Shown here: one piece after another, positions 1 through 64,000 of the stretch
How positions within the stretch are numbered: position 1 is the stretch's first letter
Layout of the letters: the number at the start of each line of letters is the position of its first letter
NCBI GenBank assembly: GCA_963798085.1
Contig: CAWCRS010000007.1
Location: forward strand, 640,001-704,000
DNA: 64,000 bases
Origin: an uncultured Gemmatimonadales bacterium
GTDB taxonomy: Bacteria > Gemmatimonadota > Gemmatimonadetes > Longimicrobiales > RSA9
Direction: 5' to 3'
The notes under the pieces: generated by a model
Databases searched by the model: none
Seen by the model: only the letters and a program-made list of their open reading frames with translations
Told to the model about the DNA's origin: nothing
Position numbers and translations under genes: made by a program

Positions 1-96
1 CCTCCCCAGCCCCCGCGGCCCCTGTGTGAGAGAATCCGTCCTCCGACCTCTCCTCCACTCCATGCCGCATGAAAAACCAGCGCGCTGCAAACGCCT

Positions 97-1020
97 CTAA
101 CGCCACCTTACGGTGAACCGGTGGACGGGCGAGGACTGCCGGACATCCTCGAAGGCATAGTCCAGGATGATGCGGTCACCGATGAACCCGGCGCCCAGCG
201 TAATGGGGCGCAGGTCGGAGTCCTCGACCCAGCGGTAGCCCAGACGGGCGATGAACGTGCGGCCCGGCACCGGCCAGTACGCCACTTCGGCGCCGCCGCC
301 GGCGGCATACTGGTCGCCGCGCATCCAGGAACCGGCTGCGGCCAGCGAGACATCGAGCGGCCCCAGCTGGTCCGTGCGCGTGGATGCGCCCAGTGTCACC
401 GTGGTGGGCAGGCGGGCCGTGATGTCGGGGAACTCGGGCTGGCGCCCCAGATTGCGCGCCGAGATGCCGGCCGTGATGACGCCCAGGTTGTGCGCCACAC
501 CCACGTCCGCCGCCACGGTCGCATCGTGCTCCCCGGCAATACGCTGATCGATGAGCTTGCCGCCTGCACCCAGGCGGAAGCCATGGAAAGGCCGGGCGAA
601 TGCTGCCGTCACCACCTGCTCCGACGCATCGGCCGGGCCCGACGCATCCAGCCCCGCCTCGCCGCGCGCAAACGCACCCGACGCCAGGTCCGGCGCGCTG
701 TAGTTCAGCGACTGCACGCCCAGCGCGATGCCGCCGTGCCAGAAGTCGACTGCCGCCGCCGCGCTCAGCAACGTGCTGCCGCCAAAATGCGAAAGTGAGG
801 CACTGGCGCCGCGCGCATTGTCGACCAGCCCGGGATTGTAGAAGATCGCGTCCGCATCGGTGGAGCCGATGGTGTACGCATTGCCCAGCCCCAGCGCGCG
901 CGTGCTGCCCGGCAGCTGCAGCAGCAGCGGCACTGCCCGGTCCGTCTGCGCCCGCACCCGCCCGCTCCATCCCAGCCCGCCCAGCACCAGCACCAGCAGC
1001 ACCACACGCCTGATGCCCAT
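97..1020 (-). CDS. PorV/PorQ-like outer-membrane beta-barrel protein
   Basis: Signal peptide, then RALGLGNAY...DADAIFYNPG motif of PorV/FadL-like barrels; ends HRFTVRWR; AGGAGG RBS before ATG 1020. Confidence 0.7.
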   Translation of the reverse strand: MGIRRVVLLVLVLGGLGWSGRVRAQTDRAVPLLLQLPGSTRALGLGNAYTIGSTDADAIFYNPGLVDNARGASASLSHFGGSTLLSAAAAVDFWHGGIALGVQSLNYSAPDLASGAFARGEAGLDASGPADASEQVVTAAFARPFHGFRLGAGGKLIDQRIAGEHDATVAADVGVAHNLGVITAGISARNLGRQPEFPDITARLPTTVTLGASTRTDQLGPLDVSLAAAGSWMRGDQYAAGGGAEVAYWPVPGRTFIARLGYRWVEDSDLRPITLGAGFIGDRIILDYAFEDVRQSSPVHRFTVRWR

Positions 1021-1207
1021 CACCCCTCCTGGATTGCCGTAACTAACGATATGGTAAGATTGCCGACCCGGCCCCGTCGCTTCCCGGCACAACCAACTCA
1101 GCAACGCCATCCATTCCCTTTTCCCGCCCCGGCCCGGGCCCGAGCAACGCCTTCAGACTCGTCGCGGTTCCCGGCCCCAGGCCGAGCCCCAGCCCGGGCA
1201 ACGTGAT

Positions 1208-4021
1208 TCACTTCGTACTGACCGGCATGAGCGACACCCTGACATAGCGGTCCTTCACCAGCCAGTCCCGCGCGGCGCCCGCGATGCGTTGCGGCGTCAC
1301 CGCGTCGATGAGCGCGGGCGTGTTCAGGAACGTGCCCGGGTCGGTGCCCTGCAGTGCCGAGCCCACCAGCTGGTTGAGCCAGAAGCCGTTCTCCTTCATG
1401 CTGGTCTCGAACGTGCGCCGCTGGTTCTCCTGCACCTTCTGCAGCGTGGCGGAGTCGGGACCGGCGGTCTGCAGCTTTGCGATCTCCGTAAACACGACGT
1501 TAACAAGCGAGTCGAGGCGCTCGGGCGCGGCGCCGAAATCTACGGTGAACGAGTAGTGCGCCCAGGGATCCCGGGCGCCGGAGGCCTGCACGCTCACGTC
1601 GTACGTGCCGCCCAGCTCCTCGCGCAGCACCTCGCGCAGCCGGATCTCCAGCGCATCGCCCAGGGAGCGCAGCAGCAGCAGATTTTCGCGACTGTAATCG
1701 AGCGGACCCGTGAACACGATCGCGGTGCGACTCTTCGGCTCGGCGCCGCTGTGCACCACACGCGTGACGACGCCCGTGGGCGGGCGCTCGCCATCGTCCT
1801 TCCAGCTCTCCGTGCGGCGGCTGGATGGCAGGCCGCCCAGCCAGCGCAGCACGAGTGGTCGCACCGAGTCCGGCTGGAAGCTGCCCACCAGCACGAACGT
1901 GAAATCACTCGCATCAGCGAAGCGGTCGCGATACACGCGGAAGGCGCGCGTGCGGTCGATCTCGTCCAGCAGCGCGGGCGTCACCGGCCGGGAGCGCTGG
2001 TGATGCTGCGCCAGCGTCACGGTGAGCGTGTCGCTGAACGCCACCTCGGGACTGGCCTGCTGCTGCTCGACCACGCCGCGCAGCCGCGTCATCAGCGAGC
2101 GGAACGCGACACTGTCCTCACGCGGTGCGGTCATGGTGAGCCAGACCAGCTGGAGCAGCGTCTCCAGGTCCTTCGGTGACGCGCTGCCCAGCACCCCTTC
2201 CGTCAGGTCATCGATCGCCGGTTGCACGTTCACGGCCTTGCCGGCCAGCACCTTCTGCAGCTGTGTCGCATCGAAGCTGCCCAGCCCGCTGAAGCGCACC
2301 AGCGTGGTGCTGAAGCCGCCGGACACGTAATCGGAATCGGAGACCAGCGAGAGACCGCCCGGACTGAAGCCGCGCACCAGCACTTCGTCGGCCTTGAAGT
2401 CGGTGGGTTTGAGCAGCACGCGCACGCCGTTGGACAGCCGCCACTCCGTAACACCCACGTTATCGTAGCGGCGCTCACTGGTGATGGTGCCGGGCGAGGG
2501 CGGTGCCGGCACCAGCGCCTCGACGGCCACCACGTCGTGGTAGGGCGCGATATCCTTCTGCTGCACTTTCGTGAAGGCGGCCAGCAGGTCGGCCCCCGAG
2601 GGCAGCGTCTGCCCCGCCTTCTTCGGCGCCTGCACCACTACCACGCGGTTAGCGGCCGTCATCCACACACCGGCCAGCGCATTGACGTCGGCCAGCGTGA
2701 TGGCCGGCAGGTACTCGCGCACCAGGTCGTATTCCAGAGTGATGCCGGGCACGCCTTCGCCCTCGAGGAAATGGCGGGCATACTCGTCGGCGTAGTCGCT
2801 CGATTCCGTCTTGTCGCGCTCCGCGAACGCCGACTCGTAGTAGCGCAGCATGTCGCTCTTCTCGCGCTGCAGCTCGGTGGCCGTGAAACCGTGCCGGGCG
2901 ACGCGCGCAGCTTCCGTCAGAATGGCATCGAGACCGCGCAGGATCTCACCCTCGCGCACGGCCGCGCCCACCGAATAGGCGCCGCGCGTGCGCACCAGCG
3001 CGCCTTCCGTGGAACTGGCGCCGACGAAGGGCGGATCCGCCTGCTGCGCCAGCTCGCCCAGCCGCGCGTTCAGCATGCCGTTGTAGAGCTGCGCGACCAG
3101 CGACCGGCGGTAGGCGGCAAACGTGCCCGTCGGCGCCACCGGCTGGCCGTAATAGACGTTGACGCTCGTGCCCGTGGCTTCCGGATCCGTGGCCACCACC
3201 ACCTGCGGCGAAGGGTGGTCGCTCACCGGGAAATTCGCCCTCGCCCGCTCCTTCGTCGGATTGCGCAGCGGCGTGAATTTCTGGCGTATCATCGATTCCA
3301 CGCGCGCCGCATCGAAGTCGCCCACCGCCACCACGGCCATGAGGTCGGGGCGGTACCAGTCGTTGTAGAAACGCAGCAGCACGGGCCGCTTGAAGGTCTC
3401 GATGGATTCCTTCGTGCCGATGGGCAGGCGCACCGCGTAGCGCGAGCCGCCGAACAGCACGGGGAACACCTGGTCGCGCAGGCGAGCGCCCGCACCCTGC
3501 CCCAGACGCCACTCTTCGACGACGACACCGCGCTCCTTCTCCACCTCCGTGGAATCGAAGCTCACTTCATGCGCCCAGTCCTCGAGGATCTGCACCCCCC
3601 GCTCCAGAGCCGAGCCCGTGTCCGTGGGGACCGTCAGCACGTAGACCGTCTCGTCGAAGCCCGTATAGGCGTTCAGGTCGGCGCCAAACTGCATACCAAT
3701 GGACTCGAGATAGTTGACCAGCTCCTGTTTCCTGAAGTGCGCCGTGCCGTTGAACGACATATGCTCGACCACGTGCGCCAGACCGAGCTGATCATCGTCC
3801 TCGAGTACGGAGCCCGCATTGACCACCAGCATCAGCTGGGCGCGCTTCTCCGGCTTCGTATTCGCGCGCACGAAGTATTGCAGCCCGTTGTCGAGACGAC
3901 CCGCGCGCACAAGCGGATCGAGCGGGATGGGCGCCTTCGGGTCGCGCTGCTGTCCCGCGGCGAAACTGGCGGAGGCCAGCAGGCAGAGCGGGACCAGCAC
4001 CAGGGGTCGAATTCGTCGCAT
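1208..4021 (-). CDS. M16 family zinc protease (PqqL-like, insulinase)
   Basis: Inverted zinc motif HVVEH in GLAHVVEHMSFNGT, NAYTGFDETVY, second half LSNGVRVLLKPT; signal peptide; GGAG RBS. Confidence 0.92.
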   Translation of the reverse strand: MRRIRPLVLVPLCLLASASFAAGQQRDPKAPIPLDPLVRAGRLDNGLQYFVRANTKPEKRAQLMLVVNAGSVLEDDDQLGLAHVVEHMSFNGTAHFRKQELVNYLESIGMQFGADLNAYTGFDETVYVLTVPTDTGSALERGVQILEDWAHEVSFDSTEVEKERGVVVEEWRLGQGAGARLRDQVFPVLFGGSRYAVRLPIGTKESIETFKRPVLLRFYNDWYRPDLMAVVAVGDFDAARVESMIRQKFTPLRNPTKERARANFPVSDHPSPQVVVATDPEATGTSVNVYYGQPVAPTGTFAAYRRSLVAQLYNGMLNARLGELAQQADPPFVGASSTEGALVRTRGAYSVGAAVREGEILRGLDAILTEAARVARHGFTATELQREKSDMLRYYESAFAERDKTESSDYADEYARHFLEGEGVPGITLEYDLVREYLPAITLADVNALAGVWMTAANRVVVVQAPKKAGQTLPSGADLLAAFTKVQQKDIAPYHDVVAVEALVPAPPSPGTITSERRYDNVGVTEWRLSNGVRVLLKPTDFKADEVLVRGFSPGGLSLVSDSDYVSGGFSTTLVRFSGLGSFDATQLQKVLAGKAVNVQPAIDDLTEGVLGSASPKDLETLLQLVWLTMTAPREDSVAFRSLMTRLRGVVEQQQASPEVAFSDTLTVTLAQHHQRSRPVTPALLDEIDRTRAFRVYRDRFADASDFTFVLVGSFQPDSVRPLVLRWLGGLPSSRRTESWKDDGERPPTGVVTRVVHSGAEPKSRTAIVFTGPLDYSRENLLLLRSLGDALEIRLREVLREELGGTYDVSVQASGARDPWAHYSFTVDFGAAPERLDSLVNVVFTEIAKLQTAGPDSATLQKVQENQRRTFETSMKENGFWLNQLVGSALQGTDPGTFLNTPALIDAVTPQRIAGAARDWLVKDRYVRVSLMPVSTK

Positions 4022-4314
4022 TGCTGCTCCCGTTAACGCTGGCGTGAACGCTGGAACGGGTGCCTGCGACGCGTCCGTGATGCGCCGCGTGCCGCTGCTG
4101 CCACCCGCCCGGTGCCGCTTGACAGGCCGCACCGCGCGGGGAAGTTACCGCAGCGGTTGTTGCCGGGGGAAGTCGGCCGGGGTGAAGCCTGCGCCCGGCG
4201 GGGCGTGTGTCCTTCCCATCGAGCACAGTGCCGCCGCGCAGAATCGGCGCATCCCGCCATGTCGCGAACGCTGGATGCGCAGCATCGTTCACTGCGAAGG
4301 GATTCGAGACGACA

Positions 4315-4860
4315 ATGAACGACACGGTTCCCGTCGTGGCCCTGGCGGGGCGGCGGGTGGATGCGCCCGATGCGCCTCCCCGCTTTCCGGCGACACAGGT
4401 AGCAGTCGTGCGCGATCGCCTGCGCGCCCTGTTCCAGGATATCGGAGCCGGTACGCTCGTGTGCTCGGGCGCCTGCGGTGCGGACCTCACCGCGCTCGAG
4501 GTCGCCGGCGAACTGGGTATGCACCGGCGTGTCGTGCTGCCGTTTCCACGCGACCGGTTCCGCGCCACGTCCGTCGTGGACCGCGGCGAGGCATGGGGCA
4601 ATGTGTACGATCGCGTGCTGGGCCAGCTGCCGCGCGTCGACGTCGTCGAGCTGGGCCTGGCCGAAGGCGATGCCGCATACGCGCGCGCCAACCAGGCCAT
4701 TCTCAATGAGGCTGTGCAGCTCGCCGGCAATGACTCGCCGGTGGCGGTGATTGTGTGGGAAGGCGAGCCACGCGGCCACGGCGACATGACGCAGAATTTC
4801 GCCAGCGCCGCACGCGAACGCGGCATGTCCGTGCGCGAGGTGCGTACTCGCGACGCCTGA
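4315..4860 (+). CDS. Standalone SLOG-like (nucleotide-binding fold) domain protein
   Basis: ALAGRRVDAPD..PRFP, CSGACGADL, RRVVLPF, YARANQAIL and VIVWEG segments resemble the SLOG-type domain found fused to TPR/cyclase proteins. Confidence 0.55.
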   Translation: MNDTVPVVALAGRRVDAPDAPPRFPATQVAVVRDRLRALFQDIGAGTLVCSGACGADLTALEVAGELGMHRRVVLPFPRDRFRATSVVDRGEAWGNVYDRVLGQLPRVDVVELGLAEGDAAYARANQAILNEAVQLAGNDSPVAVIVWEGEPRGHGDMTQNFASAARERGMSVREVRTRDA

Positions 4861-5023
4861 GTTCGCGCGGGCGTCCAACGGGCGAGCATCGGGCGAGCCA
4901 TCCCAACACGGCCGTCGGATCGCGCCAACGCGCTCATGTCGGGCAGCGTCGCGCCGAGACTGTCAGGAGATTCCTGACCTGGGCGACGGGCAGGCCGCGA
5001 AGTGGCGGTCCCGGGGGTGGAGC

Positions 5024-6382
5024 ATGAAACGATCACTGCGTGCGCTGCTGGCCGCACTCGGCTGCCTCATGGCGGAGGCCGCCGCGGTCCGCGCACAGGT
5101 CGTGGCCTCACACCCGCCCGAGTTCTCACACACCCTGGCAGTCGCCACCTTCGACAGCGCCTGGGATCGCATCTACCACACGCATTACGACAGCACTTTC
5201 CATGGCGTGGACTGGCATGCCGTGCGCACCGAGTTGCGCCCGCGCGCCGAACAGGCGGGATCGCTTGCCGAGCTGCGTCAGGTTCTGCGCGACATGCTGG
5301 CGAGGCTCGGCGAATCGCACTACACGCTGATTCCCGGCGAGCTCGCGGATGCCATGGAGGCGGACCGTCCGGCCAGCGAAAGCGACAACGGGTATCCCGG
5401 CGATCTCGGTCTGGAGCTGCGCCTGGTGGATGGGCGGCTCGCCGTCTTCCGCGTCGATTCGACCGGGCCCGCGGCCGTCGCGGGAGTGCACGCGGGCTGG
5501 GTCGTAGAAGCAATCGGCGAGTGGCGGCCCGCGGAAGCGCTGCAGCGCCTCGCTGGCTTGGCCGGCACGGAGCAGAGGAACGCACGCACGCAGTTCCTGT
5601 ACAGCGCGAATGCTCAGGCGGAGGGCACGTCGGGCACCCTTGCGGTGCTGCAGCTGCGCGATGGCGAGGACCGCAGCCGGTCGCTCAGGATCCCCCGCCG
5701 CCGCCGTCCGGGCGAGCCCATCCATTTTGGCAATCTGCCCACTTTCATTGCGAAACTCGACCATGTCCGACTGGCGGACGGCTCGGGTTGCGTCGGGATC
5801 ATCCGTTTCAATGTCTGGATGGTCCCCCTGATGCACGACTTCGATCAGGCGGTCGATGACGTCCGGGACTGCCGCGGCATCGTGCTCGATATCCGCGGCA
5901 ATCCAGGCGGTGTGGCTGGCATGGTGATGGGCGTGTCCGGACACTTCCTGAACCAGCCGACCTCGCTGGGCACCATGCGGCAGCGCGGCAATTCCCTCGA
6001 TTTCGTGGCCAATCCTCGCCGTGTGGACACCCACGCGCGTGCCGTGGAGCCGTTTGCGGGTCGGCTGGCCGTGCTCATCGACGGCATGAGCGTCAGCACC
6101 TCCGAGATCTTCGCCGGCGGTATGCAGGCGATCGGCCGCGCCCGCGTCTTCGGCGAAACCTCCGCCGGGCAGGCGTTGCCCGCCGGACTGGTGCGCCTGC
6201 CCGATGGCGACGTGCTCATGCACGTGCTCGCGGACTTCACGGCGGCTGGTGGCACGCGCATTGAAGGAAAGGGCGTTACTCCGGACCAGGCTGTGGTACT
6301 GCACCGCGCTGATCTCCTTGCCGGTCGTGACCCGACGCTGGAGGCGGCACTGACCTGGATCCACGCAGATTCGACGCGCTGA
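5024..6382 (+). CDS. S41 family C-terminal processing peptidase with PDZ-like domain
   Basis: LDIRGNPGG, S.STSEIFAGGMQ, GETSAG, IEGKGVTPD motifs; signal peptide. Confidence 0.9.
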   Translation: MKRSLRALLAALGCLMAEAAAVRAQVVASHPPEFSHTLAVATFDSAWDRIYHTHYDSTFHGVDWHAVRTELRPRAEQAGSLAELRQVLRDMLARLGESHYTLIPGELADAMEADRPASESDNGYPGDLGLELRLVDGRLAVFRVDSTGPAAVAGVHAGWVVEAIGEWRPAEALQRLAGLAGTEQRNARTQFLYSANAQAEGTSGTLAVLQLRDGEDRSRSLRIPRRRRPGEPIHFGNLPTFIAKLDHVRLADGSGCVGIIRFNVWMVPLMHDFDQAVDDVRDCRGIVLDIRGNPGGVAGMVMGVSGHFLNQPTSLGTMRQRGNSLDFVANPRRVDTHARAVEPFAGRLAVLIDGMSVSTSEIFAGGMQAIGRARVFGETSAGQALPAGLVRLPDGDVLMHVLADFTAAGGTRIEGKGVTPDQAVVLHRADLLAGRDPTLEAALTWIHADSTR

Positions 6383-6496
6383 GCTGCCATGCGTAGAGGC
6401 TCAATGCAGAGTATGGCGCTGCAGACCCGTCGGCCGTTACTGTGCGCTCGTGCCGGGAACCATTCCCGCTGGGGCGCCCAAACGAGGAGACGTCAC

Positions 6497-7270
6497 ATGC
6501 AACCAATGGTCGAGCGGGCGACGAAGCCCGTCCGCACTTTCGTCGTCATGGCCGCCTTCACTGCCGTGCTGCCGCTCCGGTTGCTGGCGCAGGCGCCGCT
6601 GCCTGCGGCCCGCTATCTCCTGGACCGGCACCTCGCAATGACCAACAGCCGGCTGCTCATGCAGCGCGGCGTCGTGCACACGACGGGCACCTTCAGCATG
6701 ACCTCCATGGGCACCACGGGCGACCTGGAGGTGATCCACGCGCAGCCGAACCGCACCCTGATGCGCGTGACACTGCCAGGCCTGGGCGAGATCCGCACTG
6801 GTTTCGATGGCCAGGTCGGCTGGTCCATGAACGCCATGGAAGGGCCCCGGCTCATGAGCGGCGCCGAGCTGACGCAGATCCGCGATGAAGCCGACTTCGG
6901 CAGCAACGTGCGTGATTCCTCGCTGTTCGCCACCATGGAAACGGTGGAGAAGACCGAGATGGGTGGTGTGCCGTGCTACAAGGTGCGTCTGGCCTGGAAA
7001 TCGGGACGCGAGACCTTCGACTGCTACGCCGTGGACAGCGGTCTCCTCGTGGGCAGCGTCGTGAAGACGCAGACCGCCATGGGCGCGGTGGACGCGGTGA
7101 TCCTGTTCAGCGATTATCGCGACTTCGATGGCGTGAAGATGCCCGTCACCAGCACGCAGCAGGCCTTCGGGCAGACCATGGTGATGAAAGTGAACCGCGT
7201 GACATACGAGCCTGTCGAGGCTTCCGTCTTCGACCTGCCCGCCGAGATCCGGGCGCTCGTGCACAAGTAA
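6497..7270 (+). CDS. Secreted LolA-like / outer-membrane lipoprotein-sorting fold protein
   Basis: Signal peptide; GFDGQVGW, CYKVRL, FSDYRDFDGVKMP and C-terminal FDLP pattern; AGGAG RBS. Confidence 0.55.
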   Translation: MQPMVERATKPVRTFVVMAAFTAVLPLRLLAQAPLPAARYLLDRHLAMTNSRLLMQRGVVHTTGTFSMTSMGTTGDLEVIHAQPNRTLMRVTLPGLGEIRTGFDGQVGWSMNAMEGPRLMSGAELTQIRDEADFGSNVRDSSLFATMETVEKTEMGGVPCYKVRLAWKSGRETFDCYAVDSGLLVGSVVKTQTAMGAVDAVILFSDYRDFDGVKMPVTSTQQAFGQTMVMKVNRVTYEPVEASVFDLPAEIRALVHK

Positions 7271-8457
7271 TGCGGCGGCCGTCGCGGGCAGGAAGCCCGC
7301 CGCCGGGCCAGAACGACGCAGCCGTCCACATTGATGCCGACATCGCGCGCGCGGGCACACTGCCCGCGCGCGTTTATCATGATAACACGCTGTTCGAGCT
7401 GCAGAAGGAGCGCATCTTCGCCCGCACCTGGCAGCTGGCGGGCGAGGCGGAGCGTGTGCGCGCGCCCGGTCACGTGCTGCCCTTCACGCTGCTCGAGGGC
7501 TGCCTCGACGAACCCCTCGTGCTCTCCCGCGATGAGAGCGGCGCGCTGCACTGTCTGTCCAACGTGTGCACGCACCGGGGCGCCCTGGTGGTGGAGGGCG
7601 AAGGGCATCTGCACGGGCTGCGCTGCCGCTACCACGGCCGGCGCTACGGGCTAGATGGCCGTTTCCATTCGATGCCCGAATTCGACAATGTGCCGGACTT
7701 CCCCACGGCCGCGGACGATCTGCCGCGGCTGCCCGTGAGGTACTGGGGACCGTTCGCCTTCACCGCGCTGGCTGCGGCCTTTCCGTTCGATGCGTGGATC
7801 GCGCCCGTGCGCGAGCGTGTCGATTTCCTCGATCCGGCCGGCTTCGTGTTCGACGCCGCCACCTCGCGTGATTACACGATTGATGCTAACTGGGCGTTAT
7901 ACGTCGACAACTATCTCGAAGAGTTTCACATCCCGTACGTGCACGGCGCCAGCCTGGGCGACAAGCTGGATTACGGCGCCTACCGCACAGAGCTGTTCCG
8001 CTGGGGCAGCCTGCAGCTGGGCGTGGCGCGACCCGGCGAAGATGCGTTCACGCTGCCCGCCGATCACCCGCACGGCCAGGAGCGCATCGCCGCATTCTAC
8101 TTCTGGCTGTTTCCCAACCTCATGCTGAACTTCTATCCGTGGGGGCTTTCCGTGAACGTCGTGCGGCCCCTGGCCGCCGATCGTACGCGCGTCTCGTTCC
8201 TGTCATGGGTGCACGATGCCAGCCGGCGCGGCACCGGCGCCGGCGCCGATCTGCACCGCGTCGAGATGGAAGACGAAGAAGTGGTCGAGTCCGTGCAGCG
8301 CGGCGTCCGTTCCCGCCTCTACGAACGCGGCCGCTACTCCCCTCGCCGCGAAGTCGGAACCCATCACTTCCATCGCCTGCTCGCGGAATTCCTCGGCGCC
8401 GAGCCTGCCGACGGTCAGACCACGGCCAGGGACGGAGAGGCCACGCCCGGCGCCTGA
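7270..8457 (+). CDS. Rieske ring-hydroxylating oxygenase alpha subunit (choline monooxygenase-like)
   Basis: Rieske CTH...CRYH ligands; mononuclear Fe motif DNYLEEFHIPYVH; ATG overlaps the upstream TAA. Confidence 0.9.
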   Translation: MRRPSRAGSPPPGQNDAAVHIDADIARAGTLPARVYHDNTLFELQKERIFARTWQLAGEAERVRAPGHVLPFTLLEGCLDEPLVLSRDESGALHCLSNVCTHRGALVVEGEGHLHGLRCRYHGRRYGLDGRFHSMPEFDNVPDFPTAADDLPRLPVRYWGPFAFTALAAAFPFDAWIAPVRERVDFLDPAGFVFDAATSRDYTIDANWALYVDNYLEEFHIPYVHGASLGDKLDYGAYRTELFRWGSLQLGVARPGEDAFTLPADHPHGQERIAAFYFWLFPNLMLNFYPWGLSVNVVRPLAADRTRVSFLSWVHDASRRGTGAGADLHRVEMEDEEVVESVQRGVRSRLYERGRYSPRREVGTHHFHRLLAEFLGAEPADGQTTARDGEATPGA

Positions 8458-8660
8458 CCGTTACCCTCCTGACAGTTCGCGATGCACGCACGTGTCGCTT
8501 CGCGCACCCCATTCCCGCCTTTACAGTCAACACCGCGGATCACGCTCTGTGCGACCGGGTGCGCGCCCGGTAGATTGCGCGCCCATCACCTGTCCGGGCG
8601 AAGTCCGACCACATTCACGCTGCTGGACGGCCCCACGGCCGCGACCGGGACTCTGCGAAC

Positions 8661-11244
8661 ATGAACCGCGACACCTGTCTGCGTCTGGCCCGGCTGCTTG
8701 CATTCACCGCCCCGTTGCTGGGCGCGCCGGCACTCGTGCACGCACAAGCGACGCCGCTCCCGGCGTGGGCCGACAGTTTCGTGGTCATTGCACCGGGCGC
8801 GCAGTACGCCAGGGGCGGCCTGCTGCGCCTGCTGCTGGGTGGGCACAACCGGGACCTGTGGGCCACGAAGATCCGCGTGCCGGTCATCAATCTGCAGCGC
8901 TACGCCGGCGGTCTCACGGAGCTGCTCGCACACTCCGGCAGCCAGACGAAATCGGTTCGCTTCCAGGGCGCCGATGGCCGTACCTACCAGTTCCGCAGTG
9001 TGGACAAGGATCCCACCGCACTGCTCGCACCCGAACTGCAGCGTACGGCGGTGGCGAAAACACTGCAGGACGGCGTCAGCTCATCGCAGCCGGTAGGCTC
9101 TCTCATCGCCAGCGCATTGCTGCAGGCGGCCGGTGTGCTGCATGTGGACCAGACGCTGGCGGTACTGCCCGATGATCCCGCGCTGGGCGATGCACGCAAG
9201 GATTTCGCGGGCGTCTTCGGCATGATGGAAGTGCGGCCGGACGAGAACGACGACGAGAGCGCGGCGTTCGCGGGCGCACGCAGAGTCATCTCGCCCACCC
9301 GCCTCTTCGAGCGCATTCGACCGCAGTCCCGACGATCGCGTGGATGCGCGCGCATTCCTTGTCGCGAGGCTCATGGACATCTTCATGGGTGACCGCGACC
9401 GTCACCGCGACCAGTTCCGCTGGGCCAGCTTCTCCGACTCGACGCCCACGTTCTGGCAGCCCATTTCCCGCGACCACGACGAAGCGTTCGTGAAGATCGA
9501 CGGGCCCGTTCTCGACATTGCCGCCATCGACTATCCACCGCTGGTCAACTTCACCGAGGACTATCCGCCGCATTTGCGCCTGAACTGGCACTCGCGCGAG
9601 ATCGACCGCCGCTTCCTGGTCGGGCTGGATCGCCACGCCTGGGATTCCGTGGCCACCGCATTGCAGGCGACGCTCACCGATGCCGTAATCGACGACGCGG
9701 TCCGCAAGCTGCCGCCCGAGATGTATGCCGTGGCCGGCGCGCGCCTCGCGCGCATCCTGCGGGTGCGCCGCGACAAGCTGGTGGACGAGGCGCTCAGCTA
9801 CTACCGCTTCCTGGCGGGCGAGGTCGAGATCCACGCCACGGACGCGGCCGAGGTCGCCACCATCACACGCGTGGATGAACACGCGCTCGACCTGAGCATC
9901 CGCGAGCGGCGCGCGTCCGCGCCCTGGTTCCAGCGCCGCTTCGACGACCGCGAGACCCGCGAGATCCGGCTGCGCCTGTGGGGCCGCGATGACAGTGTGT
10001 TAGTGAGCGGCCCGGGCAGCGCCAACATTCGCGTGCGTGTGGTGGGTGGCAAGGGCGACGACGTGCTGGTCGACTCCGCGCGCACCGGCTACCTGCGCTA
10101 CTACGACGATGCCGGTGACAACCGTGTCGTCTCCGGCAACGGGCTGCGCATTAACAGCAAGCCGTACCAGGAGTGGGTGGGCAACGACACCGTGCGCTAC
10201 CCGCCGCGCGAATGGGGAACCTGGTGGCGCCCGCTGCCCTGGATCACGGCTTCCTCCGATCTCGGCCTCTTCATTGGGGGCGGCTTCGTACGCACCGAGT
10301 ACGGATTCCGCAGGGCGCCCTGGGCTTCGAACATTGATGCGCGCGTGGGCTATGCCACGAGCGCGGCTGCGCCGCGGGCGGAGCTGAATGCCGACGTGCG
10401 TCGCGAGAATGCCTCGCTCTTCTGGCGCCTCAACCTCTACGCCTCCGGCATCGAGGTGCTGCGCTACTACGGTCCGGGCAACGCCTCGGACTCCACCGGC
10501 GGCGTCGAATTCCACAAGGTGGACCAGCAGCAGTACGCCGTGCGGCCATCGCTCGCGCTGCCGCTGGGCAAATCGGCCGAGCTGTCCGTGGGACCTATGC
10601 TGCGCTGGTCTCACACCGGCGCCAACGAAGGACGCTTCATTGCCGGCATCCGCGACACGCTCTATGGCGCCGGCGACTTCGGCGAGGTCGGTGCGCGCGC
10701 GGGCTTCTCGCTGGACACGCGCGACAAGGCAGCGAACCCGCGCAGCGGCGTGCACCTGCGCACAGAGGCGCGCGTGGTGCCCGCTGTCTGGGACGCGACC
10801 TCGTCCTATGGTTCGCTCGAGGGCGAAGCCGCCACGTATCTGAGCGCCAGCCTGCCGACCACGCCTGTGCTCGCGCTCCGCGCCGGCGCCAGCAAGCTCT
10901 GGGGCACCTTCCCCTTCGAGGACGCCGCCTTCCTCGGCGGCCGGGCCACGCTGCGCGGCTTCCCGCAGCAGCGCTTTGCCGGCGATGCCGCTACCTGGGG
11001 CAGCGCCGAGCTGCGCCTGTCGCTCACACGCACCTACATCTTCCTGCCTGCACTCTGGGGCCTATTCGGCGGCGGCGATGCCGGCCGTGTCTGGGTGAAC
11101 GGCGATTCTCCAGGGGGCTGGCACACCGATGCCGGCGGCGGCATCTGGATCGCCTTCCTCGATCGCGCCAACACGCTCACGTTCGGCTTCTCCCTCAGCC
11201 CGGAGCGCACCGCCATCTACGCAGGCATGGGCTTCGCCTTCTGA
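8661..11244 (+). CDS. BamA/TamA (Omp85) family outer-membrane protein with large N-terminal domain; frameshift near 9320
   Basis: ORFs 8661-9392 and 9340-11244 join (FRSVDKDP; DRDRHRDQFRW); C-terminal LGG..TLRGFPQQRFAGD and terminal GFAF. Confidence 0.75.
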
Positions 11245-11439
11245 GGGGTCACCACAATAGTCCGAGGTGCGACGTGCCGATAATTGGAGCCGGAGCAGCG
11301 CGCAGCGTCGTCGCCTGAATTCCATCACGGCACGCGGCGTGACGCCGGAAAAAACGTTCGTTTCAAGCGCAGTAAATAGTCTCCATCCGCGCCGATCCAG
11401 GCCCCGTGCCGGTCCCTATCCAGGCTTCGCAATAATCCT

Positions 11440-11519
11440 GTAATTCATTTATATGCATTGATTTGCCCGTATCCGGACAGCCCCGGATGCGGGCGTTTTT
11501 GCAGAGGTATGCGTTGTGC
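11440..11519 (+). promoter_or_regulatory. Putative IHF-like AT-rich palindrome (11440-11466) plus sigma54 -24/-12 element (GG 11506-7, GC 11518-9)
   Basis: gtaattcatt-N7-attgatttgc; aGGtatgcgttgtGCc has exact GG-N10-GC spacing; upstream of fliA. Confidence 0.4.
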
Positions 11520-11782
11520 CCCCTCGGCTCGCCGGCAAGTCCACCGGAACTCATTCCGAACGACATATGGAAACGCGAAGGAGCGCGCAGATGAGGCGAA
11601 ACGGAGCGGTACGGCAGACCGAAGCCGAGATCGTCGCCGCAGTGGCCACTCGACCCGAGGGTTCTCGTTCCGCCCCCAGCCGAAATGTCGCCGCCAGCAC
11701 GAGCCGGCGCGCGGCGCCAGCGGACAGGGCCGACGCAAGGATCGCGTTTCCCCGTCCAGCCACTCCATCCAAGGTCGGCGCT

Positions 11783-12547
11783 ATGGAAGCGGAAACGCTG
11801 TGGGACGACTACCAGCGCGGCGGCAATGAAGCTGCGCGCCAGCGGCTGCTCGCACGGCACCTCCCATTGGTCCACCACGTCGCGAGGCAGGTCATGCGGA
11901 CGCTGACGGTGGACGTGGAGCTGGATGACCTGGTGAGTGCCGGCAGCATGGGCCTGATCAACGCCATCGACAGCTTCGATCGGTCGCGAGGCCTGGCTTT
12001 CAGCACATACGCGGCGCCACGTATTCGGGGCGCGATCCTGGATGACCTGCGGCGCTCGGACACGGTGCCGAGGTCGATCCGTCGCAAGCAGCGGCAGCTG
12101 GCCGCGGCGACGGAAGCGCTCTCCGGCGAACTGGATCGCACCCCCATGGATCGGGAGATGGCGGACAAGCTGGGCATCGACATCGACACACTGTGGCGCT
12201 GGCGGTCGGACACCAACGAAGCGATCCAGGTATCGCTGGATCAGCCGATCAACACCGGCCCGGGTCGCACGGCCATGCCCGCGGACCTGATCGAGGGTGC
12301 GAGCGGCCGGCTCACCGAAGAGATCGTCAACCACCGCGAAGAAGCCTCCGTATTGCGCGACGAGATCCTGCGCCTCAAGGAGCGCGAGCGGATCGTGCTC
12401 AGCCTGTACTACTTCGAAGAGCTGAAGCTGCACGAGATCGCGCGGGTTCTGGGCCTCACCGAGTCGCGCGTTTCACAGATCCGCTCGAAGGCACTGTCCA
12501 CACTGCGTGGACGCATGGCCCGACTGCGCGAACCCGGGGAGTGCTGA
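11783..12547 (+). CDS. fliA: RNA polymerase sigma-28 factor (FliA/WhiG family); alternative start 11567
   Basis: DDLVSAGSMGL, FSTYAAPRIRGAILDDLR, VPRSIR, LYYFEEL..HEIARVLGLTESRVSQI. Confidence 0.93.
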   Translation: MEAETLWDDYQRGGNEAARQRLLARHLPLVHHVARQVMRTLTVDVELDDLVSAGSMGLINAIDSFDRSRGLAFSTYAAPRIRGAILDDLRRSDTVPRSIRRKQRQLAAATEALSGELDRTPMDREMADKLGIDIDTLWRWRSDTNEAIQVSLDQPINTGPGRTAMPADLIEGASGRLTEEIVNHREEASVLRDEILRLKERERIVLSLYYFEELKLHEIARVLGLTESRVSQIRSKALSTLRGRMARLREPGEC

Positions 12548-13414
12548 ATGCTGGCAGTGCCGCGAGGCGGGCGCATTCTGCTCGCCGCCGCGGCCTTGGG
12601 CGTACTCCCGCAGCGGAGTAGCGCTGAGGTCCCGGCGGGACGCGATTACGCGACAGTCGGCAACATCGTTTCCCGGCGGGTCGAGGGTCGGACCATAGTC
12701 GTGGTGCCCATCGCGGGCACGCTCAACGCAAGACTGAGCGAGCCGTTCCGGGTGGGTGACCACTGGCGACTCTACCTGACGGTAGAGGATGCGAAGCTGG
12801 CGTTCCGCGGTGTCAAACCACACCGGCCCGAGGGTGTGATGTCGCTGGCTGCCAGCGAAGACGGTGTGGACGTTCGCATTGCCATTGACGTCGCGAAGCT
12901 GGGTGACTACGGCGCTCGACGGTCGGAAGAAGGCATGCTGATCTGGATCGACGACCAGCGGTCGGTACGTGCTCCGGATACTGCCGTGGCAGTCGTCACA
13001 CCCGAGGTAGCGCCCGCGCCGCCTGCGGTCAGTCGAGCCGCGGCGCCCCGCGCTGCCGAGCCGCCGCGGGGCGGGGGCTGGATGCGCATCGTGCTGTTCG
13101 TCGTGCTGGCGGCCGGAGCGGGCCTCGCGGTCCGCCATGTGGGTCGCAACGGAACACCGGAATGGTTGAGCGGTGGCCTCGCAGGCCTGGGTCCTCGACT
13201 CCGAGCTCTGGTGTCCGGCTCGCGCGGAAGCGCGGAGCCGTCGGTGAAGAAAACAGGGGCGCCGGCCGCGAAGGCCGCGGTTCGGACGCCGCTCATGATG
13301 ACGGACCCGCGCGGCAGCTCGGCCGACATCGGAGACGCGTTCCGCGTCGAACCGGACATGCCGCCTTCAGGCATCGCCGCGCTCGCCGGAAGCAACCATG
13401 CAGATGACGCGTGA
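12548..13414 (+). CDS. Membrane-anchored hypothetical protein (signal peptide, AMIN-like beta domain, Pro/Ala linker, TM helix)
   Basis: Starts immediately after the fliA stop; TM WMRIVLFVVLAAGAGLAV; AMIN-like call from the RLYLTV...VRIAIDV pattern only. Confidence 0.55.
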   Translation: MLAVPRGGRILLAAAALGVLPQRSSAEVPAGRDYATVGNIVSRRVEGRTIVVVPIAGTLNARLSEPFRVGDHWRLYLTVEDAKLAFRGVKPHRPEGVMSLAASEDGVDVRIAIDVAKLGDYGARRSEEGMLIWIDDQRSVRAPDTAVAVVTPEVAPAPPAVSRAAAPRAAEPPRGGGWMRIVLFVVLAAGAGLAVRHVGRNGTPEWLSGGLAGLGPRLRALVSGSRGSAEPSVKKTGAPAAKAAVRTPLMMTDPRGSSADIGDAFRVEPDMPPSGIAALAGSNHADDA

Positions 13415-13432
13415 GAGGAGCGAGAGGGATAT

Positions 13433-13684
13433 ATGCTGATCCTCAGCCGCCGTCCTGGCGATGCCATACTGATCGACGGGGGCATTCGGATCGTGGTGCT
13501 CGCCTCGGGCCAGCGCTGCGTACGCCTCGGCATCGAGGCGCCTGCCCAGGTGGGCATCGTGCGGGAAGAGATCCTCGCACGGAATGGTGGTGAGCCGGCC
13601 GAAAAGGCCCCGACCAACGGCACGCGGGCACGCCCTGCGCCCGAGGAAAAGGTGCCCCCGCCGGCGACCGAAAACGGGCATTGA
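13433..13684 (+). CDS. csrA: Carbon storage regulator CsrA
   Basis: MLILSRRPGDAILIDGGIRIVVL...VRLGIEAP..V.IVREEI. Confidence 0.92.
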   Translation: MLILSRRPGDAILIDGGIRIVVLASGQRCVRLGIEAPAQVGIVREEILARNGGEPAEKAPTNGTRARPAPEEKVPPPATENGH

Positions 13685-13822
13685 AGGCAGGTACAACCGC
13701 TCACCTCTCCGACTCCCTCACTCCCACACCACCGCTGCGAGCGTTGCTTCGACGACGCCTGCGCGTGACAGCCGGCTGAACGGCCGCGCGACGGACGGGC
13801 AAGCGCCATCCATCCAGCCTCT

Positions 13823-13850
13823 TCAACTTCCTTTCGAGGCTCGCCGATAC
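13823..13850 (+). promoter_or_regulatory. sigma28 promoter upstream of the flgM-like gene
   Basis: TCAA-N16-GCCGATAC versus consensus TAAA-N15/16-GCCGATAA. Confidence 0.65.
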
Positions 13851-13912
13851 TCAGATCGTGCCGGCCCTCCCCACACGATGGCAGGGAGGCGGCCCGAAAC
13901 CGGGGATCGAGA

Positions 13913-14173
13913 ATGCGTCGAAAGAAGCCGGGTACGGGCGCCGCCCGCAGGAGGGCGCCACATCGGAAAGAGCCGGAGCCGATGAACGCGTTGCCTGCCA
14001 CGACCCCTGACATGTCTCCTGAGCGTCTCGCCGCAGCACGGCGCTGGATCCAGCTGGGACGCCACAATTCCAGCGATGTCGCCGAGGCTGTCGCCCGCCG
14101 CATCCTGGAGCGCGGCGACCTGCGTGCCGAACGGCGCGACGACCGCGGCCAGGACGACCACATCGTACACTGA
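13913..14173 (+). CDS. flgM: FlgM-like anti-sigma-28 factor (alternative start 13982)
   Basis: Small protein with ERLAAARRWIQLGRHNSSDVAEAVARRIL, resembling the FlgM C-terminal motif; sigma28 promoter and fliA/csrA context. Confidence 0.6.
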   Translation: MRRKKPGTGAARRRAPHRKEPEPMNALPATTPDMSPERLAAARRWIQLGRHNSSDVAEAVARRILERGDLRAERRDDRGQDDHIVH

Positions 14174-14451
14174 CAGCCTGTTAGAACGGCAACAACTCCG
14201 TTGCTGGCGCTGGTTGCCGGGGAACCGATGCGCGTTTCCTTGACGCCTGGCGCTCCCAATCCCGGCCGCGCCCGTCGGATGTTTCCGTTGCGTTCCTGAG
14301 AACGGCGCCGGCACGCATCGTCCGTTTGTCAGTCGTTCCCCAGCCACCAGCGCCAGCAACCGGCCCCCGCAACCGGCCCCAGCATCGCCTTTCCGTCGTT
14401 CCGCACTTCCACCCTTGCCCTATCCGTCCGCATCGCACCATCCTGACTCCC

Positions 14452-15342
14452 ATGACTCGCGCGCCCCTCTGGACGCTGCTGCTGGTGCTGAGCGCTGCGC
14501 GGTGCACGAACGGGGACGGAAAGAACTCGGCGGGCGCGGGCTGGACGCGGGCACTGGACCAGGTCGTGGTTGCCGAGCGCGCGTTTGCCCGCATGGCCGC
14601 CGATTCCACGGTGCAGACGGCGTTTCGCACTTTTCTCGCGGATGACGCGCTGATCTTCCGGCCCGGGCCAGTCCCGGGCAGGTCGTGGATCGACGAGCAT
14701 CCGTTTCCCCGCGATCTCGTCCTGGAATGGGAGCCGGCGTGGGCGGATGTTTCGCTCGCCGGCGACTTGGGTTTTACGACCGGACCCTGGCACACAGCCT
14801 CCCGCTCGCACTCCGATTCGATCACGGCCTGGGGCCAGTATGTCACACTCTGGCGCAATACTGGCGGTAGCTGGCGGGCGGTGCTCGATTTCGGCAGCGA
14901 GGCGCCACCGCCGCCCGCATCCGTCAGGATGCAGCTGGCGTCGCAGCCCATAACAGCGGGAAGCGTGGCCACGGATAGCGCGTCGCTGCGCGAAGCGCTG
15001 CGCATTGCGGACGAAGACCTGAACGAGGCTGTCGCGACTTCGGGTACCGAGGCGTGGGCGGCGTACACCGTCGCGGCAGTGCGCTGGCTGCGGCCGGGCC
15101 GGCCGCCTGCCATCGGCGTGGACGCGGCCGCGGACGCGGCACCTGCGCGCAATGCGGCTACACTGGGCAGTGTGGTATCGCTTTCCGGTGATCTCGGCTA
15201 CAGCTGGGGCGCGCAACGCGGCGAGAACGGAACGGGTGAGGCCGGTGCGATGCCTATCGCCTACTATGTACGGATCTGGAGGCGGCAGCCCAATGGCAGC
15301 TGGAAGGTCGTGCTCGACGCCACCAGCGGCGCGAGCGGCTGA
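14452..15342 (+). CDS. Secreted tandem NTF2-like (DUF4440) protein
   Basis: AERAFARMA; two copies of the S.AGDLG(F/Y)..G...Y...W......W..VLD unit. Confidence 0.75.
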   Translation: MTRAPLWTLLLVLSAARCTNGDGKNSAGAGWTRALDQVVVAERAFARMAADSTVQTAFRTFLADDALIFRPGPVPGRSWIDEHPFPRDLVLEWEPAWADVSLAGDLGFTTGPWHTASRSHSDSITAWGQYVTLWRNTGGSWRAVLDFGSEAPPPPASVRMQLASQPITAGSVATDSASLREALRIADEDLNEAVATSGTEAWAAYTVAAVRWLRPGRPPAIGVDAAADAAPARNAATLGSVVSLSGDLGYSWGAQRGENGTGEAGAMPIAYYVRIWRRQPNGSWKVVLDATSGASG

Positions 15343-15379
15343 CCGCATCGGAGGCGGCGCGCCGGACAGCGGGAGGATC

Positions 15380-16426
15380 ATGCGACGAGCTGAACTGCAG
15401 AACGCCCGCATCCTCATCGTCGACAATGAACAGGCTTACGTCGACCTGCTTCAGCGTTTCCTGCAGTCCATCGGCTACCGCAACGTGCGCACGACCACCA
15501 ATCCCTTCGAGGTGGCGCAGCTGGTGGTCGATTTCGATCCAGACCTGATTCTGCTGGATCTGCGCATGCGCGGCATGGACGGCATTGCGGTCATGCAGCA
15601 GCTCGAGCCGTACACGAGCCGTTTCTACCTGCCCATCCTCGTGCTCACCGGCGATATCACCGAGGAGGCCAAGCGCGCGTCGCTGTCCAGCGGCGCCCGT
15701 GACTTCCTGAACAAACCCTTCGATCTCACGGAAGTCAGGCTCCGCCTCGAGAACCTGCTCGAAACCCGCTTCCTGCATCTGCAGCTGCAGGAGCAGAACG
15801 CGCTGCTCGAGAAGCGAGTGCGCGAACGCACGCGGGAACTCGAGGAAACGCGGCTGGAAGTGCTCGAGCGGCTTTCCATCGTCGCGGATTACCGTGACGA
15901 CGAGACGGGCAGACACACCCGCCGCGTGAGCGCGCTGGCCTGCACGCTGGCGCGCGAGCTGGGCCTGGATGCGGGCGAGACCGAGGTCATCCGCCTCGCC
16001 TCCCCGCTGCACGACATCGGCAAGATCGGCATTCCCAATGACATCCTGCGCAAGCCAGGGCCGCTGAGCGACGATGAGATGGCGGTCATGCGCACGCACA
16101 CGACCATCGGCGCAACTCTGCTCGCCGGCAGCCACTCGCGACTGCTTCAGGTGGCCGAATCGATCGCACTGTATCATCACGAACGCTGGAACGGGCAGGG
16201 CTACCCGCGCGGACTGCGCGGCGAAGAGATTCCCATTGCGGCACGCATTGTGGGTCTCGCCGACGTGGTCGATGCCCTCGCTTCCGACCGGCCGTACCGG
16301 CGTGCATGGCCCATGGACGACGTACGCGCCGAAGTCGAGCGACAGACCGGCCAGCACTTCGATCCTGAAGTGGTGCGGGCGTTCCAGCGGCTGCACCGCG
16401 CCGAGACGCAGCCGGCCGCGCTCTGA
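15380..16426 (+). CDS. Response regulator with HD-GYP phosphodiesterase (RpfG-like)
   Basis: Receiver ILIVDN..DLILLDLRM..KPF; LHDIGK, HHERWNGQGYP; GGAGG RBS. Confidence 0.93.
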   Translation: MRRAELQNARILIVDNEQAYVDLLQRFLQSIGYRNVRTTTNPFEVAQLVVDFDPDLILLDLRMRGMDGIAVMQQLEPYTSRFYLPILVLTGDITEEAKRASLSSGARDFLNKPFDLTEVRLRLENLLETRFLHLQLQEQNALLEKRVRERTRELEETRLEVLERLSIVADYRDDETGRHTRRVSALACTLARELGLDAGETEVIRLASPLHDIGKIGIPNDILRKPGPLSDDEMAVMRTHTTIGATLLAGSHSRLLQVAESIALYHHERWNGQGYPRGLRGEEIPIAARIVGLADVVDALASDRPYRRAWPMDDVRAEVERQTGQHFDPEVVRAFQRLHRAETQPAAL

Positions 16427-16602
16427 GCGAGCGTTCATCGCCGGCGGCGTACCCTTCAGCAAAGACCGCTCGCCTTCCGTCCCGCGCCTGCACACACAGT
16501 TGCGTACGACGTGCGCGCCGACGTAAATCTCCCGCGTCCGCGTTCTCGCCGGGACGCGACAGGGCCCGGCCGGAACCCTGTCCCGTCCATCTGCAGAAAC
16601 CC

Positions 16603-19600
16603 ATGCGCAAACACACTTCAATGCTGCGTGCCGCGTCTGCGTTCGCGGCTGTGCTGCCCCTCGCCTTCGCCCTCAGCGCCGGCGCACTCCAGGCGCAACG
16701 TGGTTCGCTCATTGCCACGGCGTCCGACTCCGCGGTCCTCGCCGAACTCGCGCCCCGGCCCATCGGACCGGCCGTGATGAGTGGGCGCATTGCGGACGTT
16801 GCGGTCGCCAGCATCCCGGGCGAGCGGCCCGGCCGCGTGATCTACGCGGCATCGGCCGGAGGCGGCGTCTGGAAGACCGTCGATGGCGGCGTCTCCTGGA
16901 AGTCGCTGTGGGATGATCAGCCGGTCGGCTCCACGGGTGACGTCACCGTTGCGCCCTCCAATCCCGACATCGTCTGGGTCGGGTCCGGCGAGTCCAACAA
17001 CCTGCGCAGCTCGTCATGGGGCAACGGCGTCTACAAGTCGAGCAATGGCGGCAAGACATGGACGAACATGGGACTGCGCACGTCGCAGCACATTCCGCGC
17101 ATCATCATTCACCCCACGAATCCCGACATCGTGTACGTCGCCGCCATGGGGCCGCTGTGGGCATCGGGCGGCGAGCGCGGTCTGTACAAGACGACGGATG
17201 GCGGGCGCACGTGGAATCGCGTGCTGGCCACCAGTGAAACGACCGGCGTCACCGACGTGATCTTCGATCCCACCAATCCGGAAGTTCTGTACGCGGCCAC
17301 CATGCAGCGCGAGCGCAAGGCATACAGCTTCGTGGGTGGCGGGCCGGACAGCGGCATTTTCAAGAGCATGGATGGCGGCGCCACGTGGACGCGGCTGACA
17401 AAGGGTTTGCCGGAAGGCGATCGCGGCCGCATCGGTCTCGATGTCAGCCAGTCGTCGCCGCGCATCGTGTACGCCTTCGTCAATGCGCAGGACGGCGGTG
17501 TGTTCCGCTCGGAGGATGGGGGCGAGAACTGGACGCGTCAGTCGAACATCAGCTCACTGCCCTGGTACACGGGACAGGTGCGCGTCGACCCGAAGGATCC
17601 CAATCGCGTCTATCACATCGGGCAGTCGATGTCGGTCTCCAATGACGCGGGCCGCACGTGGGGGCGCTTCGCCGCCAACACGCACGCGGACTACCACGCG
17701 ATGTGGATCGATCCCGGCGATCCCGACCACATCGTCATCGGCAACGATGGCGGCCTCTTCATGACGTGGGACCGCGGCGGCTCCTGGGACTTCGCCGTGA
17801 ACCTGCCGGTCTCCACATACTACGCCATCGCCGTCGACATGAACGATCCGTACTGGATCTTCGGCGGCATCCAGGACAATGGTTCCTGGGCCGGTCCGTC
17901 CGCCACGCGGCTGCGCGCCGGCATCAGCAACGACCAGTGGTTCCGCACGGGCGGCGGCGACGGTTTCTACTCGGGTGTGGACCCCACAGACCCCAACGTG
18001 ATCTATGCCGAGTCGCAGGAGGGTGCGCTCACGCGCATGGACCGCCTCACCGGCGAGAGCAAGTCGATCCGGCCGCAGACCGCGCCCGGCGAGCCTGCCT
18101 ACCGCTTCAACTGGAGCGCGCCGCTGCTGGTCTCGCCGCACGACCATAACACGCTGTATTTCGGTGCTAACTACCTGTTCCGGAGCACGGACCGTGGCGA
18201 CAGCTGGACCAAACTGGGCGGTGACCTGACGCGCCAGCTGGATCAGGACACGCTGCCCATCATGGGGCTGCACGGGCCGGGCGGCTACGAGCGCAACAAT
18301 GGCGTGGCGCGCTTCGGCAACATTGCCACGCTGGACGAATCCACGGTGCGCAAGGGTCTGCTCTACGTGGGCACGGATGACGGCGTCATTCAGGTGTCGC
18401 GCAATGGCGGTGTGACCTGGAAGAAGACGGAGCGCTTCCCGGGCGTGCCCGACCTCACCTACGTGAGCCGCGTCAGCGCTTCCCACAGCGCGGAAGGCAC
18501 CGTGTACGCGGCATTCGACGGGCACCGCAACAACGACTTCAAGCCGTACGTCTACAAGAGCACGGACTACGGCCAGACGTGGACCTCGATCACCTCGAAC
18601 CTGCCGGACTTCGGTTCGGTGCAGGTCATCCGCGAGCACCCGCGCAATCCTAACCTGCTGTTCGTGGGCACCGAGTTCGGACTGTTCGTATCGGTGAACG
18701 GCGGCGGCGCCTGGGCCCGCGTGCGCAGCGGCTTCCCCACCGTGGCCGTGCACGACCTGCTGATCCACCCGCGCGCCAACGACCTGATCGTGGCCACGCA
18801 CGGTCGCGGACTCTGGGTCATCAATGACATCGCGCCGCTGGAGCGGCTGGCCAATGCGGCCCGCGCCTCGGTGGCCCAGCTGTTCCCGGTGCGCGCCGCC
18901 ACCGAAATGAATCTGGCGGGCGGCGGAGGCACGCCCGGCGATCGCCAGTTCGACATGCCCAATCCGCCCAATGGCGCCATCATCACGTACCTCGCCAACA
19001 AGCCGCTCACCGGCGCGAAGCTGGTGATCACGGATCGCGCGGGCGGCGTGGTGCGCGAGTTGAGCGCAAAGGGCGAGCCCGGTGTGCACCGCATCATCTG
19101 GGATCTGCACTGGGCGTCGCCGGTCGAAGAGCCCGAGACGCCGCCCAACGCGGATGGCGGCTTCTTCGGCGGCCAGCAGCGCGGCCCGTTCGTGAACGCG
19201 GGCACCTACACGGTGCAGGTGCGCACGGGTGCCACGGGCGACGTCGCCGCCCAGACCACGGTGGAAGTGAAGCGTGACCCCGCGGTGCGGCTGACGGATG
19301 CGCAGTGGGCCGAGCTGCAGGACTTCCGCGCGCGCGCCTACCACGTGCAGCGCGATGCCAACGCGCTGGCCTCGCGTCTGGATCAGGCGAGGCAGACCGC
19401 GGTGCAGAACAATGCCGGCACGGCCGAGATCGACAGCGTGCTGATGAAAGTGCGCGGCTCGGTCACGACCGGGCGGGGCGGCCGCGGCGGTCGTGGTGGT
19501 GGCGGCGGTGGTGGTTTTGGTCGGGGCGGTAGTGCTGGCCCCACCGTGCTGAGCCGCGCCAATGGCGTGGCCGGTGCGATCGGCAGCAATCACTTCCCGG

Positions 19601-19713
19601 TGACGGCCGAACAGAAACAGGAGGTTATCGCGGCGGAGCAGGAACTGGCGAGGCAGAAGACCGCGGCGGATGCGGCCACGCGATCCGGCGCACGCCGCGG
19701 TCGCAGCGGCTGA
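16603..19713 (+). CDS. Secreted VPS10/BNR-repeat glycosyl hydrolase-like protein
   Basis: Many S.DGG.TW Asp-box repeats, IGPAVMSGRI, GGDGF, ATHGRGLW. Confidence 0.85.
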   Translation: MRKHTSMLRAASAFAAVLPLAFALSAGALQAQRGSLIATASDSAVLAELAPRPIGPAVMSGRIADVAVASIPGERPGRVIYAASAGGGVWKTVDGGVSWKSLWDDQPVGSTGDVTVAPSNPDIVWVGSGESNNLRSSSWGNGVYKSSNGGKTWTNMGLRTSQHIPRIIIHPTNPDIVYVAAMGPLWASGGERGLYKTTDGGRTWNRVLATSETTGVTDVIFDPTNPEVLYAATMQRERKAYSFVGGGPDSGIFKSMDGGATWTRLTKGLPEGDRGRIGLDVSQSSPRIVYAFVNAQDGGVFRSEDGGENWTRQSNISSLPWYTGQVRVDPKDPNRVYHIGQSMSVSNDAGRTWGRFAANTHADYHAMWIDPGDPDHIVIGNDGGLFMTWDRGGSWDFAVNLPVSTYYAIAVDMNDPYWIFGGIQDNGSWAGPSATRLRAGISNDQWFRTGGGDGFYSGVDPTDPNVIYAESQEGALTRMDRLTGESKSIRPQTAPGEPAYRFNWSAPLLVSPHDHNTLYFGANYLFRSTDRGDSWTKLGGDLTRQLDQDTLPIMGLHGPGGYERNNGVARFGNIATLDESTVRKGLLYVGTDDGVIQVSRNGGVTWKKTERFPGVPDLTYVSRVSASHSAEGTVYAAFDGHRNNDFKPYVYKSTDYGQTWTSITSNLPDFGSVQVIREHPRNPNLLFVGTEFGLFVSVNGGGAWARVRSGFPTVAVHDLLIHPRANDLIVATHGRGLWVINDIAPLERLANAARASVAQLFPVRAATEMNLAGGGGTPGDRQFDMPNPPNGAIITYLANKPLTGAKLVITDRAGGVVRELSAKGEPGVHRIIWDLHWASPVEEPETPPNADGGFFGGQQRGPFVNAGTYTVQVRTGATGDVAAQTTVEVKRDPAVRLTDAQWAELQDFRARAYHVQRDANALASRLDQARQTAVQNNAGTAEIDSVLMKVRGSVTTGRGGRGGRGGGGGGGFGRGGSAGPTVLSRANGVAGAIGSNHFPVTAEQKQEVIAAEQELARQKTAADAATRSGARRGRSG

Positions 19714-19730
19714 GCGATACCAAACCCGTG

Positions 19731-19762
19731 CACCGGCCGGAGCCGTCGCGCTCCGGCCGGTG
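19731..19762. terminator. Perfect 13-bp GC hairpin after the VPS10 gene
   Basis: caccggccggagc-cgtcgc-gctccggccggtg; no U-tract. Confidence 0.45.
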
Positions 19763-19775
19763 ATCCGCGCCTCCC

Positions 19776-20267
19776 GTGTCACTCTATCAACTCAACATCA
19801 CGCTGCACGTGCTGGCCGCCTTCCTCTGGCTGGGCGGTATGCTGTTCCTCGCCGTCGTGGGCGCGCCCGTGCTGCGCCGCGTGCAGCCACCCGAATTGCG
19901 CGCCGAGCTTTTTCAGCGACTCGGTGCGGCGTTCCGCCTCGCTGGCTGGATCGCCATCCTCGTACTGCTGGCCACGGGCGTATTCAACCTCTACTTCCAC
20001 GGCTGGCTCCGGCCCGCGCTGCGCGGTGACCCGGTATTCTGGAGCAGTCGCATCGGACACACCTTCGCCGTCAAGCTGGGCTGCGTCATCACCATGCTCT
20101 CGCTCAGCGCCGTGCACGATTTCGTGATCGGCCCGCGTGCCTCTCGCGCGGCTGGCGGACCCGAAGCGCTGCGCCTGCGCCGGCGCGCCGCCTGGCTGGC
20201 CAGGGTTACCGCGCTGCTGGGCGTCGTGCTCGTGTACGCGTCCGTGCGGCTGGCGCGAGGCGGCTGA
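19776..20267 (+). CDS. CopD/DUF4149-like membrane protein
   Basis: LHVLAAFLWLGGMLF, KL, VHDFVIGP; four TM helices. Confidence 0.75.
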   Translation: MSLYQLNITLHVLAAFLWLGGMLFLAVVGAPVLRRVQPPELRAELFQRLGAAFRLAGWIAILVLLATGVFNLYFHGWLRPALRGDPVFWSSRIGHTFAVKLGCVITMLSLSAVHDFVIGPRASRAAGGPEALRLRRRAAWLARVTALLGVVLVYASVRLARGG

Positions 20268-20421
20268 TCCGGAATCAGCGGCGGGCGTCGCATTGCGCGC
20301 CGCCCTCACGGTGCTACCTTGGCGTTTCAGGATCCAGGCGACGACTCTCCTCCATCACCCTTCGCATCCGACGCGCGGACGCGGCCGCCCGTGGCTGGGC
20401 GGCACTCTGCAGGAGGCGGGC

Positions 20422-21669
20422 ATGCGGCTCCACGATTGCTTCCATGGATGCGCTCACACGCGCGTCGGCAGCGCGCTCCTCGCACTGCTCGCCTGCGCGG
20501 CGGGCGCTGGCGCCCAACAGCCTGTTACCATCCGCGCCGGCCGGCTGCTGGACGGAAAGGGCGGCGCGCAGCGCAACGTCGTCGTCACGGTGGTCGATGG
20601 CCGCATCCAGTCGATCGCGGCCTCGAACGCGCCCGTCACCTGGGACCTGAGCAGCCTGACCCTCATGCCGGGCGGCATCGACACGCACGTGCACCTGAAC
20701 TGGCACTTCGATCCGGACGGCAAGACGCACCACCTGTCATCCCGCGAGGAATCGCAGGAGCAGGCCACGCTGTACGAGGCGCAGAACGCGTGGGTCACGC
20801 TCATGGGCGGCATCACCACCGTGCAGAGCGTGGGCTCGCCGCTGGACGGCAATGTGCGCGACTTCATTGCACGCGGCGCGATTCCCGGACCCCGCCTGCT
20901 CACCTCGCTCGGCTCGATACAGGGCGGCAGTCCGGACTCGATCCGGGCGCGCGTGCGCCGCTTCAAGGCGGACGGCGCGGATGTCATCAAGATCTTCGCC
21001 TCCGCCAGCATCCGCAATGGCGGCGCGGCCACGCTGACACAGGAGCAGCTCAATGCTGCCTGCGGCGAAGCGAAAGCGCAGGGACTGCGCGCCGTGGTGC
21101 ACGCGCACGGCCCGGAAAGCGCGCAGCGCGCCACGCTGGCCGGCTGCACATCCATCGAGCACGGCGTGCTGCTGGATGATGCCACCCTCGACATGATGGC
21201 GCAGCACCACATGATCTACGATCCCAACATCGGGCTGGTGCTGCAGAACTATCTCGAGAACCGCGCGCACTACGAGGGCATTGGCAATTACAACGAGGAA
21301 GGTTTCCGCTATATGCAGCAGGCCATTCCCACCGCACTGGACGTCTTCAGGAAAGCGCTCAAGCGCAAGGACCTGCGCATCGTGTTCGGCACTGATGCAG
21401 TGGCCGGCGCGCACGGCCGCAACTTCGAGGAGATCATCTACCGCGTGCAGAAGGGCGGGCAGCCGGCCATGGATGCCATTGTGTCCGCCACATCGGTTTC
21501 GGCCGAGTCACTGGGTCTCGAGAAGGAAATCGGCAGCCTCGCACCCGGCATGCAGGCGGACATCATCGGCCTCGAGGGTGATCCCTCCGCCGACATCACC
21601 GCGCTGCGCCGCGTGCGCTTCGTGATGAAGGGTGGCACTGTCTACCGGAGCGGGCCGCTGCCCCGCTAG
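20422..21669 (+). CDS. Secreted metal-dependent amidohydrolase
   Basis: PGGIDTHVH, GADVIK, HAHG, SIEHG, FGTD, ADII motifs; AGGAGG RBS. Confidence 0.9.
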   Translation: MRLHDCFHGCAHTRVGSALLALLACAAGAGAQQPVTIRAGRLLDGKGGAQRNVVVTVVDGRIQSIAASNAPVTWDLSSLTLMPGGIDTHVHLNWHFDPDGKTHHLSSREESQEQATLYEAQNAWVTLMGGITTVQSVGSPLDGNVRDFIARGAIPGPRLLTSLGSIQGGSPDSIRARVRRFKADGADVIKIFASASIRNGGAATLTQEQLNAACGEAKAQGLRAVVHAHGPESAQRATLAGCTSIEHGVLLDDATLDMMAQHHMIYDPNIGLVLQNYLENRAHYEGIGNYNEEGFRYMQQAIPTALDVFRKALKRKDLRIVFGTDAVAGAHGRNFEEIIYRVQKGGQPAMDAIVSATSVSAESLGLEKEIGSLAPGMQADIIGLEGDPSADITALRRVRFVMKGGTVYRSGPLPR

Positions 21670-21711
21670 CCGACCGCACCTGACACGGTATTACAGCGCG
21701 GAGGCGCTCCT

Positions 21712-22299
21712 CTGACGATCAACCGCCGCCGTTTCGTGCAGGGCGCGCTGTCGCTTCCCATCGTGGCGCTGCCCGCCTGTGCCCCGGAACCCGCCGCCAG
21801 TGCGGCGGGCGAGTACGGGTTGCCGACCGCGCTGCTGCGCGCCCTCGCCGAAGCCGTATTGCCATCCGGGCTGGGCGACGCGGGCCGCGAGCGCGCCGTG
21901 GCTGCCTTCGAGGCGTGGCTTGCCGGGTACCGGCCTGTCACGGAACGCGACCACGGGTACGGCACGGGCGAGATCACGTACACGGGTGCGCACCCGGCGC
22001 CGGGCTGGAAGTCGCAGCTGGAGGCGCTCGATCTCGAGTCGAGGCAGCGCTATGGTCGCGACTTCGGCTCGCTCGACCTGGAGTTGCGCCGTCGCCTCGT
22101 GGGCGCACAGCTGCGCCGCGAGCGCGGGCCTCTGCCCGATCCCGCTGATGCGACCCCCGTCGCGCTCGGCCTCATTGCCCACTGGTGCGCGTCCAGCGAA
22201 GCAACAGACCTGTGCTACGGCGTGGCCATTGGCCGGGAGACCTGCCGCCCGCTGGAACGCGCGCCTGACCTGCCCGCGCCGCCGGGCCGGGGGACCTGA
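21712..22299 (+). CDS. Tat-exported gluconate 2-dehydrogenase subunit-3-like protein (CTG start)
   Basis: (L)TINRRRFVQG twin-arginine motif 7 nt after GGAGG; sits directly before a GMC oxidoreductase. Confidence 0.65.
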   Translation: MTINRRRFVQGALSLPIVALPACAPEPAASAAGEYGLPTALLRALAEAVLPSGLGDAGRERAVAAFEAWLAGYRPVTERDHGYGTGEITYTGAHPAPGWKSQLEALDLESRQRYGRDFGSLDLELRRRLVGAQLRRERGPLPDPADATPVALGLIAHWCASSEATDLCYGVAIGRETCRPLERAPDLPAPPGRGT

Positions 22300-22301
22300 G
22301 C

Positions 22302-23900
22302 GTGCGCCGCGTCATCGAGAGTGACGTCTGCATCATCGGCTCCGGCATCACCGGCGCCATGGTGGCGGCGAAGCTGGCCGGCGAGCGCAACGCGTCCATC
22401 GTCGTGGTCGAGGCAGGAAACCATGCGGCCGCGCCCGAACGGCGCGCGGAAGAGCGCCGTCGCTTTCTGCAGTATGGCGAGAATCCCTGGCCCGACGATC
22501 ACGTGGAGAGTCAGTCGGCGGACGGCATCCAGTCCCGCTCCATGCAGGTGGGCGGCATGGCCATGCACTGGGGCGCGGTAACACCACGTTACAGCCCGGA
22601 AGACTTCCGCCTGAAGACGCTGTACGGTGTGGGCAATGACTGGCCGCTCGATTACGATCAGCTGGAGCCGTTCTACGTGGAGGCCGAGCAGCGCCTGGGT
22701 GTAGCCGGCGAAGCCGGGCCGCCCGCGCTGGATCCGCGCTCCGCACCCTATCCCATGCCGCCGCTGCCGCTCAGCTACAACCTGCGGCTGCTGCGCGAGT
22801 GGGCGCAGAAGTCGGGCATACCGTTCTGGAGCCAGCCCTCCGCCAAGAACAGCGTGGCGTACGCCGGCCGGCCTGTCTGCTGCCGCAACGACACCTGCTC
22901 GCCCATCTGCCCCATTGGCGCCAAGTATTCGCCCGACTACACGTGGCGCGAGCTGATCGCGGCCGGGCGCGTGCAACTGGTGCCGCGCACCCTCGTGCGG
23001 CGGCTCGTGCCCGCGGCGACCGGAGACCGCATTGCCGCAGCCACAGCGTCGTCGCCCGATCATCCCGATGACCGCATCGAGTTCCGCGCCCGCGTCTTCG
23101 TACTGGCGGCCGGCTACGTGTGGAGCCCGCACCTGCTGCTGCTCTCCGCAACACCGCGTTATCCGCAGGGGCTGGCCAACGGCGAGGGTCTCGTCGGGCG
23201 CTTCATGACGGGACACCGATCGGTCACCGCCTTTGTGCGCGTGCCCATGAAGCTCTACCCCGGCATCAATACGCAGCACAGCCTGGTGACGAAGAAATTC
23301 ATGCGACCGGGCCGCCTCGAGCACTACGTGCGCCACGACCTGCGCGTCTGGGAGTCGAGCGCCGGCGCCGAGGCTCGCCTGCGCGATGACTCCGGTAATC
23401 TGCTGTTGGGAGATGCCCTGCTGAACGACTGGCGGCAGCGCGCGCAGAACGGTCGCGCCCGCCTGCGCGCCTACTACGATGTGCTGCCCGATCGCAGCAG
23501 CGGCATCGAGCTGGATGCGCGCAGCCGCAACGTCTGGGGTGATGCGCTGCCGCGCATCACCCTGCGCGACTCGGATGTCTCGCGCTCGCTGCGCGGCTGG
23601 ACCGAAGACCACATCAGACAGGTGTTCCAGGGCATCGTGAAGGCCGGCGGCGGCGATGTGCTGCAGCTGTCGGCCAGCAGTTTTCAGGATCACCCGGTGG
23701 GCGGCTGCCGCATGGGCGCGAGCGCAGACAGAGGGGTCTGCGATGCGTGGGGCCGCAGCTTCCTGCACGAGAACCTTTTCGTCGTGGGCGCACCTACCGG
23801 TGTGGGCGCGAGTTGTGCCAACGGCACGCTCACGTTCTGCGCGCTCAGCCTGCACAGCGCAGCACACATCGGCGAAATGTTCCCTGCGCGCAACGCCTGA
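22302..23900 (+). CDS. GMC family flavoprotein oxidoreductase
   Basis: IIGSGITG FAD motif, VGGMAMHW, CC...C...CP cluster, HPVGGCRMG, NGTLT. Confidence 0.9.
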   Translation: MRRVIESDVCIIGSGITGAMVAAKLAGERNASIVVVEAGNHAAAPERRAEERRRFLQYGENPWPDDHVESQSADGIQSRSMQVGGMAMHWGAVTPRYSPEDFRLKTLYGVGNDWPLDYDQLEPFYVEAEQRLGVAGEAGPPALDPRSAPYPMPPLPLSYNLRLLREWAQKSGIPFWSQPSAKNSVAYAGRPVCCRNDTCSPICPIGAKYSPDYTWRELIAAGRVQLVPRTLVRRLVPAATGDRIAAATASSPDHPDDRIEFRARVFVLAAGYVWSPHLLLLSATPRYPQGLANGEGLVGRFMTGHRSVTAFVRVPMKLYPGINTQHSLVTKKFMRPGRLEHYVRHDLRVWESSAGAEARLRDDSGNLLLGDALLNDWRQRAQNGRARLRAYYDVLPDRSSGIELDARSRNVWGDALPRITLRDSDVSRSLRGWTEDHIRQVFQGIVKAGGGDVLQLSASSFQDHPVGGCRMGASADRGVCDAWGRSFLHENLFVVGAPTGVGASCANGTLTFCALSLHSAAHIGEMFPARNA

Positions 23901-24054
23901 TCCGCAGCGGACTCCGGCCAACGCTCGGGGCCGAGGCCGCGTCCAAGTACCAGAGAGAAGCCGGCACAAGACGCCGGCGGTGGAGCGAACCCGGACTGCC
24001 AGTCCGGCGTACAATGGCGCGTCGTCCTCGCCTGGAGCGATAACCGGAGCCTGC

Positions 24055-25933
24055 ATGAATTCAATCTGGCAACGTCTGCGCAGCAGGAAGATGGTCGAAT
24101 GGACCATCGCCTACGTGGCCGGTGCATGGGGCGTTCTTCAGCTCGCCCAATTCCTGCAGGACGCGTTCAACTGGCCGTTGGTCACGCTGCGCGTTCTGAC
24201 CGTGGTCGTCGCATTCGGATTCCTCGCGGCCGTCATCGTGGCGTGGTACCACGGCGAGAAAGGGCACCAGAGCATGCCCGCCCGCGAGTGGGCGCTGCTG
24301 CTCACCATCGGCATGGCCACGGTGGGCATCTCATGGTACGTCGCCATGATCACTCCGGCCGCGGCCGAACCGGTGGCCGGAGGCGCGCCACCCGCTCAGT
24401 CGGACAGCACGGATCTGCGCCTGGCACTGCTCGACCCGGCCATGGCCGCCGCATCCGTGGCCGTGCTGCCCTTCACCAACATGACGCCGGACTCGCAGAA
24501 CGACTACATCACGGAGGGCATCACCGAGGATATCATCGCGCAGCTCGGTCAGATTCGCGGACTGCGCGTGATCAGCCGCACCTCGGTGATGCGCTACAAG
24601 AACACGGACAAGGACATCCCGCAGATCGCGCGTGAACTGGGTGTGGGCGCGGTGCTGGAAGGCAGCGTGCGCGTGCAGGGCGATCACGTGCGCATCGTCG
24701 CCACCCTCATTGATCCCGCTACGGACGCGCACATCTGGTCGGATACGTACGACAAGGACATCAAGGACATGCTCGCCGTGCAGGCGGAAGTGTCCAGAGC
24801 CATCGCCCGGGCGCTCAACTCGCGGCTGGCGCCCACTGCGGTGGCATCTTCCGAAGAGCTGAAACCCAGCGATGCCGAGGCGTACCGGCTCTACCTCAAG
24901 GGCAAGCAACTGGCCAATTCCACGGTCGAGACGGACCACGCGAAGGCGATCGTGTACCTCGACTCGGCGCTGCGTCGCGATCCCAACCTGACGCCGGCCG
25001 TCACCGCGCTGCTCAACCTGCAGACGCCCGTGAGCCCGCTGGACGCCGCTACACCGCTGGCGCCGCCGCCGGAGGCGACACGCGCGATCGATGCGGCGAC
25101 GCAAGACGGCGGAAACGAATCCGGGTTTCGCGGAAGCCCGCAATTCCATCGCCTTCCTGCGCGCCTGGCGAGGGCGCGACATGGCGGGCGCGGAACAGGC
25201 GGCACGCAGTCAGGTGGAGGCCAATCCGAACTCGGCAGGCGCCCGCGTGCGCTACGCACAGATCCTTTACTCGAACGGCCACGTCGACCGCGCGCTGCGC
25301 GAAGTACAGGCCGCGGGCGTGATCGACCCGCTGTCGCCCATCGTGCAGCAGCAGTGGGGGGAGCTGGCCCTCGCGGCCGGTCAATTCGACGATGCATCGA
25401 AGCATCTGCAGCAGGCCATCATGCTCGATTCCGCGAACGCCGGCCTGCACGTCACCCTGGCCATGACCTACAAGGAGCAGGGCCGGACGGCAGATGCTAA
25501 CACCGAGTTAAAGAAGGCCACGGGCTTCGCTGACGCAGATCCGCGGGCCCTGGGCATGGTCGGTTTCGCCTGGGGCCAGACCGGCCAGCAGTCGGAGGCG
25601 CTGAAGATCGTCGACCAGCTCAGGCAGGGCGCGGAGACGAACAAGGCCATTGCCAACACCATTGCGCAGATCTACATGAGCGTGGGCAACGCCGAGGAGG
25701 CCTCGGCCTGGCTGAAGAAGAACCCCGACGGCACGGAGCGGCGAGGCGTCATTGCGTTCCAGTCACCGCGCTGGCATCAGGCCATCGAGCACATGCGCGC
25801 GGATCCGCGCATCAAGCCCCTGCTGGACAGCCTGAGCATGATGCGCGTCGAAGTCCACATGCCGGGGGACTCACTGCGGCGGCGCGATCCTAACATGCGA
25901 GGTGGGCGTTCTCGTAGCGGCGCTGGCCAGTAA
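24055..25933 (+). CDS. Membrane-anchored TolB-like domain + TPR protein; frameshift near 25100
   Basis: Three N-terminal TM helices, SVAVLPFTNM...GITEDII..L..IRGLRVISRTS; TPRs continue in ORF 25091-25933. Confidence 0.8.
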
Positions 25934-27305
25934 CCTCGCGCACCACGAAGCCCGCGAGCCATGCGGGCAGCGCCACAAACTCATCCACGGCCCGCAGCTC
26001 GACCTCCGCCAGCACCAGGTCGCGATCCAGAAACCGGTCCACCTCCCACACGTGCTCGCCATCGCGGAACGAATAGCGCCGCTTGGCGACTCGCCTTCCG
26101 CGTGTGAGCCGCCACAACGAGCGGAACAGCGCCTCGTCGATCTCCTCCTCGATTTCGAGCCGCGCCAGGCCGTGACCCGCCTTGAGTGTGCGGAACCAGC
26201 GCGATCCGGCGGGCCCGCGGATCCGGCGCACGCGCTCCACCAGCCGTTCGCCCGGCAGCCAGCCCTGATCGATGCGCACGGCGCTGCGACCCTTGCGCCG
26301 TCTCGGCAGCCCGCGCAACAGGAACTTGCGCTCGATCTCGTACTGCCGTGGCGGCGCCACTGCGGCGAGCCGATCGGCGAAGGATTCCACGTCGCCGAAA
26401 ACGCCGCCACCCGTGCCGTCGAGCCACTGCCCGCGTGCCGCGGCGAACTGCTCCTCGCGCTCCAGCCGGAGCTGCGCGTCCAGCGCCTCCAGCTCGAGCA
26501 TTGCCGGGGCGTCAGTCGCGAACGAGGGCGCCAGCTCCATGAGCCTGCCCAGCAGCACATCGGTGTCGTGGAGATCGCCGAATGCATCCTGCAGCGCTTT
26601 CAGTCGCTGGATGGCGCTGCGCCCATCGGTCAGATCATCACGGAACGGCTCGAGCAGATAGCGCAGTCGCTTGCCCGCAATGCGCGCCGCGTGAATCCGC
26701 TCGCGGTCCGCACTCGCGAGCACGGCGTCGAGGCTGGCGCGCAGCTCGGAGAGCAGCGCGAGAGCGTGGGCCGCGGCCACCGCGGCGCAGGCCACGAAGG
26801 CGAGCGGGCTGCGAACATCAATGTCAGCAGTGTAGTGCAGCAGGTGCGCACGCAGGCGGTGCTCGGCTTCGGGAAAGCGGTGCACGGCGCGCAGCGCCGC
26901 ATGGTCGGCCGCGCGGCGCTGGTTCTGCAGCGCCGCGGCCAGCCGAAGCGCGCCCGGCAGCACAGCGGGCGGCAGCGCAGCGCGCCGCAGTCTGGCCAGC
27001 TGCACCTCGAGATCACGCGCCGCGCTGGTGCCGCGCGCCAGATCACGCAGCCGGCGCCGGTCGCCCGGCGTGAGCGTGTCGCCCAGCCACGACGCCCAGG
27101 CGCGGGCGTCGCTGCGCAGGCGTCGCAGCGCGACGCGGAAATCGTGCAGCGCTTCCATGTCCTGGCCGGCGAGGATGCGCTCGCGCGCGGCCGCCGCATC
27201 GTCGAGATGGCGCAGCGCCAGCAGGCGAGCGCCAATGCGCACGGGCAGCCCGGCAATGGACGAAAACTCGGCGTCACTCACGGAACCGGACCGGATCTCC
27301 GACAC
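25890..27305 (-). CDS. CHAD + CYTH domain protein (polyphosphate-associated)
   Basis: CHAD LHDFRVALRRLR, IHAARIAGKRLRY, LQDAFGDLHD; CYTH EIERKFL, KRRY, EVD, AEVE. Confidence 0.9.
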   Translation of the reverse strand: MSEIRSGSVSDAEFSSIAGLPVRIGARLLALRHLDDAAAARERILAGQDMEALHDFRVALRRLRSDARAWASWLGDTLTPGDRRRLRDLARGTSAARDLEVQLARLRRAALPPAVLPGALRLAAALQNQRRAADHAALRAVHRFPEAEHRLRAHLLHYTADIDVRSPLAFVACAAVAAAHALALLSELRASLDAVLASADRERIHAARIAGKRLRYLLEPFRDDLTDGRSAIQRLKALQDAFGDLHDTDVLLGRLMELAPSFATDAPAMLELEALDAQLRLEREEQFAAARGQWLDGTGGGVFGDVESFADRLAAVAPPRQYEIERKFLLRGLPRRRKGRSAVRIDQGWLPGERLVERVRRIRGPAGSRWFRTLKAGHGLARLEIEEEIDEALFRSLWRLTRGRRVAKRRYSFRDGEHVWEVDRFLDRDLVLAEVELRAVDEFVALPAWLAGFVVREVTGQRRYENAHLAC

Positions 27306-27517
27306 CCGCCAGCAGGCTTTCTCCGATCCCGGCCGCGCGTGGCGGGAGGCAGCGCCCGGCCGATCGCATACCCCGTTGCAGGGGTATCACCGCGAACTTG
27401 TCAGCCGCGCGTTAGCCACGGCAAGACGAAGACGCTGGAATCGCAGACAATGTGCCGATACATTGATGGACAGGCGAGCGTCAGTGCAGGAAGCACGCGG
27501 CGCTCGCGACTCGCGGG

Positions 27518-29637
27518 ATGGTGATGCAGTTCTCCTCCAGGATCCATCAATCCAGATCGCAGCGCCTCCGTCGCGGCACGGGCGCGCGCGGGATCATTAT
27601 CGCCCTCTGCGCATTCCTCGGAATCTCTCTGTACCGGCTGCAGATCGCGGGCGGTGAGTCATTCGCGCTGCAGGCGCGCCAGAATCGAATGCGACCGGTG
27701 GTGGTCCGCGCTCCACGCGGCACCATCTACGATCGCCACGGCCGCATTGTCGCGGAAAACATTGTCGGCTATCAGGTGCTGCTCATGCCTGCGTCCATGG
27801 ATACACTGCGCGCGCAGGTGGGCAGGCTCAGTGGCGTGCTGGGCCTCGACAGTGCCGACGTCGAGGCTGCGTTCAAGCGCTACCGGCGTGCACCGCATCT
27901 GCCCATGGAGGTCATGCGCGACGCGCCGCCCGAGGCTGTGGCCCGCCTCGAAGAGCGGCGCTTCGAGTTCCCTGAGGCGCTCGTCCAGGAGTACCCCAAA
28001 CGCCGCTACCCGGCCGGTCCGGCCATCGCCCATTTCATTGGCTACGTCTCGGAAATCGGGGAAGCCGATCTCACCCGACCGCAATACGAGGGCTACGAAC
28101 CAGGCCGCTGGATCGGCAAGGCCGGCCTGGAAGCGCAGTATGAAAAACGCCTCGGCGGCGAACCCGGCGTACGCCAGCTCGAGATCGATGCACGCGGCCG
28201 CATCAAGCAGTGGCTGCCCCCCGAGCTGGGCCGCCCCGCCGTGCCCGGCCAGGACCTGCAGCTGTACCTCGACCTCGATCTGCAGGAGTTCGTCGCCCAC
28301 GTCTTTCCCAAGGATTTCACCGGCGCGTTCATTGCCCTCGATCCCAAGACGGGCGGCATCCTGGCGTACTACAGCAATCCGACCTTCGACCCCAATGACT
28401 TCATTGGCGGCGTCGACGCGGATCTTGTGGAAGCAGCTGAACGACGATCCCAGGAAGCCGCTGCTCGATCGCGCCGGCGGCTCGGGACAGCCGGCGGCTT
28501 CAACGTGGAAGCTGGCGGTCGCCGCAATGGCGCTGGACCAGGGCGCAATCAAGCCCGACGAGTACATGCCGATCGCCTGCACGGGGGGCATGAGCTACGG
28601 TGGCCGCTACTGGCACTGCCATTCTCGCTTCGGGTCACGGCAAGCAGAACCTGATCGAAGGCATCAAGAACTCCTGCAACGTCTACTTCTATCAGGTGGG
28701 TCTGCGCATCGGACTGGACCGGTTCCTGAAGACCGGCACACGACTGGGCTTCGGCAAGCGCACGGGCGTCGACATCCCGAGCGAGATCGACCCGAATTTC
28801 CCCGAGGACCGCAGCTACTGGACGAAGAAGAAGGGCTACGCGGCACAGGAAGGCGAAGTGCTGTCCATGGCCATTGGCCAGGGTCCGATCACGATGACCG
28901 CGCTCAAGCTGGCGCAGATCTACACGGCACTGGTTCGACCCGACGGTCGCGTTCCGGCACCGCGTTTTGCCATGGATGCCGGACCGCCCGCGGACACGTT
29001 CCACCTGAACCTCGAACCGCGCAATGTGTGGTTCCTCGAGGCCGGCATGCGCCGCGCCCTGGGACCGGGCGGCACTGCCGCGCTGAGCCGGCTCCAGAAC
29101 TGGGCGCTGATCGGCAAGACCGGAACCGCACAGAATCCACCGCACAAGGCGCACGGCTGGTTCGTGGGCATGGGTGGACCCAAGGACGGCGAACCGGAAA
29201 TCGCCGCGGTCATGTTCATGGAATTCGCCGAGCACGGCGCGCTCGCCTCCGGCTATGTAGCCGAGGCCATCAACTTCTACCTCAATCGCAAGTACGGACG
29301 TCCGTTCGATGGCTGGGCCACGCCACGCTTCCGCATGGCGAAGGGTCTGCCCGTCAACTGGAATTTCTCTTCGCCCATCATCGACCCGCCCATGCCCGCC
29401 GAGACCATCGTCAATGCGCAGGCGCCGCCGCCGGACAGCCTGAGGAGCGCCGTGGCGGCGGTGGACAGCACAAAGCCGCTGGTGGGCCAGGAAGAGGGAC
29501 CAACGCCACCGCCCGATTCCATCATACGACCGGCCGGCGCAGCGCGGGGACCGGTGCACGCGCCAGCCTCGCCGGACTCGGCGTCCCGCGCAGGCAGCGC
29601 GCGCACGCGTCCGGGCAACCGTCCGCGCGGCAACTGA
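27518..29637 (+). CDS. mrdA: Penicillin-binding protein 2; frameshifts near 28420 and 28630
   Basis: APRGTIYDR, IGKAGLE; STWK, SCN and KTG catalytic motifs spread over shifted frames. Confidence 0.88.
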
Positions 29638-29656
29638 CCCATCGTACGGCGCACGC

Positions 29657-30754
29657 GTGACGCATCCCGCGGAAGCCGATTCGCAGGAGACACCGCCCCG
29701 CGCCAGCGACACGCCGCCACTGCGCAGTGCGCTGGTCGTACGCTTCGGCCGCATGGGCGACGTGCTCGTGCTGACACCGGTGTTACGCGCACTGCGGCAG
29801 GCTCTGCCCGGTGCCCGCATCAATGTGCTGACCACTCCCGCCGGCCGATCCGTCCTGCGCGGCAGCACGCGGGTCGACCAGGTGCACGTACTCACGTGGC
29901 GACGCGTGCCGGCGTTCATCAATCCGGAGCGTGCACGACTGCTGCGCGAGCTGCGCACGGCGCAGTACGACGCCGTGTTCCTGCTGGAGACCGGCCAGCA
30001 CTATCACACGCTGGTGCAGGCACTTGGCGTGGAGCGCGTCTACAGCTTCGCGCGTGACGGAGAGCGACCGGGACCGCTGCGCGCCCGGCGCGCCGACCGG
30101 CACGAGTTGCAGAACCAGCTGGCTGTCGTGGCGCTCGCCGGTGTTGCGCCGGCCGGTCCGCACTACGAATTCGCCGTCTCCAGGGGCGCACACGACCGCG
30201 CGCTGGCCCTGCTTTCCAAACACGGTGTCAGGGAAGGGCGGCCGCTGGCGGGGATCCACGCCGGCCATTTCCAGCGGCGGCGGTTGCGTCAGGCGCCGCA
30301 CGCGAAGAGCTGGCCCGCGGACCGCTGGACGGCTCTCGCGCGAAGCCTGCACGACACGCTGGGGTTCACTGTCCTGCTCACCGGATCGCAGGGCGAAGCC
30401 GCGCTCAATCGGCGCATCATGGCGGAACTGCCCGACGGCATCGCCATTGATCTGGCCGGCGCAACCGATCTGGAAACGCTGGGCGCCATCCTCCAGCGCT
30501 GCGACGTCTTCATTGCCCCCGATACCGGCCCCGCACACCTCGCCGCCGCCGTGGACACACCTCTCGTGGCTCTGTTCGGGCCCAAACCTCCGCACATCAT
30601 GGGGCCACTGGGCGACGAAGCGCGCATCGCCCGGCTCCATCCGCCGGCTTCCGCGGTCCCGGTCGCGCAACGTCATGGCCATCACGCCCGCATGTGGGCC
30701 ATTGGTGTGGACGATGTCATGGCGGCGGTGCGCCAGGTGCTGTCCGCTCCCTGA
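29657..30754 (+). CDS. Glycosyltransferase family 9 (heptosyltransferase-like)
   Basis: MGDVL..TP, K.W, DTGPAHLAAAV.TP.VALFGP. Confidence 0.9.
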   Translation: MTHPAEADSQETPPRASDTPPLRSALVVRFGRMGDVLVLTPVLRALRQALPGARINVLTTPAGRSVLRGSTRVDQVHVLTWRRVPAFINPERARLLRELRTAQYDAVFLLETGQHYHTLVQALGVERVYSFARDGERPGPLRARRADRHELQNQLAVVALAGVAPAGPHYEFAVSRGAHDRALALLSKHGVREGRPLAGIHAGHFQRRRLRQAPHAKSWPADRWTALARSLHDTLGFTVLLTGSQGEAALNRRIMAELPDGIAIDLAGATDLETLGAILQRCDVFIAPDTGPAHLAAAVDTPLVALFGPKPPHIMGPLGDEARIARLHPPASAVPVAQRHGHHARMWAIGVDDVMAAVRQVLSAP

Positions 30755-30805
30755 TCCGCGGCGTTTCCCGGGCGACGCCCGTTCCCTCTGTTGTCTATAC
30801 TAAAA

Positions 30806-30819
30806 TCCATTATAATGGA
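30806..30819. promoter_or_regulatory. Perfect palindrome over a TATAAT -10 box; likely PadR operator
   Basis: tccattataatgga in an AT-rich patch upstream of padR. Confidence 0.6.
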
Positions 30820-30884
30820 AGCTGGCAGTGAGGCGCGGCCCACCGCGGGTCCCGCCGCCCATGGCCACACCCGAGGTGAAGCCC

Positions 30885-31244
30885 ATGGCCCGAGCCCCCG
30901 ACATCGAAAGCATGCTGCCGCTCAAGCCGGCCGAGTTCGCCGTGCTCGTGGCGCTGGCGGAACAGGACCGCTACGGCTACGACATCGTGCAGCGCATCGC
31001 GGAGCGTACGGGCGGCAGCGTGAAGCTGGCGCCCGGCAATCTCTATCCCGTGCTGGACCGGCTCATCGGGCTGGGTCTGATCGCGGAGCGGGCGCGAATC
31101 GATCGCAGCGATGCGCGCCGTCGCTATTACGGTGTTACACCGCAGGGGCGGCAGGTGCTGGCGGCGGAGACGATGCGCACGCGCGAGCTGTTGCGCACGG
31201 CGGAACGGCTGACGCCATCGCCGGCGCGCGGGTCGGGCCGGTGA
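30885..31244 (+). CDS. PadR family transcriptional regulator
   Basis: VLVAL...RYGYDI..., GNLYPVLDRL, RRRYYGVT..G. Confidence 0.92.
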   Translation: MARAPDIESMLPLKPAEFAVLVALAEQDRYGYDIVQRIAERTGGSVKLAPGNLYPVLDRLIGLGLIAERARIDRSDARRRYYGVTPQGRQVLAAETMRTRELLRTAERLTPSPARGSGR

Positions 31245-31277
31245 GCGCAGGCAGCGTACGTCGGCGCGGAGCGTGTG

Positions 31278-31517
31278 ATGCCGCTGCGTGAGGTTGCGTA
31301 CCGCCTGGTGCTGCGGCTGCATCCGCCGCGTTTCCGCGAAACCTACGCCGACGACATGATGCAGTGCTTCCGTGACGCGTGGGTCGCAGAGGCGGAGGGT
31401 CGGCCGCTCCGCACACGGGCGCGCGTATGCGCCCGCCTTCTGGGCGCATCCGGCGAGGCGGGCTACGCGCGTGAATCCGGTGGAGATGTTCCGGGCGCAG
31501 TAGCGAAGGACGCTTGA
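31278..31517 (+). pseudogene. Truncated N-terminus of a PadR-associated permease/membrane protein
   Basis: YRLVLRLHPPRFRETYADDM prefix motif, then stops after about 80 aa with no TM segments. Confidence 0.55.
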
Positions 31518-31593
31518 GCGCCGGCGCCGCCGCGACGTGGAGGCGGGCGCGCAGGCGTGGTAGATTCGGGCGCCACTGCATTGACGGAGACAC

Positions 31594-32343
31594 ATGAAGC
31601 GCCCGCTCAGCGTCTGCATTGTCGCAATGAACGAGGAAGACCGGATCGGCGCCTGCATCCGGTCTGCTGACTTCGCCGACGAGTGGCTCGTCGTCGACAG
31701 CCATTCGACGGATCGCACGCGCGAGATTGCCGCAACGCTTGGCGCCCGCGTGATCGAGCGGGACTGGCCGGGTTGGCTCGAGCAGAAGAACTTCGCGATC
31801 GCGCAAGCTGCGCATGACTGGGTGCTCTGTCTCGACGCCGACGAGTGGCTCTCACCCCAACTGCGTGCCTCGATCCTCCAGGCACTGGAGCGCGCTGATC
31901 CACCGGACGGCTTCGAGTTCGCGCGGCGCACGCGCTACCTGGGCCGGTGGATCCGGCATGGTGGCTGGTACCCGGATCGCAAACTCCGCCTGTTCCGCCG
32001 CGACCTGGGTCGATTCGAGGGCCGCAACCCGCACGACCGCGTACGCGTGCGCGGCCGTGTCGAGGCGCTGAGCGGCGACCTGCTGCACGACCCTTATCGC
32101 TCGATATCCGATCATCTGCGCACCATCGACCGCTACACCACAGTTTCGGCGCAGGACAAGCACGCGCGCGCTGAACGGGCGAGCCTGAGTGACATCACCC
32201 TCAGACCATTCGGCCAGTTCCTGAGAACGTACGTGCTGCAGCTCGGCTTTCTCGATGCGCTGCCGGGCTTCGCAGTGGCAGTCACCGCAGCGTTCTACGT
32301 TTTTCTCAAGTACACGAAGCTGCGCGCGCTGCAGCGCGGCTGA
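31594..32343 (+). CDS. Glycosyltransferase family 2 (WaaE/KdtX-like)
   Basis: NEEDRI, VVDSHSTDRT, QKNFA, LDADE, GWYPD..LRLF. Confidence 0.92.
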   Translation: MKRPLSVCIVAMNEEDRIGACIRSADFADEWLVVDSHSTDRTREIAATLGARVIERDWPGWLEQKNFAIAQAAHDWVLCLDADEWLSPQLRASILQALERADPPDGFEFARRTRYLGRWIRHGGWYPDRKLRLFRRDLGRFEGRNPHDRVRVRGRVEALSGDLLHDPYRSISDHLRTIDRYTTVSAQDKHARAERASLSDITLRPFGQFLRTYVLQLGFLDALPGFAVAVTAAFYVFLKYTKLRALQRG

Positions 32344-32362
32344 ACTCCGGGCAGAAAGCAGC

Positions 32363-32396
32363 GCGCCCCGCCGTCCTGCTGCGGACGGCGGGGCGC
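32363..32396. terminator. Hairpin between convergent genes
   Basis: gcgccccgccgtcc-tgctgc-ggacggcggggcgc, 14-bp perfect stem. Confidence 0.65.
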
Positions 32397-32420
32397 TCCT
32401 GACAACTGGGCGGTGTGGCG

Positions 32421-34922
32421 TTACCGGATTGTGGCGTCGCTCCGGTAGTAGTCACCCAGCAGGTGCTCCGAGAAGTACTCCATCATCATGTGGTTGAAGT
32501 AGGGCTGCATGTCGCCGTAGCCGTGGGGCTTGCCCGGCAACATCATGAAGTCGAAGCGCTTGTTGGCCTTGATGAGTTCGTTCATGAGCCGGATCGTGCC
32601 GGCCGGGTGCACGTTGTTGTCCATGTCGCCGTGCGCTAACATCAGGTTGCCCTTCAGGTTGGCGGCCAGCTCGGCGTTGGTGGGCACGTGGATCTCGAAC
32701 TTCACGTCCTGCTCCTGTTCCTGAGCCGAAGCGTCGGACTGGCCATCGTTGCCACTGCGGTCGACGACCGTTCCCTTCTTCTGCGTGGCCACGATCTTGA
32801 GCCCGTGATACTGCTCGCTCCAGTTCTGGTTGTAGACATTGTTGTCATGATTGCCCGATGATGACACGCCCACCTTGAAGAAATCGTTGTAGGGCGGCAG
32901 CATCATCGCGGCCGCGGTCATGAAGCCGCCGCCGGAGTGGCCGAAGATGCCGACCTTGTCGAGGTCGATCCAGGAAAAGCGCGCGGCCAGCTGCTCGATG
33001 CCCGCCTTCTTGTCCGCCAGACCGTAGTCGCGGAGGTTGAAGTAACCGTAGTTCTGGTAGGCGTTCGAGCGCAGCGGATTGCCGCCGCGATTGCCGATCT
33101 GGATCACGATGAAGCCGAGCGCCGCGAGACGCTGCTCCACGTTGTTGCCGCTGAACGTCGCGCTGACCTCTTCCGTCTGCGGGCCCGGATAGACGTGGGC
33201 AATGATCGGGTACTTCTTCGTGGAATCGAAGTCGAACGGCTTCCACATGTTGCCGTAAATGTCGGTAATGCCGTCCGCCGCCTTCACCACGAAGCGCTCC
33301 GGCGGCTTCCAGCCCAGCTCTTTCAGCTTGCTGACATCCATTTCAGCAAGCGGCATCACTGTGGCGCCCGTGGCATCGCGGATGACCGCCTGGTTGGGCA
33401 GGTCGGGGCGCGAGAAGTTGTCGACAATGTAGCGCTTGCTGGGCGACAGCTGCTCGTTGTGCTCGCCCTCACCCGCGTCCAGCAGGGCGAGGCCCGTGCC
33501 ATCGAGGCTCACACGGTAGAGATGGTGGTAATATGGATTCTCTCCCGGCTCACGGCCCACGCCGCGCACGTACAGCACGCCGCGTACGGAGTCGACGGCG
33601 AGGATGTTGTCCGCGCGCCATTCCCCTGAGGTGACGGGTCCCTTGAGCGTCCCGTCATTGCTGTAGAGGTAGTAGTGCCCCCAGCCACTTCGCTCCGACC
33701 ACCAGAGGAAATCACCGCCCGCCTTCACATAGCGCGCGTTCTGGCGCTCGAGGTTGGCGTTCTCCACGCTCTCGGTTATGAGCGTCTTGATCGTCTGCGA
33801 CGGCATCGCCACATCGATCATTTCCATGTTGCGTTGCAGCCGGTCGCGACGCGTCAGGCGCACATGATCCGAGCCGGTGCCGTTCCAGTGAACATCGAAG
33901 AGTCGCTGGTCCTTCCATTTCGCGACGTTGATCGGCGCGACCGCCTTCTCGCCCCGGTGATAGAAATACAGTTCCTGCTGCGGCACGTTCTCCTCGCCTG
34001 GCATGGCGTACTTGTAGGACACGAGGACGGGCCGCGGCTGCGCCAGCACATTGACGAGGTACAGCTCCTTCACCTTGCGCGTGTCCTCACGCGTCACGAC
34101 AAAGGCCTTCGAGTCAGGCGACCAGGTGACCTGCGCGCGCACACGCGGGTCGCGTGACCGCGACTGCTGCTGCTCGTCCTGCTGGTCTTCCTGCTGCTGC
34201 TGCTGCTGTTGCTGCTGCTGCAACTGGTTCGCCTGCGTCGTGTCGCGGGCGCCGAAGCTGTGATACTGCTCGCCATCCGTGCTCACCTGGATGGTATCGC
34301 CGCTCTTGACCTCGACGACGTACAGGTTGTGATCGCGGGCGAACGCAAAGGCGGTACTGTCCGGCGAGTAGTTGCGGAAGTTCACATTGCCACGTCCGCC
34401 ACCGCCGAAGCCACCGCCGCCCCGGCCGCCGCCGCGGCCGCCGAAGCCGGGAACGCTGTCACGCACCGCCCGCCCGATGTGCTTGAGAGTCTCGCCCGCC
34501 AGGCTCCATTCGTAGCGCAACGAGTCCACGTTGAAACGGATCGACTTGTGGTCGTCCGTAAACACGACGTTGGTGAACGGCAGGTTGAATGCGTCGTACG
34601 GCTTGTGGTGCAGCGTCGAGAGCTGCGTGGCGAGCTTGGCCTGATTGAAGAGCGGCTTCTTGGTCTTCGTGATGGGCACAACCAGATAGAACGTCGATCC
34701 GGTGTGATCCCGCCAGTTGTACCAGAGTGAATCGCTCTCGCCAATGAAGCGCGGCTGCACGTTGTTGCTGTAAATGATCTGCCGCACCTGTGCATCGTCG
34801 AACTTGTTGCTCAGCTCCCAGTTGGCGCGATTGACGTGCGCCTGCTGGGCACGAGCCTGCGCCACGCCAATGAGCAGCATCGCCGCGGCCGCGAACGTGG
34901 TTGTCCGCCTGGGAATGTGCAT
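32421..34922 (-). CDS. S9B dipeptidyl peptidase IV family protein, secreted
   Basis: YPGPQ, GHSGGG nucleophile, HGDMDNNVH, catalytic H; signal peptide; internal poly-Gln tract. Confidence 0.93.
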   Translation of the reverse strand: MHIPRRTTTFAAAAMLLIGVAQARAQQAHVNRANWELSNKFDDAQVRQIIYSNNVQPRFIGESDSLWYNWRDHTGSTFYLVVPITKTKKPLFNQAKLATQLSTLHHKPYDAFNLPFTNVVFTDDHKSIRFNVDSLRYEWSLAGETLKHIGRAVRDSVPGFGGRGGGRGGGGFGGGGRGNVNFRNYSPDSTAFAFARDHNLYVVEVKSGDTIQVSTDGEQYHSFGARDTTQANQLQQQQQQQQQQEDQQDEQQQSRSRDPRVRAQVTWSPDSKAFVVTREDTRKVKELYLVNVLAQPRPVLVSYKYAMPGEENVPQQELYFYHRGEKAVAPINVAKWKDQRLFDVHWNGTGSDHVRLTRRDRLQRNMEMIDVAMPSQTIKTLITESVENANLERQNARYVKAGGDFLWWSERSGWGHYYLYSNDGTLKGPVTSGEWRADNILAVDSVRGVLYVRGVGREPGENPYYHHLYRVSLDGTGLALLDAGEGEHNEQLSPSKRYIVDNFSRPDLPNQAVIRDATGATVMPLAEMDVSKLKELGWKPPERFVVKAADGITDIYGNMWKPFDFDSTKKYPIIAHVYPGPQTEEVSATFSGNNVEQRLAALGFIVIQIGNRGGNPLRSNAYQNYGYFNLRDYGLADKKAGIEQLAARFSWIDLDKVGIFGHSGGGFMTAAAMMLPPYNDFFKVGVSSSGNHDNNVYNQNWSEQYHGLKIVATQKKGTVVDRSGNDGQSDASAQEQEQDVKFEIHVPTNAELAANLKGNLMLAHGDMDNNVHPAGTIRLMNELIKANKRFDFMMLPGKPHGYGDMQPYFNHMMMEYFSEHLLGDYYRSDATIR

Positions 34923-35221
34923 GGTCGGATTCTCCGTCGGTCAGTACGCTGTGACTCGCGACGCCGTAGTCCGCGCGGACGGCTGGATCGCAAGCGCGGC
35001 GGCCGGTGTCGTGGTGGGACGGTCAGCGTGAGGAAGATAGGGGGTTGTCGCCCGCTACGGGAGTATACAGGTCGGCATGCAACGGACCCGGGACGGATGG
35101 GCCGGCGAGGCGGGGCGGAACCCGCTGCTCGGGGATGGACCGGCGCGCCCACCCTCGGCATCCGCCAGAGACCTTGCAGATTGCCAGCCAAAACGGTGAG
35201 CGGCGTCGTCGTCCACAATTC

Positions 35222-35279
35222 ATAAATCATTCATGAGCAATAACTTATATGAATCACACCCGGTGGTGCGATTCCTGCT
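35222..35279 (+). promoter_or_regulatory. IHF-like palindrome (35222-35248) plus sigma54 promoter (35264-35279)
   Basis: ataaatcatt-N7-aataacttat; TGGTGCGATTCCTGCT matches TGGCACG-N4-TTGCW spacing. Confidence 0.6.
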
Positions 35280-35347
35280 CGAACGACGGGTGCCCCAGGC
35301 ACGAGTGCGTCCGGGGCCTGTCTGATTCCTGACCCGAGAGGTGAGGC

Positions 35348-35950
35348 ATGCGCCGACGCTGGCACATACCCGGGGCCGCGGCCGTTCTGGCCATCGCGCT
35401 GTTCTGCCTGAGTTGCGACCGAAGCTCTCCCACCGACACACCGCTGAATCCGCCCGCCAGTGGAGCCCTGCTGGGGCTGCCGCGTCTGGGCGGAGCGGAT
35501 CCGACGCCGCAGCTGCCACGCGGGATGCGGTTCATCGAGGAGGAGCGGTCCGGCGGTGGCCAGGATCTGGTAACGGGCCTCTTCGGTCTGCTGGGCGGTG
35601 AGCTGCACCTGAACGGCGAATCACTGCTGGTGCCGGAGGGCGCGGTGCTGCGGTTGACGCTGTTCACGATGGAGACACCGGACACGAAGGTCATCAATGT
35701 CAACCTGAGTGCGCTGACGGGCGATCTGCTGCGCAACGTGCTGTCGCTGCTGGGCCTGTTCCAGAAGCCGGTGACGGTGGAGTTGTCGTATGCGCACGCG
35801 ACGAACGTCACGGATCCGGGCAAGCTGGTGATCGTGCGACTGCTGGACGACGGCAAGGTCGAGGTCCTGCCGACGCGTGTGGACCGGCAGCGCAAGGTAG
35901 TGTCAGCGCAGCTCGATCACTTCTCGAAGTACGCAATGGCATCCAACTGA
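35348..35950 (+). CDS. Putative lipoprotein with ZU5-like domain and terminal HFS autoproteolysis motif
   Basis: Signal ending CLSC; GGEL....SLLVPEGAV and FQKPVTVELSY are ZU5-like; ends LDHFSKYAMASN; GAGGTGAGG RBS. Confidence 0.75.
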   Translation: MRRRWHIPGAAAVLAIALFCLSCDRSSPTDTPLNPPASGALLGLPRLGGADPTPQLPRGMRFIEEERSGGGQDLVTGLFGLLGGELHLNGESLLVPEGAVLRLTLFTMETPDTKVINVNLSALTGDLLRNVLSLLGLFQKPVTVELSYAHATNVTDPGKLVIVRLLDDGKVEVLPTRVDRQRKVVSAQLDHFSKYAMASN

Positions 35951-35953
35951 CGC

Positions 35954-37609
35954 ATGGAACGCCGGCTCGAGTTGCACAGCGCGCGCGACACCGAGGAGAC
36001 ACTGGAGTCGCTGGTCGAGCAGGGCCGGGCCGCCGAACGCGCGGGCGCATGGGATGAAGCGCTGCGCGCGTTCGACGGCGCGTTCCGCAAGCTGCGCCGC
36101 GAGCACGGAGCGGAGCGCGCGGCGGAGCTGCTGCGCTGGATCGGGACGGTGTTCCGCAATCGCGGCGAGCTGGAGAATGCGCACGAGTTGTACGAAGCGA
36201 GTCTGGCCGTTGCCGAAGCCGCAGCGCTGCCCTACCACATCGCCTCCGCGCTCAACTGTCTGGCCATCATCGCGCAGTTTCGCGCCAACGTGGATGATGC
36301 GGAGCAGCTCTACCTGCGCGCGAGTGAACTGGCGCAGCAGGCCGGTGACGACCGGCTGGCGGCCATGATCGATCAGAACGTAGGAACGCTGGCTAACACG
36401 AAAGGCAGCTACGACGCGGCGCTCGGTCACTATCGCTCGGCGCTCCGCCGTTTCCGCCGTCTGCAGGATGAAGTCGCCGCGGCGTGGGTGCTCAACAACA
36501 TGGGCATGGCGCACGTCGACCTGGGGCAGTGGAACAACGCGGTGCGCGCGTTCGACGAAGCCTTCGAGCTGGCGGATCGCCAGCGCGACACGCACCTGAT
36601 CGGCACCATCGAGCTGAACCGCGCCGAGCTGCATCTCAAGCGCGGTGTTGTGGGCGATGCGCGCGACTGCTGCGACCGCGCGTTCGAGGTGTTCAGCCGG
36701 GTGGGCTCGCAGAGCGGTCTGGGCGAGGCCTACAAGTTCTACGGTGTACTCTACCGCGAGATGGGCAAGCCGGGTCTGGCCACCACGCATCTGCGCAACG
36801 CCATCGAAACGGCAGTGGGCTGTGAGGACCGGCTGCTGGAAGCGGAAGCGCGAAGCGAGGCTGCGCTGCTGCATCTCGATAACGGCGAGAATCGCACCGC
36901 GCTCGAGTGCATGAACCGCGCGCACCGGCTGTTCACGGACCTGCGCGCGCGTGCCGAGCTGCTGGATGTGGATTCCCGTCTGGACCGGCTGGAGGAGACG
37001 TTCCTGAAGGTGGTGAAGGCCTGGGGCGAGTCGATCGAGTCCAAGGATCGGTACACCGCGGGTCACTGCGAGCGTGTGGCTGACTACGCCTGTCTGCTGG
37101 CGGAAGCACTGGGCTTCCAGGGTCGCGATCTTACGTGGATGCGCATGGGCGGGTTCCTGCACGATGTGGGCAAGATCGTGGTGCCGCCCGCGATCCTGAA
37201 CAAACCGGGAAAACTGAGTCCCGAGGAATTCGACGTGATGAAGACACACACCACGGCTGGTGACGAGCTGACTACGCCGCTCAACTTTCCGTGGGACATC
37301 CGGCCGATCGTGCGCAACCACCACGAACGCTGGGACGGCACAGGCTATCCCGACGGCCTCGAGGGAGAGGACATCCCGCTGGTGGCGCGCATTCTGTGCG
37401 TCGCGGATGTCTACGACGCGCTCACGACGGCGCGCAGCTACCGGCCGGCGCTGCCCGCGCTCGAGGCCCTGCGCATCATGGAGCGCGAGTCCGGCAGCAA
37501 TCTGGATCCGAAGATCTTTCCCATCTTCCGCCAGCTGATTCTGGAGCATGCCGCCCAGCGCGGCGGCATGGCACGGCTGCGCACCCCGGGCGCGTTCGCC
37601 GCCGCCTAG
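35954..37609 (+). CDS. TPR-repeat + HD-GYP phosphodiesterase
   Basis: N-terminal TPR array; YTAGHCERV, LHDVGK, HHERWDGTGYP, ADVYDAL, RSYR; no signal or TM segment. Confidence 0.92.
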   Translation: MERRLELHSARDTEETLESLVEQGRAAERAGAWDEALRAFDGAFRKLRREHGAERAAELLRWIGTVFRNRGELENAHELYEASLAVAEAAALPYHIASALNCLAIIAQFRANVDDAEQLYLRASELAQQAGDDRLAAMIDQNVGTLANTKGSYDAALGHYRSALRRFRRLQDEVAAAWVLNNMGMAHVDLGQWNNAVRAFDEAFELADRQRDTHLIGTIELNRAELHLKRGVVGDARDCCDRAFEVFSRVGSQSGLGEAYKFYGVLYREMGKPGLATTHLRNAIETAVGCEDRLLEAEARSEAALLHLDNGENRTALECMNRAHRLFTDLRARAELLDVDSRLDRLEETFLKVVKAWGESIESKDRYTAGHCERVADYACLLAEALGFQGRDLTWMRMGGFLHDVGKIVVPPAILNKPGKLSPEEFDVMKTHTTAGDELTTPLNFPWDIRPIVRNHHERWDGTGYPDGLEGEDIPLVARILCVADVYDALTTARSYRPALPALEALRIMERESGSNLDPKIFPIFRQLILEHAAQRGGMARLRTPGAFAAA

Positions 37610-37639
37610 CCGATAACAGCCTGTCAGACGAGAGCCATC

Positions 37640-37903
37640 ATGGCGCCGTCCGACCGGATCCGACTCCTGTGGTTGCGCGGATCGCTGTTCGCCACCGCGC
37701 TCCTGTCTGCGCTCGTGCTGCAGGGTTGCGGCCGGCGCGGGCCGGCAGACTCGCCACTGTCGCCTCCGGTGGCGAGCGCCGATGCCGCGGCATCCCGTGA
37801 GTCAGGCGACACACCCGCGTCCGGTCGCTCGCAGGGATTCACCTTCGTCGAGGAATACCGCGCGCCGGGCTCCGCCTCGGTCAGCACGATGGCCTCCAAC
37901 TGA
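37640..37903 (+). CDS. Small lipoprotein, ZU5-less paralog of 35348-35950, ending MASN
   Basis: Lipobox LQGC; shares P.D.PL.PP(.)AS, G..F.EE.R..G and MASN-stop with the upstream gene. Confidence 0.75.
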   Translation: MAPSDRIRLLWLRGSLFATALLSALVLQGCGRRGPADSPLSPPVASADAAASRESGDTPASGRSQGFTFVEEYRAPGSASVSTMASN

Positions 37904-37909
37904 TCCGGG

Positions 37910-39601
37910 TCAACGGCTGGCGGTGCGCGGCTGGGCGTCGGCCAGCCACCAGCTTCCCACATTGATGAACGCGCCACGCACATCCATAACGGCCCCGCGC
38001 AGTCGCGCGCGTGCGGCGTAGAGATTCGGGACGTACCAGAGGAAGGTCCAGGGCTGCTCGTCCCGGATGATGCGCTGCACCCGGTGCCAGCGCGGGATCG
38101 CGTCGCGGCGATCCGTGAGCGTGGCCAGCGTGTCGAGCGTGGCATCCACGGTGGCGTTGTGAAACGAGGCGAGCTGGTATTCGCCGTTGATGGCGGCGGA
38201 ATGGAAGGTGTCGCGCAGGTTGATGCGGAAATCCGCGTCCCACGCCATGAGCACGGCGTCGAAGTCGCGGGCCGGGCTCGAGATCTGGCCGATGAGCGTG
38301 GTGAACTCGACGGGTCGCACGCTCATGCTGACACCCACGTTCGCAAGATCCGCCTGGATCATTTCCGCGACGTCACGGGTGAAGGCGTTGCTCGTGGGGA
38401 TCTTCAGCTCGATGCGGAAGGGCCGGCCGTCCGGCAGCCGCAGCTTGCCGGAGGCGTCGGGGCGCAGACCCGCTTCGGCGAAAAGAGCGCGCGCGGCCGC
38501 CGTGTCGTACGGCAGCGGGCGCACGGAATCGGGGAACGCCCAGTGGAACGGGCCGATCGGACCGGAGGCCAGCTCGCCGTGGCCGCCGCGCAGCACCTGC
38601 AGGATCTGCGGACGGTTGATCGACAGGGTGAGCGCACGCCGCACCCGCGCATCATCCAGAGGTCGGCGCTTTCCGTTCCAGCCGATGAAGTGGTACTGCG
38701 TCGCCGCTTTCACGATGGGCACGACGCCGGCCTCGCCCCGGAGTCGCGTCAGATCCTCCGCGCGCGGCGCGAGAATCAGGTCCGCGTTGCCGGTGAGCAG
38801 CTCGGTCACCTGCGCGGTGTTCTCGCTGATGACTCGCCACACCACGCGGTCCAGGTGCGGCCGGCCGCCCAGACCCGCCGGAAAGTCGGGATTGGCGTCG
38901 AACACCCAGCGATCGCCGGCGCGATACTCCGCGAAGCGGAACGGACCGTTGCCGATGGGCGCGTGATTGAATCCGGCCTGACGCATGCGCGCGGGCGGAA
39001 TCGAATCCAGCGCGTGCTTCGGCATGATGGGCAGGAACGCCCATGTCAGCAGCGGATCGATGAAGCGGTCGAGTGTGAAGCGGACGGTGAAGGAATCCAC
39101 CACGGATACGGACTTCCAGTGCATGAGATCATCGGCATTGGGAAAGCCGCTGGCCGGATCGCGCGCCCGGTCGAACGTGAATGCCACGTCCCATGCGGTC
39201 GTCTTCGGTCCATCGCTCCAGCGCACGTCGTCGCGCATGTGGAAGACCAGCGCGGTGTCGCCCTGCCAGTCCCAGCTGCGCGCCAGCGCGGGCTGAAAGC
39301 CGCCCTCCACATCCAGGGATACGAGTGGCAGGAAGAGCGCGTGCAGCAGGAGGTCCTGCGTGTAGGACTCGGACGCAATGAACGCATTCATGGGTCCGAC
39401 GTCGTTGGGGCCGGCGATCACCAGCGTACCACCATCCCGCGGCGCGGCATCAGCGGCGGACGCGACCGGCAGCGGCGCGTTGTCCCGGCACGCTGTGCCC
39501 AGCGCGGCGGTCAGTGCGAGGAGCAGCCGGCCGAGCGTAAGAGCCGGGTGCATGCGACCGGCGGAAGCTGCGTCCGCCGCACGAAATCGGAATCCGCCCA
39601 T
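37910..39601 (-). CDS. Peptide ABC transporter substrate-binding protein (SBP family 5, OppA/DppA-like); alternative start 39553
   Basis: Lipoprotein signal LGTAC, PALARSW, WSDG..TAWDVAFT, PIGNGPF, RVRRAL...INR. Confidence 0.9.
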   Translation of the reverse strand: MGGFRFRAADAASAGRMHPALTLGRLLLALTAALGTACRDNAPLPVASAADAAPRDGGTLVIAGPNDVGPMNAFIASESYTQDLLLHALFLPLVSLDVEGGFQPALARSWDWQGDTALVFHMRDDVRWSDGPKTTAWDVAFTFDRARDPASGFPNADDLMHWKSVSVVDSFTVRFTLDRFIDPLLTWAFLPIMPKHALDSIPPARMRQAGFNHAPIGNGPFRFAEYRAGDRWVFDANPDFPAGLGGRPHLDRVVWRVISENTAQVTELLTGNADLILAPRAEDLTRLRGEAGVVPIVKAATQYHFIGWNGKRRPLDDARVRRALTLSINRPQILQVLRGGHGELASGPIGPFHWAFPDSVRPLPYDTAAARALFAEAGLRPDASGKLRLPDGRPFRIELKIPTSNAFTRDVAEMIQADLANVGVSMSVRPVEFTTLIGQISSPARDFDAVLMAWDADFRINLRDTFHSAAINGEYQLASFHNATVDATLDTLATLTDRRDAIPRWHRVQRIIRDEQPWTFLWYVPNLYAARARLRGAVMDVRGAFINVGSWWLADAQPRTASR

Positions 39602-39843
39602 GGTTTCGACCTTCGGATGCGCGACGAGAGCGGCTGCGCGGGGAGCAGCCGGCGTTCGGGGAGTGAGCCGTCTCTTCAGTCTCGGCAGTCCCGGCCGGCT
39701 GGCGCAGTGGAAGAAGCGCCCCGGGGAAGGGGCCGGAGCTCCGGGCACGCGGTTGCATTGCAGGCCTGGCCGGCAACACCGAAGTTGCGGTGACGTGCGA
39801 CTGCGGGACCTCCGGTCCCGATCCCTGCAACCGACTCCGGATC

Positions 39844-41391
39844 ATGAGGACCTGCGCGGGTCTCGGCGCCCTTCTGCTGGGCAGTGCAGTCGCGTGTGCC
39901 AGGCCGCAGCCGGTATCGCTGGTATCGGTGGAACGCGTCATTACGCACGACAACCGGGCGGCCGCGGGCCGCCTGCGCAATGACGAGTTAGAGATCCACC
40001 TCGAGCTGCGCGCCGGCGAATGGTACCCGGATTCGCCATCGGGGCCGGCTGGCGTCGTGCAGACCTTCGCGCTCGAAGGCGGGCCGCCGCTGATTCCCGG
40101 ACCGCTCATCCGCGTGCGCACCGGCACGACCATCCACGCGACCGTGCACAACCCGCTCCCCGATTCGACGCTCGTGGTGCACGGCCTGCACACCCGGCCC
40201 GGTTCTGGCACCGATTCCCTCGTGGTCCGTCCCGGCGAGACGCGGGACGTGCGGTTCCCCGCGGGCCAGCCGGGCACCCACTTCTACTGGGGCTCGACCT
40301 CGCACACGGACATGGAGTCCCGACTCGGCAGCGACAGCCAGCTGGCCGGCGCGTTCATCATCGACCCCGCAGACGGGCCGGCGCACGAAGACCGCGTGTT
40401 CGTCATCGGGCAACTGGTTCGATCCCCCGGATTCCGCAGGCCCGCCGCCCGTCGTCGAGCGCGATGTGATGGTGATCAACGGACGGTCGTGGCCATGGAC
40501 CGAGCGCTTCGACCTGCTGCAGGGCGATACCATCTACTGGCGCTGGCTGAACCCCACGCCCAACGCACACCCAATGCACCTGCACGGTTTCTTCTACGAC
40601 GTCACCAGCCGCGGCAGCTGGGCGGCAGACACGGTGTTAGAGAGGGGGCCGCGCCAGGTGGTCACGGAAACCATGCTGCCGGGTTCGACGTTCGCCATGC
40701 GCTGGGTCGCGGAAAGGCCGGGCAACTGGCTGTTCCACTGCCACTTTGCGTTCCACGTGTCGCATTTCCTCTCGTTCCGCAAGATTCCGGACCCCGAGGA
40801 TGCCGATCCGCCGGGCGTGTTGGAGCATTCGGCCAGCAGCATGCGCGGGTTGATCCTGGGCTTGCACGTGCGGGAGCGGAACGACCGTCCGGGCGAGGCT
40901 GTCAGGGGGACCGAAAGCGCGGCCGCGAGTGCGGCGGACACGGCGACGCCGCCGCGGCGGGTCCGCCTGCTGGTGGACGCGAAGAATCCGGGACCCCGCG
41001 AACAGTTCGGTTATGTCGTGCAGAACGGGGCGGAACCGGCGCGTGACTCCGTCCTCGCGCTTCACGCCGCCACGCGCCGGCACGTTCATCTACCATTCGC
41101 ACTCGAACGAAGACGCGCGTGTTCATCGCACTGGCGCGGCGGGCGCCACCGGCAGGGAAATGGGTGGGACGTACCGCCGCGGACTACCAGCTGGCGGAGT
41201 GGCGCGCGGTGGCGAAGGATGGCGCCGATCTGCCCGCCGCGCAGCAGGTGAGCGGGCCGGCCTGGATCGGCATGGGACCGGGCGAGACCGCCGACTTTGC
41301 GTTCACACCCACCATCGCCGGCGACCTGACGATGCAGGTCGTGACGCAGGTCGAGGGGTGGGTGCTCGATCTGCCGCTACACGTGCGGTAG
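39844..41391 (+). pseudogene. Multicopper oxidase, frameshifted and apparently internally deleted
   Basis: HGLH, HPMHLHG, WLFHCHFAFH, GTFIYHSH and TADFAFTP occur in different frames; the second half is compressed. Confidence 0.7.
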
Positions 41392-41513
41392 TGCGAGAAA
41401 CGGTCACCAGCATTTACGCCGGTGCCGGTTGCTGCCACGGCTGATGATGGACTCTCAGCATTTCCCTTGAAACAGGATTGAAATCACCAAGGCGATGGGC
41501 GCGGGTCTGCTCA

Positions 41514-42607
41514 ATGCACCACCACTCGAACGGCGTACCCCATACCGAACGAGCAAGCAATCGGCGCTGGTCGGCTCTCGTGTCGTCAGTATTTCTCGTG
41601 TTGATCCTATCTGCCCGGTCATTGAGTGCTCAGAGCCAGCTCGTCTCGTTTGATCTCGTGAAGACCATCAGACTCATCGAAAGCGCAAGTGATCCTGTCG
41701 CGAAGATCGACTATCTCACAGTGGCTGCAGACGGTCGTCTGGTGATTACCGACAGAGTTTCAGGCAAGATCAGAATCTTCGCGCCTGATGGTTCGCCACT
41801 CACAGTGGCAGGGCGACCGGGGAAGGGTCCTGGGGAATTGAATGGTCCGGCGGAGCCTGCATGGGACCTGATGGCGCGCTCAATGTGGCGGATTGGGGGA
41901 ACGGTCGCATTTCTCGCTTCGTGAATGGATCCGCCTTCGAACGAACGATCCCCATGCCCGGAAGCCCGACGTGGGTGGCGCCGGTCGCCGGTGGATTCAT
42001 TGTCTCCATGAGGGGCCGACTGGATCGGCTGGCCATGGTGGATACGAGTGGAAGGATCGTAAGGGAGTTTGCAAGTTGGCCGAAGGAAGTACAGGACGTT
42101 CCTTATTGGGGCAGTATCACAGCGGCCGAGGTGGCAGTTGGCGCCGGGCGTGTTTTCGTCGCCAGTTCGCTCATTTATGCTGTTTCCGTATACAGTGAAT
42201 CCGGCGACTCCCTGGGGACCTTCGGGACACCGCCAAAGTCCTGGGCGGCAGCGAGCCGACCCGCCAGGGGCGCTTTTGTCGGGCCCAGCGGAATGGCGAG
42301 GGCTGCCGAGTGGCTGAAGACGTTCACCGTGATCAGTTCCCTCGCGGTCTACCGCGATTCACTTCTTGTGGTTGCCCATGCGCGCCCGGGGCCTGACGTC
42401 GTCAACTTCAATGCGCAAGTGCCCAATGGTGTCGATGTCTATGGAGTCGATGGTGCCGGGATAGCCTGGGACGCCTCTCTGAAAGGTCGTGTGCTTGCGG
42501 GCGGCCAGTACCTGTATGTTCTTGCGAGTGAGCCACCCGATGGGTGGGCCATTGCCGCATATAGGATCACTCTATCATCACCACCTCCAGGCCGGCGCTC
42601 GCAATAG
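41514..42607 (+). CDS. Secreted 6-bladed beta-propeller protein; frameshift near 41860
   Basis: Signal peptide, GRPGKGPGEL motif, NHL-like repeats; AT-richer than its neighbours. Confidence 0.7.
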
Positions 42608-42657
42608 CTCGAGCCTCGACGCTGGAAGTAGGCCGCTGCCGCTCAGAATTGGAATAA

Positions 42658-43878
42658 TCACGAAGCCGACGGGTCGCCGACGCGGCCCATGAACAGGATC
42701 GTGCCCGACGAGCGCTCGCGGATCGCGAACAGGAACGGCCGGTCGAACACGAGCGAGGGCGGCAGCGACGTCACGCCAATGCCAACCGCGGTGGCGGCGG
42801 CCGCCTCCGTGCCCAGCTCGTGCACATCGATGAACGTCTTGTGCTCGACGCGCGAGATATAGAGGTCGTTTCGTGAAGTCGTAATGCGACCGAAGTCCGC
42901 CTGAAGCGGCAGGAACGCGACCGGCATCCCCATCGACTTCAGCGCATCATCCAGTCGCACGCCGAAATCGAAGCGGAACTTCGGCATGATCGTGATCAGC
43001 CGCCCCGGCTGCAGCTGCGCCATCCAGCTCTGCCAGCGCTGCGGTGTGAGCGAGACGATGAGATCGCTGAGCTTGCCGCCCGGCGGCGGCGCCACCACCA
43101 CCATGCTGAACGCACTGTCCGCATACAGCAGCTCGACCGCCTGGATCTCGCTGTTGTTGACGAATGGCCGCGTCGCATCCCCCGACATCGTCGCTACGCT
43201 GACCTGCGCACCGCTGAGTGTGGTGAACGGCGCGTTGCCCGTGGCGTCAGGATTGAACGGCGTGCTCCAGGGCGCCTTGAAGTAGACCGCGTTCACCAGG
43301 AACATCACCTCCGCCGGATCGATCTGCTGGACCAGATCCTTGATGCGTCCGCCGGTTGCGTCTTCCGCCCAGTGGCTGATCGTGCCCGGCGCCGAGGCGG
43401 AGCGGAAGTCGATCGATCGGACTTCCGCATCGAACCAGTTCTTCGCCGCGTCCAGGAACGGCTGCTCCACCGAAAACGTCTGCTCGTACCAGATCGAATT
43501 CGCCAGCCTGAACTCGACCTTCGAGTCACGGGCGCGCAGCTGCTGGATGAGCCCCTTGTACGCCGCGTTCACATCCGCTTCCGCCATGCCGCCGAAGCCC
43601 AGCACATCGCGCATTTGGGAGAGGGTCTCGCCCTGCGCGCCATTCGCCGTCATGCCCAGCGCCATTGACGCACTGAGCGGCGAGACCATGACGTTCGGTG
43701 CGCTGGCGCTGCCCGCTGTTGCGGAGAACAGACGGAGCCCAAACGAAGTGTTAGCGCTGGAGACGCGGAGTTCGTCGGCGGTGAAAGCTCGGGGCGGCTC
43801 CGTCGGCAGGACATCCGTGGCGGAGTGGCAGGCCGAGAGCGCTGCTGAGAACAGAAGAGTGGCGGCGAGCTTCTTCAT
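42658..43878 (-). CDS. Serpin family lipoprotein
   Basis: LSAC lipobox, NVMVSPLS, NAVYFKAPW, hinge GTEAAAAT, FDRPFLF. Confidence 0.95.
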   Translation of the reverse strand: MKKLAATLLFSAALSACHSATDVLPTEPPRAFTADELRVSSANTSFGLRLFSATAGSASAPNVMVSPLSASMALGMTANGAQGETLSQMRDVLGFGGMAEADVNAAYKGLIQQLRARDSKVEFRLANSIWYEQTFSVEQPFLDAAKNWFDAEVRSIDFRSASAPGTISHWAEDATGGRIKDLVQQIDPAEVMFLVNAVYFKAPWSTPFNPDATGNAPFTTLSGAQVSVATMSGDATRPFVNNSEIQAVELLYADSAFSMVVVAPPPGGKLSDLIVSLTPQRWQSWMAQLQPGRLITIMPKFRFDFGVRLDDALKSMGMPVAFLPLQADFGRITTSRNDLYISRVEHKTFIDVHELGTEAAAATAVGIGVTSLPPSLVFDRPFLFAIRERSSGTILFMGRVGDPSAS

Positions 43879-43920
43879 GGTCCTACCTCTGCAAGGTCGC
43901 ATCGTCTGCAAACGACATCA

Positions 43921-44114
43921 GCTCACGCGGAGGCGCGGAGGCGCGGAGGCGCGGAGTCGGTCTGGCCGGGTCTTGCGCTGACCCCCGGGGCTGCACGCCA
44001 GAGCTGCGATTCTTCTTTCTGTTAACAGATTAACAGATTTCTGCTCTGAGTGGTGTTCGATTCCCCTCCGGATCGGTCGGGCGCCTCTCTGCGCCTCCGC
44101 GCCTCTGCGCGAGC
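43921..44114. repeat. REP/MITE-like element with inverted arms made of 8-bp tandem units
   Basis: Left gctca(cgcggagg)x~4 at 43921-43956; right ctctgcgc-ctccgcgc-ctctgcgc-gagc at 44087-44114. Confidence 0.7.
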
Positions 44115-44192
44115 TGGATCTGTTCTCCGCGCCCTCTCCGTTTACCTCTGCAACTCAACGTTTGCCCTGCCTCCAGGCTGACAGCTGACGCC

Positions 44193-45501
44193 TCACACCA
44201 CGTTGGCCGGTCTCCGCGCACTCTCGACCTGGAACTCATCGGTCAGCCGCGCCGCAAGCTGTGTGCCCTCTCTCTCGCGCAGGAACATCATCAGCAGCAG
44301 ACCGACCACGAAGAAGAGGAGGATGCTGGACATGGCGAGGCGGTGACTGCCGGTGATGCGCAGGGTGGTGGTGTAGAAGAGCGGGCCGAGCAGGGACGAC
44401 ATCTTGCCGGAGAACGCGTACAGGCCGAACAGCTCCGCCTGTTTGTGCTCGGGGACCAGTTTGGCGAGCAGGCTGCGGCTGGCGGACTGGTTGGGACCCA
44501 TCATGATGCCGATCAGGGTGGCGGCCAGCCAGAAGCCGGCGACGGTCGTCGTCGCCACGCCAATGATGGTGGCAATGGCGAGGCCGACGAGGGTGATGAT
44601 CATGGTGCGCTTGCCGCCGATCCTGTCGTCGACGAAACCGAAACCGAACGCGCCAATGCCGGCGGCCACGTTCAGGCCGATCGCCATCACCAGCACCTTC
44701 TCGAGGGGCATGCCGAGCACGGCGCCGGCGTAGATCGCGGCCATGTCGATCACGGTGATGAGGCCGTCGTTGTAGATCATGTGCGCGATGATCAGCCTGG
44801 CGGCTTCGCGCAGCTCGTGCAGGTGGCGGATGGTGACGGCCAGGCGGTGGAAACCCTGGCGCACGTACATGCCGAGCGGCGCACTGCGGCGCTCGGCGCG
44901 CTCCTTCACGCCGAAGAAGATGGGCAGCGAGAACACGAAGTACCACGCGGCCACCAGCAGGATGGTGGAGCGCACGTTCAGGTAGTTCGTGTGCGGCACC
45001 CAGCTCTGCACCATGCCCAGGCCGAGCGCCAGGCAGAGCAGGCCGCCCACGTAGCCGAGGAAGTAGCCGTAGCCGGAGATGCGGCCGATGTTCGAGCTGT
45101 TCGAGAGCTCCGGCAGGAAGGCGTTGTAGAAGACGTTCGACGCCTCGAACCCGGTGTTAGCGAAGATGAAGAGCACGGCCGCCGGTCATGGCCTGGCCGG
45201 GGCCCATGAAGAAGAGGGCGACCGTGAACGATGATCGCCTGCACCGCCGAGAGCACGAGGAAGAACTTCTTGCGGCCGGAATAATCCGCGATGGCGCCCA
45301 GCACGGGCATGAGCAACGCGACAATGACCGCCGAGATGTTGAGGGCGGTGCCCCAGAGCACAGTGCCCGATGTTGCTGCCGGCGATCACGTCCGTGAAGA
45401 AGCGGTTGAAGATGAACGTCACGATCGAGCGTGTTGAACGCCGAGCTGCCGAAGTCGTAGAGAGCCCAGCCCAGCACATCGCGGCGCGTGAAGTCGCTCA
45501 T
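44193..45501 (-). CDS. MFS transporter (UMF1/Atg22-like); about four frameshifts in the 5' part
   Basis: GWALYDFG, LGAIAD.SG.KK, FYNAFLP, GRISGYG, YNDG, SASRSL, FGLY..GK. Confidence 0.85.
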
Positions 45502-45531
45502 GTTCCTCCGTGCACGGGGTCGCTCATGGCC

Positions 45532-48500
45532 TCAGCGCTGGCGCGCGCCGCCGTCATTGGCGTTCGCGCTTCCCGGCGGCAGCACCGGCTTCAGGCGATA
45601 GACGCTGCGCATCACGCAATCGTCAAACTCGGTGTTGGTGTGCTCGATGCGGTTCACGCCGTGCGCCAGATAGCGGAGCAGCGCGGACGTGTGCGCCAGC
45701 CCGGCGCCCGCGACCAGTTCGAGCCAGTCGCCGCGCGCGGTCTCGTCCGGCGCTTCCGTGGTCAGGTTGAAGTAGGAGATGCGCGGGCTGTTGGCCGCGC
45801 CACCCCGGCCGCCGCCTCGCCCGCCGGCGGCGGCAGCGCCGCCGCCCGGCCCCAGCGCTCGCCCGCGCAACGACTCGTACACGAGAATGCCGTTGCGAAA
45901 GTCCTCCCGGAAATTCTCGACATCCTGCCGGCCATACTTCTGGTAGCGCGCGTACAGGCGGCGGTTCACCGGCTCCATGGGCGACGAGGTGATGGCGCGC
46001 GCCACGGAATCGAGGATGGCGAACTGCGCGGTTCTGTACTCGGGGTAGCGCGGATCGTCGACCCAGCTGAAGCCGGGCACGAACCAGCCGCGGGGCGCCC
46101 ACCAGCTGCGCTGCGTGCCCGTACGCCCGCGCACCCAGGCGCTGTAGCCGGCGAACAGCTGCACCCATTCGTGCGAGGGATAGCCGTGCAGGTTCATGTT
46201 GATGTCGGGCAGCCACGTTTCCGCCAGTTCCGGCCTTGCCAGGGATTCGGGATAGATCGGGTCCTCCTGGCCGGCGCCGCTGGTCGCGTCCACACCCAGC
46301 GCGCCCAGGTAACCGGCGTGCAGCATGAAATCCGGATTCTCCAGCTGCATCTCGTACGCCAGCCGCGCACCATCCGGATTCGTGATCGGATGCAGCACCA
46401 CGTTCACCTTGCGCAGCATGTCGCGATACGTCGAATCCGTGACCAGCATCTCGCCCATGCGCAGGATGTGGCTGGTGCTGGACACTTCATTGGCGTGCTG
46501 GCGACCCGAGAGCAGCAGTGTCGGCTTCAGTGCGTTGAGCTTGGCCTGCGAGATGAAGTGTGCGTCCATGGGCGGCAGGAAATCCGCGGCGAACGTGTTC
46601 TGGCCCAGGAACGAGCGCGTGATGAAGTACACGTGCACACCCGGGAACGTCGCGAACCGGGCCATGATCGAGTCGCTCTCGACCGGCGGGATCGGCGTCT
46701 TCCATTGCACCAGCCGCTGCCCCTTGTACTGGAAGCCGCGCGCGTATAACACGGGGTTATGGGTGCTGGCGGGGTGCGCGCTGCGCGGCAGTGTCGCCAT
46801 ACGGTCATAGGCGACCGTCGTGTCCCGCAGGGTGATGTGGAACGCCAGCTCGCCGACGCGATCGAAGGACAGCGCGTCCTCCGCCACGCCCGCGCGGTGC
46901 ATATCGCCCAGCACGTCGACCATGCCGCTGAGCAGTTCGGCCGGGAGCATTCTGCCTGTCGATCTGCTCCTCGCTTGCCTTCAGCCGGTTCTCCTCGTAG
47001 TGGTCGGTGGAGTCCACCGCGGTGACATCGAAGAGCAGGCGCGCGACGCCATCCTGTCCGGCCTTCACCGCAATGCCGCGCAGCTTCGGCGTCTCGGTGG
47101 GAAGGTCGGACAACGCGTAGCGATCGCGCACCGGCTCCTTGCCGCGCTCGCGCCAGGTCAGCACCAGCTCGGGAACACCGCGGTCCTTGCCCGTGAACGT
47201 GATCTTCGCGTGACCCGGACCGGGCTTGCCCGGCTTGATGTACGGCAGGATGCGACCGGCGTAGTTCAGCGCGCCCACGTTGTAGCGGCCGCCGATCAGG
47301 TCGAAGAGCGTGAGCGTCTCGAAGTAGATGTCCTCGTGCAGCGCCTCGAGCGAGGAGATCACTTCCTCGTCGACGCCAATGCGGTAGTTGGGCTCGCTGA
47401 GCGAGAGGTCGACGCGCAGCGCGTCGAAGTAGGGCGCGTTCCCGGGCGAGGGCCGGCCTTCCTGCACGTCCATGACGTAATCGGCGATCTTCGGGTACGT
47501 CTCCTTCTGCAGGTGCTCCCAGAAGCGCTCGGGGTCCGTGGCAATGCGCTGGTCCAACACGGTGTTGCCATCGGCCGTCACGTTCACCCAGCCGGTGGTG
47601 ACGCGCACTGACTCGTACTCCGGGAAGCTGTCGAAGAAGGGGCGCACCGCGTACTTCGGGTCGAAGCTCCGGTCCAGCAGTGTCGGCGCCCGACGGATCG
47701 GTCACGTGAACCGTGTAGACCGGCTTGTCCACGAGCCTTGGCGTGAAGCGCACGAGTGAATCCGGGATGGCCAGCTCGCGCGCGAAGATGGCGTCGATCG
47801 GGTAGATCTCCTGCAGCCAGCGTGTGTCCGACTCGGCGACCGACCAGCGTACTTCCTTGGAGTCCTTGATGGAGTGGTAGGTGATGTCGATGTGGCCGAT
47901 GCGCTTGCCGCGCAGCTGCGGCAGGATCACGTCGTTCAGCCAGCTGTAGCCCTGCTTGTAGGCGGAGAGCACGACCACGTCCGCGTTGCTCACGCCCTTG
48001 GACTGCAGCTCGCGCTGGATGTCGTGCTGCAGCTGGGCGCGCTCCTCCGGCGATTCACTGACGCGCAGCTCGACGCGCACGCGCTGGCCGCCGCGCAGCT
48101 TCGGTAGTGCCTGCGTGCGGAAGACGTTCCAGAAATCGTCGACTTCCCATGGGATGTCGAAGGTCTGCGTGAAGATCTGTTTGTTGACGCCGAAACCGGT
48201 GGGGAAGGTGGTGACGCCCACGTGTGCGCGCGGGAAATGCTGGCGCGCCAGCGCGCCGGCCCAGCGATCGAGGCCGTCGGGCCGATCGCGCGTGGCGATC
48301 TCTATGCCGATCGAGTCGATGTCCTTGCCCTTCAGCCGTTCCAGCCACTGGCGCAGCTTCACGCCGGCCAGCGCGATCTGGCCGGGCGTCTCCTTCGCCT
48401 GGAAGAAGCGACGAACCCCGGTCTCTACATCATCTAACCCGTAGTTGCCCTTGCCGTAATCCCAGAGCCAGGGCATGCGTTGCGATACGTAGTTGCCGAT

Positions 48501-49940
48501 GGCGCGCTGGCCGGCGCCATCGCCGCCCGTGATGACAAGCGCGTTATGTCCATCCAGCCCGCCCTTCACGAACTCGATGGCGCCTTCACCGGGCGAGTCG
48601 CCGCCGGCGCGCAGCTGGCCGGCCTGGCGCAGCCGCTCGGCGCGGTAGTTGTGCGCGCCGTAGAGGATGGGAAAGCCGCGCGACTCGGGGTGATCGTCCT
48701 GGCCGGCCGCGCGCGCGAAGGGCAGGCGCATGCCCGCAGTCTCGAGGCCAATGCGCGCCGCGAGATCGACGGCGCCGTCCAGCGCATCGCCATCGAGCGA
48801 GAGGTACGCGTCCGTGCGATCGGGCACGAGATCCTGGTTGGTGTCGCGGAACAGCCCGCTCGTGCTGTAGAGATCGGAGAGTGTGAAGTCCGGCGACTCG
48901 CGCGTGCTGAACTCGTTGCCCGCGCGCGTCTGCCATGGCCTCGCCGGCAGCAGGTGCGCGGTCTCCGTGCGGCCGGGTGCGGTGAGACGAAGGTCGATGC
49001 GCTGCAGATCCGGGAACTGCAGCTCGCCGCGGCGGACCGTGCCCTGTGCAGCGGATTCAGGCGACGCACCTCGCCCGGCGCCGCCCGCGCGACCGCCGCC
49101 CGCGCGACCACCGTCGGCGCCGCGAGCCGCACCGCCGGCGCGGCCAGCGGTGCTGTCCGCACGCAGCGAATCGTCGCTCAATGCGGCCAGCGCACGCGAC
49201 ACGACGGTGCTGTCGGGAAGCGTGACGGAAGCGAGAACGCGACTCACGCCGCGGTTGGATGCGTCGACTGTAATGCGATCGATCGACACATCGGCAGTGC
49301 CGAGATTGCGGCCGTGCAGGAAGCGATTCAGCCGGCTGGCGACATCCTCGTACAATGCGCCGTTCAGGCTCCAGATCGAGGGGTAGCGGCCGGAAACGTA
49401 CCCGGCAATGGCGGCGACACCACTGGCATCGCCGCCCTCCAGCAGGACACCGCCCGCATGGAAGAAGTCGTTCGCATGGATCAGCGACAGCGCGCCCTCA
49501 CCGGCAGTCAGTGCAGCGGCGGCGGCGCCCGCGCGGCGGGCTAACGCATTGTTCGAGCCGATCACGATCACCGGCGCGTCGTAGCCGCTGACATGCGCCG
49601 TGTCGTAGCCGACCAGCCCCAGGTCGAAGGCGGAGGTCTCGTAACCGAGTCGCGCGGCGATGTTGGAGGCGGCGGCTACATCCGCGGCCGACGGCTGCGC
49701 GGGAAGGATGATGCGCGCATCGACATAATCGACCACGTCATCGTCGTTCCGGTCCTGCAGCAGGAAGCCGCGCGTCCAAATGTCGCGTACGTCCGCGGGC
49801 ACCTGCGCGCGTGGCGGCGGGCGCAGCGCGCGCGTCGCTCCCAGCGCGAGCGGTGGCAGCGCCGCGCAGAGCAGCAGGGCAGGGAGCCAGCCACGCAGAC
49901 GCGCGCCGGTCCGGGCCGGGCCATTTCGCCGGTTTCTCAT
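45532..49940 (-). CDS. Large secreted M14 zinc carboxypeptidase-domain protein; frameshifts near 47685 and 46950
   Basis: C-terminal GRQHANE, NPDG, NLHGYPSHEW; N-terminal duplicated D.N.D.V.D...AARLG.ET units. Confidence 0.8.
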
Positions 49941-50109
49941 GCAAGTCTCGCCGAACGGGCTCAAGAGTGTTCGTGGTATACTGCGCGCGCGCCGTGGCAG
50001 CGGCAATTGGCGGGGTCCCAACGCAGGCTTTCCCATTCTCGGCTGACCGCTGAACCGCGCACAATCTGGAGTGCGGCGCGTGCCGCGCAGACTGCCCTTC
50101 CGGACCACA

Positions 50110-50129
50110 GTGATAACCGTGGTTATAAC
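50110..50129. promoter_or_regulatory. Palindromic operator of the TA operon
   Basis: gtgataacc-gt-ggttataac upstream of the antitoxin. Confidence 0.65.
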
Positions 50130-50167
50130 GTGAGAATGCGTCGGTTGTCCACGGGAAAGGCGGGCGC

Positions 50168-50395
50168 ATGACGAAGCAGACGGTGATCCGCGCGATCGGC
50201 AACTCGGCGGGAGCCACGATACCGAAGGCAATGCTGGAGCGATACCATCTGGCCGAGGGTGATGCCGTGACGCTGGTGGAAACGCCCGATGGCATTCTGA
50301 TCACGCCCTATGATCCGGCGTTCGCGGAAGCGATGGCCATTTATGTGGAGGGAGCGAAGAGCTACCGCAACGCCATGCGCGAACTCTCCCGGTGA
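50168..50395 (+). CDS. AbrB/MazE-like antitoxin
   Basis: IGNSAGATIPK...L.EGD.V...GI.ITPYD; YRNAMREL. Confidence 0.9.
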   Translation: MTKQTVIRAIGNSAGATIPKAMLERYHLAEGDAVTLVETPDGILITPYDPAFAEAMAIYVEGAKSYRNAMRELSR

Positions 50396-50826
50396 TCCCG
50401 CGGCGTCGGGAGCCGCGCTGGGTGGATCGTGCCGTGGTTCTCGCCATCCATGCGGATCAGATCCGTCAGCACGGAGGTGCTCAGGGAACGCGTGACGAGG
50501 GGGCGCTCGACTCATCTCTTGCACGGCCGCAGAACCGCTGGCACCACGAGCCGGACGCTGACTTGTGCGACCTGGCTGCAGCGTATGGATTCGGCATCGT
50601 GCGGAGCCACCCGTTCACGGATGGCAACAAGCGCACGGGCTTTCAGATGACGTACGTGTTCCTGGGTCTCAACGGCTACCGCATCAAGTCGTCCGAGGAA
50701 GATGTGGTGCCCATCATCTTCCGCGTTGCGGAGGGCAGCACAGACGAGTCAGCGCTTGCGGACTGGCTCCGTGCAAAGGTGGTGCGACGCCGGCGTCGTC
50801 AGTGTTGTGGCGTAAGCGCGAAGTAG
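50392..50826 (+). CDS. doc: Doc/Fic family toxin (death-on-curing)
   Basis: HPFTDGNKRT motif; GTGA overlap with the antitoxin. Confidence 0.92.
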   Translation: MIPRRREPRWVDRAVVLAIHADQIRQHGGAQGTRDEGALDSSLARPQNRWHHEPDADLCDLAAAYGFGIVRSHPFTDGNKRTGFQMTYVFLGLNGYRIKSSEEDVVPIIFRVAEGSTDESALADWLRAKVVRRRRRQCCGVSAK

Positions 50827-51485
50827 ACCTTGCCATGGCCCGGGCTGCGCTCGTGGCCGATCAGCACTGACGACTCCGGGAACGCGTCCGTCAGCAGCAG
50901 CCTCGCCTCACTCATTTCCGCGGGTACATCGAAGACCAGGCGGGTCTCGTACGACTCGCCCGGACGCAGCGGCGTGGTGAACGGCGTGGAGCCGCCCAGC
51001 AGATCGGGCGCGATGTACGAGGGCGCCCACGACCGTCCATCGAAACCCACCAGCCGTACCTGCCGTGAACCCGGTGTTAGTGGTGCGCTGCGCGGGCGAC
51101 GACTCGAGATCGTGTTCTCGTCGAAGCGCGTGCGCACGGTCACGATCCAGAACTGGCCGGTCGGCGTCACTCGCTCCTGATCGGTCCCCAGCGTCGTCGC
51201 GTTCTCGACGTTGGTTACGGAATACGCGAGATGACAGTCGAGTTCGCAGAAATATTTCTCCTCGCCCGGCTCCAGCAGTCGGTCACGGCTGAGCAGCGAG
51301 CTGGCGCCCATGGCACCTGTGTACATGGCTGTCAGCGTGACGGTGGGGATGAGGACGAGGCGCATGGGTCCGAAGCGGCGGGTGAGCAGCAGCCAGCCGA
51401 GGCTGATCAGGGCGAGGGCGAGCAGCGCGCCGGTTCCGATGAAGGCGAGCACCACGACGGGTGCGGCAGCGGGCATGAAGTACAC
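50799..51485 (-). CDS. Membrane protein with two TM helices and a DUF4352-like Ig domain
   Basis: GGAGGAAGAGG RBS, YFCELDCH, LRPGESYETRLVFDVP. Confidence 0.65.
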   Translation of the reverse strand: MYFMPAAAPVVVLAFIGTGALLALALISLGWLLLTRRFGPMRLVLIPTVTLTAMYTGAMGASSLLSRDRLLEPGEEKYFCELDCHLAYSVTNVENATTLGTDQERVTPTGQFWIVTVRTRFDENTISSRRPRSAPLTPGSRQVRLVGFDGRSWAPSYIAPDLLGGSTPFTTPLRPGESYETRLVFDVPAEMSEARLLLTDAFPESSVLIGHERSPGHGKVYFALTPQH

Positions 51486-51639
51486 GGTTCCTCTTCCTCC
51501 TGCGGGCGCGAGAGCGGGTCGCGCATCTGAGCGAGTGGAGGGAAGGATAGGGCGGGGGCGTGGCATTGTCAAGTACTTTGTAATGCAGAGAACCTGCACG
51601 GCTTGCCGGGCCGCTGAGGATCAGGATCAGTGTCGGACA

Positions 51640-51753
51640 CTACTTCCTGCTGCGGCGCTTCCGGGGTGGTAGCTCGTCGCCCGGGACTGTTGGGCTGCCC
51701 TTCCCAACGCGTGCGAGGATATCCTTGTACTTCTTCGGGTCCGCCAATGCGAT
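51640..51753 (-). pseudogene. C-terminal remnant of a HicB/RHH-like antitoxin
   Basis: Reads ADPKKYKDILARVGKGSPTVPGDELPPRKRRSRK*; no N-terminal domain. Confidence 0.4.
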
Positions 51754-51782
51754 ATCGCAATGAGGGACACACAATCCGCCGC

Positions 51783-52995
51783 CTACACGTCCTCCTCGAC
51801 CTCCACGCCACTCTCCTCAATGCGGCGGACGATCTCGCGCACGTGCTCGCGGCCGCGGGTCTCGACGTTCATGACGATCTCGACGTCGCCGACGCGGATG
51901 TCGGCGAAGGCGCGGCGGTGTGCGACCTCGAGCACGTTGGCGCCGCATTCGGCGACGGTGTCGGTGAGGCGTGCGAGCATGCCGGGGCGGTCGCGGACCT
52001 TGACGGCGAGGCGGGCGAGGCGGCCGTCGCGCACGAGGCCGCGATCGATGATGCGGCCGAGGATGTTCACGTCGATGTTGCCGCCGGAGAGGACCATGAC
52101 GGCGAGGTCGTTTTCGCTGAGCGGGATGCGGCCGGCGAGCAGCGCGGCGAGGGGAGCGGCGCCGGCGCCTTCGGCCATGATCTTCTGGCGCTCGAGCAGG
52201 GCGTAGACGGCGAGCGCGATCTCCTCCTCGGAGACCGTGACAATGTCGTCGACCAGGCGCTCGATCATGGGGAACGTGCGTTCGCCCACGCGCTTGGTGG
52301 CGATGCCGTCGGCAATGGTCTCGGAGGTCTCGATGTGGACGACGTGGCCGGCGCGGCGGGAGGCGAGCGCGGAGGCCGCGGCTTCCGCCTCCACCCCGAT
52401 CACGCGAACACGCGGGTTCGCATCCTTGAGCGCCGTGGCAATGCCGGAGATGAGGCCGCCACCGCCAATGGGCACGACGGCGACGGTCGCATCCGGCAAC
52501 CTGTTCGCTCAGCTCGAGGCCGATGGTGCCCTGGCCGGCGATGACACGCTCGTCATCAAAGGCGTGCACGATGGTAAGGTGGTGCTCGCGGGCGAGGCGC
52601 TGCACTTCGCCCATGGCGTCGGAGAGTGTGGCGCCGTGCAGGAAGATGCGCGCGCCGAAGCGTCGCGTGTTGGAGACCTTGACGAGCGGCGTCGCCTCGG
52701 GCATGACGACGGTTGCGGGGATGCGCAGGCGGGAGCAGTGCCATGCGACGGCCTGCGCGTGGTTGCCGGCGCTGGCGGTGACCACGCCGCGGCGGCGTTC
52801 TTCGTCGCTCAGGTCGAGCAGGCGGTTGAGTGCGCCGCGGTCCTTGAACGAGCCGGTGCGCTGCAGGCTCTCCAGCTTGAGGTGCAGCGGGCAGGGCAGC
52901 AGGTCGCGCAGCCCGAACGCGGGCGGGCAGGGTGTGGGCAGAACCCCGTCGGCAATGCGCTCGCGCGCGGCGCGGATGTCGGCAATCGTGCACAT
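51783..52995 (-). CDS. ilvA: Threonine ammonia-lyase with ACT domain; frameshift near 52500
   Basis: TGSFKDRG, SAGNHAQ, GQGTIG; then PIGGGGL, SGGNID, DRPG.L ACT domain. Confidence 0.92.
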
Positions 52996-53060
52996 GCGGG
53001 CAAGGTAGCGAAACCAGGGCGCTGCCGCGCGGCGGGAGAGCGATCGTCACCCGTTGCCGC

Positions 53061-53126
53061 GTATCACCCCCCGAAACCGCCTTCTTCCCTGTAGGACTTC
53101 TTCCTGGGTGAGAACAGCCCATGCGC
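53061..53126 (+). repeat. 66-bp direct repeat, copy 1
   Basis: 56/66 ungapped identity by manual alignment with 61649-61714. Confidence 0.9.
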
Positions 53127-53876
53127 CCCCGATTCGATTGCGTTCTGGCGGGAGCCGTTCAGCTAGGCGTGCGGTTCCTGCTGGCTGTAGCAGGAGGTTA
53201 CCCCCGTGATCGAATGGTTTGGCAGCGTTACGGCACCCGTGGAACTCCCGGGCCATCAGACCCACCACTGCGAGACTGGCGGGAGCTTGTGCGCCGCGCA
53301 GGCTCGGCGGTTGCGGTTGCAGTGGAGTTTCCCGAACTCAACGACGAGGCAGTCGCACAGATCGCCGGGGTCAGGGCTGCAGCGCTACGCGTGCCCATCC
53401 TCCTGGTCACGCGGTTCACGGAGGCGAATCCGGTTCGCCTGCCACATACCTCCGTGGAGGCGCTGGTCTGGATCAAGTCCGGACCGGAGGCGGTGCACAT
53501 GGCGCTTGCCGATCTGCTGAAGCGCTCGCCGATTCCGCAATTGACTGCGGCGGTGCAATCGTCCGGCGTGCTGTCGTCTGCGCTCAAGCGGAAGCTTCTT
53601 GTAGCGCTGGAAGCTGATCCCCCGTTTCGGACAGTGAAGCGGTGGGCGCGGGCAACAGGGTGCGGCCGCCGTGCCCTGGACAGGTCCTGGCGCAATCAGG
53701 TTGGCACTGCGCACAAGCCTGCAGAATTCCTGAAGGCAATCCTGGCGGTTCGCGGCGAAGACGGACGACCGGCTGGTGATGAGCATCGCCAGATGATCCG
53801 ATGGCTGTCGGGAACGCTCAGTTCATGCTCAGGTCAAGACTCGTCCAATCGAGCGCCGAGCGCGGGCAAATTCTGA
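53121..53876 (+). CDS. Degenerate receiver-like + AraC-like HTH regulator (possibly decayed)
   Basis: VPILLVT receiver-like strand; TVKRWARATGCGRRALDRSW HTH; P.EFL..I...R. Confidence 0.5.
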   Translation: MRPRFDCVLAGAVQLGVRFLLAVAGGYPRDRMVWQRYGTRGTPGPSDPPLRDWRELVRRAGSAVAVAVEFPELNDEAVAQIAGVRAAALRVPILLVTRFTEANPVRLPHTSVEALVWIKSGPEAVHMALADLLKRSPIPQLTAAVQSSGVLSSALKRKLLVALEADPPFRTVKRWARATGCGRRALDRSWRNQVGTAHKPAEFLKAILAVRGEDGRPAGDEHRQMIRWLSGTLSSCSGQDSSNRAPSAGKF

Positions 53877-54360
53877 CGCTCCGTCCCGTTGCAGCTCTGC
53901 CGCAGTCGAGATTGCTGCGATGTTCCCACCTTGCGGGCAAAAGGTTCCCACCTCGGCTCTTGCCGCTTGTCTCATCGTGCGCACAATGGATGTGACGCAG
54001 CGACACCGCGTCGATTTCTCAGCAGATTCCGAGCGAACCCAAGCAGCCTGGAGTGTGGCAATGAAGGCGATGACAGCAGCACCTGCAGTCGTCCTCTTTG
54101 GATGCAGCGCTGCGTGGTTCGCTCATGATCCAACAGCAGCATGAGAATGCGCGTCTGGGTTCAAGACTGAAGTCCGCAACAAAGCAGGTGACGTTGCTGG
54201 CATTCTGGGCGGAACGGTCTCGAAGGTGTCCTGTAAGGTTTGGGTCTCGCAACATCGGGTCGGCTTCTGGCGGGTTATGATGATGACGCACGCGGTGAAG
54301 GCGTGGGCCACTGCTCCAACGTTCGCCGAGTCTCCACGACAACTCCATCAGGAGGGAGCA

Positions 54361-54813
54361 ATGCGTAGATTGATCCTGGTCACATGCGCGCTGGCAGCCC
54401 AGGTCTCGGAGCCCGGGCCGCCATTGGCGAGGAGTCGAACTGCGGTTGGTGCGTCGATGCGGAAGGTGTTGAGGAATGTTCATACAGTCTTTGGTGCTTC
54501 TGCCGTCCGTATCACTATTTCACCGATTTCGGCACGCAGAATGGGGGCTACCGCCACGGCTTACACTACTTTGACGAGTGTGGGAGATGTAATTCGCACA
54601 CGACGTGTGCACAGGCGTCCACAGAAACCGTCAACGGCCTGGACGCAGCGCTGAAAAGGCCTCAGCTTCTGAAGACATTCCTCGATGCGCATTCCACTTC
54701 TCTCGCTCAACTACTCGACACGAGAAGTCCGTGTAGTTGATTGCGAGGGCCACGAGATCATGAAGCGAACGCTCAGTGCCGAGCAGCTTTCACAACTCAT
54801 CGCGACGCCCTGA
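54361..54813 (+). CDS. Small secreted Cys/His-rich protein (two compensating frameshifts, near 54395 and 54700)
   Basis: GGAGGGAG RBS + MRRLILVTCALAA; middle frame with 8 Cys and 4 His; end LNYSTREVRVVDCEGHEIM..P*. Confidence 0.5.
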
Positions 54814-55197
54814 CATCACAGGCTCGGGCTGTCCAGTCAACGTCAGTGGCAACTGGACCATTGCACGGCCGCACTTAAGAACAGCTCGGTTCGAGTGGGT
54901 CAAGCGGGATGCGCAAGATTGTGAGAGTAATGTTGACCCGGCAATCGCGGACATTTATCTCTCGCGGAAGCGCATGCCCTCGCCGGCGGCGCAGGGGGTG
55001 TCCAGTTGAGCCGAGGAATCCGGCGTATCCATGTGCGTCCGCTGGTTCATACAGGCGTCCGCGCTGTGGATCCTGGGAGGATGTGTTGCGAAGGGAGTTC
55101 GACGGCTACGAGAGGCCCGTGTCTCAGGGTGATAGCCGGCATCACCATTAATTCGACGGACTGTTCCCGGCCGCCCCTTCGAAAGGTTTCTGCAAAA

Positions 55198-56316
55198 ATG
55201 CACAATCGAGCGTGGGCAACCCTGCTGTCAGCCGCCGCGGCTCTGTGCATGACGGCCGCGAGTGTCAACACCAACACTGCGCCATGGAAGCGGGGCACTG
55301 ATCATTGCCCGCCATGTTCCATCGTTGCGGATCGGCTTCTACGTCTCCGTGCCGGCCCCGGCAACTTTACTCCAGATTTTCGGTTCCTGTCTGTGATCCA
55401 CCAGCGCAACGGTCGTTTTGTGGTTGCTCCCCTGATGGCGAGCAACTCACTGGCAGTTTATGATTCCGATGGTGCATTCGCGGAGACCATCGCCCGGCTG
55501 TCCATGAGCCATGCGGGAGATGACGTCGTGGTGGGTGGAATCTGGCGAATGGCGATGGACTCGATCCTCGTGAGTGACCTGATGCATGACAGGCTTCTCG
55601 TACTCACGCCGATTCTTCAAGTTGCACGGACAGCGCGCTTTTTCGGCAATGTCATCGACGTGACCAATACACCAACAGGTTTCGTGCTTGCCGCGAAGCT
55701 TGCGCAACCGGGAATGATCCACACCTTCGGCTTCAATGGTCACTACATGCAGACCCTCGCGGGCACCAAAGCGACGGATACTCTCGCGAGGCTGCAGGTT
55801 GCGTACAATCCCGCGACGGGTGAGACGTACGCGTTGCAGAACAACCAATACGTGGTTCGACGGTGGAACAGATCAGGGTCGCCTGAGCAACCATGGGATC
55901 GGCGCGCGGCCTGGTTTCCTGAATACCCCACGACCTCCAGGGGCGGCGCGCATCCATTCGTAGCCGATATTTCTGGTGATGGTGATGGCAGACTCTGGGT
56001 GCTCGTTGTGGCTACCGGCGGCTTCCGAAATGCCGCCGGCGTGCCAGGTATGCCCAGCGCGGCTGACGGTTCCCACGACGTCCAGTCAATCATCGAGGTC
56101 CTCGATCCCCAGCACAAGATTGTGATGGGAAGCCTTCGCGTCAGTGGATATGTACGGGGAATGTGCGGGGAGCGCGAGGCGTTCAGCACGGAGTTGACGA
56201 AGCAGGGTGCGACGCAGATCGTCATCTGGCGATTTGGACCTGTCCCGATTCCGTGGACGGTTGAGTGTTTGGGTTGCCTGCTGCCGGCGCATGGCAATCC
56301 GTTCTGCTGTTGTTGA
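55198..56316 (+). CDS. Secreted beta-propeller protein, C-terminus replaced by IS sequence
   Basis: Signal, CPPCSI, VYDSDG.F, D.DGRLWV, IIEVLDP, IWRF. Confidence 0.7.
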   Translation: MHNRAWATLLSAAAALCMTAASVNTNTAPWKRGTDHCPPCSIVADRLLRLRAGPGNFTPDFRFLSVIHQRNGRFVVAPLMASNSLAVYDSDGAFAETIARLSMSHAGDDVVVGGIWRMAMDSILVSDLMHDRLLVLTPILQVARTARFFGNVIDVTNTPTGFVLAAKLAQPGMIHTFGFNGHYMQTLAGTKATDTLARLQVAYNPATGETYALQNNQYVVRRWNRSGSPEQPWDRRAAWFPEYPTTSRGGAHPFVADISGDGDGRLWVLVVATGGFRNAAGVPGMPSAADGSHDVQSIIEVLDPQHKIVMGSLRVSGYVRGMCGEREAFSTELTKQGATQIVIWRFGPVPIPWTVECLGCLLPAHGNPFCCC

Positions 56317-56482
56317 TATGATGGATCCGTTTGCTGCCTGGGGTCCGAGCGAAGGCGAGGAGACCGCGCACGGCGCGGCCGCCCGCGGAAGGTGCCTTGT
56401 CGCGAGCCTCCAGAATCGCGTGTACGGGCCGGGAGCGGCCGGAAGGTATCCCAGCACCCCCCGAATCGGCGGTGCGTGCGAC

Positions 56483-57330
56483 TCACGCGGCTGACCCATG
56501 CAGTCGCTCGAAGTTCATGGGTGAGCGTTGACCCAGCGCAGAATGGCGCCGGTGCGGATTGTACCAGCCTTCGATGAAATGGAACACCGCTGTTTCGGCT
56601 TCCGCCGGCGTGCGAAAGCGGTAGCGGTCGAGCAACTCGCACTCGAGCGTGGCAAAGAAGCTTTCGCACAGCGCGTTGTCGTAGCAGTCGCCCACGCTGC
56701 CCATCGAGGGACGCACGCCGGCCTCGCGACAACGCTGACCAAATGCCAGCGACGTGTACTGACTGCCCTGATCGGAGTGATGGATCACGGCGTGCGGACG
56801 CCGCTGCATGAGCGCCATGTTCATCGCCGCCACTACCAGTTCACTGCGCAGGTGTGTGGCCATGGCCCAGCCCACCACCCGTCGACTCCACACGTCCACC
56901 ACCACCGCCAGATACAGCATCCCGCTCCAGGTCGAAATGTACGTGATGTCGGCCACCCAGAGCTGATCCGGCCCCGTCGCCTTGAACTGACGGTCCACCA
57001 GATCCGGTGCCGGTCGGCTGTCCGCATCGCGCACGGTCGTGACTACCTTCGTCGACGGCTTACGCCTTCCAGCCCTTCTTCCCGCATCAGGCGGCCCACG
57101 CGCTTGGGGGACACCGCCTCACCGTCATCCTGCAACTCCGCGTGCACACGCGGGCGGCCGTACGTCCCGTCCGACCGCTCGTGGATCTCGCGTATGCGCT
57201 GTTTCAACTGCGCGTCGCGCTCGGCTCGCGCCGACGCCCGACGCTCGAACCATGCATAGTACCCGCTGGTGGAGACCTCCAGCACGCGGCACATGGTGGC
57301 AATCGGATACATGGCCTGGTGGGCTCTCAC
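56483..57330 (-). CDS. IS3 transposase OrfB (DDE); 1-nt break near 57048
   Basis: TYGRPR, WVADITY, HHSDQGSQY, DNALCESFF, WYNPHRRHS. Confidence 0.92.
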
Positions 57331-57635
57331 GAATCGGTAGACCTCGACGGCACCGCATCGGTCTCCCGAGCGAACCAGGCCGCGGCTTTTGCCAGGATCT
57401 CCCGCTCGACGCGCAACTGCTTGTTCTCGCGCCGCAGCCGCTTCAGCTCCGCCAGCTCCTCGCTGGTCGGCCCTTCACGGCGGCCCGCATCCCGATCCGC
57501 CTGCTTCACCCAGTTGCGAAGTGACTGCTCCGACACCTTGAATTCCTTCGCCAGCTCTCCGATCGAGCGACCCGCCCGGGCCAGGTCGATAAGCCGACTA
57601 CGGAATTCCAAGGGATACGACCGTCGTTTCGACAT
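57327..57635 (-). CDS. IS3 transposase OrfA
   Basis: YPLEFR HTH, LRNWVKQ, ELKRLRRENKQLRVEREILAKAAAWFA. Confidence 0.93.
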   Translation of the reverse strand: MSKRRSYPLEFRSRLIDLARAGRSIGELAKEFKVSEQSLRNWVKQADRDAGRREGPTSEELAELKRLRRENKQLRVEREILAKAAAWFARETDAVPSRSTDS

Positions 57636-57724
57636 TGTGGACTCCTTTCTCTACCCAAGAGAGTAAGTGTCCACGAAACCGGGTCAACTCCAATTCAGGC
57701 TCATCCCGCGATTTTGACGGTGGA

Positions 57725-58933
57725 ATGGTGAGTGTTCCAGGTCGGCGAATGCACCGCGGCTTAACTGCGGCGAGCGGCAGGGGCGCAACTCACGGAGCGC
57801 TGTTGCCGCTTGCGCGGGTAGTGGGTTGCGTCCCGCCCCTCTGGTCGGCTCATCTGCTGCTGCTGGTGCTGGTGATAAGCTGGACAGGCTGCCGCAGGAC
57901 AGAGCGTGCCGGCGAGCCAACTGATGTACCTGTGGCGGTGACCTCGGCAGAGAGCTGCGGCGGGTGCCGGATTGTGCTGGAGCGAACGGCGACACTTGCG
58001 GATACCAGTGAGTTCGCGCCTGCATGGAACGCGCGAGTGGTTCGAACAAGAGGCGGCTACGCGGTGGCGCCCCTCGACGTGGGGTATGCATTTGCCGAGT
58101 TTGCCGATACCGGCGGTTTCACGCGGAGCATCGGCGCACAGGGTGCGGGCCCGGGAGAGTTCGCATATGTTGCGAATCTCTATGCCGGTTCAGGCGACAG
58201 CATTCTGGCATACGATCCCGGCAACGGGCGTATCCAGGTGTACACCCCCGACCTTGTTCTCTTCCGGACGTTTCAGCTCTTGCAAACCCCGAATGATCTG
58301 GTGCCGCTCAGGAACGGCGGTTATGTGGTGTCGGACCGCGCCCCATATGATCGCCTGTTGCGGCTGCTGGATGCGGCTGGCCAGACTGTCGCTGCGCGCG
58401 GCCCATTGGTCGATCCGCGCCCGACTCACAACACGGGCGGGATGGAGCTTGCAGTTGCGCCCGGTGGGCACATCTTCGGGATTCTCCACAGCCAGTATAC
58501 GATCTTCGAATTTGACGAGTCGGCCATGAGGGTCCGCTCGCTTGTCAGATCGACGAAGTGGTTTCCAGAGCGTCGGAGTCTACTGCACCCGAACCGTCGG
58601 TCGGCAGTGATCAAGGATATGGCAGTGGATAGCTCGGGACTGTTATGGGTGCTGATCTCTTTGCCAAAACCGATCCCTGTGAGAGAGCTCGCCCAGCAAG
58701 GCGGCACGCGATTGACGCCGACGCAGATTCTCAAGGAGCAGACGCCTGTCCTTGAGGTTATTGAGCCGGCGGTTGCACCGCGCCTCCTTGCTCATGCCGA
58801 GTTCCCGGAAACGTATTTGAAGTCGTTCGTGGATGGCTCGGCGGTCGTATCACAATCGGTGGACAATGAGGGCGTGTCGTTGTTTACGGTCTGGCGGTTT
58901 CATCTTAATGTGTCCGCTGCCCGCGCACCTTGA
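57725..58933 (+). CDS. 6-bladed beta-propeller lipoprotein
   Basis: WTGC lipobox-like, CGGCRI, GAQGAGPGEF, VDSSGLLWV, LEVIEP, VWRF. Confidence 0.75.
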   Translation: MVSVPGRRMHRGLTAASGRGATHGALLPLARVVGCVPPLWSAHLLLLVLVISWTGCRRTERAGEPTDVPVAVTSAESCGGCRIVLERTATLADTSEFAPAWNARVVRTRGGYAVAPLDVGYAFAEFADTGGFTRSIGAQGAGPGEFAYVANLYAGSGDSILAYDPGNGRIQVYTPDLVLFRTFQLLQTPNDLVPLRNGGYVVSDRAPYDRLLRLLDAAGQTVAARGPLVDPRPTHNTGGMELAVAPGGHIFGILHSQYTIFEFDESAMRVRSLVRSTKWFPERRSLLHPNRRSAVIKDMAVDSSGLLWVLISLPKPIPVRELAQQGGTRLTPTQILKEQTPVLEVIEPAVAPRLLAHAEFPETYLKSFVDGSAVVSQSVDNEGVSLFTVWRFHLNVSAARAP

Positions 58934-59037
58934 CGGCTGGTTCCGCGGGCCGAAATGTCAACATCGCAGTGCAGTGGGCAGCGGATTGCGGGGAGGGCCC
59001 CCGGGTCAACGAAGGAAATGAAGCGGAAGCCGTCTTT

Positions 59038-60210
59038 ATGAGTCGCCCCATCCGGGCGGCCGATCCGGTTGTCACCTGCTTGCTGGCGACGATGCTGCTG
59101 CTGAGCATCGCCGCCTGCGGTGTTGCCCGTGGCGAGAGCGGCACAACCGATCAGAGCCAGGCCTGGCTGCTCGAGAGCCTTTCTCCGCCGCAACAGAGTG
59201 TTTGGCGTGACGACAACACCTGGGTCCTCACTCCTGTACGCACGTACGGCACCATGGAAGGGCCGCTGAGCTTCGCGTACATCGTCGCTCTTGCCGTGAG
59301 CGACCGTGGCGTTCTCGCAGTCGCGGATCAGCAGGCGTGCACGATCACGCTGATCCAGCGGCCGCAGGGCCGCTATCTGCGGCGCTTCGGTTCGTGCGGC
59401 GAGGGCCCGGGCGAGTTTCGCCAGATTCGCGCACTGCAATTCTCGGGGTATTCGCTGGTGGTGTACGATCAGGCGCGCCAGCAGATGCTGCTGCTCAATG
59501 CCGATGGGATCGAGCGCGCGCGCATTCATCTTGCCTTGCCCGGTGTCGACGCGGTGCGCTCTTTCGCCCGACTCGACGACTCGACCGTTCTTGTTGCAAC
59601 TGAGCGTGTGGTGGCTTACAGAGATGTATCGGGGAGTACTCGCAGGTTGCCACTGGTGGGTCTGCTGGCCTGGCCTTCGGGTCAGCTCAGGAGCTGGGTG
59701 GCCAGCGATCCGCCGATCGCAACCGTCGGCCCGCAGCGAACGCTGCGTCGCATGGAGTCGTGTCTCACCAGGATCGGCAATCAACCGGTCGCCGTGATCA
59801 AGAATGACTGGGTACTCGAAGGGGCAGGCCTGGGTGTGCGCAGTGGTGCTGAGGTATTCCACTTCCTTTCGACGATTCGCGGTCTGGAGCCGGAGCACCG
59901 GAGTGACGGATCCTGGGCGCCGAGCACCATGGTCACCGATGCCGTGTGGTGCGGCGCTTCCGGCGCAATCTTCAAGATCACCGAACCGCAGGCTCCGCAC
60001 ATCGGTGTGCCGCCGCGGCCGAAGCGCACGTTCCTGGAGTTCCGCGGATACGACGGGAGCATTCTGATGCGAAGAACGGTACGCGACAGCAGTTCCATGC
60101 TGCACACGGCGTTCGGCACGATGAGGGCCGACACATTGCTCGTAGCGAGCAACCTTGCCGGACCCTGGCCCATGGTGGGTGAGTTCGTGCTGCGCAGGAG
60201 CGGTCACTGA
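59038..60210 (+). CDS. 6-bladed beta-propeller lipoprotein
   Basis: IAAC lipobox, FGSCGEGPGEF motif. Confidence 0.75.
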   Translation: MSRPIRAADPVVTCLLATMLLLSIAACGVARGESGTTDQSQAWLLESLSPPQQSVWRDDNTWVLTPVRTYGTMEGPLSFAYIVALAVSDRGVLAVADQQACTITLIQRPQGRYLRRFGSCGEGPGEFRQIRALQFSGYSLVVYDQARQQMLLLNADGIERARIHLALPGVDAVRSFARLDDSTVLVATERVVAYRDVSGSTRRLPLVGLLAWPSGQLRSWVASDPPIATVGPQRTLRRMESCLTRIGNQPVAVIKNDWVLEGAGLGVRSGAEVFHFLSTIRGLEPEHRSDGSWAPSTMVTDAVWCGASGAIFKITEPQAPHIGVPPRPKRTFLEFRGYDGSILMRRTVRDSSSMLHTAFGTMRADTLLVASNLAGPWPMVGEFVLRRSGH

Positions 60211-60256
60211 CGCGCCAGCGACGGCTCGCGAGCCGGAGATCCCCGGTTGCGCCAAC

Positions 60257-60274
60257 CCCGTATCACCCCGAAAA
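60257..60274 (+). repeat. Partial third copy of the island repeat
   Basis: cccgtatcaccccgaaaa, preceded by gagatccccggttgcgcc, similar to the flank of copy 2. Confidence 0.7.
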
Positions 60275-60477
60275 TGGGGGTACGCGGAGGGCGGCCGCAC
60301 ACTAACCGTGCGTCGTTGGGAGGAAGCAAAACGTGGCCCAATCTCGTTTGAACCGATTGGACCGATTCCATAGACGCACGGTCGCGGTGCGGCCGCTCCG
60401 GACTTCGTGAAACGAAGGGATCATATTTCTACCTGCGCCTGCAGGAAACGCGAGCGGCGAATTTCGGGAGGGTTTCG

Positions 60478-61329
60478 ATGCGGTCAGCAAAATGGAATGC
60501 TGCCGGGTGGTTGTTGACGTTAGCGTTGCCCACTCTGGTGAGCGCACAAACGGCGCGGATTTTCGGGCGCGTTCGCGACAAGGAGTCGGGCAAACCGATC
60601 ACGGGCGCGGCTGTACTTGTTGGAGGCAGGGACTCTGTCAGCGTCACCGGGCCGACTGGCAGTTTCAGTGTTGTTCTGCCACCGGGGGTCCATCGCTTGC
60701 ACCTCACGGCACTCGGTTACCTGGAACGGACGGATTCCATTGTCATACAGCCCGCGGCCTCGATGGTAGATGTAGAAGTGATGCTCTCGAGGAAGCCAGT
60801 CGTTCTGCCACCTGTGGAGGTCACAGCGCGCTCAGAACGCTTGATCCGGGCCGGATTCTACGACCGTCGGGAAGGTGGTTTGGCTCCACCAACGCATTTC
60901 ATGACACGCGCAGACATTGAGCACCGGCAGCCCACGTTGCTCACAGATCTGTTTCAAGATGTTCCGCAGGTGAAGGTATTGTTCATCGAAGCGGGTCGCC
61001 GAACCCTGCGGTTCAATCGACACGTGTCAACGCAATCGATTGGGGAAAAATCTTCCAGGGGAGTTCTGCAACGTCCGGACGACGGAGCGGACTCCAGGGG
61101 CTGTGAACCCGATCTTTACATTGATGGTCAGTTGTATCGTGATTCCTCAATTCCGGCAAACCCCAGCGGGGATGTTAGGATCGATGCGATGCGACCGAGG
61201 ATGAACAAGGTTGACAACTACGATGCGATTCCTGTTAGCGAGGTTGAAGGTGTTGAAGTGTACGTTGGCGCAGCCACCCCGCTGCAGTACCACAACGCGT
61301 GCGGTGTGATTCTGATCTGGACACGCTGA
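60478..61329 (+). CDS. Secreted carboxypeptidase-regulatory-like + TonB-plug-like protein without barrel
   Basis: GRVRDKESGKPITGA, LPPVEVTA, GFYDR, YIDG, EGVEVY..CGVILIWTR. Confidence 0.8.
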   Translation: MRSAKWNAAGWLLTLALPTLVSAQTARIFGRVRDKESGKPITGAAVLVGGRDSVSVTGPTGSFSVVLPPGVHRLHLTALGYLERTDSIVIQPAASMVDVEVMLSRKPVVLPPVEVTARSERLIRAGFYDRREGGLAPPTHFMTRADIEHRQPTLLTDLFQDVPQVKVLFIEAGRRTLRFNRHVSTQSIGEKSSRGVLQRPDDGADSRGCEPDLYIDGQLYRDSSIPANPSGDVRIDAMRPRMNKVDNYDAIPVSEVEGVEVYVGAATPLQYHNACGVILIWTR

Positions 61330-61648
61330 AGTTGCAGGCTGCTCCTCGATGCCGAAGAAGAGCAATGTCAGATCGAGTGCGGTGCGGCCGGAGAGCCCTT
61401 CAAGCTGCCCTGCGTAGTAGCCCGTATCGATGAGGTGTTGCGATCTCGCGACCCCCATGATTGGCCGGGAGCTCGACCGGCTTCGTCGTCCAGACGGGAC
61501 CTCGAAATCGACCGGTGGCCCCCGGCTCGACAGTCACCGAATCGACGCGACCCCAGGTGACCGAGGCGGCGAAGGTCCCTCGGGCGGCGACGCAGGCGCT
61601 GACGCGGCGGTGGCCTGAAAATGAGATCGCCCCGGGCTGCGCCGCCCC

Positions 61649-61714
61649 GTATCACCCCCCGAAAACGGCCTTTTCCCTGTAGGACTTTTTCCTAGGTGAA
61701 ATCGTCCCATGCGC
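61649..61714 (+). repeat. 66-bp direct repeat, copy 2
   Basis: Matches 53061-53126; contains the TAGG-N7-CCTA palindrome. Confidence 0.9.
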
Positions 61715-61901
61715 GCCCTCGCATATTGGTTGTGCAAAGAACGCCCCGCGTCGGGTGTGACGACGGTATCCGTAGGTCAAATGGGGAGACGGAGCCGTTG
61801 CCGCCAGGCCGGGGCGTTTGCGTTGCGACAACCGCCCGTCCATCATCCGCCATCAGAAATCAGGACCCCACGCCCGGCCATCCGCCCCAGAGGAGCCGAC
61901 C

Positions 61902-64000
61902 ATGCATCGCCTGATCCGCTACACCCCCACGCTCGCTCTGCTGTGCGCGAACGCCGCCGCCGCGTCCCAGGCCGCCACGACGCCGGCGCCGCAGGACCGC
62001 AACCCGCCCAGCATGAGCGCGGCGGTCGCGCCCGCGACACGCGGCTACTTCCGCTCGCCCGCGATGCGCGGCGATGTCGTCGTGTTCGTGGCGGAAGGCG
62101 ATCTGTGGCGCGTCTCCGCACAGGGCGGCGTGGCGCAGCGGCTGACCACGCACGCGGCACAGGAAGGCAGCCCGGCGCTCAGCCCGGACGGGCGCTGGCT
62201 GGCGTTCAGCGCGAGCTACGAGGGGCCGCGCGAGGTCTACGTCATGCCGGTGAACGGCGGGGCGCCGGTGCGCCAGACCTGGGACGGCGCGAACGCGACG
62301 GTCACGGGCTGGACTGCTGATGGCCGCGTGCTCTACGACACCGACAAGTACGCGACGCTGCCCAACGCGCAGCTCATCGCCATAACGCCGTGTTTGGGCG
62401 AGACCACGGCGGGCAAGGTCTGCTCGCCGAAGCGGGAGCCGCTGCCCCTGGCCACTGCCGAGGACGGCTCCTACTCGGGCGACGGGCGCAGCTTCTTCTT
62501 CACGCGCTTCGCCCGCCAGTCCTCGATGACCAAGCGCTACCTGGGCGGCACGGCGGAGAACATCTGGCGCTGGGATGACGGCGCCAGCGGCAAGTCGCTC
62601 ACCGAGGCGAAGCCACTGACCGCGGATTATCCGGGCACCAGCCGCACGCCGCTCTGGTGGAACGGCCGCATCTACTTCGCCAGCGACCGCGCCGCGCGCG
62701 GCAAGGGCCAGGCGATGGGCACCCACTCGCCCAACTGGGACGCGGGCGTGATGAACATCTGGTCGATGAACGAGCAGGGCGGCGATGTGCGCCAGCACAC
62801 CTTCCACACAGACTACGATGTGCAGGGCATGGCGCTGGACAACGGCCGCATCGTCTATCAGCAGGGGGCGGACCTCTGGGTGCTCGACCTGCGCGATGCG
62901 GCTCGCACCGCGACCGGCATGGATGGCGGCACGCGCAACCCGGCGAGCAGTGCCGCGACGCCGCGCAAGCTGGACATCACCCTGGCCAGCGACTTCGACC
63001 AGATGCGCGAGAACTGGGTGGAGCGGCCGCTGCAGTATCTCTCGTCGGCACACCTCTCGGCGAACGGCGATCGCATTGCGCTGGTCTCGCGCGGCAACGT
63101 ATTCGTCGCGCCGGTCGGCGAGGGCCGGTTCGTGAGCGCGACACACAAGCCGGGCGTGCGCTACCGCGAAGCGCGCTTCATGCCCGGCGGCAAGCAACTG
63201 CTCACACTGTCCGATGCGTCCGGCGAAGTCGAGCTGTGGACACTGCCCGCCGATGGCATGGGCACACCCGAACAGCTCACGCACGATGCCAGAATCCTGC
63301 GCTGGGACGGCCTGCCCTCGCCGGATGGCCGCTGGATCGTGCATCACGACAAGAACCAGGACCTCTGGCTGTACGACACGAAGGCGAAGAGCGACCGACG
63401 CATTGCGCACTCCGCGCGCGAGTCCGCGTGGATCAGCAGTGCGCCCGGCTTCTCGGACATCTCGTGGAGCCCGGACGGGAAGTGGCTCGCGTACAATGAT
63501 GTGGCGGAGAATTTCCTGGGCCGCATCGTGCTGTACGACACGGAGTCCGGCAAGGCGACACCGGTGACGACCGATCGCTACGATTCCTACTCGCCGGTGT
63601 GGAGTCCGGACGGCCAGTGGCTCTGGTTCCTGTCCGACCGCACGTTCCAGACGGAAGTGGGCAGTCCATGGGGCGCGCGCCAGCCCGATCCCTACTTCGA
63701 TCACCTGACACGGATTTACGGCCTCGCACTGAAGCAGAAGTTCCGCTCGCCGTTCGCGCCACGCACAGAGCTGGTGGCGGAGGCAAACGCGAACACGCCG
63801 GTTCCGGCGAAGGACTCGACGGCGAACGGGCGCGCGGCTGGTGCAGGCGGTGCGGCCGCTGCACGCAACAATGCGCCACGTCCGCCGGTCGACGTGAGCA
63901 TCGACCTGAACGGCATCGCACGGCGACTGGTCGAAGCGCCCGTGCCCGCCGGCGACTACCGCGGCCTGTCCACGGATGGCAAGCGTCTCTACTGGCTGGC
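61902..64000 (+). CDS. Tricorn-like S41 protease, N-terminal PD40 propellers (runs off the window)
   Basis: AGGAG RBS, ATG 61902; GYFRSPA..GD..VF.AEGDLW, SPDGRWLAF, KRYLGGTA; absent from the ORF track because it has no stop in the window. Confidence 0.88.
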   Translation, partial: MHRLIRYTPTLALLCANAAAASQAATTPAPQDRNPPSMSAAVAPATRGYFRSPAMRGDVVVFVAEGDLWRVSAQGGVAQRLTTHAAQEGSPALSPDGRWLAFSASYEGPREVYVMPVNGGAPVRQTWDGANATVTGWTADGRVLYDTDKYATLPNAQLIAITPCLGETTAGKVCSPKREPLPLATAEDGSYSGDGRSFFFTRFARQSSMTKRYLGGTAENIWRWDDGASGKSLTEAKPLTADYPGTSRTPLWWNGRIYFASDRAARGKGQAMGTHSPNWDAGVMNIWSMNEQGGDVRQHTFHTDYDVQGMALDNGRIVYQQGADLWVLDLRDAARTATGMDGGTRNPASSAATPRKLDITLASDFDQMRENWVERPLQYLSSAHLSANGDRIALVSRGNVFVAPVGEGRFVSATHKPGVRYREARFMPGGKQLLTLSDASGEVELWTLPADGMGTPEQLTHDARILRWDGLPSPDGRWIVHHDKNQDLWLYDTKAKSDRRIAHSARESAWISSAPGFSDISWSPDGKWLAYNDVAENFLGRIVLYDTESGKATPVTTDRYDSYSPVWSPDGQWLWFLSDRTFQTEVGSPWGARQPDPYFDHLTRIYGLALKQKFRSPFAPRTELVAEANANTPVPAKDSTANGRAAGAGGAAAARNNAPRPPVDVSIDLNGIARRLVEAPVPAGDYRGLSTDGKRLYWL

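What the first reader, a model, noticed from the sequence alone, without database searches (positions are those of the whole stretch)
35222..39601. Candidate new peptide-signalling system: self-cleaving ZU5 lipoprotein, SxxxMASN peptide and TPR-HD-GYP receptor
Seen: three co-oriented, tightly spaced genes (gaps of 3 and 30 nt). A soluble TPR + HD-GYP protein lies between two exported proteins that both end in S-x-x-x-M-A-S-N-stop. An OppA-like protein is directly convergent and a DPP-IV is divergent. The TPRs carry a repeating Asn (LNC, QNV, LNN, LNR). Known: RRNPP receptors (Rap, NprR, PlcR, PrgX, AimR) are TPR proteins that bind short C-terminal peptides from adjacently encoded exported precursors, re-imported by Opp, using conserved Asn contacts; HD-GYP domains hydrolyse cyclic dinucleotides. 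Inference: an RRNPP-like circuit in a diderm bacterium with a c-di-GMP output and a self-processing precursor. I do not know a described system with this layout, but cannot search to confirm novelty.
Basis: partly seen in the sequence, partly recalled or inferred. Interest (0 to 1): 0.9.

Follow-up and report, generated by a model that had tools for sequence, protein, structure and literature searches.

The report
Self-cleaving lipoprotein, TPR phosphodiesterase, peptide-binding protein
A small membrane-anchored protein that probably cuts off its own last eight residues lies next to a cytoplasmic repeat-protein sensor that degrades a bacterial second messenger, and often next to a peptide-uptake protein; the trio recurs across a soil-bacterial phylum and may be an undescribed peptide signalling route.

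Summary
35348-35950 encodes a 200-aa lipoprotein with a ZU5/GAIN-type fold ending DHF|SKYAMASN. 35954-37609 encodes a cytoplasmic 8-repeat TPR fused to an intact HD-GYP domain. 37640-37903 encodes an 87-aa lipoprotein ending SVSTMASN. A family-5 peptide-binding protein is convergent.

The lipoprotein-TPR pair is strongly conserved. The lipoprotein family occurs in 158 of 401 genomes of the phylum. 46 of 60 consecutively sampled copies have a TPR gene directly downstream, 34 of them with HD-GYP. The binding-protein gene lies within 20 of 80 loci, against under 2% expected, and was recruited from two clades.

ORF3 is a singleton. The DPP-IV neighbour is not conserved. The Asn are generic TPR_12 consensus.

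The tail is predicted to be a core beta strand and is nearly invariant across genera, so a private pheromone code is unlikely. Tail-TPR covariation is suggestive but not robust.

Best reading (about 0.4): a caged tail peptide is released, imported and sensed by the TPR domain. This scan noted the same cassette in four other genomes. HFS self-cleavage of related microbial domains is shown in a 2026 preprint. I found no description of the cassette.

The parts
35348..35950 (+). ZU5/GAIN(MAIN)-type lipoprotein, 200 aa ('ZU5lp'). The signal peptide and lipobox end at Cys23. The beta-sandwich spans roughly residues 60-200.
   Evidence: ORF. AF2 model. Foldseek hits to ankyrin, UNC5b and ZO-1 ZU5 and to GAIN domains. 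Profile hit to ankyrin ZU5 at E 0.006. C23 is invariant in 26 homologues.
35348..35416 (+). Signal peptide with lipobox Cys23, followed by Asp.
   Evidence: Read from the sequence. The Cys column is invariant in A1 and at least 90% conserved in A2. No signal-peptide predictor was available.
35918..35926 (+). H191-F192-S193, the predicted autoproteolytic site (cut between F and S), in the turn between the last two strands.
   Evidence: F192, S193 and Y195 are invariant and H191 at least 90% conserved in 36 sequences. F|S cleavage of HFS in related microbial domains is shown experimentally in bioRxiv 10.64898/2026.05.12.724683 (passages).
35924..35947 (+). Tail SKYAMASN, the 8 residues that cleavage would free. 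It is predicted as the last beta strand.
   Evidence: 20 of 26 homologues end in exactly SKYAMASN. Strand 194-199 has pLDDT about 95. In 135 of 150 family representatives the protein ends 7-9 residues after the cut.
35954..37609 (+). Cytoplasmic TPR + HD-GYP protein, 551 aa. It has no N-terminal hydrophobic segment. Its start lies 3 nt after the ZU5lp stop.
   Evidence: It is the only member of this family in the genome.
36002..36985 (+). TPR superhelix: 17 helices, about 8 repeats, with an Asn ladder (N101, N142, N182, N222) on the A helices.
   Evidence: AF2 pLDDT 95.2. VIA-align Z 22-31 to APC5, APPBP2, MalT domain III, Rap, NprR and AimR. N142 and N182 are invariant, N101 and N222 at least 90% conserved.
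37034..37516 (+). HD-GYP phosphodiesterase domain with HD (H403, D404) and HHERWDGTGYP (H456-P466) intact.
   Evidence: Pfam HD_5 at 5.8e-38. These residues are invariant in 15 orthologues. Nearest solved structures are 5z7c V-cGAP3 at 3.2e-49 and 4mcw at 5.7e-33.
37640..37903 (+). ORF3, an 87-aa lipoprotein-like ORF (Cys30) ending SVSTMASN. It is most likely an internally deleted second ZU5lp copy and is specific to this lineage.
   Evidence: 35% identity to the ZU5lp N-terminus. No homologue. GC3 0.82. ZU5lp-TPR-ZU5lp layouts exist elsewhere (L048, L138).
37910..39748 (-). Orphan family-5 solute-binding lipoprotein (OppA/DppA-like), convergent with 6 nt between the stops. The likely start is M66 at 39553, with lipobox LGTAC.
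   Evidence: Pfam SBP_bac_5 at 4.5e-76. One of only 3 such ORFs in 6.2 Mb. Sister (SH-aLRT 100) to the binding protein beside the ZU5lp/TPR genes of a genome of the same family (L179). An OppABCDF-type operon lies elsewhere in the genome (L192).

Best explanation
This is a conserved envelope-to-cytoplasm signalling cassette of what is probably a Gemmatimonadota genome.

Gene 1 makes a lipid-anchored periplasmic protein that is little more than a ZU5/GAIN(MAIN)-type autoproteolytic beta-sandwich. It stops 7-8 residues after its HF|S cut site. Self-cleavage would therefore leave a free hepta- or octapeptide (here SKYAMASN), held non-covalently as the last strand: a caged peptide.

Gene 2 makes a cytoplasmic 8-repeat TPR superhelix fused to an intact HD-GYP phosphodiesterase.

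I propose four steps. The peptide leaves its cage when the lipoprotein is unfolded, degraded or pulled. The cassette-linked family-5 binding protein captures it. The Opp-type ABC transporter encoded elsewhere imports it. It then binds the TPR groove and switches HD-GYP activity, changing the level of c-di-GMP or another cyclic dinucleotide.

Because the tail hardly varies between genera, I favour a report on the cell's own envelope state, or on density, over a strain-specific pheromone. ORF3 is a lineage-specific truncated paralogue and is not needed for the model.

Shown: gene order, domains, fold, motif conservation, synteny, and enrichment of the binding-protein gene. Inferred: cleavage (by analogy to experiments on related domains), release, import, binding, and the effect on the enzyme.
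For: Fold and motif.
- The AF2 model of the lipoprotein is a ZU5/GAIN-like sandwich with HFS in the last turn.
- F, S and the following Y are invariant in 36 sequences.
- HFS domains of this superfamily cut between F and S in vitro and in vivo, and the products stay together (Brogan & Rudner preprint).

The C-terminus is fixed. 105 of 150 representatives end 7 residues after the cut, 26 end 8 after and 4 end 9 after.

Four sequences carry a second tail copy at the very end: L040 and L048, and P0101, which ends RYSLAR+SKYAMASN, and P0060.

Synteny.
- The family is in 158 of 401 genomes.
- 46 of 60 consecutively sampled copies have a TPR ORF starting within 350 nt downstream on the same strand. 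34 of these carry HD-GYP, and 3 more are tandem arrays ahead of a TPR gene.
- 79 of 100 lipoprotein ORFs overall have an adjacent TPR.
- In reverse, 4 of 7 metagenome loci found with the TPR-HD-GYP protein carry the lipoprotein upstream.
- The output varies: fused HD-GYP, TPR-only plus a separate TPR-HD-GYP, or a sigma-54 activator.

Peptide uptake link.
- An SBP_bac_5 gene lies in 20 of 80 surveyed loci and 21 of 85 by clustering, making it the third commonest neighbour family.
- Genomes hold only 3-5 such genes in 3-6 Mb.
- 18 of the 20 cassette-proximal binding proteins placed in the tree (19 from 19 of the surveyed loci, plus the window's) fall in one clade, apart from most other copies in the same genomes. 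The window's copy pairs with that of a same-family genome in a second clade.
- A full OppABCDF-type operon is present.

TPR domain.
- It is a closed superhelix with a conserved Asn ladder.
- It superposes on peptide-binding Rap, NprR and AimR and on the C-degron receptor APPBP2.

Covariation. Tail columns hold pairs ranked 1, 3 and 8 of 41,760 lipoprotein-by-TPR column pairs. Their partners lie on A helices, including T218/I219, one turn before N222.
Against: The tail is predicted with pLDDT about 95 as an integral strand. Its conservation could therefore be purely structural, and after cleavage it may never leave.

The tail is nearly invariant: SRYAVAY or SRYAVAW in 36 of 100 ORFs and SKYAMASN in 20 of 26. 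Known peptide pheromones are not like this.

Some paralogues lack the His (GFS, GFT, SFS) yet keep both the tail and a TPR neighbour.

The genome's second copy, with the same tail, has no TPR neighbour. A Calditrichales array of 8 copies has none within 5 kb, and 11 of 60 sampled copies have none.

Three quarters of the loci have no binding-protein gene nearby.

The covariation signal weakens when similar sequences are down-weighted. Tail columns rank 1, 5, 6, 18 and 97 of 149 at an 80% threshold, but 14, 16, 19, 71 and 83 of 150 at 60%. Uncorrected mutual information did not single out the tail.

The TPR fold matches non-peptide and non-RRNPP TPR proteins equally well. No RRNPP protein is found by sequence.

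No experiment bears on cleavage, release, import or binding in this family.
Confidence: 0.4

Rival explanations
1. The two genes work together, but not through a freed tail peptide. The tail is only the last structural strand. The lipoprotein is a periplasmic scaffold or sensor. The cytoplasmic TPR protein is coupled to it in some other way: for example it may bind the not-yet-exported precursor as a chaperone or export/maturation checkpoint, or it may sense other imported peptides (nutrient or cell-wall derived) brought in through the linked binding protein.
For: The tail is a confident core strand and is as conserved as a catalytic or structural element. Variants lacking His keep the tail and the TPR neighbour. 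TPR-only partners that regulate a TPR-fused c-di-GMP enzyme have a precedent in RcbAB (PMC12282931, abstract only). The covariation is not robust.
Against: This reading does not explain why nearly all members end exactly 7-9 residues after the cut, nor the terminal tail duplications. It offers no route across the membrane, since the cassette contains no membrane protein. The enrichment of a peptide-binding protein from two clades fits a peptide ligand, though not necessarily this one.
Confidence: 0.3
2. A classical RRNPP-type quorum-sensing circuit. Both flanking exported proteins are pheromone precursors with an SxxxMASN code, re-imported by Opp and read by the TPR receptor, with DPP-IV helping to process them.
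For: Both ORFs end in SxxxMASN. The TPR domain superposes on Rap, NprR and AimR. A binding-protein gene is adjacent and recurrent elsewhere.
Against: ORF3 is a singleton, and no such minigene was found in 92 other loci apart from one likely remnant. The DPP-IV family is absent from the recurrent neighbour families and was seen in only one other of the 20 wide loci, weakly and 5 kb away. Tails do not diversify between genera or between the two paralogues in this genome. No RRNPP protein is found by sequence.
Confidence: 0.1
3. A shedding device like the described MAIN-domain proteins: autoproteolysis lets a surface protein be released under shear, with no signalling role.
For: Same superfamily and the same HFS motif.
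Against: The architecture is inverted. The anchor is N-terminal, there is no ectodomain, and only 7-8 residues follow the cut, so nothing but the peptide can be shed. This reading does not explain the TPR or binding-protein synteny.
Confidence: 0.05
4. The adjacency is chance, with no functional link.
For: None beyond the 11 of 60 sampled copies that lack a TPR neighbour.
Against: 46 of 60 copies have an adjacent TPR gene, across many genera and three families.
Confidence: 0.03

Closest known systems
Microbial GAIN-like 'MAIN' domains (Brogan & Rudner, bioRxiv 10.64898/2026.05.12.724683; outline, passages and section 5 read) and bacterial ZU5 autopeptidase domains of polymorphic toxins (Zhang et al. 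2012, PMC3482391; ZU5 passages read)
   Same: The same beta-sandwich superfamily. The HFS motif sits in the turn before the last strand. The proteins are exported. Cleavage between F and S is shown for MAIN domains, and the products stay associated.
   Different: Described proteins are large: signal peptide, then enzymatic or adhesion ectodomain, then the domain, then a C-terminal cell-surface anchor. Here the anchor is an N-terminal lipid, there is no ectodomain, and the protein ends 7-8 residues after the cut. The preprint says no signalling has been linked to the C-terminal fragment. Its main text has no occurrence of 'lipoprotein', 'TPR' or 'Gemmatimon'.
Adhesion-GPCR GAIN domain with tethered agonist (Stachel); FIIND of NLRP1/CARD8 (recalled; GAIN described in the preprint's introduction)
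   Same: An autoproteolytic domain keeps its last strand as a cryptic, non-covalently held element that acts only after the rest of the domain is removed. GAIN structures are among the fold matches (4dlo, 8oek).
   Different: In animals the strand stays tethered to a receptor or effector domain. Here it would be a free, diffusible 7-8-mer, and the candidate receptor is a separate cytoplasmic protein.
RRNPP peptide signalling (Rap-Phr, NprR-NprX, PlcR-PapR, PrgX, AimR-AimP)
   Same: The logic is the same: an exported precursor encoded next to a cytoplasmic TPR receptor, a short C-terminal peptide, and a link to an Opp-type binding protein. The TPR domain superposes on Rap (Z 28.1), RapF (26.7), NprR (24.0) and AimR (23.4) over about 270-330 residues.
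   Different: There is no sequence relationship. The organism is a diderm of another phylum. The precursor is a folded, self-cleaving lipoprotein, not a 40-60-aa propeptide cut by external proteases. The output is HD-GYP, or a sigma-54 activator, rather than HTH or phosphatase. The peptide is nearly invariant.
RcbAB of Vibrio vulnificus (PMC12282931; abstract only)
   Same: A bicistronic pair in which a TPR-only protein controls a TPR-fused c-di-GMP enzyme. It resembles the TPR-only plus TPR-HD-GYP layouts in L044, L045 and L053-L055.
   Different: RcbB is a GGDEF cyclase. No ZU5-type lipoprotein is described. Relatedness was not tested.
   Same: A ZU5 domain that ends at ...DHF and takes its last strand in trans. 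2kxs is a fold match, and its ...IDHF aligns to the family's ...LDHF.
   Different: It is eukaryotic, cytoplasmic and involves no cleavage.

Membership tests
ZU5 / GAIN / MAIN autoproteolytic superfamily | Beta-sandwich fold of ZU5/GAIN-B type | tested here: met
   AF2 pLDDT above 90 over residues 60-200. Foldseek probability 1.00 to ankyrin ZU5 (4d8o, E 1.2e-4), UNC5b (3g5b), ZO-1 ZU5 (2kxs) and GAIN (4dlo, 8oek). Profile hit to ankyrin ZU5 at E 0.006. Pfam ZU5 alone is below its cut-off (12.5 against 21 bits).
ZU5 / GAIN / MAIN autoproteolytic superfamily | H-[FL]-[ST] motif in the turn between the last two strands | tested here: met
   H191-F192-S193 lies between strands 184-189 and 194-199. 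F and S are invariant and H at least 90% conserved in 36 sequences. HFS occurs in 144 of 150 representatives.
ZU5 / GAIN / MAIN autoproteolytic superfamily | Actual self-cleavage | not testable with these tools
   Inferred from experiments on other HFS domains (preprint).
MAIN-domain surface proteins as described | Architecture: signal peptide, ectodomain, MAIN domain, C-terminal cell-surface anchor | tested here: not met
   N-terminal lipobox, no ectodomain, and the protein ends 8 residues after the cut. 135 of 150 representatives end 7-9 residues after it.
RRNPP receptors | Sequence or profile relationship to Rap, NprR, PlcR, PrgX or AimR | tested here: not met
   None of the 39 PDB sequences matched at E 0.001 or better is an RRNPP protein. 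The TPR part matches kinesin light chain, LGN/Pins and designed TPRs.
RRNPP receptors | Cytoplasmic TPR superhelix of the peptide-binding kind | tested here: inconclusive
   Whole-domain superposition on Rap, NprR and AimR at Z 22-28, but APC5, APPBP2 and MalT score as high or higher. The Asn ladder is conserved but is generic to TPR_12.
RRNPP systems | Adjacent gene for an exported precursor whose C-terminal part is the signal | tested here: inconclusive
   An adjacent exported lipoprotein with a predicted 8-residue C-terminal product. Whether that product is a signal is unknown.
RRNPP systems | Import of the peptide by an oligopeptide permease, and binding to the receptor | not testable with these tools
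   Indirect evidence only: enrichment of the binding-protein gene and presence of an OppABCDF-type operon.
HD-GYP phosphodiesterases | HD_5/HD domain above the curated cut-off, with HD and HHExxDGxGYP motifs | tested here: met
   HD_5 at 130.7 bits against a cut-off of 27.2. H403, D404, H456, H457, E458, G462, G464, Y465 and P466 are invariant in 15 orthologues.
HD-GYP phosphodiesterases | Substrate (c-di-GMP or 3'3'-cGAMP) | not testable with these tools
   The best solved relatives are a cGAMP-specific enzyme (5z7c, 3.2e-49) and c-di-GMP enzymes (4mcw, 4r8z).
Family-5 solute-binding proteins (OppA/DppA-like) | SBP_bac_5 domain above the cut-off | tested here: met
   256.8 bits against a cut-off of 32.4. 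All NCBIfam equivalog models score far below their cut-offs, so the ligand is not assigned.

The most novel reading that the evidence does not exclude
A bacterial counterpart of the adhesion-GPCR tethered agonist. A lipid-anchored GAIN/ZU5-type domain stores a self-cleaved, free heptapeptide as its last strand. Damage, proteolysis or force in the envelope uncages the peptide. A dedicated family-5 binding protein and an Opp-type transporter import it. Cytoplasmic TPR receptors then read it to set cyclic-dinucleotide levels, and in sister cassettes sigma-54 transcription. This would be a peptide-import signalling system in diderm bacteria, unrelated in sequence to RRNPP.
Probability: 0.3. Interest if true: 0.9.

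Novelty: new variant of a known kind. Interest (0 to 1): 0.75.

Why it matters
Cytoplasmic peptide receptors fed by oligopeptide permeases are known almost only from Firmicutes and their phages. How diderm bacteria outside the Proteobacteria link envelope state to c-di-GMP is largely unknown.

This cassette is abundant. The lipoprotein family has 3,905 representatives at 50% identity with E 1e-10 or better, and it occurs in 158 of 401 genomes of the phylum.

The cassette would give autoproteolytic GAIN/ZU5-type domains a signalling role in bacteria. The 2026 preprint on these domains says explicitly that no such role has yet been found.

The hypothesis can be tested directly with a synthetic 7-8-mer, two soluble proteins and a phosphodiesterase assay.

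Tried and rejected
- Complex prediction: TPR residues 1-345 with lipoprotein residues 165-200 scored 0.22 and 0.15 against a mark of 0.32. The tool gave no verdict, and controls were not run. This is neither for nor against binding. The tool needs chains of 30 residues or more, so the 8-mer itself could not be tried.
- The look-up of sequencing runs: no RNA holder was listed.
- The search for related loci with alignment A2 failed because no conserved stretch was found. It was repeated with A1.
- The metagenome scan with the TPR-HD-GYP protein returned relatives at 48% identity or less. The contigs of the closest lipoprotein homologues (about 58% identity) were therefore not seen, and ORF3 could not be checked in the nearest relatives other than through.
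- A sigma-54 promoter pattern at 35264-35279 has 3 mismatches. The window holds 92 matches at that stringency against 128 expected, so there is no support.
- The sigma-70 promoter and terminator scan of 34900-40000 found nothing above the shuffles.
- Uncorrected mutual information did not single out the tail: ranks 22, 35, 87 and 140 of 145.
- NCBIfam has no model for the lipoprotein. The ESM Atlas gives only uncharacterised clusters.
- An Asp at +2 after the lipobox Cys, as a general inner-membrane retention signal, was rejected. It is common in the window's clade but found in only 19 of 150 representatives.
- DPP-IV as part of the system was rejected, because it is not a recurrent neighbour.
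- The careful tree search did not finish, so the quick IQ-TREE tree is what I cite.
- Literature searches found no description of the cassette. The library holds only open-access and bioRxiv texts. The preprint's supplementary tables could not be read and may list members of this family.

Full report
**What is there.** The ORF listing and the raw sequence confirm three co-oriented ORFs:
- 35348-35950, 200 aa, here called ZU5lp;
- 35954-37609, 551 aa;
- 37640-37903, 87 aa, here called ORF3.

The gaps are 3 and 30 nt. A family-5 solute-binding protein (37910-39748, minus strand) converges on ORF3 with 6 nt between the stops. A DPP-IV-type peptidase (32421-34922, minus strand) is divergent upstream.

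Pfam gives HD_5 at 5.8e-38, TPR_12 at 7.6e-31, SBP_bac_5 at 4.5e-76, and DPPIV_N plus Peptidase_S9. For ZU5lp it gives only a sub-threshold ZU5 hit (E 0.18). ZU5lp ends LDHFSKYAMASN and ORF3 ends GSASVSTMASN. Both begin with a basic, then hydrophobic, segment ending in Cys.

ORF3 is 35% identical to the first 66 aligned residues of ZU5lp (E 5e-10). It therefore looks like a ZU5lp paralogue that has lost the folded domain. In the whole 6.2-Mb assembly, only 4 of 58,850 ORFs of 60 aa or more end in MASN. These are ZU5lp, ORF3, a second ZU5lp on another contig (C1:223793-224473, also ending DHFSKYAMASN) and one ORF that looks spurious.

**The lipoprotein.** With an alignment of 36 homologues, AlphaFold2 gives a confident beta-sandwich (pLDDT above 90 from residue 60). 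HFS sits in the turn between strands 184-189 and 194-199. The tail KYAMAS is thus modelled as the last strand, at pLDDT about 95.

Foldseek finds ankyrin, UNC5b and ZO-1 ZU5 domains and several GAIN domains (best E 1.2e-4, probability 1.00). A profile search of PDB sequences finds ankyrin ZU5 at E 0.006. F192, S193 and Y195 are invariant, and H191 and the lipobox Cys are at least 90% conserved.

Zhang et al. 2012 (PMC3482391; passages) united the ZU5, GPS/GAIN and Nup98 autopeptidase domains and found them in bacterial toxins.

They show by Edman degradation that microbial GAIN-like 'MAIN' domains cut between the F and S of HFS, and that the products stay together. Their proteins are large, with a C-terminal cell-surface anchor. 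They state that no signalling has been linked to the C-terminal fragment. The words lipoprotein, TPR and Gemmatimon do not occur in their main text.

ZU5lp has the inverted, minimal architecture: a lipid anchor, the domain, and then the end of the protein.

**How general is the ending?** The family is large, with 14,692 representatives at E 0.001 or better, 3,905 at 1e-10 and 594 at 1e-30. Of the best 150 representatives, 105 end 7 residues after the cut, 26 end 8 after and 4 end 9 after. HFS itself is present in 144.

In the window's clade, 20 of 26 sequences end in exactly SKYAMASN. Across 100 ORFs from the surveyed genomes, the commonest tails are SRYAVAY (20) and SRYAVAW (16).

Four sequences carry a second tail copy at the extreme end:
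- HFSRYVIAF-SDYVIAW;
- HFSGYVLRSK-SRYAVAY;
- HFSRYSLAR-SKYAMASN;
- one partial case.

**Synteny.** A profile of the family matches 158 of 401 sampled genomes of the phylum, or 71 of 148 genera. This tally includes three unpublished genomes, G057, G182 and G097.

In 20 wide loci around the best matches, the lipoprotein gene is almost always immediately upstream, on the same strand, of a TPR-only gene (310-360 aa) or a TPR-HD-GYP gene (525-600 aa).

To avoid selecting on score, I fetched the next 60 consecutive matches.
- 46 of 60 have a TPR ORF starting within 350 nt downstream on the same strand.
- 34 of those 46 also carry HD-GYP.
- 3 more head tandem arrays ahead of a TPR gene.
- 11 have none. 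One of these lies at a contig end, and one follows a TPR gene.

Over all 100 lipoprotein ORFs in the 80 loci, 79 have an adjacent TPR gene. In the reverse direction, 4 of 7 metagenome loci retrieved with the TPR-HD-GYP protein have the lipoprotein upstream. One of the other three is cut at the gene's start.

The closest named relatives are Longimicrobiales and Gemmatimonadaceae MAGs. They have tails DHFSRYCMISD...CMATN...AMATN and ...CMIAN and an adjacent TPR-HD-GYP gene. A Calditrichales genome has eight tandem copies and no TPR within 5 kb.

A second cassette type has a sigma-54 activator, a lipoprotein with GF[ST]RYA[LI]AY, and a 330-aa TPR-only protein. The lipoprotein-TPR pair thus behaves as an input module with exchangeable outputs.

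**The third component.** An SBP_bac_5 gene lies within 20 of the 80 surveyed loci. By blind clustering of all neighbours it is the third most recurrent family, after TPR and the lipoprotein, present in 21 of 85 loci. It directly flanks the cassette in about ten genera, in various orientations.

Genomes of this group hold few such genes: 3 in the window's 6.2 Mb and 4-5 in each of five others of 3.1-4.3 Mb. A 10-16-kb locus should therefore contain one less than 2% of the time.

A quick IQ-TREE tree of 36 sequences (the careful search did not finish) included 20 cassette-proximal binding proteins: 19 from 19 of the surveyed loci, plus the window's.
- 18 of the 20 fall in one clade of 22 (SH-aLRT 100). 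That clade includes a pure clade of 11, separate from most other copies in the same genomes.
- The window's protein is sister (SH-aLRT 100) to the binding protein beside the lipoprotein and TPR genes of a genome of the same family (L179). Both lie in a different clade, next to the genome's OppABCDF-linked binding protein.

The link has therefore arisen at least twice. The window's binding protein is an orphan, but the genome has a complete OppA-B-C-D-F-type operon (L192).

**The receptor candidate.** The 551-aa protein has no N-terminal hydrophobic segment. Its HD and HHERWDGTGYP motifs are invariant among 15 orthologues. Its closest solved relatives are V-cGAP3 (5z7c, 3.2e-49) and c-di-GMP HD-GYP enzymes, so the substrate remains open.

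The TPR part is predicted at pLDDT 95 as 17 helices. By sequence it resembles kinesin light chain and LGN, and no RRNPP protein. By structure it superposes over its whole length on the following:

| Structure | Z |
|---|---|
| APC5 | 31.5 |
| APPBP2 (C-degron receptor) | 31.2 |
| MalT domain III | 29.8 |
| Phage Rap with pheromone | 28.1 |
| RapF | 26.7 |
| NprR | 24.0 |
| AimR | 23.4 |

This is compatible with an RRNPP-like receptor but not diagnostic of one.

I paired 79 lipoprotein ORFs with their adjacent TPR ORFs.
- Plain normalised mutual information did not single out the tail: ranks 22, 35, 87 and 140 of 145 columns.
- After average-product correction, tail columns hold the pairs ranked 1, 3, 8, 20 and 24 of 41,760.
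- Their partners map to A helices: T218/I219 one turn before N222, F109 in the helix of N101, and S254.
- With sequences down-weighted at 80% identity, tail columns rank 1, 5, 6, 18 and 97 of 149.
- At 60% identity they rank 14, 16, 19, 71 and 83 of 150.

The signal is suggestive but not robust, and it is not corrected for phylogeny.

**ORF3 and DPP-IV.** ORF3 has no homologue of 47-153 aa among 5.8 billion proteins. In 92 other loci, the only short ORF sharing its neighbour's tail is a probable remnant in the Calditrichales array. Its frame has gene-like GC3 (0.82).

Layouts of lipoprotein-TPR-lipoprotein exist elsewhere (L048, L138). ORF3 is therefore best read as a second copy that lost its domain through an in-frame internal deletion. 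Whether it is still used cannot be told.

DPP-IV is not a recurrent neighbour.

**Mechanism.** My best reading (0.4) is the caged-peptide route set out under Best explanation. The main rival (0.3) keeps the functional link but denies that the tail is the messenger. The strongest arguments for that rival are the confident burial of the tail as a strand, its near-invariance, and the His-less variants that keep both tail and TPR.

Three observations weigh against the rival and for the peptide route:
- the strict termination 7-9 residues after the cut;
- the terminal tail duplications;
- the absence of any membrane protein in the cassette, together with the twice-recruited peptide-binding protein.

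Near-invariance argues against private pheromones, so I favour a report on envelope state or density.

**Novelty.** Five full-text searches and the two papers read describe the domain superfamily but not this minimal lipoprotein form, nor its pairing with TPR/HD-GYP and a binding protein. The library is open-access only. The preprint's supplementary tables could not be read.

This scan has noted the same cassette in four other genomes (e1-7820589, e1-7161138, e1-2813129, e1-7228281).
- the binding protein as a third, phylogenetically structured component;
- the unbiased synteny count;
- the tail-length and tail-duplication statistics;
- the covariation test;
- the demotion of ORF3 and DPP-IV.

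Noticed in passing
L033 3021-4979 (-), L035 11585-14548 (+); also L137, L149, L157, L163, L173: A second cassette type: a sigma-54 activator (Sigma54_activat 5.9e-68, HTH_8), a lipoprotein with GF[ST]RYA[LI]AY (His of HFS replaced), and a 330-aa TPR-only protein. It often lies a few kb from the HFS/TPR-HD-GYP cassette.
   Followed up: partly
L212 1146-8338 (Calditrichales MAG OZ254086.1): Eight tandem ZU5-type lipoprotein genes whose tails are of two kinds, HFSRYAIGTEY and HFSRY[AV]MAYGW. No TPR gene lies within 5 kb.
   Followed up: no
window 37592-37609 and the C-termini of the A3 rows: 7 of 15 TPR-HD-GYP orthologues end in Ala-Ala (window: GAFAAA). This resembles C-terminal degradation tags. 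It may hint at regulated proteolysis.
   Followed up: no
window 39790-41251 (+): Two overlapping ORFs in different frames (39790-41046 and 40466-41251) both read like parts of one multicopper-oxidase-type gene; the second carries HCH...H and HLHG motifs. This may be a frameshift or a sequencing error. No family search was run on it.
   Followed up: no
window 34160-34460 (-), inside the DPP-IV gene: The DPP-IV-like protein carries a Gly/Arg-rich stretch (GGRGGGRGGGGFGGGGRG) and a run of ten Gln followed by Gln/Glu/Asp-rich sequence inside its N-terminal propeller region.
   Followed up: no
window 35225-35262 and 35264-35279 (+): An AT-rich inverted repeat (TTCATAAATCATTCATGAGCAATAACTTATATGAA) is followed by a GG-N10-GC site (TGGTGCGATTCCTGCT) about 70 nt before the ZU5lp start. 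As a sigma-54 consensus match it is no better than chance.
   Followed up: partly
G000:C1:223793-224473 (L001 9788-10477): A second ZU5-type lipoprotein with the identical tail DHFSKYAMASN but only about 30% identity otherwise. It has a long Lys/Glu-rich linker and no TPR gene nearby.
   Followed up: partly
L058 3535-4919: Two tandem lipoprotein genes ahead of the closest metagenomic TPR-HD-GYP (48% identity) read through the usual end (HFSDYSLAWPSRTRR...FGLAWPSRCLLRVICL). This may be an extended tail class or a changed stop.
   Followed up: no

Follow-up and report, generated by a model that had tools for sequence, protein, structure and literature searches.

A two-gene unit of Gemmatimonadota lies within the window analyzed here (the whole 64,000-nucleotide stretch of DNA) and pairs the gene of a small ZU5-like lipoprotein with that of a TPR/HD-GYP protein. 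We propose, with a probability of roughly 0.5 for the circuit as a whole, that the lipoprotein is a self-processing peptide precursor, that the peptide acts on the TPR protein as a cytoplasmic receptor, and that the receptor in turn acts on c-di-GMP. The first step is the firmest: the fold, the motif, and the published chemistry of homologous domains all point to self-cleavage of the lipoprotein at HF|S, which we consider probable. The broadest form of the proposal is a phylum-wide system of diderm bacteria whose precursor acts as its own protease and stores its signal as a precut last strand of 7 to 8 residues; once the body unfolds or is proteolysed, the peptide would be imported and switch a cognate cytoplasmic TPR receptor controlling either c-di-GMP or a sigma-54 activator. 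This we advance tentatively, the balance tilting slightly against it.

The lipoprotein, its motif, and its fold

The lipoprotein gene and its upstream region contain the following features:

35175..35184, + strand: TGCA-N3-TGC element, lying some 85 nt 5′ of the promoter-like site, putative activator site, invariant in 4/4 aligned upstream regions
35264..35279, + strand: sigma-54-type −24/−12 promoter-like site, 7/10 consensus positions, with GG and TGC kept in 4/4 aligned upstream regions
35348..35950, + strand: ZU5/GAIN(MAIN)-fold lipoprotein of 200 aa, candidate self-processing peptide precursor (open reading frame, homologues, structure model, and profile)
35348..35416, + strand: lipoprotein-type signal peptide ending at the presumed lipobox Cys23 (35414–35416), recognized by inspection of the sequence
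35918..35926, + strand: HFS motif, residues 191–193, with the predicted cut between Phe192 and Ser193 (conservation; cut by analogy with MAIN and PIDD/Nup98)
35924..35947, + strand: octapeptide SKYAMASN, predicted to be released, monoisotopic mass 870.39 Da (sequence and tail conservation)

The sequence-only reading had described a ZU5-like domain with an HFS site eight residues from the C-terminus, and the position of the site is confirmed: CACTTCTCG, encoding HFS, occupies 35918–35926 and is followed by KYAMASN and the stop codon, and the C-terminal end of the 200-residue protein is QLDHFSKYAMASN. Residues H191, F192, S193, and Y195 are invariant in 27/27 first homologues, so the motif is not a chance occurrence. 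Cys23, which we take by its pattern to be the lipobox cysteine, is nearly invariant in both homologue alignments; the sequence-only reading mentions neither this lipoprotein signal nor the neighboring genes. A profile search returned 2623 representatives at E ≤ 0.001, 150 of which were listed, and the matches listed in two homologue searches were pooled into a set of 172 proteins. Among these listed matches, the tripeptide is HFS in 157, HLS in 4, HFT in 3, and something else in 8, and the nucleophile position holds Ser in 167, Thr in 3, and other residues in 2 (Ser or Thr in 170/172), which bears out the conservation of the serine. In the same listed matches, the tail from the Ser to the end of the protein measures 8 residues in 140 proteins, 7 in 12, and 9 in 9, that is, 7 to 9 residues in 161/172 and 10 to 21 in 11/172. 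The His is replaced in some copies paired with a TPR gene (GF|S, SL|S, and TL|S); Nup98 and CARD8 are described as tolerating loss of the His at the cut site (PMC3210808).

Family matches were found in 113/301 genomes of the phylum Gemmatimonadota, a tally that takes in three unpublished genomes. Named records carrying the family belong mostly to Longimicrobiales and other Gemmatimonadota, and the Atlas clusters are likewise mostly from Gemmatimonadota; NCBIfam has no family name for the lipoprotein. One locus (L009) comes from a record titled Gammaproteobacteria and closely resembles the Longimicrobiales loci L004 and L006, possibly reflecting mis-binning. In another (L051, 8925–9578, − strand), the tail is seemingly duplicated in tandem (HFSRYVIAFSDYVIAW), resembling the duplicated propeptides that have reportedly been described for RRNPP systems.

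The ZU5-like fold is clear by structure and weak by Pfam (E 0.18, below the cut-off). The structure model (pLDDT 83) finds its best Foldseek matches in ankyrin ZU5 domains (E 4e-5), and VIA-align superposes it on ankyrin-B ZU5 (Z 10.6, rmsd 2.2, 113 aligned), the CELSR1 GAIN domain (Z 9.6, rmsd 3.4, 129 aligned), and UNC5b (Z 8.3), with weaker matches to the CARD8/NLRP1 FIIND and Nup98. The ZU5 domains of ankyrin and UNC5b are not known to cleave. In an Atlas cluster, ZU5 is annotated on 50% of members at 0.96. The model places HFS in the turn joining strands 184–189 and 194–199, just ahead of the last strand, and the lipoprotein profile matches a YfkN-like domain in locus L012 (probability 96.4, E 1.2e-9) over an alignment that spans HFSKYA. 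By modeled fold and motif together, we place the lipoprotein in the ZU5/GAIN/MAIN autoproteolytic superfamily. The L012 match lies in a large S-layer protein, and that locus encodes a 2273-aa nucleotidase/phosphoesterase S-layer protein (16–6837, + strand) with an HFS-type MAIN-like domain close to either terminus.

Ser-dependent cleavage at HF|S has been published for bacterial domains of the ZU5/GAIN fold, named MAIN; their cleavage products remain associated, and of the five other MAIN domains that the preprint names, four came out as cleavage products on purification (bioRxiv 10.64898/2026.05.12.724683). The cleaved strand of GAIN domains is tightly bound as well, and the BAI3 GAIN domain is uncleaved (PMC3321182). 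In the lipoprotein, nothing follows the last strand, so cleavage could free only the octapeptide, and its release would need the body to be unfolded or proteolysed; our analysis found no release trigger for the bound strand. The sequence-only reading had proposed a peptide dispenser whose cut strand is freed by force or proteolysis, in the manner of the GAIN tethered agonist. Its force-dependent part fits poorly, because the lipid anchor sits on the N-terminal fragment and the eight-residue product is untethered, with no anchor to pull on; for the dispenser itself, there are now a candidate receptor and a candidate importer, together with a complex prediction that weakly suggests binding (score 0.48; see below).

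MAIN-type domains of large S-layer proteins (L011 and L012) also read HFSKYAL and run on into anchors; because the first five tail residues thus form a structural strand common to anchored MAIN-type domains, much of the tail conservation is fold-driven. A solo paralogue in the genome of the window (G000:C1:223544–224476; L001, 9626–10477) ends in the identical SKYAMASN, encoded with synonymous differences only relative to the window lipoprotein. The nearest copies to its body have 7-residue, aromatic-ended tails (21/21 top BLAST matches), and the window lipoprotein ranks 222 of 259 against that body. A distant body with an identical octapeptide is the outcome to be expected if a shared receptor selects for the tail; the mismatch between tail and body was seen in a single case, which sits on a long branch. 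The solo paralogue sits after an S-adenosylhomocysteine hydrolase gene, with no TPR gene adjoining.

Upstream of the family genes, sigma-54 sites scoring at least 9/10 against the −24/−12 consensus, on which the window's own site scores 7, occurred in 13/56 regions versus 0.53 expected. Sigma-54 activator genes were present in 11/58 wide loci; of 11 activators scanned, 4 matched a receiver domain (E < 0.001) and the other 7 did not. The AT-rich tract 35213–35255 has a possible IHF site, but it matched the consensus poorly, and we make no claim for it.

The TPR/HD-GYP partner and the gene neighborhood

Downstream and flanking features are as follows:

32421..34922, − strand: S9/DPP-IV-like peptidase, divergent, probably not a core part (syntenic only in L111 and L116)
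35954..37609, + strand: protein of 551 aa with TPRs (about residues 14–345) and HD-GYP, candidate cytoplasmic receptor-phosphodiesterase, starting 3 nt after the lipoprotein stop
37640..37903, + strand: 87-aa lipoprotein-like open reading frame ending in STMASN, by alignment an in-frame internal-deletion paralogue without ZU5 body or HFS, probably a relic
37910..39748, − strand: oligopeptide-binding protein of the SBP_bac_5 family, in convergent orientation, candidate component for uptake (profile match and neighborhood counts)

No signal peptide was seen on the 551-aa protein, and NCBIfam gave no family above the cut-off for the whole of it. A TPR-family gene lies within 300 nt of the family gene in 74/83 loci, with 6 lacking one and 3 lying too close to the end of their contig; the loci, selected by best score, include some near-duplicates or loci from the same genome, and 8 receptors were used to build the TPR profile. 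One of the 6 (L092) holds a receptor fragment cut by the contig. In the genome scan, the TPR/HD-GYP gene follows in 9/9 small-lipoprotein loci, the remaining 2/11 being large MAIN-type proteins, and a TPR gene is present in 30/30 short loci (one from an unpublished genome), whereas the TPR profile has just 8 matches in this 6.2 Mb genome. The lipoprotein stop and the TPR start overlap or nearly so in L002–L004 and L006–L008; divergent and convergent pairs occur too, and TPR-only partners elsewhere measure about 290 to 350 aa. Family copies without an adjoining TPR gene occur in L001, L106, L122, and L126, and L129 holds a tandem set of five such copies. The L129 array (3–4915) consists of lipoproteins with differing tails; its contig differs in composition, and the array lies beside cytochrome-c-like genes, with no TPR gene within the 10 kb examined.

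The tree of ZU5 bodies, with the tail removed, agrees with the tree of the adjoining TPRs (Mantel rho 0.61, 0/2000 permutations, 49 pairs), an agreement inflated by kinship, since kin are not independent, and one that also follows from plain operon co-inheritance. A second class of pairs (HL|SGYAIAN-type, mostly with a divergent TPR-only partner) clusters across genomes on both trees and stands beside a first-class pair in L002 and L008. At 18 alignment columns the TPRs differ from one tail class to the other, differences that are inseparable from phylogeny.

The receptor model (pLDDT 91) shows a long TPR superhelix. VIA-align ranks LGN/Pins closest (LGN: Z 30.6, rmsd 5.2, 316 aligned), followed by APPBP2 and Rap (Rap phi105 with peptide: Z 26.5, rmsd 4.1, 319 aligned), with NprR, AimR, and PlcR lower. 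RRNPP receptors were absent among the 54 PDB sequence matches of the TPR part and among the Foldseek matches listed, an absence that carries no weight because VIA-align lists them, below LGN. Asn-type ladders in TPR repeats line peptide grooves, and here a ladder with a 40-residue period (R61, N101, Q141/N142, and N182) is invariant in 35/35 orthologues, with N222 kept in 33. The HD, HHE.WDG.GYP, and downstream Asp/Arg motifs are intact in 33 to 35 of the 35 TPR/HD-GYP orthologues.

Complex prediction of TPR(14–345) with lipoprotein residues 171–200 scored 0.48 against 0.02 for the best of 3 controls and weakly suggests binding, a score to which likeness to solved TPR–peptide complexes may contribute. 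Runs agreed in at least 87% of contacts, with a partner pLDDT of 51 to 54. The mark used for such predictions is reached by 116/157 solved complexes and 2/215 mismatches; at 0.60 or under, it is reached by only 18/157 solved complexes, plus both mismatches.

An importer is suggested by gene linkage. This genome holds 3 SBP_bac_5 copies, one of which converges on the lipoprotein/TPR unit. Of 38 genomes picked blind, without sight of the flanks, 10 have an SBP_bac_5 gene no more than 10 kb from a family gene, versus about 1.1 expected, and 28/38 have no SBP at that distance. SBP_bac_5 is present in 17/58 loci of at least 9 kb, and an SBP gene lies near the pair in 4/5 genomes (as the sole copy in two) of a non-blind sample from which no rate is taken. 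Counts of OppD/F were dropped, because their profile also catches ABC ATPases in general, with 31 matches in this genome. In L010 (1970–8989) and L128 (1813–7961), the ZU5/TPR-HD-GYP pair sits inside an oligopeptide ABC cluster, directly after the SBP and permease genes, with the ATPase gene after it in L010. In L066, L074, L076, and L081, multiple ZU5 copies and multiple TPR genes cluster with an SBP gene and a sigma-54 activator without recognizable receiver.

Two further neighbors were considered and set aside. The S9/DPP-IV-like peptidase, which has a glutamine-rich insert, invited a parallel with DPP9–NLRP1 as a core part; its orthologues occur at this place only in the two closest relatives, L111 and L116. 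The 87-aa frame at 37640–37903 aligns with the first ~77 lipoprotein codons and then with the last four codons and the stop, and its product would present the final four residues of the tail with no cleavage domain attached. As a conserved second precursor it is rejected for now: a search among 17 candidates of 47 to 153 aa gave 1 match, itself, and it is absent at the same place in the syntenic L111 and L116. By eye, a multicopper-oxidase-like reading at 39790–41391 (+ strand) is seemingly split over several frames.

The candidate circuit and competing explanations

In the circuit that we propose, the sigma-54-type promoter would drive the lipoprotein and TPR-HD-GYP genes together, and the lipoprotein would be exported and lipid-anchored at Cys23. 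It would cut itself at HF|S through an N–O acyl shift, SKYAMASN remaining bound as the last β-strand until the body unfolds or is proteolysed. The freed peptide may then be carried into the cytoplasm by an oligopeptide ABC transporter, as the gene linkage suggests, and there bind the Asn-lined groove of its cognate TPR domain, switching the fused HD-GYP phosphodiesterase and altering c-di-GMP, a step that the complex prediction weakly favors. Where the partner is TPR-only, it may work in trans, targeting sigma-54 activators in the way that Rap proteins target response regulators.

Three other explanations draw on parts of the same evidence. The unit might be a monitor of the envelope or of export within one cell, in which a failure of export, lipidation, or folding, or an attack by periplasmic proteases, lets the C-terminal strand, cut or still part of the cytoplasmic precursor, reach the co-translated TPR protein, so that the cell senses itself and does not signal to others. 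The lipid anchor, which holds the precursor on the producing cell, the overlapping or near-overlapping stop and start codons in L002–L004 and L006–L008, and the sigma-54-type promoters all suit such a monitor, and the 30-mer that scored, weakly, in the complex prediction had its tail still attached. Binding of an uncut precursor, however, would not require the nucleophile conserved in 170/172 of the matches listed, the linked oligopeptide-binding genes point to a peptide taken up from outside the cytoplasm, and divergent and convergent pairs exist; we regard self-sensing of this kind as rather unlikely. Distinctly unlikely, in our view, is an account in which the cut is real and the strand permanently bound, the lipoprotein serving as a surface-binding or scaffold protein in the manner of ankyrin ZU5, merely co-regulated with the phosphodiesterase and yielding no mobile peptide. 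The tight binding of cleaved strands, the sharing of tail residues 1–5 with MAIN domains, the solo copies and TPR-less arrays, and the restriction of SBP linkage to a minority of loci speak for it, but it leaves unexplained why each lipoprotein class has one cognate TPR class, why the stop comes straight after the strand in 161/172 of the matches listed, why the distant L001 body carries the identical octapeptide, and why the ladder of the TPR groove is invariant.

The cleavage itself may be doubted, HFS being a structural turn that is never cut, or the acyl-shift ester may ligate the N-terminal fragment to an envelope nucleophile, leaving the octapeptide as waste. The nearest solved folds do include uncleaved domains, and inteins and Hedgehog are described as using the same acyl-shift chemistry (PMC3210808). 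Yet the Ser is replaced almost solely by Thr (167 Ser and 3 Thr of the 172 among the matches listed), the pattern of a nucleophile, 4/5 further MAIN domains were purified as cleavage products (bioRxiv 10.64898/2026.05.12.724683), and for ligation there is no evidence of an acceptor; both variants together are very unlikely.

Should the peptide circuit prove real, it would join the chemistry of the GAIN tethered agonist to a logic like that of RRNPP, and each lineage would have its own peptide dialect (SKYAMASN, SRYAVAY, and SGYAIAN). A bacterial GAIN-like domain would gain a signaling role for its C-terminal fragment, a defined short peptide would be tied to c-di-GMP turnover, and peptide signaling through cytoplasmic receptors would reach beyond Gram-positive bacteria into an abundant, little-studied phylum. 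We found no description of the ZU5 lipoprotein and TPR/HD-GYP pair in the openly readable literature, to which the 15,000-protein supplement of the MAIN preprint might add the family. The main text of that preprint makes no mention of lipoprotein, TPR, ZU5, or Gemmatimonad, and the preprint says that the C-terminal fragment has no known signaling role, a question that it lists as open (bioRxiv 10.64898/2026.05.12.724683).

Relationship to known systems

Adhesion GPCRs, the comparison drawn by the sequence-only reading, appear to be a more distant precedent than microbial MAIN domains are for the protein and RRNPP systems for the circuit. In adhesion GPCRs, the cleaved last strand of the GAIN domain stays bound and is the proposed agonist once exposed, but there a 7TM receptor carries the agonist on a tether and force exposes it (PMC3321182), whereas the octapeptide would be untethered and its candidate receptor is separate and cytoplasmic. 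MAIN domains, such as that of Bacillus subtilis YfkN, share with the lipoprotein the fold class, the HFS at the last β-turn, and export; they belong to large proteins (mean 158 kDa) with cargo before the domain and a wall anchor after it, from which the cargo is released (bioRxiv 10.64898/2026.05.12.724683). The lipoprotein differs from this architecture in being a single domain without cargo, with an N-terminal lipid anchor and 7 to 9 residues after the site. The autopeptidases of the ZU5 superfamily (PIDD, Nup98, the NLRP1/CARD8 FIIND, UNC5CL, and the ZU5 of polymorphic toxins) share the ZU5 fold, HF|S, the buried Phe, and the Ser nucleophile, and their cuts, as described, split large domains (UPA-DD/CARD, Nup96, and an RHS toxin) (PMC3210808, PMC7883297, PMC3482391); the lipoprotein, unlike them, stands alone, and its product would be a bare strand.

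RRNPP(A) systems (Rap-Phr, NprR-NprX, PlcR-PapR, and AimR-AimP) resemble the unit in that the gene of an exported precursor adjoins that of a cytoplasmic TPR receptor, the signal is the last 4 to 10 residues, and there is linkage to oligopeptide permease (PMC10075063). The receptor model aligns with Rap, NprR, and AimR at Z 21 to 26.5. Measured against the five published criteria (PMC10075063), the unit has TPRs on the receptor and adjacent genes (a 3-nt gap; within 300 nt in 74/83 loci). As to Sec export of the propeptide, inspection suggests a lipoprotein-type signal with the conserved Cys23. The unit departs from the criteria in the precursor, a folded protein of 200 aa and candidate self-processor where a propeptide of 10 to 100 aa cut by proteases is expected, and in the receptor, which has 551 aa with an HD-GYP output where 250 to 500 aa are expected, a range that the TPR-only partners elsewhere would fit. 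Because precursor size and receptor length, two of the five, thus fall outside the published definition, we do not file the unit as a member even though it would work like one, and because LGN/Pins and APPBP2 outscore Rap, we make no claim of descent. Maturation by separate peptidases, as described for RRNPP (PMC10075063), also contrasts with the self-cleavage motif, and the adjoining S9 peptidase is syntenic only in L111 and L116. RRNPP systems are found in Bacillota, as against Gemmatimonadota for the lipoprotein/TPR unit.

On the output side, HD-GYP phosphodiesterases (PA4781, the tri-nuclear 4mcw enzyme, and DvhD) align with the receptor model at Z 23 to 25, and the HD/GYP motifs with their metal ligands are intact, which makes the protein, by sequence, a candidate c-di-GMP phosphodiesterase. 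It differs from these compared HD-GYP proteins in its sensor, a long TPR superhelix, and in the pairing of its gene with a lipoprotein gene.

Follow-up and report, generated by a model that had tools for sequence, protein, structure and literature searches.

A small lipoprotein gene behind a TPR-HD-GYP gene in Gemmatimonadota: a truncated paralog of a ZU5-like lipoprotein, and a separate family of ZU5-less mini-lipoproteins

Does a lipoprotein that has lost the folded domain of its relative still act as a signal? This question is raised by a small gene, here called B, in a 64,000-nucleotide stretch of DNA from an uncultured Gemmatimonadales bacterium (the window). Gene B and gene A, which encodes a larger lipoprotein, flank the TPR-HD-GYP gene C, with gaps of 3 nt between A and C and 30 nt between the stop codon of C and B (Table 1). 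A preliminary description of the window had taken B for a diminutive paralog of A that keeps the signal peptide, two short motifs and the terminal MASN without the ZU5 domain, and had proposed that this tail is the functional unit.

Table 1. Positions of the genes, gene parts and mini-lipoproteins (minis). Genes A, B and C, their parts and their neighbors are numbered in the window; minis are numbered in their own contigs or loci.
Feature	Position	Strand	Remark
Gene A, 200-aa lipoprotein, ZU5/GAIN-like fold	35348..35950	+	fold from a model; HF/S motif 35918-35926; tail SKYAMASN 35924-35947
Gene C, 551-aa TPR-HD-GYP protein without signal peptide	35954..37609	+	putative peptide receptor and cyclic-dinucleotide phosphodiesterase
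Gene B, 87-aa lipoprotein-type ORF	37640..37903	+	derives from a paralog of A by an in-frame deletion of 120 codons; predicted export
B signal peptide and lipobox LQG/C30	37640..37729	+	sequence motif; residue +2 is Gly (Asp in A)
Pro-rich block PADSPLSPP of B	37742..37768	+	6/9 identical to A28-36
GFTFVEEYRAPG of B	37835..37870	+	matches A59-70, the strand before the ZU5 core of A; score typical of the family
SASVST of B	37871..37888	+	zone with the deletion junction; best junction after T83
MASN-stop of B	37889..37903	+	protein-identical to the end of A
GCCGATAA, sigma28 −10-like	37609..37616	+	overlaps the C stop codon by its first G; promoter unsupported
Family-5 (peptide/nickel-type) solute-binding lipoprotein	37910..39748	-	convergent on B; true start probably further 3'
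DPP IV-like S9 peptidase	32421..34922	-	divergent from A; same position in L238 and L239 only
Mini L063/L313	G031:C46:21473-21667	-	
Mini L105	5606-5800	-	
Mini L110/L317	G084:C78:5040-5243	-	
Mini L252	293-505	+	
Mini L023	1070-1294	-	
Minis known as proteins			P0002-P0010, P0019-P0026, P0029, P0033, P0035-P0042

The ORF of B starts with ATG, with GAGAG located 5-9 nt upstream, and neither a stop nor an indel interrupts it. Lipoprotein-signal models matched residues 12-35 with scores below their cut-offs, and the predicted mature chain consists of 58 aa with MASN at the C-terminal end. The codon use of B was gene-start-like (62% of 1562 gene starts scored higher), and its score exceeded those of 99.7% of 3320 shifted frames. 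A chance ORF or an antisense shadow was ruled out by this codon use and by the homology to A. The warning that gene callers could easily miss B proved unfounded, since the exact protein is already present in NCBI and ENA; one record only contains it. Atlas features on B reached a best score of 0.88 and were uninformative, and Rfam gave no match in 34800-38200. In a search of sequencing runs, no RNA run was among the matches listed; two DNA runs had small shares, and none of their pieces covers B. Neither a close strain nor covering reads that could date the deletion were found.

The exact GCCGATAA reported upstream of B is present, and its role as a sigma28 promoter found no support. This sequence occurs twice in the window, where 1.12 copies are expected by chance, and 84 times in the genome, and the −35 region of B matches TAAAGTTT at 3/8 positions. 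A sigma28 promoter for B was rejected because of the chance-level frequency and the poor −35, despite the presence of two FliA-type genes in the genome (window 11846-12517 and contig C3). A perfect sigma28 match, TAAAGTTT-N11-GCCGATAA, lies at G000:C3:737635 on the minus strand and is the sole 8/8 among the 84 −10 copies. Neither a sigma70-like site nor a terminator of relevance to B was found.

The paralogy of A and B was confirmed by alignment, a genome search and shuffles. Residues 18-83 of B aligned with residues 11-76 of A without gaps (35% over 66 aa), and A was the best non-self match of B in the whole genome (tblastn E 1e-5; next 0.13). The local score was reached by none of 5000 shuffles, and the same held for the mature parts alone. 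All three blocks described as shared are present and colinear, but the third is secure for MASN-stop alone; there, atggcctccaactga and atggcatccaactga are, as stated, a single synonymous base apart. Of the 100,565 genomic stop-to-stop segments of at least 30 aa, 4 end in MASN-stop: besides A and B, these are a third ZU5 paralog, encoded on contig C1, and a single shadow frame. B is as long as A less 120 codons, with 7 extra residues at its N-terminus. B is a genuine truncated paralog, and a singleton.

What was lost became clear from the modeled structure of A. The model of A (pLDDT 82.6) matched the ZU5 domain of ankyrin-B over residues 71-200 (VIA Z 11.6, rmsd 2.3, 112 aligned) and the GAIN domain of CD97 (VIA Z 9.9), in agreement with Foldseek, and Pfam ZU5 reached only E 0.18. 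H191 and F192 are invariant in 28/28 aligned homologs and are followed by S/T and the last strand; A has both the fold and the HF[S/T] motif of the ZU5/GAIN/MAIN proteins. As had been described, the ZU5 core is missing from B, which retains A1 to about A76 and the last 4-9 residues without A77-192. The β-sandwich is accordingly absent, and so is the H-x-[S/T] motif before the last strand, where GSASVST replaces DHFSKYA. The LLGL-type linker motif found in A and its two closest orthologs was also lost.

A junction after T83 of B scored 9.2 bits and one after A79 scored 5.9 bits, a modest preference of 3.3 bits. The family consensus at the start of the ZU5 core is S/Q-V/A-T/S, and SASVST scores best there; this segment probably derives from the start of the core, a fit slightly better than an origin in the tail. 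If the junction follows T83, MASN-stop alone comes from the tail, and it is probably the only tail-derived part of B. The Ser at −8 has a codon identical to that of A. The pre-ZU5 strand of B (GFTFVEE) scored 6.2 on the family matrix, where A itself scored −2.1, the leave-one-out median was 7.2 (n = 54) and 19 true minis scored at most 4.5; the level of B was reached in 1% of shuffles. A strand at the full-length level is expected if the ZU5 domain was present until recently. Its retention in B, although only full-length proteins would need it, suggests a late domain loss, to which the junction placement and the occurrence of full-length ZU5 paralogs downstream of receptors (4/92) also point.

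The copy itself is older. Over 71 codons, 22 residues are identical between B and A, 14 of them through different codons, and the identities at the three codon positions are 0.48, 0.55 and 0.34. In a neutral null with matching DNA identity, 13.8 identical residues were expected (P 0.0013); third-position identity was 24 vs 33 (P 0.006), and MASN-stop was retained in 0/10,000 neutral runs. These values indicate that B was long a protein under selection. By dN 0.83 and dS 1.50, the copy is old, with synonymous sites near saturation. A tree neither recovered nor rejected the grouping of A with B (p-AU 0.34). B resembles its own A most (32%; 15 others, 16-28%); synonymous differences between B and A (16/25) are no lower than those between A and its orthologs (16/32 and 13/28), and a clearly lineage-specific duplication was therefore dropped.

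No ortholog of B was found: only B itself was recovered among 17 database candidates, and 60 related genomes contained no full-length match. A profile (A6) searched against 401 phylum genomes matched B alone in full, and its other 28 matches were partial signal-peptide matches with no TPR-HD neighbors in their loci. Absence or decay in relatives had been named as the mark of a deletion relic. B is indeed absent from the two closest syntenic loci, L238 and L239 (TPR 84% and 81%), and B itself is undecayed. Both loci have the order peptidase, A, C and binding protein with the tail SKYAMASN; where B would be, L238 has a gap of about 30 nt and L239 an unrelated gene on the opposite strand. Neither A nor C had a match in the one congeneric genome (91% complete). 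A search for B-like minis ending in MA[ST]N or MG[ST]N without Tyr left 23 true-stop candidates from at least 150 family-wide pattern matches, many of which end in TGG, and none of the 23 is a short lipoprotein. A general role of the DPP IV-like neighbor was unsupported, its synteny being confined to L238 and L239. Between this divergent peptidase and A, positions 35218-35254 are AT-rich and contain an inverted repeat, ATTCATA/TATGAAT (23-nt spacer), which is not conserved in L238 or L239.

A is more widespread, with matches in 21/61 related genomes, and the TPR part of C matched in 33/73 family genomes; all homologs with names belong to Gemmatimonadota. With full-length C as the query on genome contigs, generic HD-GYP matches dominated and 3/80 loci were full-length. 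A census was made of 103 full-length receptor entries after 8 duplicate loci had been dropped. Directly upstream of the receptor were a ZU5 gene in 56 entries and a short precursor in 4 by the filter (a fifth, L252, was found by hand); the remaining receptors were preceded by another long ORF (26), another receptor (3), nothing recognized (8) or a contig edge (6). A family-5 binding protein lay within the locus of 37 of the 103 entries.

Short precursors led to a separate family. A scan of receptor loci that was blind to the tail yielded five short exported proteins without ZU5, all with R/K-Y octapeptide ends, and profile searches enlarged this set to 28 ZU5-less mini-lipoproteins, which by sequence are a family of their own, new here. 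They are exported-type proteins of 58-96 aa, nearly all with a lipobox Cys, with a variable Pro/Ala/Ser linker and an end consisting of a basic cluster followed by [GST][RK]YAM[AG]A[NS] or SKYSVI[LFI]F. R/K-Y is found in 28/28 minis, and the mean identity among them was 57% for tails and 29% for linkers (91 pairs); the tail conservation of the later members is partly circular because the profile that retrieved them included the tail. One such search gave 14/20 matches with these tails, B counted, and 6 unrelated ones. The context is known for 5/28 minis and is a TPR-HD-GYP locus in 5/5: four minis directly precede the TPR-HD-GYP gene, and the fifth follows such a gene, flanked by two ZU5 genes. 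In a quick tree, the three receptors behind YAMAA[NS] minis formed a 98-supported clade, and C grouped apart from the mini-associated receptors, in another clade. Full matches of the mini profile in 401 genomes of the order were confined to its four genomic members, and the family is therefore uncommon.

Two further sets of ORFs were observed. In G016 (C103), the locus L109 contains a 44-aa ORF with a signal, the end HFSGYAMAIG and no ZU5 core (L109:3514-3648) and a 36-aa ORF containing RRRRARYALG (L109:3668-3778). The congeneric G084 has ZU5 and a mini there, and L109 adds another example, next to B, of shrinkage in which signal and tail persist. L309-L312, L360 and L379 encode divergent lipoproteins ending in GF-TKYAMASN or F-TGF[AG]MA[ST]N, in which the His of HF/S is lost and the tail is kept; L309-L312 adjoin a sigma54-activator-like gene and/or a TPR gene.

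B shares a lipobox and a length below 100 aa with the minis, but not their ends. R/K-Y at −7/−6 is replaced by V-S, no basic residue occurs at −12 to −7 (1-4 in 14/14 minis), and B scored 3.1 bits on the mini profile, on which the four genomic members, themselves in the profile, scored 57-82 bits. On these grounds, B is not a member of the mini family. In ZU5 tails, position 3 is aromatic in 78/79 cases, and it is Ser in B, which is without the R/K-Y part. Among relatives, positions 5-8 vary and position 3 does not, so that B retains the variable, self-matching part. A complex prediction for the TPR domain of C (alignment A2) with residues 57-87 of B scored 0.02 and gave no answer on binding. 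The proposal that the tail is the functional unit thus gains support for the system from other genes, since the minis keep the octapeptide while their linkers diverge, which supports the view that the tail is the signal. For B itself the proposal is weak: MASN alone is certain and both mini hallmarks are missing.

In the system suggested by these genes, A would cut itself at HF/S, as MAIN domains do, and free the octapeptide SKYAMASN. The peptide would be imported, possibly via the neighboring family-5 binding protein, and would bind the Asn-lined TPR groove of C (invariant N101, N142, N182 and N321), tuning c-di-GMP hydrolysis by the HD-GYP domain, whose motifs are intact in sequence. Minis would supply the same peptide through cleavage at the basic cluster. 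A third ZU5-like lipoprotein of the genome, outside the window at G000:C1:223544-224476 (L022), ends in HFSKYAMASN, and no TPR-HD gene occurs within 1.5 kb of it. A single close TPR-HD-GYP receptor is encoded in the genome, and this lipoprotein gene is a possible orphan source of the same peptide.

How, then, is B to be explained? We give an even chance to the reading that B is a recent deletion relic of an old full-length ZU5/HF/S paralog. A second full-length copy would once have stood downstream of the TPR-HD-GYP gene under purifying selection, and an in-frame loss of 360 nt, probably recent, would have taken S-K-Y-A and the cut site along with the ZU5 core. Co-transcription with C, export and lipidation of B likely persist; having no self-cleavage site, basic processing site or R/K-Y, B most likely releases no active signal. 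Since B lost its middle and most of the putative signaling peptide, a leftover is more likely than a second signal, and the shrunken pair in L109 resembles this case. Against a relic, B shows no decay, and the in-frame cut spares the whole tether, coincides almost exactly with the folded domain and retains just the self-specific end, for which the random chance is roughly estimated at 1 in 100; the loss of the LLGL-type motif and the changed +2 residue are compatible with adaptation after the deletion. The same clean excision, and a lipoprotein ORF that is intact and follows the receptor gene after 30 nt, would fit a maintained decoy, antagonist or partial ligand, whose MASN end would sit in the TPR groove, or on the binding protein or the peptidase, and leave the receptor untriggered. 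This is possible, if rather doubtful. The purifying-selection signature and the retention of the variable self-matching part of the tail after loss of the conserved R/K-Y speak for it, as do, by analogy, cCF10/iCF10 on PrgX and duplicated phr intermediates; however, a full-length past explains the selection signature equally well, a decoy would have no evident use for the pre-ZU5 strand, and B lacks a release site and is confined to one genome. The composite in which Gemmatimonadota possess a peptide-to-c-di-GMP system, with an octapeptide from ZU5 self-cleavage or mini proteolysis read by TPR-HD-GYP proteins, and in which B is an evolved decoy without R/K-Y, is in our view unlikely.

The earlier suggestion of a second agonist fares worse. 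As a convergent equivalent of the minis with MASN as the minimal active core, B would share their gross architecture (lipobox, low-complexity linker and tail), their presence in receptor loci in all known contexts would be in its favor, and its last eight residues begin with Ser, as the cleaved tail does. Yet it keeps with certainty MASN only, lacks the R/K-Y and basic cluster kept by all minis, scores poorly on their profile, keeps a domain-associated strand, is absent from the closest loci and belongs to a receptor of another clade, and this role is accordingly quite improbable. An assembly error, with a full-length second ZU5 gene in the cell, would be more surprising still. The genes at 27518-29637, 39790-41391 and 44193-45501, which from their translations we take to be PBP-like, multicopper-oxidase-like and MFS-like, are each split over frames, suggesting indel errors in the assembly, and B stands in a single record with no read set covering it. 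These visible errors are small frameshifts, however, and an in-frame loss of 360 nt with no evident repeat differs from them in kind.

As a relic, B would be of little interest of its own, and the ZU5-less family is the more important finding. The minis are a natural experiment that separates a tail acting as a structural strand from a tail acting as a signal, and they define short synthetic peptides, making RRNPP-like, c-di-GMP-linked signaling a testable hypothesis in a Gram-negative soil phylum. B would serve as a natural variant without K-Y for mapping the activating residues.

The literature searched contained no report on this gene pair or the minis, and none of its papers combined tetratricopeptide, peptide and quorum sensing with Gemmatimonadota. 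Such proteins may be listed in supplements, that of the MAIN preprint among them, or in journals behind a subscription, which lay outside the search. The autoproteolytic ZU5/GAIN/MAIN superfamily comprises the ZU5 domains of ankyrin and UNC5, the GAIN domains of adhesion GPCRs and the microbial MAIN domains, which cut between F and S of HFS, according to the accessible text of the sources (PMC3482391; bioRxiv 10.64898/2026.05.12.724683). A shares the fold and the HF/S before the last strand, and B has neither; unlike those proteins, A has only 8 residues after the site, and its gene is paired with a gene for a cytoplasmic TPR-HD-GYP protein. The accessible text of the MAIN preprint (bioRxiv 10.64898/2026.05.12.724683) contains 0 occurrences of ZU5, lipoprotein, TPR, quorum and Gemmatimonad.

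The arrangement also resembles the RRNPP systems (Rap-Phr, NprR, PlcR and PrgX) in that a small precursor, here predicted to be exported, is encoded beside a cytoplasmic TPR protein, with a short C-terminal peptide, an often adjacent peptide-type binding protein and invariant Asn in the TPRs. It differs in its occurrence in Gemmatimonadota rather than Firmicutes, in its lipoprotein precursors and in a 551-aa receptor with HD-GYP output. The accessible part of PMC10075063 defines RRNPP pairs by a propeptide of 10-100 aa with a Sec/SPI signal, a receptor of 250-500 aa with TPRs, and adjacent genes. The TPRs and the adjacency are found here; B at 87 aa falls within the propeptide range and A at 200 aa does not, C is longer than the receptor range, and the signal of B is by motif of the lipoprotein type. 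No RRNPP receptor was among the structural neighbors listed for the TPR part of C, 60 of 75 in one search and the top ranks of 500 in another; LGN/GPSM2, kinesin light chain and OGT were among the matches listed. Duplicated phr genes (PMC5199041) and the cCF10/iCF10 pair on PrgX (PMC5552905) are, as far as the accessible text of these papers goes, likewise a second, diverged signal-gene copy in the locus of one lineage only; both of their peptides are complete and tested, whereas B, known from sequence alone, has lost the conserved half. The minis are similar to B in lipobox, length and low-complexity linker, have a tail like the strand after HF/S, and lie beside TPR-HD-GYP genes. Unlike them, B keeps the pre-ZU5 strand, follows a receptor of another clade and appears to descend from its own A.
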